NCBI RefSeq assembly: GCF_006345805.1
Contig: NW_021835393.1
Span: forward strand, 1-47,279
DNA: 47,279 bases
DNA from: Octopus sinensis
Lineage: Eukaryota
Direction of reading: 5' to 3'
A program made the position numbers and the translations under genes. Numbering within the stretch: the first letter of the stretch is position 1; the number at the start of each line of letters is the position of its first letter. The notes below the pieces were generated by a model. The model did not search any database, was not told where the DNA came from, and saw nothing but the letters and a program-made list of their open reading frames with translations. Positions 1 to 47,279 of this stretch are shown here, piece after piece.

Positions 1-79
1 TGTAGAATGAATGAAATAAAACGATTTTCTGTTCAATCTGCGTTCAGCTCCATTTCTTCAATTCACCAATAATGTTTTA

Positions 80-335
80 TATATATTATATATATATATA
101 TAGTATATACATATAATACATATATACACCCATCTACATAATGCTCATATACACACATACATGCACATACGTATAACTTACATACTACTACATACATATA
201 TATAATATATATATATATACCCATCTACACATCTGTACATACACACACATACATGCACATACACATAACTGTACATACCTACATATACATCGACATACTA
301 GCATACACTTGTATATATATATATACAATATATAT

Positions 336-371
<36 letters not shown>

Positions 372-488
372 AATATATATATATATATATACACACACAA
401 CAAAAACACCCAACATATATACATACATACATATAACACATATACAATATATATATATGTACAAACATATTACATATATATACATACA

Positions 489-519
<31 letters not shown>

Positions 520-538
520 TATATATATATATATACAC

Positions 539-574
<36 letters not shown>

Positions 575-598
575 CACACATATATATATATCAACAAT
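80..598. repeat. Compound (AT)n/(AC)n microsatellite
   Basis: Dinucleotide runs; the overlapping I/Y/M/C ORFs are translation artefacts. Confidence 0.97.
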
Positions 599-599
599 T

Positions 600-787
600 G
601 AGGGTAAAGTTAATTAGTTATTAATCAATTTCACCAAGTATTCAGTGTGTAAAAGGACTATTATTTTTGAGTAAACATTATCTGAGAGAAATTTTCTTTA
701 AGTAGTGGAAATGGCTAAAAAACTTTTTTGGCTGCTATTTCTAGAGAGTTCAGTATGTGGCAAAGTAATTTATTTTACTAAGCCCTA
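600..787 (-). repeat. Dispersed ~190-bp module, probably part of a Penelope-like 3' region; second copy at 26078-26207 (+)
   Basis: Reverse complement of 665-787 aligns with 26078-26207 (agggcttagtaaaataaattactttgccacatactgaactc...ctctcagata); both copies lie between microsatellites near Penelope terminal sequence. Confidence 0.6.
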
Positions 788-808
788 ATTATATAATATT
801 ATATATAT

Positions 809-842
<34 letters not shown>

Positions 843-1125
843 CACACAATATATATATATATATATACATATGCATACATACACACATACATATATACAT
901 ATATACACACACACACACACACACATACATATTATATTTACATACATACACACACAATAATACATGCGTATATTCCAACTGTACCCATACATTTCTATAC
1001 ATATATACGATACACATATACAAGCGTACACATACAATATGTGAAAGGTCTTAGGAGAAAAGGTAATCGGGGGGTGCTAGGGGAACGGTGGGATTGGGGG
1101 GGGGGTTTTGTGGGGGGTGGTGTCA

Positions 1126-1863
1126 TCAATCTGGTTGGCCGGGTAGGTCTATAGTTCTTGTAGTTGCATAAGTCTTATGCATGCAATTTGGGGAGTGTTC
1201 TGAGATCTTGTTAAGGAGAGGGCCTTTGGCGAACAAGATCTCTAGGCTCTCCGAAATGCAAAGGTCACAGCAGGTATGACCTCCTGTGTACGAACGCGCC
1301 TTCTGTAGTAGTTTCCACTTGGTCTTGAAGGGGATGGAGTTCCTTTTAAGGTACCAGATGTGGGCGGCGAGGGTGGTTTGGTTGGATTTATCCGGTCGCC
1401 GGAACGAGTGTGTGTGGGCGTACCAGCGGGTCTTAAAGCTGTTTGACGTCATTCCGATGTAGGATTTTCTTTTATCATCAGGGCCTGATCTTACCTCGCA
1501 TGTATATACGAGGTCCCTCTGTAGGCAGTTGTTGTTGAGGGGGCAAGTGGTTTTATCAGGGCAGTTGCAATTGCTATCGGATGTTGGATGGGCCTCGGAA
1601 AAAGTAGATATATTAAGTTTTTTCACATTGTAGTTAGCTAGGTTCCTGGCTAGATTGGGCGTGGTAGAGTAGGAGAGTCTAATGGTGTTCTTATTTAGGA
1701 TAGTGTAGTACTTATGTTGGGTGGGGAAGTGTTTCTGTAGGAGAGTGAAGAAGATTTTAGCTACAGGTGTAGCGACCTCACGGTTGAAGGGGAGGATCAC
1801 ATCTTGCTCGGCCTCGGTGATGGTGGTGGACCTCCTAGCGAAGTTAATCGCGTCGATCAGCAA
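1126..1863 (-). pseudogene. PLE1 reading frame: RT fragment fused in frame to GIY-YIG endonuclease
   Basis: CNCPDKTTCPLNNNC zinc motif, LVYTCEV...YIGMTSNSFKTRW GIY-YIG core, CDLC...CMH tail; RT motifs MGS/YRDD missing. Confidence 0.88.
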
Positions 1864-2801
1864 GCTCTCCGATATGGAGGCGTAGTAATCCTCGATATCC
1901 AGTTGTAAGAATCGGGTGTTGCTTTTGTCAGGTAAATCCCGGAACCAGGTTATAGCCTCGGAGGTCCTATTCTAGAGTGGAAGGGGTGAAGCTTCACGCA
2001 TTTTTGGTAAAATCCTGTCCAGGATCTTCTTGCTGACGGATCCGATGTCAGACTTGGTTGGGTTAATCAGTCGGACCGACGGTTTATTTTCGAAATGGTC
2101 TTTGTGGTCTTTCAGGGTGAAGTGGGGGGACTTCACCCTCAGGGGTCAGTTCGGTCATCGATTTTAAGGGAGGGGGCAATCTCTTTCCGGCTAAGTTGGT
2201 TTCAGTTAGCGCTGTGTCGTCTACTTTCTTGTACTTAGCTGTGATGACGTTATCAGCTAGTCTGTTGTAGGTATCTGGAGTCACCGCGTAAATATTTTTT
2301 GTCTGTCCGAAGGGACATGGAGGTGCGGGGAGCTTTTCATTTTCGAAAGTTTTCTCATTCAGTTCCGTTTGGAAAGGTAGGTTGACTCTCCTGAATTGAT
2401 GTTTTTTATCATGAGGAAGAGGTCTTCTTCAAACGGTTCAAGTAGGCTGTTGGTAGGAGGGACCTTATTTGATTTGAAGCCGTACTTATCATTATTGGTA
2501 GATGCTACATCAGGATGGTCGAAGAAGAAGAACGATCTCCATCGAATTCTTTGATGAACTCATCAGTCCGTCTAATAAGGGCTTTTTGGTACTGTTTCCT
2601 GGGTGGGATAGTAATGTTCTTCAGGGAAGTGTCGAGGTCGATTCTTGTCAGCATTTTTCTTGGTGATGGTTATAAGGGCACTGGGGTGTGCTAGGATATG
2701 TAGGTCCCGGGTTGATTCGGGGTTAACCACAGTAAATAAGGTACTCAATACATAGCAGAGTAAAATTAATTATTATATAGAAAACACAATTCTTGTTAAC
2801 T

Positions 2802-2851
2802 AGCTCCTGATGATTTCTCTTGAATGAAACAGTTCTAGTCTTGTAGAAGCT
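2802..2851 (+). ncRNA. Minimal type I hammerhead ribozyme, antisense to the PLE1 ORF
   Basis: agctc-CUGAUGA-u.uuc/gaa.u-GAAA-cag...uuGUA|gaagcu; helix I bulged, helix III ACAG/UUGU. Confidence 0.75.
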
Positions 2852-2911
2852 CCTTCTATATAATAAATATATATATATATATATTATATATATATACATA
2901 TATATATATAC

Positions 2912-2992
<81 letters not shown>

Positions 2993-2995
2993 ACT

Positions 2996-3510
2996 CAAAA
3001 TAAGCAACAAGAATGACTCTGTCTTCAACATGAATCCTTTATGGACTTCTGAAACCCCCTTTACACCATTTCTACAATTAGAAAATCTTTATTGCTTCCT
3101 TCAATTTACTCCTCCCTCTCACAACCTTACAGCAGTCTGGAACAACCAAATCTTAGTTTGTCAGTTGATGGACTCCACTACCTCATATGTTCTTAACATT
3201 CAAATCCACATCTTTGTCTATATATCTACCCTCTCTATAATGTTACCACTTGATTTGAATATTTTTGTATTAATGGAAAACCTCTATAATTGGCTGATGA
3301 GTACTCAGCATCTTAAATCTGCTGTAATACTTACAACATTTAATAAAATGATGTAGTACGAAACGATCGTACCAAATTACCGGAGTCATTCTTGTTGCTT
3401 ATTTTGATTATAATCACCCCACGGATTTTTATGGATAACCCCAAACAAAATTCTGGTGCATCTAAATTAAGTACCATATTAATTTGAATCTAAATTTTTG
3501 CTGAACTTTA
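2996..3510 (+). mobile_element. Penelope-type terminal (pLTR-like) fragment carrying an HHR
   Basis: Contains HHR 3287-3379; 2996-3018 is an inverted copy of 3383-3405; downstream cattcttgttgctt motif is shared with the PLE2 termini. Confidence 0.65.
3287..3379 (+). ncRNA. Type I hammerhead ribozyme
   Basis: Helix I taattgg/ccaa(a)tta; CUGAUGA 3294-3300; helix II gtact/agtac; GAAA 3360-3363; palindromic helix III ACGATCGT; GUA cleavage after 3371. Confidence 0.85.
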
Positions 3511-3537
3511 TATTATATATATATATATATATATATA

Positions 3538-3543
3538 CAGAGC

Positions 3544-3576
<33 letters not shown>

Positions 3577-3649
3577 GAAAGAGAGAGAGAGCGAGAGAGA
3601 TGAGGAGAGAGAGAGAGAGGAAAGAGGAGAGAAAGCGAGAAGAGAGAGG

Positions 3650-3685
<36 letters not shown>
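3538..3685. repeat. (AG)n microsatellite
   Basis: Direct inspection. Confidence 0.95.
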
Positions 3686-3747
3686 GGCTATGGTCATCGT
3701 GTTAGCTTCATAAATTTTTAACAATTTTTTCCTTTCATGTTTTTCAG

Positions 3748-3797
3748 GTGTGAAATGGCGTTACGAATCATTGGACGTCTCAATAATTTTAAAATAG
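3748..3797 (+). CDS. Terminal coding exon of a paralog of the PAN-domain gene (upstream exons not found in window)
   Basis: Pyrimidine tract + CAG acceptor (3746-3747); phase-1 start; VKWRYESLDVSIILK* aligns with EISRYNALIVSILLK* of 10424-10473; same 50-nt length. Confidence 0.75.
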
Positions 3798-3829
3798 AAT
3801 ACATATACATCCCAGAAACTGCATATTCT

Positions 3830-4028
3830 TAACATACATACATACATACATACACACACACATACATATATACATACATACATACATACACACACATACA
3901 TACATACATACATGCATACATAAATACATGCATACATACATACATACATCCACACATACATACATACATACATACATACATACATACATACATAAATACA
4001 TTCATGTAGATAGATAGATAGATAGATT

Positions 4029-4070
<42 letters not shown>

Positions 4071-4265
4071 GAGATAGATAGATAGACAGATAGACAGACA
4101 GATAGATAGATAGACAGACACAGACTGACAGACAGACGGACAGACAGACGGACGGACAGACAGATGAACAGACAGACGGACGGACAGACAGACGGACAGA
4201 TGAACAGACAGACGGATATACTGACGGACAGACTGACGGACAGATGGACTGACAAACGGACGGAC
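3830..4265. repeat. Graded tetranucleotide microsatellite (TACA>GATA>GACA>GACG)
   Basis: Direct inspection. Confidence 0.95.
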
Positions 4266-4652
4266 AGAGTTTATCCTTCATCAGTATATATCGTTGCTTA
4301 TCAAGGAAATGCAAGATATTCCACCCCACCGCCACCCAAAGTCCATACACACACACACATATTTTTCTGTCATTTATTTAATATGCTTTCTGTGGTGCAC
4401 GAATGGGAAACACTCCGCGACGCACGAATGTAATATATTCGAATGAAATATTTCCGAATTGAATATCTCAAAGAGTAACTATTCTTTCTGGTTACTTTAC
4501 TCTTGTACTATTTACTCTGTAACCCAGTTATTCATTTTATTGTTGTTAAATAAAACATTTTTATCTGAGAAAATTAGTCGTCTGTCATATTTCTAAAATA
4601 ATTCCCCTTCTTCTTTATATCAACTTCAACATATAGCATTAATACTAAATGG

Positions 4653-4818
4653 GGATCTTTTTGGTTTGACCGGTAAGTTTTTAAAATAATTTCCACGTAA
4701 CTAAACACTTTTAAACTTCGTATACTGGTAGAATGTGTTTATAAAACACTTTTTTCTCTTGCCTTTATTGAGAAAATTCTATGGTTTGTAAGATATTTGT
4801 TTTTTTTTCTTCAATTTC
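4653..4818. mobile_element. Partial MITE, same family as 15266-15701 and 30368-30783
   Basis: Begins with TIR ggatctttt.ggtttga and aligns with the 30368 copy. Confidence 0.8.
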
Positions 4819-5498
4819 TTTGAGGTCTAGGAAGACAGGACACAGTTCCAAAAGCTGATTTCAAAATACAGATTCTTATAAAGGATGAAGATATGTGGCA
4901 CATTGCTGTACTGAAGAGCACCTGCCCACCACAACAGAATTGGTATCCAAAAACCACTTTGGTTAATCTTATCCATTATGGGATCTGCTCCATTAACTTT
5001 CAGCCTTCGCCCACATTTCATCCCCTAACACCCTTGACTTCTTCTATCATCTGGTGCAAAACAAGCACATATTCCACCCCGCCTGACTTCCTCAGTTACC
5101 TTCTTCCCCTGTCTCCTGTCTCTAATAATCTCCTTTCTCTGCCTTTTCTCCCCCTCCCCTTGCTCTTCCCCATCATCAACTCCTTATTTACTTGCTATCA
5201 CCCTCAGTGCCCTCACGTATCTCCTGCAATCCCTTACCCCAAGCTTCTATATTTCTCTCCATCTTTTATTCCCGTCATCTCCATCATGCCCCCCGTCACC
5301 CAGCCCAAACCTCCCTCTCCCCTCATCTATTCCCACCACCCCAATCTTCCTTGAGGACATGTCCCAATAATCATCACCATCATCTCTCTCACTATTGCTC
5401 TCCTTGTTTTACTCTCTAACTCACTTTCTGTTCTCCTCCAATGGGGGGATCCATGTATCTTCTCTACAGGAAGACACTTACTTCTGTTCTTGTATACC

Positions 5499-5912
5499 AA
5501 TTTCTTTACTACCCACAAGGGGCTGAACACAGAGGAGACAAACAAGTACAGACAGACGGATTCAGTCGATTATATCGACCCCAGTGCGTAAATGGTACTT
5601 ATTTAATCGACCCCGAAAGGATGGAAGGCAAAGTCGACCTCGGCGGAATTTGAACTCAGAACGTAGCGGCAGACGAAATACCTATTTCTTTACTGCCCAC
5701 AAGGGGCTACACACAGAGGGGACAAACAACGACACACAAATGGATTAAGTCGATTATATCGACCCCAGTGCGTAACTGGTACTTATTTAATCGACCCCGA
5801 AAGGATGAAAGTTAAAGTCGACCTCGGCGGCATTTGAACTCAGAACGTAGCGGCAGACGAAATACCGCTAAGCATTTCGCCCGGCGTGCTAACGATTCTG
5901 CCAGCTCGCCGC
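5499..5912 (-). mobile_element. Two tandem copies of SINE family B (head ggcggcgagctggcagaa)
   Basis: Same sequence at 9844-10071, 17319-17492 and 22955-23180; tRNA-like head with gttc box B. Confidence 0.88.
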
Positions 5913-6235
5913 TTGTCCCTGTATACCATTAATCTCACAACTAGCACAAAACCAGACCCCTCGGTAATACCCCCTACTCCACCCAGCTAACGAGTCATTG
6001 CTTTGCAAGATATTTGCTGATCCTGTCGGTGCTGGTGCTATGTGAAAAGCAGTAGTGCTGGTGCTACATAAAAACCATCCTGTACGCTCAGTAAAGTGGT
6101 TGGCATTAGAAAGGACATTCAGCTTTAGAGACCATGCGAAAACCGATTAGGGAACCTGGCGTAGAAGTTCCTTTGATCGCTGGTTGTGCCAGTTGCCAAA
6201 TAAAATTCCTCACATTGGGATCACTAACTCAGTCA

Positions 6236-6912
6236 TCATCATCATCATCATCATCGATTAACGTCCGCTTTCCATGCTAACATGAGTTGGACGATTTTGA
6301 CAGAGGGCTGGCGAACAAGATGGCTGCACCAGGCTCCAATCTTCATCTGGCAGAGTTTCTACAGCTGGATGCCCTTCCTAACGCCAACCACTCTGAGAGT
6401 GTAATGGGTGCTTTTTACGTGCCACCTGCACGGGGACCAGTCAGGCGCTACTGGCGACGACCTCGCTCGAATCCTTTCACACATGCCACCAGCACAGGTG
6501 CCAGTAAGGCGACTTTGGTAACGATCACGCTTGAATGGTGCCCTTTTATGTGTCACTGGCACAGAAGCCAGTTGGCTGCTCTGGCAACAATCATGCTCGG
6601 ATGGTGCTCTTGGAACCCTGATACCACGGGCACAAATGCCAGTAAGGCCGCGCTGGTAACGATCACGCTCGAATGGTGCCCTTTTACGTACCACCGGCAC
6701 GGAAGCCAGTTGGCTGCTCTGGCAACGATCACGCTCGGATGGTGCTCTTGGCACCCTACTAGCAAGGGCACAAGTGCCAGTAAGGCCACGCTGGTAACGA
6801 TAACGCTCGAATGGTGCCCTTTAAGTGCCACCAGCACGGAAGCCGGTTAGCCGCTCTGTCGATGATCACACTCGTATGGTGCTCTTTGCACCCTGCTATC
6901 ACGGACGCCAGT
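6236..6912 (-). mobile_element. Non-autonomous retroposon with RTE-like 3' tail, (GAT)n end and internal 138-bp tandem repeat
   Basis: Minus strand ends gtggttggcgttaggaagggcatccagctgtagaaa...gatgatgatg; units start at 6500, 6638 and 6776. Confidence 0.65.
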
Positions 6913-7590
6913 CATCGAATTTGATTTTGATTTTGCTTTTGATTGATTGATTGATTTCACTTGCCTCAACAGGTCTTCGCAAGCAGAGTTTTAGTGTCCA
7001 AAGAAGGAAAAGGTACGCATACAGCGTTAACATTATATTGTAAAACCTTCAGAGCATACCGTAAATCTTCGAGTATAATCCACATTTTTTCCCCAAAATT
7101 TAAAGGTCAAAATCCCTAATGCGTACTATATACGAGGTTAAAAATGAATATTATTTTCTAAGCAATGTCTGAGTCTCTATTTGCTGTGCGGTGATGTTTA
7201 TTCAGATGCATTTTGTGATGTCGGGCGTGAAAATACGTTAAGCTAAGCCTGAAAGCTTAAAGAGAAGAGAAATGTGTTACAAATATGACAGACGAGTCTT
7301 TTTCTGGGATAAAAATGTTTTATTTAACAATAAAAACGGTAAAGCAACGACAGAGAAGAGTCACTCTTGAAATATTACATTCGGAAAGCAACTTGTTTCG
7401 GGTGCATCAGAATATTCCAGAAGGTTTACTGAGCATCACAGAAAAATCTACGAATGTGTGTGTGTGTGTGTGTGTGTATAATAAATAATATATATGCGTG
7501 CATATATGTGTACAGGATTCAGTATGCATACACACCTTGGTTTTTTTAATAATAAATAAATAAATAAAATAAATATATATATACACATAT

Positions 7591-7977
7591 ACTCTTTTAC
7601 TCTTTTACTTGTTTCAGTCATGTGACTGTGACCATGCTGGAGCACCGCCTTTAGTCGAGCAAATCGACCCCGGGACTTATTCTTTGTAAGCCCAGTACTT
7701 ATTCTATCGGTCTCTTTTGCCGAACCGCTGTTACGGGGACGGTTGTCAAGCGATGTTGGTGGGACAAACACAGACACACAGACATATACACACACATACA
7801 TATATATACATATATACGACGGGCTTCTTTCAGTTTCCGTCTAGCAAATCCACTCACAAGGCTTTGGTCGGCCCGAGGCTAGCGTACAAGACACTTGCCC
7901 AAGGTGCCACGTAGTGGGATTGAACCCGGAACCATGTGGTTCGTAAGCAAGCTACTTACCACAAAGCCACTCCTACG
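7591..7977 (-). mobile_element. SINE family A (head caggagtggctgtgtggtaag, central microsatellite, (AAAGAGT)n tail)
   Basis: Matches many other copies in the window. Confidence 0.9.
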
Positions 7978-8459
7978 CTATAGTAAATAATGTCTATTTG
8001 CATGCATATATATATATATATTATTTATTACAGGATGTCACCAATGGTGCAAATATCTTGCATTTCTGAGTACATGGTGGTAAAAGTATAAAGAATTTAA
8101 CAAAACATCATTTTTTTATATCGTAAAATGGACACGAGAGTCTTATTTAAGACTTTGTCGATGTGCCAGGGAGTAAGAAATGTATTTGGTTGAAAACTCT
8201 AGAACAGATTTAATATTCACTGTGTTAAAAATTAATTTTTTATCATACCCCAAAGGGGTAAAAAATAACTACGTGTAATATATTGATGTAAATTTAAATG
8301 GTAATTTCATCACAACAAATCGTTATTTTCTTACATGTTTTGCCCTGTACCAAAATATTTCTATTCAGATCCAGTGAAGTTGTGTCAACCATCGTGTAGA
8401 AAATGTACAACAAAAAATTCTGATATCTAAAAATATATATCTAATATATATACATAATT

Positions 8460-8837
8460 GCGTCCCCAAAATCCATCCCCTCCTCACCATGGTGGGGACG
8501 CTGGCAACAGGTAGTGTCAGAGCTATGCCGTCGGGAACTTCGGTTCCTGGTAGGGGCCACCCAAGGTAGATTGGTCCGACACCGAGTGGTATTAGGGTCA
8601 CAACCCGGCAGACGGGGCTCTGGTGAAAATCCTCGGAGTGTCTGTTTCGGCAACCGGCGGCTCCTCGATCATTCGGTCCCTGCGTCTGCGGATAATCTGC
8701 GGCAAACAGGATGTCTCCACATACAGGATTGTTGGGGACCGCTTGTGAAATCCATATTCCCACGAAACTTCTACCATGAGTAGAAGAAGCCGACTCAACC
8801 CGCCCAGGGCGAATGTCACCACAAGTACAAGTAAGTA
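8460..8837 (+). mobile_element. 3' end of an RTE-like LINE
   Basis: QD-CWGPLVKSI resembles the RTE C-terminal QDRxxWRxLV motif; (CAAGTA)n tail; terminal caacccgcccagggcgaat resembles 21970-21992. Confidence 0.55.
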
Positions 8838-8900
8838 TATATAATTATGAAAAAGATGATAATAATAAAATAAAAGTGAATAAAAATAAAACACTTTTAA

Positions 8901-9567
8901 TCTTTATATATATAAAACTGAGAATGTGTGTCTGTCTGTCTGTGTGTTTCCCTAAAACTTGAGAACTACACAACCAATTTCATTCAAATTTTACACATGC
9001 CTTACTTAAGGTCCATGTAGTTTCATGGGCAAAAAAATGTTCAACTTCTTGCCTAGAGCGAGCCCATAGCAATATCATATCTTCTCCACTATTTCAGTAT
9101 TACGTGTTAAAAGTGAAACAAAAATATTTCTCTATTTTATGTCAGATAATTGAATTATATGTAATAAGTAATAATTAAAATCAAGCTAAAGTATAATATA
9201 ATCGTAACATAGCAATTGGTATAAAATTGCATCAATGATTTGAACTTGAATTAGTGGTTTCACATGAATGGAAATAAATTAAAAATAAAATTAGCGTGCA
9301 GAAATGGAATAGTCCAGATGGATAATAAAAAAATAAATTAAAGAAAAGACTATTTTCTATAAAGTATACAATGTAGAGAAAAAAGAAGAGCTAAAATTCC
9401 AGTCTGTTATATATTTTGAGTATTGTTATCACTAGCGATATCAAGATATAAAATTGTATTTTGCATTTTATGTGTAGATGTATATATATAGATGTACATG
9501 TAATATGTACACATATATATACACATATATACATGCACTAGCACTATGACCCGGTCTTTAATGCTAG
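8901..9567 (+). mobile_element. Non-autonomous Helitron (internally deleted relative of 46215-47279)
   Basis: 5' a|TC...tatataaa, 3' CTAG|t; body aligns with the reverse complement of 46215-47279. Confidence 0.75.
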
Positions 9568-9679
9568 TAGTCAATAAAACTGTAAAACGATGCAGTTTGT
9601 TTTTAATCCGATCAAAATTATCTAAAATTAAACCACTTTGGAAATAAGTGTAATTCATTAGTATATTTCCTGTTGTCTT

Positions 9680-9835
9680 ATTTACATTATTTACATTTGA
9701 CGGATATTTTTTCCTCATCTTGTTTGTTCTTAACACAATGTTTCGGCTGATATATCCTCCAGGCTTCATCAGGTGTCTTAGGGAAATTTCGAACTTGGGT
9801 TCTCATTCTTAAGGTAGTTTTCAATGTTATTATTA
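9680..9835 (-). mobile_element. Penelope-type terminal remnant with degenerate minimal HHR (9732-9777)
   Basis: gacac-CUGAUGA-a-gccug...cagcc-GAAAC-auu|gugu; mismatches in helices II and III. Confidence 0.5.
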
Positions 9836-9843
9836 TTTTATAA

Positions 9844-10071
9844 TTCTTTATTGCCCACAGGGGGCTAACCACAGAGGAGACAAACAAGGACAGACAAAGG
9901 GACTAAGTCGATTATATCGACCCCAGTGCGTAACTGGTACTTAATTTATCGACCCCGAAAGGATGAAAGGCAAAGTCGACCTCGGCGGAATTTGAACCCA
10001 AAACGTAGCGGCAGACGAGATACTGCTAAGCATTTCGTCCCGGCGTGTTAACGTTTCTGCCAGCTCGCTGC
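9844..10071 (-). mobile_element. SINE family B
   Basis: Aligns with 5685-5912. Confidence 0.88.
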
Positions 10072-10091
10072 TGATGTTGTTATTATTATTA

Positions 10092-10158
<67 letters not shown>

Positions 10159-10242
10159 ATATACATATACATAGATACATACATACATATATATATATAT
10201 GTATATTATATATATATATATATATGTATATGTATATGTATA

Positions 10243-10313
<71 letters not shown>

Positions 10314-10423
10314 TGTATATATTTAATATAGATATATATATATATTCTTATATATATTCTTACATATAATATATATATATATATGCTTTTTTCTTAATAT
10401 ATATATATATATATATATATATT

Positions 10424-10473
10424 CTATTTTAAAAGTATTGAGACGATCAGTGCATTGTAACGAGAGATCTCAT
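10424..10473 (-). CDS. Coding exon 5 (last) of secreted PAN/apple-domain protein
   Basis: Strong acceptor ttttccttttatttttctttcag; phase 1 matches exon 4; EISRYNALIVSILLK*. Confidence 0.8.
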
Positions 10474-10542
10474 CTGAAAGAAAAATAAAAGGAAAAATTT
10501 GTTAAAAAGTAATTCGACGATCATGCACGTATATCTCTCTCC

Positions 10543-10585
<43 letters not shown>

Positions 10586-10643
10586 GCTAGCTAGCTAGCT
10601 ATCTATCTGTCTGTCTGTCTGTCTGTTTGTTTATATCTATCTA

Positions 10644-11796
10644 GCCATCCGCGAGTGTCGCGTTGCTCTCAAGCAACTATGCCGTCCTGCGTCAACCTTG
10701 AGTGACTCCATCACAACCAAAGCATTCTATAGGGGATTAGTGGAGGGGAGGTACGACGACGAGCTCGGGGCGAACCTGGACGTCGACGAGGAATACCTGA
10801 CCCGCCTGTTCGGGACGACTTTCGGGCCAGGGCCCATGGATAACTTCCAGAGATCCCTGGCCTGGCAGTGCTACCGAGAAGCGCTACCCGTTCGGGATAA
10901 GCTCTACAGACACGGCTCGAGAAACACGGGGCCGACCTGCCCGAGATGCGGTCAGAGCGACGAAACCGTTCTGCACGCACTCGTGCAGTGTCCAACACTT
11001 TCCGACCTGTGGGCTTATGTCGAACAACTGCTGTCACGTGTGGGACGAGTCGGTTTATCAGCTGAGTCTATGGTCAATATTGTCACGCCTCCTTCCTTCA
11101 AACGGGAAGGAAGAGCTATTTTCATCATCCTTGTGGCTATGGCGAAAGAATGTATCTGGTGGACGCGTCTGAAAGGATTGGAAACAAACACTTTCCTCTC
11201 TGGTCAACCTCTCATCAACTTCTTCAAGTACCACTTGAAAAGGAAAGTGAGAGTAGAGAGGCAAGTTTTGTCTAGCGAACGTTTTAAAAAAAGATGGGTG
11301 AATGTAGCAAGGATGGCATGTATGAATGACGAAGCCACCTTGAGCATAATCCTATGAACCCAGAAATTGAAAACAGAGGGTTACCCACTTGCAAACAAAT
11401 GTGGTAACATATAACAATATTGACCAAGGTTACCGTGGTCTCTTTCGTAGGCTTTTCTTCCCACGGATAAACCTTACTTACTTTCCCCTTTACACCATAC
11501 ATGATGACACTGTGATACACGATCCCTTTTGATCGTTTTTTTCCTCTCCCCCTTTTTTCCTTTTTTTTCTTCTTTTTTCATTTTTCTTTTCTTCTTTTCA
11601 CTTTTTCTTTTTTTATCCTTTTTTTCTTTTTTTTCTTTGCCTTTTTTCTTTTTTTCTTTTTTTTTGTTCTTTTATCCCTTTTACGATCCCTTTTGATCGA
11701 AAACCTACGCCACCCTTTTTTTTCTCCCCCCAAAGAAAAGCTCTACCTTGTAACTTGTCCCATCTGTGTGCAGCCCTGTGTGGCCAATAAAGAAAC
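10644..11796 (+). mobile_element. 5'-truncated Tx1/L1-clade LINE, copy 1
   Basis: ORF 10698-11357 with CPRC...ETVLHALVQC (CCHC) C-terminal motif; T-rich 3' UTR; AATAAA; joins (TATC)n. Confidence 0.85.
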
Positions 11797-11890
<94 letters not shown>

Positions 11891-11896
11891 ATCTAT

Positions 11897-12843
11897 GTAC
11901 GACGACGAGCTCGGGGCAAACCTGGGCGTCGACGAGGAATACCTGACCGCCTGTTTCAAACGACTTTCGGCCCGGGACCTATGGACAACTTCCGAGTCCC
12001 TGGCCTGGCGGTGCTACAGAAGCGCTACCCGTTCGGGATAAGCTCTATAGGCGGGCTCGAGAAACCCGGGCCGACCTGCCCGAGATGCGGCAGAGCGACG
12101 AACCGTTCTGCACGCAATCGTGCAGTGTCCAGCAATTTCCGACCTGTGGCTTATGTCGAACGACTGCTGTCACGTGTGGGACGTGTCGGTTTATCAGCGA
12201 GTCTATCGTTAATATCGTCACGCCTCCTTCCTTCAAACGGGAAGGAAGAGCTATTTTTATCATACTTGTGGCTATGGCGAAAGAATGTATCTGGTGGACG
12301 CGCCTGAAAGGATTAGAGACAAACACTTACCTCTCTGGTCATCTCTCATCAACTTCTTCAAGTATCACTTGAAGAGGAAAGTGAGAGTAGAGAGGCAAGT
12401 TTTGTCTAGTGAATGTTTTTTAAAAAATGAATAGGATGGTGATGTAGCAAGGATGGCACGATGAATGACGAAGCCACTTGACTATGATTCTATGAACCTA
12501 AAAATTAATACAGAGAGTTGCTTATTTGCAAAAAAAGAAATATAACATGTGACTTCATTGACCGAGGTTACCGTGGTCTTTTCCGTAGGCTTTTCTTTCA
12601 CGGTTAAACCTCACCTGTCCTCCCCTTTACACTTCATAGACATTCTGTGATAACGATCCCTATATTCATTTTTTTTTCTCTTTCCCCCACCCTTTTTTTA
12701 ACCCCTCCCTCTTTTGTCCTTTTTCTTCCCTTTACGATCCCTTTTGATCGAACCACCCACTCTCTTTTTTTTACCCCAAAAGAAAAGCTCTACTGTAATT
12801 GTATTTTCTGTGTGCAGCCTGTGTGGCTAGACAATAAAGAAAC
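11897..12843 (+). mobile_element. 5'-truncated Tx1/L1-clade LINE, copy 2 (frameshifted)
   Basis: Aligns with copy 1 from ~10752; ends aataaagaaac+(ATCT)n. Confidence 0.85.
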
Positions 12844-13040
12844 AATCTATCTATCTATCTATCTGTCTTTCTATCTATCTTTCACTCATCTATCTATCTA
12901 TCTAATCTATATTATCTATCTATCTATCTTCTATCTATCTATATCTCTAGCTATCTATTGTCTGTCTGTCTGTCTGTTGTCTGTCTATCTGTCTATCTAT
13001 CTATCTGTTCTGCTGCTATCTATCTATCTCTCTCTCTCTA

Positions 13041-14440
13041 AATGCTTTGGCTTCACACAACCAAGCATTCTATAGAGGGATTAGTGGAGGGGAGGTACGA
13101 CGACAGCTCGGGGCGAACTGGACGTCGACGAGGAGTACCTGACCCGACTGTTCAGGCCGACTTTGGGCCCGGGCCCATGGACAACTTCCAGAGATCCCTG
13201 GCCTGGCAGTGCTACCGAGAAGCGCAACCCGTTCGGGATAGCTCTACAGACACGGCTCGAGAAACACGGGGCCGACCTGCCGAGATGCGGTCAGAGCGAC
13301 GAAACCGTTCTGCACGCACTCGTGCAGTGTCCAACAAATTCCGACCTGTGGGCTTATGTCGAACAACTGCTGTCACGTGTGGGACGAGTCGGTTATCAGC
13401 TGAGTCTATGGTCAATATTGTCACGCCTCCTTCCTTCAAACGGGAAGGAAGAGCTATTTTCATCATCCTTGTGGCTATGGCGAAAGAATGTATCTGGTGG
13501 ACGCGTCTGAAAGGATTGGAGACAAACACTTTCCTCTCTCTGGTCATCTCTCATCAACTTCTTCAAGTACCACTTGAAAAGGAAAGTGAGAGTAGAGAGG
13601 CAAGTTTTGTCTAGCGAATGTTTTAAAAAAAGATGGGTGAATGTAGCAAGAATGGCACGTATGAATGACGAAGCCACCTTGAGCATGAACCCAGAAATTG
13701 AAAACAGAGAGTTGCTTATTCGCAAAAAAAAAAAAAGAAATATATGTGACTCCATTGACCGAGGCTACCGTGGTCTCTTCCGTAGGCTTTTCTTTCCACG
13801 GGTAAACCTCACCTGTCCTCCCCTTTACACTTCATATTTACATTTCTGTGATAACGATCCCTATTGATCACTCTTACTCTCTCTCTTTTTACTCTTTTTT
13901 TACTCTTTTTACATGTTTCAGTCATTTGACTGCGGCCATGCTGGAGCACCGCCTTTAGTCGAGCAACTCGACCCCGGGACTTATTCTTTGTAAGCCCAGT
14001 ACTTATTCTATCGGTCTCTTTTGCCGAACCTCTAGTGACGGGGACGAAACACCACCAGCATCGGTTGTCAAGCAATGCTAGGGGAACAAACACAGACACA
14101 CAACATATTCACACACACCATTATATATATATATACAATATATACGACAGGCTTCTTTCAGTTTCTGTCTACCAAATCCACTCACAAGGCATTGGTCGGC
14201 CCTGGGCTATAGCAGAAGACACTTGCCCAAGATGCCACCAATTTTATTTTATTTTATTTTATTTTTTTTCCTCTCCCCCTTTTTTTTAACCCCCCTTTTT
14301 TTGTCCTCTTTCTCTCCTTTTACGATCCCTTTTGATCGAAACTCCCCCTTCCTTTTTTTTTTTTCTAAACCTTCAAAAGAAAAGCTCTACCTTGTAATTT
14401 GTTCTATCTGTGTGCAGCCCTGTGTGGCTAATAAAGAAAC
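13041..14440 (+). mobile_element. 5'-truncated Tx1/L1-clade LINE, copy 3, interrupted by a SINE
   Basis: Aligns with copy 1 over 13041-13868 and resumes at ~14240-14440. Confidence 0.85.
13869..14239 (-). mobile_element. SINE family A (head truncated) nested in LINE 3' UTR
   Basis: Family A body and tail sequence. Confidence 0.88.
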
Positions 14441-15032
<592 letters not shown>

Positions 15033-15265
15033 TTCACCGTAAATTTCCCGAAGAATTACACAGTAAGAGTATAAACCATCGACCTGTATTACTAATTTTT
15101 TTACAACTTGCATTGTTTTGGCTTTAAAAATCTATTTTAAAAGATTTATATGTATGTGACAGTGCACACACTCTAACACACACACACACACACACATACA
15201 CAAACGCACACACATATACACATATAGGATTATACAATTATTTGCATTGAAATCAAGAGGATATG

Positions 15266-15701
15266 GGATCTTTTCGGTTTGAGCGGCAGTTTTTTCTTGC
15301 GGTGTCATATGAAATTGTCACCCATAATGATGACCCTAGTATCGATCTATTGCATTTCAATCTGTTTTAGGGTTAGGGTTAGTTAGGTTTAGTGGTGGGG
15401 GGAAGGGTATCTTTTTTTCTTTCTTCACAAAGATAAATAAACCAAATCTGTTTCCTAAACGAGGGACATATTCATACGGCACAGAATGTTTTTTTTTACC
15501 TCAATGGACGTCCTTGATTGGTTGAAATTCCAGAAATTGAAGAAAATAAACAACAAATATCTTAAAAACTATAGAATTTTCTCAATAAAGCCAAGAGAAA
15601 AAGATGTTTTATAAACACATTCTACCAGTATACGAGGTTTAAAATTTTTTTAGTTACGTGGAAATTATTTTAAAAAACTGCCGTTCAAACCGAAAAGGTC
15701 C
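15266..15701. mobile_element. MITE, Merlin-like, 9-bp TSD
   Basis: ~30-bp TIRs ggatcttttcggtttga.cggcagtttttt / aaaaaactgccgttcaaaccgaaaaggtcc; TSD gaggatatg at 15257-15265 and 15702-15710. Confidence 0.85.
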
Positions 15702-15720
15702 GAGGATATGTTTTACTTAC

Positions 15721-15827
15721 TCCCGACTTCATCTTTGTGAGAAAAATCGTATTTTTCCTCATTTCCACTTTTTCTTTTGACGTCTGTCCAACGATTGTTA
15801 GCATACACGATCTTAATGCTCAGGTTA
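15721..15827 (-). CDS. Coding exon 4 of PAN-domain gene
   Basis: tttcag acceptor, GTAAGT donor; 107 nt, phase 2 to phase 1; NLSIKIVYANNRWTDVKRKSGNEEKYDFSHKDEVG. Confidence 0.8.
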
Positions 15828-15900
15828 CTGAAACTGATATATTAAAATTAATAAATTTAATAAACTTAATAGTAAAAAAAATCTGATAACATTTTTATTA

Positions 15901-16478
15901 CAGGAGTGGCTGTGTGGTAAGTAGCTTGCTTACCAACCACATGGTTCCGGGTTCAGTCCCACTGCGTGGCTCCTTGGGCAAGTGTCTTCTACTATAGCCT
16001 CAGGCCGACCAAAGCCTTGTGAGTGGATTTGGTAGACGGAAACTGAAAAGAAGCCCGTCATATATATGTATATATAGGTGCAGGAGTATATATAGGTGCA
16101 GGAGTGGCTGTGTGGTAAGTAGCTTCCTTACCAACCACATGGTTCCGGGTTCAGTCCCACTGCGTAACACCTTGGGCAAGTGTCTTCTACTATAGCCTCA
16201 GGCCGACCAAAGCCTTGTGAGTGGATTTGGTAGACGGAAACTGAAAGAAGCCCGTCGTATGTATGTATATATATTTGTTTGCTTGTGTTTGTCCCAAAAT
16301 CGCTTGACAACTGATGCTGGTGTATTTACGTCCCTGTAACTTAGCGGTTCGGCAAAAGAGACCGATAGAATAAGTACTGGGCTTACAAAGAATAAGTCCC
16401 GAGATCGAGTTGCTCGATTAAAGGCGGTGCTCCAGCATGGCCGCAGTCAAATGTCTGAAACAAGTAAAAGAGTAAAGA
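15901..16478 (+). mobile_element. Two tandem SINE family A copies (head half 15901-16075; full 16095-16478)
   Basis: Family A sequence. Confidence 0.9.
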
Positions 16479-16547
16479 ATGGAAAAAGAACTACCTATGG
16501 AACAATTAGTCGAAAGTGTTAATTATGAGTAAGAAGATTGTTTATAC

Positions 16548-16693
16548 TTCTCATGGAAAATAAATTGCACTGGATACCAAGTCGGATGAGACTCAGAAAT
16601 GATTTTATCTTTCTGGAACCACGATGTGGAATTTGTCCCTATTCCATTGAAAGTTATTACGTAATCAATTGATCTTTTCAACCGAAATTCCAC
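16548..16693 (-). CDS. Coding exon 3 of PAN-domain gene
   Basis: tttactttctatttccag acceptor, GTATAA donor; 146 nt, phase 0 to phase 2; VEFRLKRSIDYVITFNGIGTNSTSWFQKDKIISESHPTWYPVQFIFHE. Confidence 0.8.
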
Positions 16694-16977
16694 CTGGAAA
16701 TAGAAAGTAAACCCGGACGTGTAGTGAATCTGAGAGAGTGAGGGAGGACAGAGTTGTAGGAAGAGAAAGGAGATTAGGATGTCATGTAAGGAGAGAGTAG
16801 GAGGGCGAGAATGAGATGGAGAGGACAGTGGGGGAAAGAGTAAGACTTTGAGTGCAAGAGAAAAAGACTAGAGAAGACAAGAGATAGGAGGAAGAGGAGG
16901 AGGAGAGAGAGAAGAAGAAGCGAAATGCAATGTAGCGTTAGAAGGGCAAAGCTAAGAGAGAGGGAGAGAAAGATTTT

Positions 16978-17284
16978 GTGAGTGTTTATTGAGCGAAAAC
17001 ACCTAAAGCTCCACGAGGCTCCGGCAGGGATGCTGGTGATCCCCGCTGTACTCTTTCACCACAACTTTCTCTCACTCTTACTTCCTGTTTCTGTTGTACC
17101 TGTATTTCAAAGGGCCGGCCTTGTCACTCTCTGTGTCACGCTGAATATACCCGAGAACTACGTTAAGGGTACACGTGTCTGAGGAGTGCTCAAGAAACAC
17201 TCACAACGCCCGGTCTGGGAGTCGAAACCGCGTTCCTATGACCGCGAGTCCCCTGCCCTAACCACTGGACCATTGCGCCTCCAC
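16978..17284. mobile_element. SINE family C pieces in opposite orientations (body + 16978-17195; tRNA head - 17196-17284)
   Basis: Matches 27608-27918; head gtggaggcgcaatgg.ccagtggttagggcag...gtttcga.tccc. Confidence 0.75.
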
Positions 17285-17318
17285 ACACGAAAATACGAAT
17301 ATTGCAGATAAGGAAAAA

Positions 17319-17492
17319 GACGGTGAGCTGGCAGAATCGTTAGCAGGTCGGGGAAAATGCTTACTGGCATTTCGTCCGTCGCTGCGTTCTGAGTTCGATC
17401 TCCGCCGAAGTCGGCGTTACCTTTCATCATTTCTGGGTCAATAGAATAAGTACTAGTTGAGTACCGGGGTGGATGTAATCGGCCTATCCCCA
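17319..17492 (+). mobile_element. SINE family B, diverged
   Basis: Family B head and body. Confidence 0.8.
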
Positions 17493-17534
17493 CACTAAAA
17501 TATTGGTGTCCTTTTACTAGAATTTGAAACAGAT

Positions 17535-17700
17535 AGGCGCAGGAGTGGCTGGGTGGTAAGTAGCTTGGTTACCAACCACATGGTTCCGGGTTCAGTCCCA
17601 CTGCGTGGCACCTTGGGCAAGTGTCTTCCACTATAGCCTCGGGCCGACCAGAGCCTTGTGAGTGGATTTGGTAGACGGAAACTGAAAGAAGCCCGTCGTG

Positions 17701-17767
<67 letters not shown>

Positions 17768-17969
17768 TTTTGTGTCTGTGTTTGTCCCCCTAGCATTGCT
17801 TGACAACCGATGCTGGTGTGTTACTTAGCGGTTCGGCAAAGGAGACCCATAGAATAAGTACTGGGCTTACAAAGAGTAAGTCCCGGGGTCAAGTTGCTCG
17901 ATTAAAGGCGGTGCTCCAGCATGGCCGCAGTCAAATGACTGAAACAAATAAAAGAGTAAAAGAGTAAGA
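17535..17969 (+). mobile_element. SINE family A
   Basis: Family A sequence with internal (AT)/(GT) run. Confidence 0.9.
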
Positions 17970-17999
17970 GATATGAAAGTGAAAGAGAACCTTCAGAAA

Positions 18000-18740
18000 A
18001 TATGAAGATGGAAAGCCCCGGAACCAGATGATGCTCAGAAATTTTGGTTCAGAATTCTCTCAAGAATTCACAGGTATACACAGCCGTATTTTACTGACTG
18101 CATAAAAATGGAGCACTAACAAGGATGGCAAAATGAGAGGCGGTGCTGATACAGAATAACAAAGAAACGAGAGAGGAAGTCAATAAGTATAGACTTGTTA
18201 AATGCTTACCATTTCTCTGGAAACTATTAACTGGACTTATAGTAAATGAAATATGTAAGGGAGAATTTATTGCCTGAAGAACAAAAGGGATGCAGAAAGA
18301 AGTCAAAGGAGACTACTGATCTGCTGTATGTTGATAGCATGTTATTAAATGAGGGACGAAAGGAATTTAAACGTTGGCTGGTAAGCAAAAATTAAAAAAA
18401 ACCCCAGATATTATAGCAGATGACGAAGAAGGGAAGAAAAACAGAGTAAACTCATAAGTTTTGTAATACCATATAACAGAAAGGATATCAAAGAAATTCA
18501 GAACATTGAAAATATCAAGACCTATCAAAAGAAATGAAAGGATTGTGCAAGACTAAGACGACAACTATTCCTCCTGTGAATTGATGCAGTTGGCACAAAC
18601 TACTACCTAAGGGGCTGAAATGTGGTGGAATTGGGACTCAGATTGACGCCCAGCAGAAAAGTGCATTCCTTTATTCTGCAAGAATCTAAAAACAGATTCT
18701 TGTGATTTGGGGAGACTTATGGGTCAAGGTTAAACAACAA
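18000..18740 (+). pseudogene. Heavily decayed R4/Dong-like (RLE-type) LINE fragment
   Basis: Broken frames spell YRxxxCLPFLWKLLTG, LLPEEQKGCRK, DLLYVD, then PDI and ENIKTYQ..QKSAFLYSARI resembling the RLE tail. Confidence 0.6.
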
Positions 18741-18895
18741 GAACAAAATGGACAGTGCTTAGGGCACTAAAGACACACCATTGCAATATCGAAAAACAAA
18801 AGGTAAAAGTCAAATAGCCCAAAGGTAGGAGATTGACAAATATGCAGATTGTTTATTAAAATTTGGAGAATTTTGTAATTTCAAAAATTCATTAC

Positions 18896-18987
18896 CTTTT
18901 CAATAGGAAATTTGTCCCAGTATAAATAAATAAGATTTCTTGTAAATGAGTTTTCGGTTACTTCAAATACTTTCTGCCAGCCTTTAT
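18896..18987 (-). CDS. Coding exon 2 of PAN-domain gene
   Basis: ttttattgcatatgcag acceptor, GTAATG donor; 92 nt, phase 1 to phase 0; KGWQKVFEVTENSFTRNLIYLYWDKFPIEK. Confidence 0.85.
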
Positions 18988-19163
18988 CTGCATATGCAAT
19001 AAAAGTAAATCATTTAGACCTAGATGTACATACAAGATGTTAAACCGTAAACGGCAGGAAAGGGTCACATGAATGTGTGTGAGAGAAGGGGCAAAACGAA
19101 AAAATGTCTCTTTTCTTTTTCAAGGTAACATTTATACTTACTTTCACTTTCATTTAGTGCAAA

Positions 19164-19667
19164 TCTATATATATAAAACTCTAGTTGTGTGAGTGTCTGT
19201 CCCCTTCGATTTAGATTCCTAACTCCTCCCGCATTTTGCGGTGCAGCTTAACCAAATTCGGGTATCTTATAGTTGTGATTCATATCGAGCCCGTCTGACT
19301 ATTAGCGCGCGTCAACGATGAGTCTACGATTTTAAAAATAATTTAACATCATTTTTTATTCCATTTTAATGCATAAAATGCATCGTATGTCGATGGCGGC
19401 GGAGTTGGCGTCCACGCTCACAGCTGCACCTGTTTGCTTCTCCCCCTTCCCTCCCTCGTGAAGTGTGGGGAAGGGTGTGTAAGAAATCAACGTCGTAATG
19501 CGTTGTGAAGGAAACCAGCGTTCTTTTAGAACAACGACTTCATGGCTTGAAGACACCAAAACAAAAATGGCTAAGAAAGCCCGAATTTATAAGGGAAGTA
19601 ACTCTCTAAAAATGCTTATATAGTTATTTCCCTTACAAACCCGAGCAACGCCGGGCGATACTGCTAG
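19164..19667 (+). mobile_element. Complete non-autonomous Helitron (504 bp)
   Basis: a|TCtatatatataaa start; subterminal hairpin cccgagcaacgccggg; CTAG|t end. Confidence 0.85.
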
Positions 19668-19779
19668 TACTAACTAAAATAATTGTTAGGCGAAGGAGTG
19701 GCTGTGTGGTAAGTAGCTTGCTTAGTATATTTGTGGTGGAGTGACTGTGTAGCGGACTGGATTATGGTTGTATTGAGGG

Positions 19780-20200
19780 TTAGTTAGTTAGTTAGTTAAT
19801 TTTTTGGCTCAAAAAGCAAAAAGCAAGGCCATGTAGGGGGACATGGAGTTATGTACAGGGTGGTGTTCATGTAAAGAGTTCAGGCCACTTGTGGTCAAGA
19901 GAGACTTTGAACCGAGCGGTCGTCGGCATCTTCACTATCTCGTCCGGCAGCTTATTCCACGGATCCGCAACCCGGACGGAGAAAGCCCCTCTCCTTCGAT
20001 TGAGATGAAATCGTCGCAGGTAGAGCTTTTCGGAATGACCCCGCAGCCGACGCTCTGGAGCAGGAGTGAAGAACAGCTCTTTCGAGAGGTTACACTTTCC
20101 GCTTATCATGTTGTTATATTGTCTATGGTTGATGTGGTTTGGGTTAAATTTATTTTTAATATTGTAATGTGGGTGGAAGGAGAAGTTATGTTGTATAGTT
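19780..20200 (-). mobile_element. 3' fragment of a CR1-like LINE
   Basis: LRGHSEKLYLRRFHLNRRRGAFSVRVADPWNKLP matches the CR1 ORF2 C-terminus; (ACTA)n tail. Confidence 0.8.
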
Positions 20201-20317
20201 AGGTTGTGTCTAGTTGAATGATTGAAGTAACCATATTGAGGGTTAAGTCTCGGGGTAAATTCTTCCATTGATTGTGAGATGATGGAGGTAGATTGGTAGG
20301 TATTAATTTTTTTATTT

Positions 20318-20504
20318 TTACTTTTACCTTTTACTTGTTTCAGTCATGTGACTGTGGCCATGCTGGAGCGCCGCCTTTAGTCGAGCAAATCGACCCCGGG
20401 ACTTATTCTATCGGGCTCTTATGCCGAACCGCTAAGTTACGGGGACGTAAACACACCAGCATAGGTTGTCAAGCGATGTTGGGGAGACAAACGCAGACAC
20501 ACAA

Positions 20505-20555
<51 letters not shown>

Positions 20556-20900
20556 CATACACATATACGACAGGCTTCTTTCAGTTTCCATCTACCAAAT
20601 CCACTCACAAAGCTTGGTCGGCCCGAGGCTATAGTAGAAGACACTTGCCCAAGGTGCCACGCAGTGGGACTGAATCCGGAACCATGTGGTTGGTAAACAA
20701 GCAACTTACCACACACCCACTACTGCGCCTATATACGACGGGCTTTTTTCAGTTTCCATCTACCAAATCCACTCACAAGGCTTTGGTCGGCCCGAGGCTA
20801 TAGTAGAAGACACTTGCCCAAGGTGCCACGCAGTGGGACTGAACCCGGAACCATGTGGTTGGTAAACAAGCTACTTACCACACAGCCACTCCTACGCCTA
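20318..20900 (-). mobile_element. SINE family A with a tandem extra head (20731-20900)
   Basis: Family A sequence. Confidence 0.9.
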
Positions 20901-21149
20901 TTGGTTCCCAAAAGTTTAGGATTGTCTGGAAGTTTCGATGGCACCTTTGATTTGTATGTAGGATGTCTTGAGGATTACGTCCAGATTTTCAATTATGGGT
21001 TGAATTCCCGATTGTTGTTTGAAAGTTATTTTGGGGTGCAAGAGAGGTCAGGTCAGTGGAGTTGTGTACCCTAGACGGTCTGTGGTTTGTGTTAGATAAG
21101 CATTGGGTCATTTCTGTGTATGTTTTTGGTTTATTTTTCCTCAGGAAGG

Positions 21150-22015
21150 GGTTGGCGAAAGCGTCGTGGTGGACAACGAATAACCTGGGTGATGACAGTC
21201 AAGGCTGATCTGGAACCCAACCTACGAAGCAATTGCCCCAGCTCCCCTTCAGGGTTGTCGAAAGCGTCGTGGTGGACAACGAAAAATCTGGCTGATGACA
21301 GTCAAGGCTGATCTGGAACCCAACCTACGAAGCAATTGCCCCAGATTCCCTTCAGGGTTGGCGAAAGTGATGTGGTGGACAACGAAAAACCTGGCTGATG
21401 ACAGTCAAGGCTGATCTGGAACCCAACCTACGAAGCAATTGCCGCAGATCCCCTTCAGGGTTGGCGAAAGTGATGTGGTGGACAACGAAAAACCTGGCTG
21501 ATGACAGTCAAGGCTGATCTGGAACTCAACCTACGAAGCAATTGCCGCAGATCCCCTTCACGGTTGGCGAAAGTGATGTGGTGGACAACGAAAAACCTGG
21601 CTGATGACAGTCAAGGCTGATCTGGAACCCAACCTACGAAGCAATTGCCCCAGATCCCCTTCAGGGTTGGCGAAAGTGATGTGGTGGACAACGAAAAACC
21701 TGGTTGATGACAGTCAAGGCTGATCTGGAACTCAACCTACGAAGCAATTGCCCCAGATCCCCTTCAGGGTTGGCGAAAGTGATGTGGTGGACAACGAAAA
21801 ACCTGGCTGATGACGGTGAAGGCTGATCTGGAACCCAACCTAAGCCCCCATATCTACGGCTTTCGCCGCTGGAATAAGGAGTGGTTGGAGACAACGCGGT
21901 CGTTAGCCTCAAATCGCCAGGCCTGGTTGGCGTTTGTGAGAAATGCAGCATTGAGGATAAATGAAACCAGCCCAACCCACCCCGGGTGAATACTGTAAGA
22001 AGAAGAAAGAAGAAG
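21150..22015 (+). mobile_element. RTE-like LINE 3' end with a 103-bp segment amplified ~6.7 times
   Basis: Units at 21150, 21253, 21356, 21459, 21562, 21665, 21768; GWRKRRGGQRKTW...NRQAWLAFV motifs; (AAG)n tail. Confidence 0.8.
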
Positions 22016-22185
22016 GAAGGGGTTATCCGATGCGTTTTCTATGTTGAACTGTGTCTCGTAGATTAATAAAGAAATTGGCTTGTCTTTCCCATCGTTGTAG
22101 GGTTAGGGTTAGGGTTAGGTTTTCTTCAGCTTCGCAAGTTATTTTCCACAGTTTAAAAACACTTTCCAAGCGTTGACCATCTCTC

Positions 22186-22594
22186 TCTTTACTCTTTTAC
22201 TCTTTTACTTGTTTCAGTCATTTGACTGCGGCCATGCTGGAGCACCACCTTTAATCGAGCAACTCGACACCGGGACTTATTCTTTTGTAAGCCCAGTACT
22301 TATTCTATCGGTCTCTTTTGCCGAACCGCTAAGTAACGGGGACATAAACACGCCAGCATCGGTTGTCAAGCAATGCTAGGGGGACAAACACAGACATACA
22401 AACACACACACGCATATATATACATATATACGACGGGCTTCTTTCAGTTTCCGTCTACTAAATCCACTCACAAGGCTTTGGTCAGCCCGAGGCTATAGTA
22501 GAAGACACTTGCCCAAGGTGCCACGCAGTGGGACTGAACCCAGAACCATGTGGTTGGTAAACAAGCTACTTACCACACAGCCACTCCTGCGCCT
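22186..22594 (-). mobile_element. SINE family A
   Basis: Family A sequence. Confidence 0.9.
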
Positions 22595-22945
22595 GAATGT
22601 TTCTTTAATTCGTTGTAGAGTTCCTCATCGATGTTTTAAAAATTTTTTTTCATTGCTTAGCGCTCTAAGCTTAAGGAGTTCGATTTCTGTTTTCATTTTG
22701 TCCAATTTTAGTTTCTCTCTTACTTGCTTTTCTTGGTCCAGCTCGTTTGGAATAAGTTTAATTTGAATTTATGAGGCAAAATTATTGGTGCAGAATTTAA
22801 CCAACGTTCATAAATTTCTGCCTTGTGGTTGTTTTTAACCGTATTCCAGAAAGAAAATTCAAGTTTTTCGTTCCATATGTGGATAATGCGGTTTTTAATT
22901 GATAGTGTAAGCGCGGAGGGGGTTCTATCTTGTGTGTCATCTGTA
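22595..22945 (-). pseudogene. Decayed transposon ORF fragment (ORF1-like coiled-coil region)
   Basis: WNEKLEFSFWNTVKNNHKAEIYERW..ILPHKF then frameshift to EKQVREKLKLDKMKTEIELLKLR; no usable splice sites. Confidence 0.4.
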
Positions 22946-22954
22946 TATATACAT

Positions 22955-23180
22955 ATCTTTACTACCCACAAGGGGCTAAACATAGATAGGACAAACAAGG
23001 ACAGACAAAGGGATGAAGTCGATTACATCGACCCCAGTGCGTAACTGGTACTTAATTTATCGACCCCGAAAGGACGAAAGACAAAGTCGACCTCGGCGGA
23101 ATTTGAACTCAGAACGTATCGACAGACGAAATACGGCTACGCATTTCGCCCGGCGTGCTAACGTTTCTGCCAGATCGCCT
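22955..23180 (-). mobile_element. SINE family B
   Basis: Family B sequence. Confidence 0.88.
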
Positions 23181-24175
<995 letters not shown>

Positions 24176-24256
24176 CATTTGTATATAAACACATAGAATA
24201 TTGATTAAAATATGTAATAATTAGAAAAGCATACAGGAAAATGTTGATTTACATAC

Positions 24257-24581
24257 CGTTTCCCTTGGCCGAAATATACGATGAACAGTTGCAATCATAA
24301 TCTTCGATGTATTTGTCGTGGAACAATCGGTGCATATAACATCGGCCATTACAATAGGTAAAATATTCACACTCATCGCGTGAAATACACAGAATTGAAC
24401 ATTCTAAACGAGATGACGCTTTTTCTGTAGTTTTATTCTGATCAGTTAAGCATTTTGTTGTGAGTTTTCTGAATTGGCTTTCTCTATACGTTGATTGTCC
24501 AATTACAGGAGTTACGGAAAATACAAGCGTCAAATATGGCAGCAATAGGAGAATCAAATGATATTGAATTGATGTTTCCAT
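24257..24581 (-). CDS. Coding exon 1 of secreted PAN/apple-domain protein (signal peptide + PAN domain)
   Basis: ttttcag|gaATG acceptor (24584-24585); METSIQYHLILLLLPYLTLVFSVTPVIG hydrophobic leader; C..SRLECSILC..DECEYFTYCNGRCYM apple-type Cys pattern; GTATGT donor at 24256, phase 1. Confidence 0.88.
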
Positions 24582-25153
24582 TCCTGAAAAATATACAAGA
24601 TTACATGCATGCATACGTGTTTGTCTATTCATCTCTCTCATATTCATCATATTCATAAAAAAAAAACAGCCAGAGCAAGTAATAAGAATATGAAAATAGT
24701 AGTTGAAAAATACCGATAAAGGTATATTACTGCACATATAGACATGCATGAACATGGGTATGTCTGTCTTTTTTACCTTTCGTCTCTCTTACTATTATTA
24801 TTATTGTTACTTTTTTCCCCTTTTAAAACTTGCTTGCAAATATCAGATTTTTTCCCCTATTACCCCATTTGTATTTTCCCTTATTGTATCTTTTTTTTAA
24901 TTTACTTTATTTTATTAAACCTTTTTTGATGTCCTTACAAAAATTCCTCACACAGATGAAAATGACAATGCATAAATTTAATTATAATCACTTTGGTCAA
25001 AACTTTTTTCTTACATATTTGTATTGTCCTTTGAAACGCTCGTATGTATTGAACCCTATTTTGTATTAAATCTAATTGTGATTCAACATCTTTTTCTCCT
25101 CCATTTTTCTATAATTGTTTATTGTATTTTTACACCTATAAAGATATGCATTT

Positions 25154-25226
<73 letters not shown>

Positions 25227-25311
25227 GTAGGTCCCGGGTTGAGTCGGGGTTAACCACAGTAAATAAGGTACTCAATACATAGCAGAGTAAATTAATTTAT
25301 TTTATAGAAGG

Positions 25312-25362
25312 AGCTTCTACAGGACTAGAACTGTTTCATTCAAAAGAAATCATCAGGAAGCT
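25312..25362 (-). ncRNA. Minimal type I hammerhead ribozyme
   Basis: agcuuc-CUGAUGA-u.uuc(uuuu)gaa.u-GAAA; helix III ACAG/CUGU; GUA|gaagcu. Confidence 0.85.
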
Positions 25363-25921
25363 AGGTGACAAGAGTAGTTTTGGCATTTATACATTTAGGC
25401 AGGTTTAAAGGGGTGGTGGTGGGGGACTTTTTTGGGGGTAGGCATGGCGCAAACTATCATTCTTAGGGGAGTGGTCAAAGGAATCGGTGGTAAAGTAGAT
25501 AAAAGAATAAATAAAAGAATAAAAGAATAAATAGGAAATTAGAGTTATAGGTAAATAAGGAGACTCTCACTTATACATATACATATATATATACATACAC
25601 ATATACATACATATACATACACACACATATATATATTATATATATATATATATATATATTATATGCACACACATATACATATTACACATACACACACACA
25701 TACACATACGTATACATATACATACATACATATACATACGCATACATACATAGACATATACATATATACACATACACATACGTACACATACACACATACA
25801 CCCATATACACATGTACATATGTACCCATATACATGTATCTACGTACACGCCCATACCCATACTCATACATACACTTATATATGTCTACACACATATATA
25901 CATACATACACGTACATGCCT

Positions 25922-25958
<37 letters not shown>

Positions 25959-26547
25959 CACACACGCACATATATATACACACACACACGTGTATGTGTG
26001 TGCATGTATATGCATATGTATGTGTGTGTGTATATATATGTGCGTGTGTGTATGTATATATATATATATATATTAATATAAAAGGGCTTAGTAAAATAAA
26101 TTACTTTGCCACATACTGAACTCATTAGAAATAGCAGCCAAAAAAGTTTTTTAGCTATTTCTAATACTTAAAGAAAATTTCTCTCAGATAGTGTTTACTC
26201 AGAATAACCCACGAAGGTATGGAGGTAAAAAACATTAAAAAATCACAAGTGCAAAGATTATTTGAGAACGTTACGTTTCTAGATCAGCCAAATAAAATTC
26301 GACATTTCTTTCGTCAGCCCAAAATTTCTTAATTTGGATTTGGAAACACTGAAAGTAGGAACATACCCTTTTGGCGACTTAACACCTCAGACGACTCGCT
26401 CAAACTGACAGTGCCAACAAATTCAAAATATGCAAGCGAAGAATTCCTGTTCTCCCTTTCCACCCACGTGGGCTAAACTAGCAAAGGTATGTATGTGTAT
26501 GTATGTATATATGTGTGTATATGGGCGTGTGTATATATATGCGTATG

Positions 26548-26586
<39 letters not shown>

Positions 26587-26883
26587 ATATGGGAGCGTGT
26601 GTGTATGGGGGTGTATATCCCCCTTTATTTTTGTTTTTATATATATGTATGTATGTATATATGTGTGTAGACATATATAAGTGTATGTATGAGTATGGGT
26701 ATGGGCGTGTACGTAGATACATGTATATGGGTACATATGTACATGTGTATATGGGTGTATGTGTGTATGTGTACGTATGTGTATGCGTATATATGTATAT
26801 GTCTATGTATTTATGCGTGTGTATATGTATGTATGTATATGTATACGTATGTGTATGTGTGTGTGTATGTGTATATGTACATG

Positions 26884-26922
<39 letters not shown>

Positions 26923-27178
26923 ATGTATTTGTATGTATATGTGTATGTATATATATACGTATATGTATAAGTGAGAGTCTCCTTATTTACCTATAACTCT
27001 AATTTTCTATTTATTCCTTTATTCTTTTATTTATTCTTTTATCTACTTTACCACCGATTCCTTTGACCACTCCCCTAAGAATGATAGTTTGCGCCATGCC
27101 TACCCCCAAAAAAGTCCCCCACCACCACCCCTTTAAACCTGCCTAAATGTATAAATGCCAAAACTACTCTTGTCACCT

Positions 27179-27229
27179 AGCTTCCTGATGATTTCTTTTG
27201 AATGAAACAGTTCTAGTCCTGTAGAAGCT
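27179..27229 (+). ncRNA. Minimal type I hammerhead ribozyme
   Basis: Identical to 25312-25362; CUGAUGA 27185-27191, GAAA 27204-27207, cleavage after 27223. Confidence 0.85.
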
Positions 27230-27607
27230 CCTTCTATAAAATAAATATATATATATATATATGTATATATATACATATACATACAGAGAGAGAGAGAGAG
27301 AAAGAGATGGAGAGAGAGAAAAAGAGAGGGAGAGAGCATATTTCTTGAATACACAATTAGGTAATATTTGTTCTTATATAACATTTCATATTCATCTACT
27401 GAGTCAAAAACTACAGAATAGACAACACATCAAAAGGTGGTGACAAGTGCAGAATTTGTGGACAAAATATGTCTCAAAAGATATTTTATCAGTCGATCCA
27501 CGATTTAAACGAATCCACCTCTCTTCTTTCCATTTTCCTTGGAAATGGGAAAAGGATTATGATAAACCTAATGCGATGAAAGCACAAGTAGTAACAGTAT
27601 TTATATT

Positions 27608-27918
27608 CACCGTGACCACCGTGACCGACCAGGCTATCAGATGTTGTTACACATCGCTGGTCACAATGCACTTCACATTGTCTTAGCCTTCAAATGACGC
27701 CACCCCGCTGGCTAAGCGAACAGGCCAACAGAAGAAAGAGTGAGAGAAAGTTGTGGCGAAAGAGTACAGCAGGGTTCACCACCACGCCCTGCCGGAGCCT
27801 CGTGGAGCTTTAGGTGTTTTCGCTCAATAAACACTCACAACGCCCGGTCTGGGAATCGAAACCGCGATCCTCCGACCGCGAGTCCGCTGCCCTAACCACT
27901 GGGCCATTGCGCCTCCAC
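27608..27918 (-). mobile_element. SINE family C (tRNA-derived head)
   Basis: Box A/box B-like head at 27850-27918, unique body, (CACGGTGAC)-type tail. Confidence 0.85.
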
Positions 27919-27997
27919 AGTATTTATATCATAGAATTATAAAAACAAGTTTAGAATTTATCTCTCTTTTCATTCCTAATATCATTAATTCACTTAC

Positions 27998-28010
27998 CTT
28001 TCAGGTTCAT
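27998..28010 (-). other. Candidate upstream exon end (AAG|GTAAGT donor) for the PAN-domain gene
   Basis: ATG AAC CTG AAA G| spliced to ga ATG would be in frame (MNLKG-METS); no transcript evidence. Confidence 0.35.
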
Positions 28011-29363
28011 GACTGTTACAGAGTTTGTTAAGTAAACTTCCCTTTTAGTTGCAAAATCGAACAACAAGACGTGACTCACTGGAAAATCGGGGTCTTCTGC
28101 CTTTTAATATTTCTTTTTTTCTAGTTTCGATAAGCAGGATTTCTTTTATTCCTTTCTATTCTCTTCGTTCCGACAATTTGAGAAGAAACTTAGGATATTT
28201 CACAGTTCAAGCTTCAAGAAGATGATATCTCCTTAAAACAATATCTTCAGATTTTTTGCTCTCTTATTAAGATAGATGTACAACTTGAACTTTCTTTCCC
28301 TCTGACTCTAGAATTTGCCCGCAGGTTATTTCGCTTTTCTCAAATACGTTCGCAAACTTGGAGTCTTATATTGTCGTTGCTTTCTATCCAAAATAATTTG
28401 CTTTCACGATTATTTATAAATTATTAGTTTCACTCTCAGCTTCGTTACTTTTCCGATCAATGACTGCTCTTATTCACCGGTCTCCGCAACAATACCTCTT
28501 GAAACAAGTTGACTGTATTTATAAGCTTAGCAATATATCGATAGCTTTCGATTTGTTTTTGTTTTGCATTTTGTACTGGATATATCATCCTTAATGCTGT
28601 TGGATGAAGTGTGGTCAACAATAACAAGTAGAGAGTTAAGACCTTGAAGGGATAAAGGCTTCTTTTATGTTTGTATTTCGATGTCAAGTGGATATCAATA
28701 ATGTCCTCCGAGAAAGGTATGGATATTAACAATCAATCTTCACTGTTTATACCAAATTGGCCTTCGATTGATAAAGCTGCTAATAAAATACTGAAGTTGG
28801 TTCGATTCACATTGATGTATCCTACAAACTCTAAACATGTTACTGGTTAAAAATACCATCTTGAAGAAGAACAAATGTTTTGAAATGAAGGACGAATGAG
28901 AGAGGATTCGGGGTAGAGTCAGCAGTTTCAGAGAAGTGTATGACCTCTTAACGGAAATTTGACTTTGAAGGTTGCTGTTGTTTAGCCACAGGTTTCATTG
29001 AGCCTCGATTGAGTGGTTCTTTCTTAGTCAGAGAATTGCAGCCATTATCATACCGTTTTCAGACCGTGTGTTATAAGAACCACTTTATCCAAACGTTTTT
29101 TATAAACGGTGAAGCGTCTCGTATGATAAATATTTAGAGGAGATTATATTTTGAGCAACTGTTCGGAGATTAGTCTCCCTCCTTTGTATGTAATATAATA
29201 ATGTATGGCGAATGAAGACACCCAAACCAAATCGATGATTGTTGTTTTCCTTCTCGAGCCATGTCTGGCTCATATGGGGCCGGTTTCCCCGGTTTCTTGA
29301 CGTATAGGTTCTCCACCTGGACGAGACGCCGGTCCTTCGTGGGTGAGCTGCAAGATGCAAAAG

Positions 29364-29544
29364 GAAAGAGCGAGAGAAAGTTGTGGCGAAAGAGTCAGCA
29401 GAAGTTTCGCCATTTTTTTCTTCCGGAGTCGCGTGAAGCTTAGGTGTTTCACTCATGAACACACATATCGCCCGGTCTGAGATTCGAACCCGCTATCCCT
29501 CGACCGCGTCTCCGCTGCTCTAACCACTAGGCCATGTGCCTCCA
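29364..29544 (-). mobile_element. SINE family C, diverged partial copy
   Basis: Aligns with 27740-27918. Confidence 0.75.
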
Positions 29545-29554
29545 CAAGTAGATG

Positions 29555-29712
29555 ATTCCTCCGCCCTTTAACGGGTTTTGTTTTTCATCCCGCAGGGTGT
29601 CCAATAAACACCCTCCTCACCAAGCAAGCTTGGTGGAGTTGCCGACTACCCGACCATGCAACAGGCTGTATTGGATTACATGTTACCAGTAGCCCTCGGA
29701 AGTGACCTGACA
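29555..29712. repeat. Dispersed repeat, also at 36260-36430 (part of 35873-36430), abutting (CATA)n
   Basis: cctccgccctt.acggg...gtgtccaataaacaccctcctcaccaagca...acctgacatac shared. Confidence 0.75.
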
Positions 29713-29924
29713 TACATACATACATACATACATACATACATACATACACACATACATACATACATACATACATACATACATACATACATACATACATACA
29801 TACATAAATACATACACACATACATACATACATGCATACATACATACATACGTACATACATAAGTGTATGTACCTATGTGCATGAAAATGGCTGTCTTGC
29901 ATTTACTTGATAGGTAATATGAGA

Positions 29925-31215
29925 AAATACTGTGTTACCCTGCGTCGCTGCACCCACCATTTCTTAGTGATTCCCTGGCAGAAGACGCCTTTGTATCATT
30001 TACGCGAAAACCCGCCAACCCATGGTTATGTTAGGGCTGTCGTTTGCAGTGAGGGTTTTACGGGATCAAAGTGCAAATGCTAACTCGCCCCTTTTAATCT
30101 CTGTTTACAAAACGCAGACGAAACGTTGGGTCTATTCATTGATATGCCAGTCCCCTTCACAGCCCTGGGGCAACGTGAAATGCAGTGCCTTGCTCAAGGA
30201 TACAACACGCCATCCTGTCTGGGAATCGATCGCACGTTCAGAGGATCGTGAATGCAAACCCTGACCCCTAAGCCACTCACATTCACTGATGAAAAAAATG
30301 TATAAACTTTGGGATTTTATTTAAAAATTCAATAAAATGATAATCGTGTTTCCTGATTTTGAATATCGGATCTTTTCCGTTTGACCGACAGTTTTTTAAC
30401 ATAATTTCCACATAAATAAAAACTTTTAAACTTCGTATTCTGTTAGAATGTGTTTATAAAACATCTTTTTCTCTTGGCTTTATTGAGAACATTCTATGGT
30501 TTGTAAGATATTTGTTGTTGTTTTTCTTCAATTTCTGCAATTTCAAACATTCAATGACGTCTATTGAGGTAAAAAAAAAACATTCTGTGTCGTTGAATAT
30601 GTCTGTCGTTTAAGAAACAGATTGGGCTTATTTACATTTCTGAAGAAAAAAGATACCCTTCCCCCCACCCCTAACCCTAAAAAACAAATTGAAATGCAAC
30701 AGATCGATACTAGGGTCATAATTATGGGTGACAATTTCAGATGACACCGCTAGAAAAAACTGCCTTTCGAACCGAAAAGAGCCTGAATATCTTCTAATCG
30801 ATTCTTAAAATTAACTGATTATATTTAGCGGAATAAATGGCTGCTTAAGCGCATAAAATATTTATACTGTAATGATTTTTAGAAAGATAGAAAATATACT
30901 AATAACAAATGAATCACGATATTATATATTGATTAGACTCAAGGTTGTTTATCGCAATCTGCAGCCGCATATTATTAATTAATATTTCCAATTTATTCCT
31001 TCAAAATGGATTAATTAGTTTATATACAAAGTTCCAATGACTATTCGGATATTTCTTGCATGGACTTGTTACTTCTCTGAAATTAATGAGCTTTCCCCCC
31101 GATTCTTAATATTCATTTTATTTGTGAGCTTACCATGACGTATTTCTCATTTTGATCGATAAACAACATTTATGAGGATGTGTGTGTATATGTGTGTGTA
31201 CACGTGTGTGTACAT
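29925..31215. repeat. Old inverted duplication, arm 1 (partner 43185-43915)
   Basis: Colinear reverse-complement similarity through a SINE-like core, unique flanks and microsatellite edges. Confidence 0.75.
30368..30783. mobile_element. MITE, Merlin-like, 8-bp TSD
   Basis: TIRs ggatctttt / aaaagagcc; TSD tgaatatc at 30360-30367 and 30784-30791; absent from partner arm. Confidence 0.85.
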
Positions 31216-31242
31216 GTGTGTGTGTATATATATATATATATA

Positions 31243-31400
31243 TAGGCGTAGGTGGGTCTGTGTGTTACTTCCTAATTACATGGATCCGGGTTCGGCCCCA
31301 GAGCGTGACACCTTGCGAAAGGGCCTTCTACTGTAGCCTCGGGTTGGTCAAAGCCCCAAAACTTATAAGAGGATTTGGAACTGGAAGAACCCGACGTATA
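31243..31400 (+). mobile_element. Old SINE family A head
   Basis: Degenerate match to family A. Confidence 0.65.
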
Positions 31401-32239
31401 TCTATCTATCTATCTGTATGTATGTATGTATATATGTATATATATGTTTACACACATACATATATATATATACACATACATATATATAAATATATATATA
31501 TGTATACATATGTATATATATGTATACATACATATATATATATATGTATACATATATATATATTTTTATAAAAATTGTTTTTATAACTTAAAAACAAATT
31601 TTAATCTCTGTGTGTGTGTCTGTGTGTGTGTGTGTGTGTGTGTGTAGTTAGACATAGATATATATCAAGGTTTATGAATTAATTTACATACATCAGTCAA
31701 TACCTCAATAAAATGTAAGCACAACTGACCTGATATAATGATTTGGGATAGAGAAGAGAAACTGTGTACAGGTGTGGAAATTAGTTGCCCAGCGGGAGTT
31801 AACATAGAGGTGAAGATCAGTAAAAATGAGAGTACATATAACGAACTATTGAGAAATTTGTAGTTATTTTATCCAGATTACAAGTTCAGGTTTATATAAC
31901 ACACTACCTAAATACCAAACTTGAGAAATTAGGCGTCTGAAAACCAGAAAGGAGAAGGCTAATTCGAAGTCTAAAAATCCAATCCATCAGTGGAACTGTA
32001 AAAATCTGTAAAACTTTCCAGAAGTTTATCATTTAAATATATATATAAACATGTCTAAATATGCAACTATATGCATGAGAAGACGTACATAAAGTAAAAT
32101 ATACAAATCTACACATATACATACACATATACATAGAAAATACGCTGATGACCAAATTCTAATGAAGGAGCCTTAAATCTAGGTTAGAAACCGGTTCTTT
32201 CAGTATAGGCAAGAAATCTTGAAATAAAACTGAACAATG

Positions 32240-32270
32240 ACATTCATACATACATGCACACATACATACA

Positions 32271-32304
<34 letters not shown>

Positions 32305-32835
32305 CATATATACATACATATATACATCCATCCATCCATCCATACATACATACATACATACATACACACATACATGCATACATAAACACACACATATATA
32401 CATATATACATACATATTTACATACATACATACATACATATACATACATTCATACATACATTCATATATACATACATACATACATACATACATACACACA
32501 TATATACATACATATACATACATACATATATATATACATACATACATATACATACATACATACATACATATATATACATACATACATATACGTACATACA
32601 TACATACATACATACATACACACACACGTACATACATACATACATATACATACATACATATATAAACATACATACATATATATATACATACATATATACA
32701 TACATACTTATATATACATACATACATACATACATACATATACACACATACATACATACATACATAACTACATACATACATATACATATATACATATATA
32801 TCCTTACATACATACATACATATACATACATACAT
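32240..32835. repeat. (CATA)n microsatellite (continues at 35567-35873)
   Basis: Direct inspection. Confidence 0.97.
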
Positions 32836-35570
32836 ATGATTTTGATTTTGATTTTGATTTTTCCAGTTTCAGCTTATGAGCTGTGGCCATGCTGGGGCAC
32901 CGTCATTTGGTGTTGCTACTTGGTTTCACTTCATGAAGGCCTTCTAGCAACTGCTATTTGGTGCATGAGAGAGTTCGATGCAGCTGCCCTCATCTGCCCC
33001 TCCTGCCGTGAAGTTGGTTCATCTGGGACACCTGACAGGAAGAGATCCAGCTTCATTTTAAAGACATCTGTATCCACCCCATGCAGGTATCTCAGGTTCT
33101 TCGGGAGGATATTGAAGAGCTGTGGGCCTCGGAAGCCCAGGCTATCACAGAATCTTGTCCTACATCTTGATGGCAAGTTTGGAGTCCTAGGCACCACGCA
33201 GTGGCGCCCAGTTCTGGCTTTTGCGTAACTCTCGATGCCAAAGTTCAGGACACTTCCCTCCAGGATCTTCCAGATGTATATTATGGCATATCTTTCCCGC
33301 CTACGCTCCAGGGAATATAATTTTAATTTCTTGAGTCTTTCCCAGTAGCTTACATTCTGCATAGAGGCTATCTTCTTCGTGTAGCTACGTTGGATCGCCT
33401 CGAGCTCTGTGATCAACTTGACACTGGATGGTGACCATAACTGAGAGCAGTAGTCAAAGTGGCTTAGGACAAGTGTCCTCCAGAGGACCATCATGGTTTC
33501 TTGTTCTCTTGTTCTAATGGTTCTGAGGATCCATCCGGCCAGTCGTCTACATGTCATTGCCAATTTAGCAACATGTACACGAAAGGTCGCGTCATCACTC
33601 ATGTAAATACCCAGGTCACGCACTGATTGTGCCTCTGGGATTGCTATTCCTCCGGGTCCAGTGTATTCATTGGGTATTGCATTTAGTTTTGCATGCTGAT
33701 AGTATAGAGCTTGAAACTTTTCAGCATTGAACTGCATGCTATTCTTTTCGGCCCACTTGTATATTTTGTCTAGCTCACATTGCAGGTGTTTAGTGTCCTC
33801 AGGGTTCTGTATTGCCTGTGAAACTTTTGTATCATCTGCATAACTTGTGATCGTGGCTCTCTGCGTGGCTGAGGGCATGTCTGAGAGGGCCATTATGAAC
33901 AGTAGTGGTCTCAGAACAGTGCCCTGCGGAACACCGCTCACTATTTGCGTGTTAATGGAAGTGGCCCCATTGGCCACTACCACCTGACTTCTATCTTTCA
34001 GAAAGTCATGAAGCCATTCTCCCAGTTTTCCAACTATGTTGAGATCACGCAGTTTGTGACATATCATTCCATGATCGACTTTATCAAAGGCCTTTGCAAA
34101 GTCGAGATATATCACTTCCACATTTGAGTGGTTGAGCAGCCGCTTCAGCACCCAGTCATAGTGTTGTAGGAGCTGAGTTAAACAGGTTCTCCCTGGTCGG
34201 AAACCATGTTGGGTGTCGGGCAGCAAGTCATTTTCTTCAAGGAAGGTGATCAGCTTCCTTCTGACTATTCGTTCCATGACGTTGCTGATGTGTGAGGTCA
34301 GAGAGATAGGTCTATAGTTCTTGGCTTCCGCTCTGCTACCTCCTTTATGAATGGGGCATATTTTACCTTCCTTCAGTTTTCTTGGAAGTTTGCCAGCTGC
34401 AAGGAAGCTCTGAAAGAGGAACTGCAGTGGTCTTGCTAGGACTCTCTTACATGCTTTTAGGAGGATTGCCGGGAATCCATCGGGGCCAGTAGCTGAGTCT
34501 GTTTTCATTTCATCTATAGCCTTGATTACATCGTCTTCCTTTATATCGATGTAATCTATCGTCGCCGCCTCTGATTTTATATCTGCAGTGGTAAAAAAGT
34601 CAGTTGGATTGGTGATTTGGAGATGCCCAAGGGGTGGAGTGAAAACACTCTTGAATTGCTCATTCAGTATTTCACTTACCCTCATTGGTTTTCCTGTAAG
34701 TGTGCCATCCTTTTCGAGGAGTGGCCCTATTCTACAGTGCACCGTAGCTGTTTCTTTGGCATACCTGTAGAAAGCTCTGGGGTTAGATTTTATGTTGTCT
34801 ATAGCCCAGGCTTCTTTGTCTGCTCTTTCCTTTTCATGGGAGAGTTTCAGACATTTTTCGATGTCCAACAGTTTTATTTTTAGGCGGGACTTTTCACTGC
34901 TTTCAATCTGTTTGTTTAGGCGATTTGAAAATTTTGTACGCCGTCTCATTAGAATTTTCCTCTCTCTGGGGATTTTGTTCTTGTGTACAGTAGCCTTTCT
35001 CTCTGGGACATATTTGTAGCATATGGCTTGCATTACAGACATGAATTGTTGAAGTTTCACGTCGATGTCTGGCGAGGAGAGACATTTAGGCCAGTTTTGT
35101 TTGAGGATCTCTTTCCCAATTTGTTTCCAGTTTGCCTTATGGTAGTTCAAGCTGGAAAGATTCTGGGGGTTTCTTGTAGGCTGCATGTCCGTGCTCTCTT
35201 TTGGCCCGTACATGGTCAGCTCTATCATGTTGTGATCCGAGAGTAGTGTCGGTGTCACTTTCACATTATGGATGAGATCCATGTCATTTGTGAAGCAGAG
35301 ATCCAGTGTGTTACCTGCCCTGGTTGGTTGGAGTATTACCTGCTCCATGTACAGGGTGTTGATGAGGTTCAGGAGGGACCTCGCCTGTCCTCGTTCACAT
35401 CTTGTCATTCCTGGGAGAGAAAGGCCCTCGGGCCATCTGACATTTGGCAGATTGAAGTCTCCCATAAGAAGTACACTTATGTGTTGTTCTAATGTGGTTA
35501 GAACTTCTTCTATTTTTATAAGGCAGTCTTCAAACTTGCCCACATGGCTTGGGGCATCTGGAGGGCGATA
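32836..35570 (-). mobile_element. CR1-clade LINE, 5'-truncated, with uninterrupted ORF2 (stop at 32931)
   Basis: APE motifs YRPP, GDFN, TLDL, SDH; RT motifs NYRPISLTS, QHGFR, YLDFAKAFD, GVPQG, YADD; (AAAATC)n tail. Confidence 0.95.
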
Positions 35571-35759
35571 TATATATACATACATACATATATACATACA
35601 TACATACATATACACATACATACATATATATATACATACATACATATATATACATACATACATATATATACATACATACATACGTACATATATATATACA
35701 TACATACATACTTATATATACATACATACATATATATATATATACATACATACATATAT

Positions 35760-35792
<33 letters not shown>

Positions 35793-36762
35793 TACATACA
35801 TACATACATATATACATGCATACATACATACATACATACATACATACGTACATACATACATACATACATACATGGTGGCTGCCCCCTCGTTATCGAGTAT
35901 GGCCATTGCACGAAGCTTAATCATTGTTGTTATCGTGCAATACCTGTGCAAGAAGATTTTTTTTAAAGTGAGGAAAGGCTGTGCACTGAGTCAATCCCAC
36001 TCACTAAGCAACAGCACCCATAATCCGAAATGAAGAAAAAGTCAACATCATCGGTAACCACTGAGCCGCAGGTTTTATGTCGGAGCTATCCCAGTTACCT
36101 GAGTTACCGCTTCCTTGAAGGATGCCCTAACAAAGGCTAGGAGTCCTTCACTCCCAATGGTTTAACCGCGCGATCGGGTATTGAGTCCGATTATTTCTAT
36201 GTCCCCGCGCATGATATAGCCTTAAGACATTTATCGGATGGCCGTTGACTCTCAAGAGTTCCTCCGCCCTTTGACGGGTTTTGTTTTTTTATCCCGCTGG
36301 GTGTCCAATAAACACCCTCCTCACCAAGCAAACTTGGTGGGGTTGCCGGTTTAGTTGCCGATGACCCGACCATGCAACAGGCTGTAGTGGATTCCATGTT
36401 ACCAGTAGCCATGTTACAAGTCACCTGACATACATCCATACATACATGCATACGTAAGTACATAAATACATACAAACATACATATATACATACTTACGTA
36501 CATATATATATATATATACGTACATACATACATACATATATACATATATACATACATACATACATACATACGTATATACATACATACATACATATATACA
36601 TATATACATACATACATACATACACAACCATACATACAAACATACATATACATACATTGATACAAACATACATATATACATACATATATACATACATACA
36701 TATACATACATACATATATATACATACAAATAGGAAAAAAGCAACAAGAATGGATCAATATA

Positions 36763-36847
36763 TCGGTACAATTTTTTCGTACGAGGACAACTTTAATAGA
36801 GCTACAAAAATTGCAGTAAATATAGATGGCTCATACTCATCAGCCGA
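36763..36847 (-). ncRNA. Type I HHR of PLE2 left arm (helix III C15.2 mutated to A)
   Basis: ucgg-CUGAUGA-guaugag...cucguac-GAAAaaauuGUA|ccga. Confidence 0.7.
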
Positions 36848-37537
36848 AAAAACATCCGAGATTCCCTAACATCTAAGGGGGTAATGTTACACTCGTGAAA
36901 CATCATGGAAAGTTCTATAAAAATGAGAATTTAGATAACATATTGGTTTCTAAGAGTTCAATTAGTATTACACAGTCATATATCAGGTTATTAAAAAGTT
37001 TTTTCAATACATCTTAGTTTTCCAGAAAGTGAATATAAAAGTGAAGGTGTGAGTTTATCCGTATTGAAAAAAGTTTGATTCCTGGAGATCCGATGAGAGG
37101 TATCGAACTCACAGAATATGTGTTTGTCCATATATAGTTCATAGTAAATTGTTAATCAAGCTATGTGAAGAAATTTTGGATATAATCGTGCGAAATTTCT
37201 GAAAACTGCTGCATTATAATCCGAGGGATAAGCGTAGCGACAGCCTTATAGTGGAGACGAACAGGCTGCTATCAAAATCTACAAGAATCACAGAGCTAAA
37301 GGAAGAAAGTTGAATTTAACCAACTACTGCTATTAATTGCTATATAAAGAGGAAATGGGAAGATGAAAGGGAGGGTCAAAAGTTGTTACTATAAGAAAAC
37401 ATCTTAGCGTATTTGGTGCAAAATTCAAACGGAGGTCATTTAACTTATTTCTATATTTATTAATGTTACTATTAATAGATTGTCAGGTTATGGGGATATA
37501 ATAAGAGGTCAGAAGAAAAGAAAAGAAAATGGAGTTA

Positions 37538-38826
37538 GGAGGGGCGTTCAATAAGTAATGCCCCTGACCCACTTCCCATAGCAGTAGGCAACGAAACTTG
37601 GCACAGTTATTAGTCTTTTTCTACATAGGAACCACCCAGAGTTACGCATTTCTCCCATCGTTTCATGCGGCTCTGGAGACCGTTTTTGTAGAAGAACCCA
37701 GCTTGGTCCTCCAACCTCAACGTGACTTCCGAAATCAAGGCTGCATCATCTGGGAAACGCTTTCCTTTCAAAAACATCTTCATGATTGGGAAGAGGTGAA
37801 AATCAGAGGGTGCAAGGTCAGGAAAGTAGGGGGATGGGGATGAGTTCATAGCCATACGCCTGTGCTTCTGATCTGGCGACAAGCGAGTTGTGGACCGGAG
37901 CGTTGTCCTGCAGGAGGAGGATGCCTTTGCTGATCTTGCCCCGCCTCTTGATTTTGATAACTTCTCTTAATTTCCTCAAAAGTGAAGCATAATAGGCTCC
38001 TGCAATTGTGGTACCCTTTGCCAGGAAATCTGTCATCACTACTCCGTTCTGGTCCCAGAAGACTGTGAGCATGACCTTGCCAGCGGAGGGCTGCACCCTT
38101 GCCTTCTTTGGAGGGGGTGAGTCACGGTGCTTCCACTGCATTGACTGGGCTTTGGTCTCTGGATCAACGTGATGGACTCAGGTTTAATCCTGTGTAATCA
38201 GTCTTTTGAAAAATTTTGACTCATCTTCTTGGCACATCTCCAAATTCACCCTCGAGCACTCGACGCGTTCTTGCTTCTGGAAAGGCGTGAGCAACCTGGG
38301 AATCCATCTGGCAGACACCTTTTGCATATGCAAATGGTCATGAATGATAGTTTCCACAGACCCGGTACTAATCTTGACCTCATGGGCTATTTGGCGAATA
38401 ATTATGCGTCGATCTTCCAAAATGGCAGCCTCAACTTGACGAACAGATGCCTCATCAATGGCAGAAGGGGGCGACCAGATCTGGGAGCTGTTTCCACAGA
38501 GTTCCGACCATGTTTGAATTCACTATGCCAGCGTTTTACAAGGTCATATGATGGGGTATCATCACCATAAGTTACTTTCATTTCATCAAAAGTCTCCCGT
38601 GGTGTGCGTCCTTTCAAATACAAAAACCGGATCACTGCTCGACACTTAACAGGCTCCATTTCACACTTGACTCGGTTCAAACACCTGTAAATCAGAAACC
38701 ACAATTAGTTCAGAGCTGTAATTTGCCACTTACTCTATAGAGATGAAAATGATTGCACATGCAAAATTTCAGCTAGATCAAACAACTGCAAGTGGGTCAG
38801 AGGCATTACTTATTGAACGTCCCTCG
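37538..38826 (-). mobile_element. Full-length (1289 bp) mariner transposon, frameshifted transposase
   Basis: ~37-bp TIRs; TA TSD at 37536-37537 and 38827-38828; WIPRLL, ITQD, QDNA, YFPDLAPSDFHLF motifs; empty site at ~42350-42370. Confidence 0.97.
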
Positions 38827-39244
38827 TATTTTCTAATGAAACCGTACTATTATATTATATTATATTATATTGTATTATATTATAGGTTTGGGATTAGCAG
38901 AATTAGTTATTAGTGTAAAAGACCTAAGAAGTTTAACTAACTAATTTCCTAGAAGTAGGTTAAATTAAAATTAGTGTAAAAGACCTAAGAAGTTTAACTA
39001 ACTAATTTCCTATAAGTAGGTTTACTTAAAATAGACTAAGTATTAGAGAGAAATAATTTTATATTATCTACATAGTCTAATAGAATGAAGAATTAAATCA
39101 AATAACTTAAATCAATAAGTATCACCTAGTACAGTTAGAGAGAGAATATAATCATAGCTAATTAGATCGTAGCTGTCTAATTAAATATATAATAAAATAT
39201 GTAGGAGTAAAGTTTTATTCAAAGGGATTTTATATAAAGTGATT

Positions 39245-41335
39245 TTAATATATACTGTTATCAATTAAAACATCATTTAAAATATTTAAGAGTCTTAGTC
39301 CGAGCGTGGATACAAGATTTCCCAGTTCAATCCTGCTGTTCAATAAAATATCATTACTTTTTCTATACATTAGTATTTCAAATGTTTCCATAGAGCAAAG
39401 TTGACAACCTACTCTGTTATTTTTATAGGGTATCGCTCTTCTAACTAATTCCCAATTAAGGTTATATTTGATATTATTGTTTTTTAGTTCCCAAATTTTA
39501 CTAGAAAGAGTGGTGCCATCAGCTTTATGACGTAATCTGAAGGAGGATAGATGATTGCTAATTCTTTTTCTAAAATTTACGGTACATCCTAAATAAGTGA
39601 ATTTGTTATTATCTGTGGTTATGGAGCATTTGTAGATTATATTATTTAACCCGCATAAACCAGGCGCCGGGCATTTTGATTTAATCCTACAGTTACATCT
39701 AGGGGAATTATAATTTGATGTGGAATAATTCGAGGATAGAAGTCTCATATTACTGTTACTCGAGACAGTACGAGTATATTTTTCATAATTTTGGTTACTG
39801 CTGTTATCTAAAATAATGTTATCAGTATTGTAGTTAATGTTATTATCTAAAGTAGTATTATCATTTATCGGTATTCCTACACTATCATTTGGTTCTATAA
39901 CCCTACTTTCATTATTAATATTGTTGATGCTGTTAGTTTTGTTGTCGGTATTGGTTTCTAAATATGTAGTGTTATTGCAGATAACATTGTTGTCTTCATT
40001 TACTGTACTTACATTCTTGGTATTATTCGTATTATTAATATAATTATTCCTATTTGTGTTATTATTATTATTAGCAATTCTATAGCTATTGGTTATACTT
40101 ATTATATGACATTCATTATTACCATTGTTGCTATTATTACTTTCAGTAATGTTATTACAGTTTTCATTTGTATTTTTATTGCTATTGTTTAAATTTTTCC
40201 TGGCTAGTTTTATGTTATTATTATTGATCTTGGCTATTAAAGTGGACATATTTGGGAGGGTTGAATAAGAAATTCTGACTGTTTTTTTAGAAATAATTTT
40301 ATGATATCTATGAGAAGATGGGAAATTCTTTTCTATAATTGTTTTGAATTTACTCTGAATATCTGATAAAACCGCACAGTTAAAAGGGATGTTTAACCAT
40401 ATTATGTCTTTCTTATTAAATTTCTTAGAATTAGAGTTGGGGTTGTTTGAATTGTTCTTTCTATCATCAGATTCTTTGTATTTATTATTTGCATGTTTCT
40501 TAGTGTTATCAAAGTTTATTTTAACCGTATTACATGTGTTCAGTACTATGTTCTTATTGTTATTCTTAATTTCATTAGGATATTTTGCCGTTGTAAATCT
40601 ACTTCTACTATTATTTCTGGCTTGATCCTTATTGTTGTCTACGTTACTAATTGTATGCTTCTTAATTTTATCTAAAATTGTCTTATCAGGGCTATCCATG
40701 TTATGGTCTATGCAGTTATCCTTGTTCTTATTACCATTTCGATTAGATGTTGTATTAAATCTACCTCTACGTATCTTTTCGGCTTGATCGTTTTTGTTGT
40801 TTACGTGGTTATTGTTATTTAAATTATTTAACTTATTATGAGTTTGTAAGTTTTCTATATCAATAAATGTAATTTTTTGGTTATATCCTGCTCTAAATAA
40901 CGCCTCATTATAATGCTCTGAGTGTGAGTTAAATATGTCAAAATTAGACGATAATTTGGATATTCTTATGGAAATATTTCTAACTAAGGAATTAATTATA
41001 TTTGGGGGATGATTAGATAATTTACTTACGTAACTAGTGATTTCACCTTCTTTTCTAAATGGGTAATGTAGTTTAGAGTTAAGGTCTAATGTAATATCTA
41101 GAAAATTGGCTATTTTAATGCCTGGCTCATAGGTTATGCTAAGGTTGAAATCTTTAAAGAACCTATTAATTTTCTTTTTGATTCTTTCTATGTGTGATTT
41201 ATTATTACTATGGACAACAAACAAAGTATCATCTCTATATAAACCACCTTGCAATTCAGGGATCTCATTTCTTATGCATTTTAGTAGATATGCTCCGACT
41301 AAGTTGGTCACCTCAGCAGAAACACTTGAGCCCAT
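39245..41335 (-). CDS. PLE2 RT/GIY-YIG reading frame (N-truncated; broken upstream RT to ~41685)
   Basis: MGS..AE..LVG, YRDD, FLDITL, CNCR..CP..GLC, IIY..YLGCT; two long Asn-rich linkers. Confidence 0.85.
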   Translation of the reverse strand: MGSSVSAEVTNLVGAYLLKCIRNEIPELQGGLYRDDTLFVVHSNNKSHIERIKKKINRFFKDFNLSITYEPGIKIANFLDITLDLNSKLHYPFRKEGEITSYVSKLSNHPPNIINSLVRNISIRISKLSSNFDIFNSHSEHYNEALFRAGYNQKITFIDIENLQTHNKLNNLNNNNHVNNKNDQAEKIRRGRFNTTSNRNGNKNKDNCIDHNMDSPDKTILDKIKKHTISNVDNNKDQARNNSRSRFTTAKYPNEIKNNNKNIVLNTCNTVKINFDNTKKHANNKYKESDDRKNNSNNPNSNSKKFNKKDIIWLNIPFNCAVLSDIQSKFKTIIEKNFPSSHRYHKIISKKTVRISYSTLPNMSTLIAKINNNNIKLARKNLNNSNKNTNENCNNITESNNSNNGNNECHIISITNSYRIANNNNNTNRNNYINNTNNTKNVSTVNEDNNVICNNTTYLETNTDNKTNSINNINNESRVIEPNDSVGIPINDNTTLDNNINYNTDNIILDNSSNQNYEKYTRTVSSNSNMRLLSSNYSTSNYNSPRCNCRIKSKCPAPGLCGLNNIIYKCSITTDNNKFTYLGCTVNFRKRISNHLSSFRLRHKADGTTLSSKIWELKNNNIKYNLNWELVRRAIPYKNNRVGCQLCSMETFEILMYRKSNDILLNSRIELGNLVSTLGLRLLNILNDVLIDNSIY

Positions 41336-43045
41336 AGAATATCGAAATTATTAGGGGTATCCGCTCTGGTCCATAATTTTCCCTCAAACTCAATAAATGT
41401 TTTTCTAGCTAAAAGTACAATGTATATTTCCTCTCTAGATATGAGGGAGCGATTCATCGCGAATATAAGCGATTTATTTAATAGAATAGGGGAAATGCTA
41501 GAGCAGTAGTTGTTTATGTCAAATTGAATGAAGACTAGATTATTGGTATTAGTTAGGGAGTTAAACCATTAAGTACCTCATCGGTATTTATCCATAGGCT
41601 TAAGGGAAGAAGTGGGGTTATCTGGGGTAAAACATTATCGAGGATAAATTTACTAGATTTACTATATTTACCATAAATTTTCGGCAAAGAATTAGCAATC
41701 ATCTATCCTCCTTCAGATTACGTCATAAAGCTGATAGCATCACTCTTTCTAGTAAAATTTGGGAACTAAAAAACAATAATATCAAATATAACCTTAATTG
41801 GGAATTAGTTAGAAGAGCGATACCCTATAAAAATAACAGAGTAGGTTGTCAACTTTGCTCCATGGAAACATTTGAAATACTAATGTATAGAAAAAATAAT
41901 GATATTTTATTGAACAGCAGGATTGAACTGGGAAATCTTGTATCCACGCTCGGACTAAGACTCTTAAATATTTTAAATGATGTTTTAATTGATAACAGTA
42001 TATATTAAAATCACTTTATATAAAATCCCTTTGAATAAAACTTTACTCCTACATATTTTATTATATATTTAATTAGACAGCTACGATCTAATTAGCTATG
42101 ATTATATTCTCTCTCTAACTGTACTAGGTGATACTTATTGATTTAAGTTATTTGATTTAATTCTTCATTCTATTAGACTATGTAGATAATTTAAATTATT
42201 TCTCTCTAATTCTTAGTCTATTTTAATTTAACCTACTTATAGGAAATTAGTTAGTTAAACTTCTTAGGTCTTTTACACTAATAACTCATTCTGATAATCC
42301 CAAACCTATAATATAATATAATATAATATAATATAATAGTACGGTTTCATTAGAAAATAACTCCATTTTCTTTTCTTTTCTTCTGACCTCTTATTATATC
42401 CCCATAACCTGACAATCTATTAATAGTAACATTAATAAATATAGAAATAAATTAAATGACCTCCGTTTGAATTTTGCACCAAATACGCTAAGATGTTTTC
42501 TTATAGTAACAACTTTTGACCCTCCCTTTCATCTTCCCATTTCCTCTTTATATAGCAATTAATAGCAGTAGTTGGTTAAATTCAACTTTCTTCCTTTAGC
42601 TCTGTGATTCTTGTAGATTTTGATAGCAGCCTGTTCGTCTCCACTATAAGTCTGTCGCTACGCTTATCCCTCGGATTATAATGCAGCAGTTTTCAGAAAT
42701 TTCGCACGATTATATCCAAAATTTCTTCACATAGCTTGATTAACAATTACTATGAACTATATATGGACAACACATATTCTGTGAGTTCGATACCTCACAT
42801 CGGATCTCCAGGAATCAAACTTTTTTCAATACGGATAAACTCACACCTTCACTTTTATATTCACTTTCTGGAAAACTAAGATGTATTGAAAAAACTTTTT
42901 AATAACCTGATATATGACTGTGTAATACTAATTGAACTCTTAGAAACCAATATGTTATCTAAATTCTCATTTTTATAGAACTTTCCATGATGTTTCACGA
43001 GTGTAACATTACCCCCTTAGATGTTAGAGAATCTCGGATGTTTTT

Positions 43046-43130
43046 TCGGCTGATGAGTATGAGCCACCTATATTTACTGCAATTTTTGTAGCTTTATTAA
43101 AGATGTCCTCGTACGAAACAATTGTACCGA
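43046..43130 (+). ncRNA. Type I HHR of PLE2 right arm
   Basis: Helix I ucgg/ccga; CUGAUGA 43050-43056; helix II guaugag/cucguac closing a ~44-nt insert; palindromic ACAAUUGU; GUA cleavage after 43126. Confidence 0.85.
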
Positions 43131-43184
43131 TATATTGATACATTCATGTTGCTTTTTTCCTATGTATATATATATACACGCATA

Positions 43185-43915
43185 TATACACACACACGTG
43201 TACACGTCCACACACGCACATCCTCATTAAAATGACACATCTGCCACGTCATGATAAAATCACAAATGAAAAGCCTCATTAATTTAAGAAAAGTAACAAG
43301 TTCGAACTAGAAATATTTTCGTGAAGTCTTTATAACGCTGAGGCATAATCATTTTGAAAGAATAAATGGGAAATATTAATTAATAATATCCGGCTGCTGA
43401 TTGCGATAATCATCCTTGAGTCTATTCAATATGTAGTCAACCGTGATTTATTTGTTGAAAGTATATTTTCATTCTTTTTCCTCTTAAGTAGACATCTTTC
43501 CCGTTGATTATAATCTAGTTATGTTCTTAGTATCGATTAGTATCCAGAAGTGATAAGATACTCACAATCAGGGAAAATGATTATTGTTTTATTGAATTTT
43601 AAAATATAATCCCAACGTTTATAATTTTTTTCATCAGTGAATGTGAGTGGCTTAGGGGACAGGATTTGCACTCACGATTCGATGAACATGCGATCGATTC
43701 CTGGACGGGATGGCGTGTGTGATCCTTGAGCAAAGTTCCGCATTTCACGTTGCCCCAGGGCTGTGAGGGGACTGGCATATCAATGAATAGACCCAACGTT
43801 TCGTCTGCGTTTCGTAAAAACAACTAATTTAGGTTCTCGCCTAAATTGTACAAAGGGGTCGTCCGCCAAGGAATCCCTTAGAAATGGGAGATAAAGCGAC
43901 GCACTGTAACACAGC
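43185..43915. repeat. Old inverted duplication, arm 2
   Basis: See 29925-31215. Confidence 0.75.
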
Positions 43916-44046
43916 ATGCTTCCATGTATGTATGAATGTGTGTATGTATGTGTATGTATATATGTATGTATGTGTGTTTATATGTATGTGTGTGAATGTA
44001 TTCATGTATGTATGAATGTGTGTATATATTATATATATATACGTAA

Positions 44047-44129
<83 letters not shown>

Positions 44130-44401
44130 TATATTATATATATATATATATAAATATGAATTAGTTTAGGGTAGAAATTGATATTTATCAGTTAGAACCA
44201 GTGGTCTAGCATATTAAAAAAAGAATCCGAAGATTAAAATATTTATATATACCATTAAAGACTGAACACGAAAAGTGGACAGTCAACATGCTAGATATAG
44301 AGGTCAAATCGCCATTCTCCACAAAAGATTATGTTCTCAGATCAAACTCAACACAAAACCATAGCAATAAACAAGTGAAAATATACGAAATAAATATTTA
44401 C

Positions 44402-44465
44402 CCATGTACTAATTAGTTTCGGCTGTTATTTTCCGCAAGGAAAAGTGCAGCCATCATCAGCATGG
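44402..44465 (-). ncRNA. Type I HHR, array unit on minus arm
   Basis: ccaug-CUGAUGA-u-ggcug...cagcc-GAAACUAAUUAGUA|caugg. Confidence 0.88.
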
Positions 44466-44799
44466 TCCGATATAAAATGCAATTTGCTGGACTAGATGCA
44501 AACACGATACCGAAATATTGCGTGCATGGAGTACAGCCTATTACATTTGAATATATATTTCAAATGCCTTTACTTTTGGCGCGATGAGACCCGAGAAAAC
44601 TAGCCTGCAGCTAATAATTAACAGCAGTTAATTTATCGGTTAGAGAACATCTATTTATATAAAATTAATTTAGGGTAGAAATTGATATTTATCAATTAGA
44701 ACCAGTATATATATTCAAATGTAATAGGCTGTACTCCATGCACGCGATATTTCGGTATCGTGTTTGCATCTAGTCCAGCAAATTGCATTTTATATCGGA

Positions 44800-44863
44800 C
44801 CATGCTGATGATGGCTGCACTTTTCCTTGCGGAAAATAACAGCCGAAACTAATTAGTACATGG
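44800..44863 (+). ncRNA. Type I HHR, array unit 1
   Basis: As above; cleavage after 44858. Confidence 0.9.
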
Positions 44864-45303
44864 GTAAATATTTATTTCGTATATTTTCACTTGTTTATTG
44901 CTATGGTTTTGTGTTGAGTTTGATCTGAGAACATAATCTTTTGTGGAGAATGGCGATTTGACGTCTATATCTAGCATGTTGGCTGTCCACTTTTCGTGTT
45001 CAGTCCTTAATTGGTATATATAAATATTTTATCTTCGGATTCTTTTTTTAATATGCTAGACCACTGGTTCTAATTGATAAATATCAATTTCTACCCTAAA
45101 TTAATTTTATATAAATAGATGTTCTCTAACCGATAAATTAACTGCTGCTAATTATTAGCTGCAGGCTAGTTTTCTCGGGTCTCATCGCGCCAAAAGTAAA
45201 GGCATTTGAAATATATATTCAAATGTAATAGGCTGTACTCCATGCACGCGATATTTCGGTATCGTGTTTGCATCTAGTCCAGCAAGTTGCATTTTATATC
45301 GGA

Positions 45304-45367
45304 CCATGCTGATGATGGCTGCACTTTTCCTTGCGGAAAATAACAGCCGAAACTAATTAGTACATGG
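45304..45367 (+). ncRNA. Type I HHR, array unit 2
   Basis: As above; cleavage after 45362. Confidence 0.9.
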
Positions 45368-45807
45368 GTAAATATTTATTTCGTATATTTTCACTTGTTT
45401 ATTGCTATGGTTTTGTGTTGAGTTTGATCTGAGAACATAATCTTTTGTGGAGAATGGCGATTTGACGTCTATATCTAGCATGTTGGCTGTCCACTTTTCG
45501 TGTTCAGTCCTTAATTGGTATATATAAATATTTTAATCTTCGGATTCTTTTTTTAATATGCTAGACCACTGGTTCTAATTGATAAATATCAATTTCTACC
45601 CTAAATTAATTTTATATAAATAGATGTTCTCTAACCGATAAATTAACTGCTGCTAATTATTAGCTGCAGGCTAGTTTTCTCGGGTCTCATCGCGCCAAAA
45701 GTAAAGGCATTTGAAATATATATTCAAATGTAATAGGCTGTACTCCATGCACGCGATATTTCGGTATCGTGTTGCATCTAGTCCAGCAAGTTGCATTTAT
45801 AATCGGA

Positions 45808-45870
45808 CCATGCTGATGATGGCTCACTTTTCCTTGCGGAAAATAACAGCCGAAACTAATTAGTACATGG
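45808..45870 (+). ncRNA. Type I HHR, array unit 3 (one G missing in helix II)
   Basis: As above; cleavage after 45865. Confidence 0.85.
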
Positions 45871-46050
45871 GTAAATATTTATTTCGTATATTTTCACTTG
45901 TTTATTGCTATGGTTTTGTGTTGAGTTTGATCTGAGAACATAATCTTTTGTGGAGAATGGCGATTTGACCTCTATATCTAGCATGTTGACTGTCCACTTT
46001 TCGTGTTCAGTCCTTAATTGGTATATAGAAATATGTATATATATATACAT

Positions 46051-46119
<69 letters not shown>

Positions 46120-46120
46120 A

Positions 46121-46151
<31 letters not shown>

Positions 46152-46214
46152 AATATATATATATTTATATTATATATATATATATATATATATAAATATA
46201 TATATGTATATATA

Positions 46215-47279
46215 CTAGCATTAAACACCCGTCGTTGCCGGTCATAGTGCCAGTGCATATATATATCTGTGTATATATTTTGTGTATATATTACACGTAC
46301 ATCTATATATATATACATCTACACATAAAATACACAATACAAAGTTATATCTTGATATCGCTAGTGATAACAATACTCAAAATACATAACAGACTGGAAT
46401 TGTTAGCCCGTCTCTTGTAATTTCGATCTATTGTATCTTGTCCTCCCTGTTGTATTGAAGTGTGGCTACAATCCACATACTTCTACCTCTGGGGGGGGGA
46501 TATTTTAAATATTTTTCCGGGACGTCCTCCGTCCCAGATATAAAGGGAAAAGTAAAATATTTTCACTTTGCAAGTTCGAGTCGAGTACTCCCTTGCACGC
46601 TCCGTTGACTCGAACCTTCCTTCTAGTGTGGCTAATTTTCCGCCTCTTTTTAGATATCTTTCATAGTCGCAGCAAGACACTTTTCGAAGGTGCTTTCCTC
46701 CATGTGTTCAAACCTTCTTTTTTCTCTACATTGTATACTTTATAGAAAATAGTCTTTTATTTAATTTAATTGTTTATTATCCATCTGGACAATTCCATTT
46801 CTGCACGCTAATTTTATTTTTAATTTATTCCCATTCATGTGAAACCACTTATTGAAGTTCAAGTCATTGATGCAATTGCATGCCAATTGCTATATTTACT
46901 TTTGTTATGTTACGATTATATTATACTTTAGTTTGATTTTAATTATTACTTACTACATATAATTCAATTGTTATTAATATTTTTATTGTTAAAGTGAAAG
47001 TATCTGACATAAAATAGAGAAACGTTTTTGTTTCACTTTTAACACGTAATACTGAAATAGTGGAGGAAATATGATATTGCAATGGGCTCACTCTAGGCAA
47101 GAAGTTGAACATTTCTTTTGCCCATGAAACTACATGGACCCTAAGTAAGGCATGTGTAAAATTTGAATGAAATTGGTTGTGTAGTTCTCAAGTTTTAGGG
47201 AATCGTAGTGAAGAAGATATGATATTGCTGTGAGCTCGCACTAGGAAAAAAGTTAAAAAATGTTTTTGCCGATGACACT
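46215..47279 (-). mobile_element. Helitron 3' portion (continues beyond window)
   Basis: Minus strand ends accggcaacgacgggt hairpin...CTAG|t; aligns with 8960-9567 plus ~310 bp extra. Confidence 0.75.

What the first reader, a model, noticed from the sequence alone, without database searches (positions are those of the whole stretch)
44165..46027. Candidate cephalopod retrozyme: 504-bp tandem units each with an intact dimer-type hammerhead, predicted to release ~504-nt monomer or circular RNA
Seen: four HHRs with complete cores, helix I ccaug/caugg, helix II ggcug/cagcc enclosing a second hairpin (uuuucc/ggaaaa), an extra U after A9, and a perfect 10-nt palindrome ACUAAUUAGU as helix III. Plus-strand cleavage sites at 44858, 45362 and 45865 delimit 504- and 503-nt monomers with no ORF. 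Established: HHR-bearing tandem repeats (newt satellite 2, cricket and schistosome satellites, non-LTR retrozymes) are transcribed, self-cleave, often via dimers, and can circularise; reported metazoan monomers are usually shorter. Inference: a non-autonomous element copied from multimeric or circular RNA by Penelope RT, which fits the tandem structure, head-to-head inversion and (AT)n target. I know of no description of this family but cannot search.
Basis: partly seen in the sequence, partly recalled or inferred. Interest (0 to 1): 0.92.

Follow-up and report, generated by a model that had tools for sequence, protein, structure and literature searches.

The report
Octopus hammerhead-ribozyme tandem repeat element
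A short non-coding repeat in an Octopus sinensis contig carries a Penelope-type self-cleaving hammerhead motif in each 504-bp unit and looks like a parasite of Penelope-like retrotransposons, so it is a real and well-read feature but a new example of a known kind of element.

Summary
Window 44144/44159-46027 is a roughly 1.9-kb insertion inside a (TA)n microsatellite. It has a minus-oriented arm of 1.09 units joined head-to-head to a plus-oriented arm of 2.6 units of a 504/503-bp non-coding repeat.

A descriptor scan finds 6 HHRs in the window and 0 in 200 dinucleotide shuffles. The "odd" features are the published signature of Penelope-like-element (PLE) minimal HHRs: an extra U between A9 and G10.1, a G10.1-C11.1 pair, a 5-bp helix I, a long helix II and a palindromic helix III. 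Folding predicts an inactive monomer and a double hammerhead as the lowest-energy (MFE) fold of the natural two-HHR transcript.

The window is the Octopus sinensis contig VCDQ01005361.1. A 5'-truncated head-to-head PLE with the same topology lies 1 kb away, but it is unrelated in sequence.

Best reading: a non-autonomous, PLE-mobilised element of the non-LTR retrozyme type.

Not shown: transcription, cleavage, RNA circles and other genomic copies. No cephalopod genome could be searched by DNA. Rfam models do not recognise the motif.

Monomers of about 500 bp and a PLE origin for retrozymes are already published. This is a new member of a known kind, of moderate interest.

The parts
44023..44157 (.). 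Left (TA)n microsatellite flank, taken to be the target. It is preceded by (ATGT)n at 43924-44022.
   Evidence: TRF. Sequence.
44144..44706 (-). Inverted, 5'-truncated arm of 1.09 units. Read on the minus strand it runs from unit position 205 to 504, then from 1 to about 250-262. Its 3' end fades into the left (TA)n at a UA-rich stretch of the unit.
   Evidence: the repeat finder I1 and I5. blastn. Alignment.
44402..44465 (-). HHR copy in the inverted arm. It is identical to plus copies 1 and 2. A17 is at 44407.
44706..44707 (.). Head-to-head (5'-5') junction. Unit position 205 of the minus arm abuts unit position 353 of the plus arm. The junction is asymmetric, so this is not a perfect palindrome.
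44707..46027 (+). Plus-oriented arm of 2.6 units. It runs from unit position 353 to 504, through two full units, then from 1 to about 165-180. Its 3' end fades into the right (TA)n at a UA-rich stretch of the unit.
44800..44863 (+). HHR copy 1. Predicted cleavage after A at 44858.
44859..45362 (+). Full monomer 1, cleavage site to cleavage site. 504 nt, 34% GC, no ORF. MFE -135.5 kcal/mol, z = -4.56.
45304..45367 (+). HHR copy 2. Predicted cleavage after A at 45362.
45363..45865 (+). Full monomer 2. 503 nt, 98.8% identical to monomer 1.
45808..45870 (+). HHR copy 3. The core is intact. A 1-nt deletion shortens helix II to 4 bp. Predicted cleavage after A at 45865.
46022..46214 (.). Right (TA)n microsatellite flank. 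It ends at the boundary of another repeat, which has a paralogue at 9551-9381.
36706..43187 (.). Context only, not part of the element. This is a head-to-head pair of 5'-truncated copies of a Neptune-like PLE. The minus copy is about 41665 down to 36706 and carries the RT-C-terminus/GIY-YIG ORF 39245-41335. The plus copy is 41666-43187. Its own HHRs lie at 36843 (-, degenerate) and 43050 (+). It has the same topology as the 504-bp array and no sequence similarity to it.

Best explanation
This is one insertion of a non-coding, non-autonomous retroelement of the non-LTR retrozyme type, meaning a PLE-dependent element whose whole unit is a 504-nt HHR-bearing sequence.

Shown here:
- The unit, its four PLE-type minimal hammerheads and the predicted cleavage sites.
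- The tandem plus head-to-head architecture, with both 3' ends pointing outward into a (TA)n tract.

Inferred, integration:
- A multimeric transcript of a source array was reverse-transcribed at a (TA)n site nicked by the GIY-YIG endonuclease of an autonomous PLE.
- Both nicked strands primed cDNA synthesis (twin-priming type) on UA-rich stretches of the RNA, near unit positions 165-180 and 250-262.
- This gave a direct arm from the 3' part of the RNA (353..504 | 1..504 | 1..503 | 1..~165).
- It also gave an inverted arm from the adjacent upstream part (205..504 | 1..~250). About 100 nt (positions 251-352) were lost at the 5'-5' junction.

Inferred, RNA processing:
- In transcripts with two or more units, neighbouring HHRs pair through the 10-nt palindrome ACUAAUUAGU into a double hammerhead.
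- A lone HHR is predicted to sit in an inactive fold, which would protect monomers and circles.

The autonomous partner is not the neighbouring PLE family. That family's HHR lacks the extra nucleotide, and no sequence is shared with the unit.
For: - Motif and chance: 6 descriptor hits against 0 in 200 shuffles.
- Identical HHR in 3 of 4 copies, and exact cleavage-site spacing of 504 and 503 nt.
- HHRs with the same CUGAUGA-U-GGCUG..CAGCC-GAAAC arrangement recur in metagenomes.
- Dimer dependence. The active monomer fold is -16.5 kcal/mol, against an inactive MFE of -20.0 (P about 0.001). Cofolding gives the double hammerhead at -45/-46, against 2 x -20. The unconstrained MFE of the natural 578-nt stretch 44795-45372 contains the 10-bp inter-HHR helix III plus the trans helix I.
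- Non-coding: no ORF over 64 aa. No homologue of any unit-encoded peptide was found among 5.8 billion proteins.
- Self-paired RNA: z = -4.56, and 65% of bases paired when folded as a circle.
- PLE-style integration. Tandem/inverted insertions and a (TA)n preference are reported for PLEs with the EN linker. The adjacent PLE shows the same topology, 5'-5' head-to-head with 3' ends outward.
- A second short HHR element lies between (TA)n tracts at 2994-3510.
- The variant pattern is consistent with one template read as X-X-Y-Y-X.
- Published frame: non-LTR retrozymes and their PLE origin.
Against: - Only one locus is known. No other copy turned up in the rest of the window, in about 63 kb of three other Octopus loci, or in the metagenome, viral and prokaryote collections.
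- No cephalopod genome or transcriptome could be searched by DNA. Multi-copy status, free arrays and expression are therefore untested.
- Rfam's hammerhead models give no hit, even at E<=10 on 111 nt. The neighbouring PLE's HHR scores a weak 12.4 bits.
- PLE minimal HHRs cleave poorly in vitro, even as dimers.
- With copies about 99% identical, there is no covariation evidence for the fold.
- If the template was an uncleaved RNA of four or more units, the HHRs were not cutting efficiently in that molecule.
Confidence: 0.68

Rival explanations
1. The array is the 5'-truncated 3' end of an autonomous PLE whose 3' UTR or pLTR itself contains four or more tandem 504-bp HHR repeats. Both cDNA arms stopped before reaching the ORF. 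On this reading there is no independent non-autonomous family.
For: - Most PLE insertions are 5'-truncated, and HHRs sit in PLE terminal repeats.
- Both arms here are truncated, with their 3' ends outward.
- The neighbouring PLE also has internal tandem repeats, of 61 bp, in its 3' region.
Against: - It needs a source element carrying more than 2.1 kb of 504-bp repeats at its 3' end.
- The two arms end at different unit positions (about 165-180 and about 250-262), not at one defined element 3' terminus.
- Nothing in the unit resembles a PLE ORF or the neighbouring PLE.
Confidence: 0.15
2. This is a local DNA-level minisatellite. A single solo PLE terminal fragment of about one unit was inserted. 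It was then duplicated and inverted by unequal crossing-over or replication errors, with no multimeric or circular RNA involved.
For: - The 2026 preprint proposes exactly this kind of local amplification of PLE termini.
- The two middle units share three variants, as expected if one mutated unit was duplicated.
Against: - The inverted arm is not a mirror image of the direct arm (position 205 abuts position 353).
- Both outer ends terminate in (TA)n at UA-rich microhomologies, as expected for priming on RNA.
- The same 5'-5' topology occurs in the neighbouring PLE.
Confidence: 0.1
3. This is an assembly artefact on an unplaced long-read contig: a palindromic chimera or a mis-collapsed repeat.
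For: - The window is a 47-kb unplaced contig made almost wholly of repeats.
- It holds large inverted repeats.
Against: - The junction is asymmetric.
- The arms differ at private sites, about 1%.
- The architecture is the one expected for PLEs, and it is seen twice in the contig.
Confidence: 0.03
4. The hammerhead motif is a catalytically dead relic or passenger. The element moves, or moved, as an ordinary non-autonomous PLE parasite, and no monomeric or circular RNA is made.
For: - There is no Rfam hit.
- PLE minimal HHRs show low in vitro activity.
- HHR-less Naiads proliferate well, and the HHRs may simply parasitise PLEs.
- The inferred template kept four or more uncleaved sites.
Against: - All core positions are intact in all four copies.
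- The full set of PLE-HHR accessory features is present.
- The double hammerhead is the MFE of the natural tandem transcript.
Confidence: 0.2

Closest known systems
Metazoan non-LTR retrozymes (Acropora, Mytilus, axolotl; Cervera & de la Pena 2020, PMC7229834; Li et al. 2026 preprint, 10.64898/2026.07.22.740005)
   Same: - Non-coding, low-GC tandem units, each with a type I HHR on one strand only.
- Highly self-paired monomer RNA.
- Co-occurrence with PLEs, which are the proposed mobilisers.
- HHRs that work as dimers, as in amphibians.
   Different: - At 504 nt the monomer is above the 170-400 nt range of the 2020 paper, though inside the 51-972 bp range of the 2026 preprint.
- The HHR is the PLE minimal type, with an extra nucleotide at 9/10.1 and no loop-loop contacts. 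It is not the canonical type reported for most invertebrate retrozymes.
- Only 3.7 units at one locus were seen.
- Expression and circles are untested.
- The host is a cephalopod, which is not described in the papers that could be searched.
Minimal HHRs in the pLTRs of Penelope-like elements (Cervera & de la Pena 2014, PMC4209133; Craig et al. 2021, PMC8557442)
   Same: - The HHR anatomy matches feature by feature.
- The insertion is a tandem plus an inverted 5'-truncated copy.
- The target is (TA)n.
   Different: - There is no RT/GIY-YIG ORF between or next to the repeats.
- The repeating unit is only 504 bp.
- The unit is unrelated in sequence to the PLEs in the window.
pDo500 satellite of Dolichopoda cave crickets and newt satellite 2
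   Same: - The repeat is about 500 bp (pDo500) and carries a hammerhead.
- Multimeric transcripts are processed to monomers.
- A double-hammerhead mechanism has been proposed.
   Different: - Those are large satellites making up several percent of the genome.
- This is a short array with clear retro-insertion hallmarks.
Plant LTR retrozymes
   Same: HHR-delimited non-coding RNA that is circularised and copied by a borrowed RT.
   Different: Plant retrozymes have type III HHRs, LTRs, a PBS and PPT, 4-bp TSDs, high GC and Gypsy mobilisers. None of these is present here.

Membership tests
Hammerhead ribozyme, type I (PLE-type minimal variant) | Conserved core C3 U4 G5 A6 N7 G8 A9 ... G12 A13 A14, an A15.1-U16.1 pair, and H17 that is not G | tested here: met
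   All four copies read CUGAUGA ... GAAA ... U A|.
Hammerhead ribozyme, type I (PLE-type minimal variant) | Three helices around the core, with helix I open (type I topology) | tested here: met
   Helix I is 5 bp (CCAUG/CAUGG). Helix II is 5 bp plus a nested 6-bp hairpin. Helix III is 3 bp in the monomer and 10 bp in the dimer.
Hammerhead ribozyme, type I (PLE-type minimal variant) | [quoted passage not shown] | tested here: met
   The sequence matches the description in PMC4209133.
Hammerhead ribozyme, type I (PLE-type minimal variant) | Recognition by the curated covariance model (Rfam RF00163 or clan CL00010) | tested here: not met
   There was no hit at the gathering score, nor at E<=10 on 2 kb or on 111 nt. 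The control PLE HHR at 43044-43132 scored only 12.4 bits against a gathering score of 34. The model is therefore insensitive to this subclass.
Hammerhead ribozyme, type I (PLE-type minimal variant) | Site-specific self-cleavage | not testable with these tools
   This needs in vitro transcription of monomer and dimer constructs.
Non-LTR retrozyme | Tandem repeats (a dimer or more), each unit carrying a type I HHR in one polarity | tested here: met
   There are 2.6 direct units plus 1.09 inverted units, with an HHR in each. The opposite polarity has none.
Non-LTR retrozyme | No coding capacity, low GC, and no LTR/PBS/PPT | tested here: met
   ORFs are 64 aa or shorter, with no protein homologues. 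GC is 34%. No tRNA-like or Rfam feature was found.
Non-LTR retrozyme | Highly self-paired monomer RNA | tested here: met
   MFE is -135.5 kcal/mol with z = -4.56, and 65% of bases pair when the RNA is folded as a circle.
Non-LTR retrozyme | Dispersed multi-copy family with arrays of variable copy number | not testable with these tools
   No searchable cephalopod genome was available. The unit is absent from the rest of the window and from three other Octopus loci.
Non-LTR retrozyme | Expressed as linear and circular monomer RNAs | not testable with these tools
   No transcriptome access.
Autonomous Penelope-like element | A single ORF with RT and GIY-YIG endonuclease inside the repeated unit | tested here: not met
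   There is no ORF and no RT or EN remnant in the 504-bp unit.
Autonomous Penelope-like element | Insertion architecture: a partial tandem, an upstream inverted 5'-truncated copy, and a microsatellite (TA)n target | tested here: met
   Observed. Described in PMC8557442.
HHR satellite DNA (newt satellite 2, pDo500) | Long homogeneous arrays that form a sizeable fraction of the genome | tested here: inconclusive
   This locus has only 3.7 units. Genome-wide abundance is unknown.

The most novel reading that the evidence does not exclude
This would be the first cephalopod retrozyme family, and an invertebrate one in which the array carries the PLE minimal HHR itself together with a complete PLE integration scar. 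That would extend the "retrozymes are PLE derivatives" model, so far shown only in Xenopus, to invertebrates. The locus would also record retrotransposition from an uncleaved multimer of four or more units by twin priming. That would mean ribozyme cleavage and RNA circles are not needed for mobilisation.
Probability: 0.4. Interest if true: 0.45.

Novelty: new member of a known kind. Interest (0 to 1): 0.33.

Why it matters
If confirmed, the locus gives a clean, young example (about 1% divergence) that links PLE-type minimal hammerheads, non-coding tandem units and the PLE integration scar in a mollusc outside the bivalves.

It bears on an open question: what hammerheads do for PLEs and retrozymes. 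The variant pattern and junction geometry suggest the template was a long uncleaved multimer, not a monomeric circle. That can be tested genome-wide.

It is also a practical warning in two ways. Rfam models miss this HHR subclass entirely. And NCBI annotated the neighbouring PLE ORF as a protein kinase.

Tried and rejected
- Rfam scans at the gathering score and at E<=10 found no hammerhead hit. This is explained by the model's insensitivity (control).
- Exact look-up of unit-encoded ORFs in public assemblies found nothing on record.
- A composite query of all unit peptides of 24 aa or more against 5.8 billion proteins gave no hit. There is therefore no coding remnant, and no route to other copies.
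- The specific HHR pattern gave 0 hits in metagenome, viral and prokaryote contigs.
- A relaxed core/helix II pattern gave 45 unrelated HHRs, probably of prokaryote, phage or insect origin. They are useful only as evidence that an extra U after A9 occurs naturally.
- blastn of the unit against the rest of the window and against three other Octopus PLE loci found no similarity. The unit is therefore not derived from the neighbouring PLE family.
- The first protein search with the whole PLE ORF was swamped by the ORF's N-rich low-complexity segments. Repeating it with those segments removed identified the organism.
- A search for an empty-site paralogue of the flanks failed. The left and right flanks belong to different repeats.
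- Literature searches for cephalopod or octopus hammerheads and retrozymes found nothing specific. A search for a string from the SINE-like repeats at 15901-16273 and 20563-20901 also found nothing.
- The palindromic assembly-artefact reading was rejected because the junction is asymmetric.
- Rolling-circle copying of a single circle was considered less likely because of the three shared variant sites. It is not excluded.
Full report
**1. What is in the sequence**

The region 44144/44159-46027 is a compact block of one repeat family set between two (TA)n tracts, at 44023-44157 and 46022-46214.

- The repeat finder gives direct repeats with start-to-start spacings of 504 and 503 nt. It also gives a 453-nt inverted repeat that is 99% complementary (44254-44706 against 45063-45515).
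- I defined the unit from predicted cleavage site to cleavage site, 44859-45362, and ran blastn with it. The plus-oriented arm runs from unit position 353 to 504 (44707-44858). It continues through two full units (44859-45362, 504 nt; 45363-45865, 503 nt, 98.8% identical). It ends with positions 1 to about 165-180 (45866 to about 46027).
- The minus-oriented arm, read on the minus strand, runs from unit position 205 to 504 (44706 down to 44407). It then runs from 1 to about 250-262 (44406 down to about 44144).
- The two 5' ends meet head-to-head at 44706/44707 (...GAACCAGT|ATATATATTC...). Both 3' ends point outward and fade into the microsatellite at UA-rich stretches of the unit (GGTATATATAAATAT and TTTTATATAAATAG).
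- Nothing else in the 47-kb window resembles the unit.

**2. The hammerheads**

- All four copies read CCAUG-CUGAUGA-U-GGCUG-CAC-UUUUCC-UUGC-GGAAAA-UAA-CAGCC-GAAA-CUAAUUAGU-A|CAUGG. They lie at 44800-44863, 45304-45367 and 45808-45870 on the plus strand, and 44402-44465 on the minus strand.
- Copy 3 has lost one G of helix II.
- I wrote a structural descriptor and ran it on both strands. It requires the core, an optional extra nucleotide, a G10.1-C11.1-closed helix II of at least 4 bp, a helix III of at least 2 bp, H17 that is not G, and a helix I of at least 4 bp. It gives six hits in the window: these four plus 3294(+) and 43050(+). It gives none in any of 200 dinucleotide-preserving shuffles. 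The motif is therefore not a chance match.
- Rfam does not see it. There was no hit at gathering thresholds, nor at E<=10 on 2 kb or on 111 nt.
- As a control, the clear PLE hammerhead 1 kb upstream (43044-43132) reaches only 12.4 bits, E = 3.3, against a gathering score of 34. The curated model is close to blind for this subclass, so its silence weighs little.

**3. The "odd" features are a known signature**

Cervera & de la Pena (2014, PMC4209133) describe the minimal HHRs in PLE terminal repeats. These have:
- a larger helix II;
- a 4-5-bp helix I;
- a conserved G10.1-C11.1 pair;
- palindromic 15.2-16.2 positions or loop 3, implying action as dimers.

Every item is present here. An extra residue at that position is also tolerated in the CChMVd (+) hammerhead, with a moderate loss of rate (PMC1636495). 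My relaxed metagenome scan turned up many complete HHRs with the same CUGAUGA-U-GGCUG...CAGCC-GAAAC arrangement.

**4. Predicted behaviour of the RNA**

- For the isolated 64-nt motif, the active fold costs -16.5 kcal/mol. The alternative fold, in which CUGAU pairs with AUUAG, costs -20.0. The ensemble probability of the active fold is about 0.001.
- Two copies cofold into a double hammerhead with a 10-bp helix III at -45 to -46 kcal/mol, against 2 x -20.
- More tellingly, I folded the natural 578-nt stretch spanning two adjacent HHRs (44795-45372) without constraints. Its MFE contains the inter-HHR 10-bp helix III, both helices II and a trans helix I.
- The 504-nt monomer is much more structured than shuffles (-135.5 kcal/mol, z = -4.56; the minus strand gives z = -3.83). 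It is 65% paired when folded as a circle.
- It is 34% GC.
- It has no ORF over 64 aa. No homologue of any encoded peptide was found in a 5.8-billion-protein search.
- These are predictions only. No cleavage, transcript or circle has been observed.

**5. Context**

- A cleaned query from the neighbouring ORF hit a 100% identical NCBI protein of Octopus sinensis on a contig of 47,279 bp. The look-up identifies the window as the whole unplaced contig VCDQ01005361.1 of GCA_006345805.1. The "cephalopod" label is therefore confirmed.
- That ORF (39245-41335, minus strand) starts at RT motif C (YRDD). It runs through N-rich low-complexity sequence and ends in a Cys-rich linker plus GIY-YIG endonuclease (IIYKC...YLGCT...R...H). 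It is a PLE. NCBI has annotated it as a "probable serine/threonine-protein kinase".
- Together with an inverted, shorter copy at 41666-43187, it forms a head-to-head pair with both 3' ends outward. This is the same topology as the 504-bp array.
- Its hammerheads are at 36843(-), which is degenerate, and 43050(+). They have no extra nucleotide and a different palindrome (ACAAUUGU). It shares no sequence with the 504-bp unit.
- Craig et al. [quoted passage not shown] They also describe an inverted 5'-truncated copy next to the upstream pLTR, and preferential insertion into (TA)n for clades with the EN linker (Neptune, Naiad, Hydra).

**6. Mechanism**

The anatomy fits target-primed reverse transcription at a nicked (TA)n site, with both DNA ends priming on one RNA (twin priming).
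- The right-hand nick primed at a UA-rich stretch near unit position 165-180 and copied 2.6 units.
- The left-hand nick primed about 100 nt upstream of where the first cDNA stopped, near position 250-262, and copied 1.09 further units.
- Joining of the two 5' ends lost positions 251-352.

The unit alignment shows three sites that partition the pieces identically: about 105 G/C, about 124 G/A and about 434 G/A.
- The two middle units carry G, G and G.
- The outer plus pieces and the whole minus arm carry C, A and A.
- Read along the inferred template, this is X-X-Y-Y-X. It is what a transcript of a heterogeneous source array would give.
- Rolling-circle copying of a single circle would give identical units, so it needs post-insertion duplication or conversion of a mutated middle unit. 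That alternative is not excluded, because there are only three sites and overall divergence is about 1%.
- If the multimer model is right, the template kept four or more hammerhead sites uncut. This agrees with the weak activity reported for PLE minimal HHRs. It also agrees with the view that HHRs may not be needed for PLE proliferation.

**7. Comparison with what is known**

- Non-LTR retrozymes are non-coding, low-GC tandem repeats with type I HHRs. They are expressed as 170-400-nt linear and circular RNAs, and PLEs are proposed as their mobilisers (PMC7229834).
- A 2026 preprint reports consensus lengths of 51-972 bp in vertebrates. It shows Xenopus retrozymes to be sister to PLE pLTRs, and notes that invertebrates were not examined.
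- The pDo500 cricket satellite has repeats of roughly 500 bp with a hammerhead and a proposed double-hammerhead mode.
- So neither the 504-nt size, the dimer mode, the extra nucleotide nor the PLE link is new.
- What appears undescribed, within the searchable literature, is a cephalopod example. So is an invertebrate array that carries the PLE minimal HHR itself rather than a canonical one.

**8. What could not be done**

- No tool gave DNA-level access to a cephalopod genome or transcriptome.
- Routes through proteins, pattern scans of the public collections and three other Octopus loci yielded no second copy.
- Whether this is a free multi-copy family therefore remains open. So does whether it is expressed and whether it is cleaved.
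- The main rival is a truncated 3' repeat block of an autonomous PLE, and it cannot be excluded.

**9. Verdict**

- It is a new member of a known kind.
- Interest is moderate to low (0.33), not 0.92.

Noticed in passing
window 2994-3510: A second, unrelated short non-coding element lies between two (TA)n tracts (2857-2993 and 3509-3537). It carries a PLE-type minimal HHR at about 3290-3377 (uugg CUGAUGA GUAC..GUAC GAAAC GAUC GUA|CCAA). It also carries an exact 25-nt inverted repeat (2996-3020 and 3384-3408), the second arm lying just 3' of the HHR, that could close the RNA into a rod. It looks like a solo retrozyme-like monomer or a PLE 3' end.
   Followed up: partly
window 36706-43187 (ORF 39245-41335, minus strand): This is a head-to-head pair of 5'-truncated Neptune-like PLE copies. 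The ORF holds the RT C-terminus, N-rich low-complexity sequence and a GIY-YIG endonuclease. NCBI annotates it as 'probable serine/threonine-protein kinase DDB_G0283337 [Octopus sinensis]', which is a misannotation of a transposon ORF. The minus copy holds about 1.3 kb (37538-38852) that is absent from the plus copy.
   Followed up: partly
window 1126-1863 (minus strand): A further PLE remnant. This ORF encodes a GIY-YIG motif (..KSYIGMTSNSFKTRWYAHTHSF..). No matching HHR was found downstream of it.
   Followed up: no
window 32931-35705 (minus strand): An intact 924-aa LINE ORF with endonuclease (Exo_endo_phos_2) and RVT_1 domains. It may be a recently active non-LTR element and is an alternative source of RT in this genome.
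   Followed up: no
window 2807 (+), 27185 (+), 25356 (-): Three copies of the same repeat end (..CTGATGATTTCTYTTGAATGAAACAGTTCTAGTCYTGTAGAAGCTCCTTCTATA). The first two directly abut (TA)n, the third only a short TA-rich stretch. This may be another family that targets (TA)n. The CUGAUGA..GAAAC stretch in it does not fold as a hammerhead.
   Followed up: no
window 21149-21842; about 22100 (minus strand); about 30670: A 103-bp tandem repeat of 6.7 copies at 95% identity. Short interstitial telomere-like runs, (CCCTAA)3 and CCCTAACCCTAA, lie nearby. Their origin is unknown.
   Followed up: no
loci L005-L049 (metagenome contigs): The pattern CTGATGATGGCTG..CAGCCGAAAC hits 45 contigs from marine, gut and other metagenomes. 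Many are complete hammerheads with the same unpaired U after A9, for example L006: ccacc CUGAUGA U GGCUGGGG..CCCCAGCC GAAAC ucccuccgggga GUC ggugg. This core variant is widespread outside animals.
   Followed up: partly
window 15901-16273 and 20563-20901: Tandem duplicated SINE-like units with a tRNA-derived box (GGTTC.GGGTTCAGTCCCACTG), in opposite orientations. From memory this looks like the abundant octopus SINE. A literature string search found nothing.
   Followed up: partly
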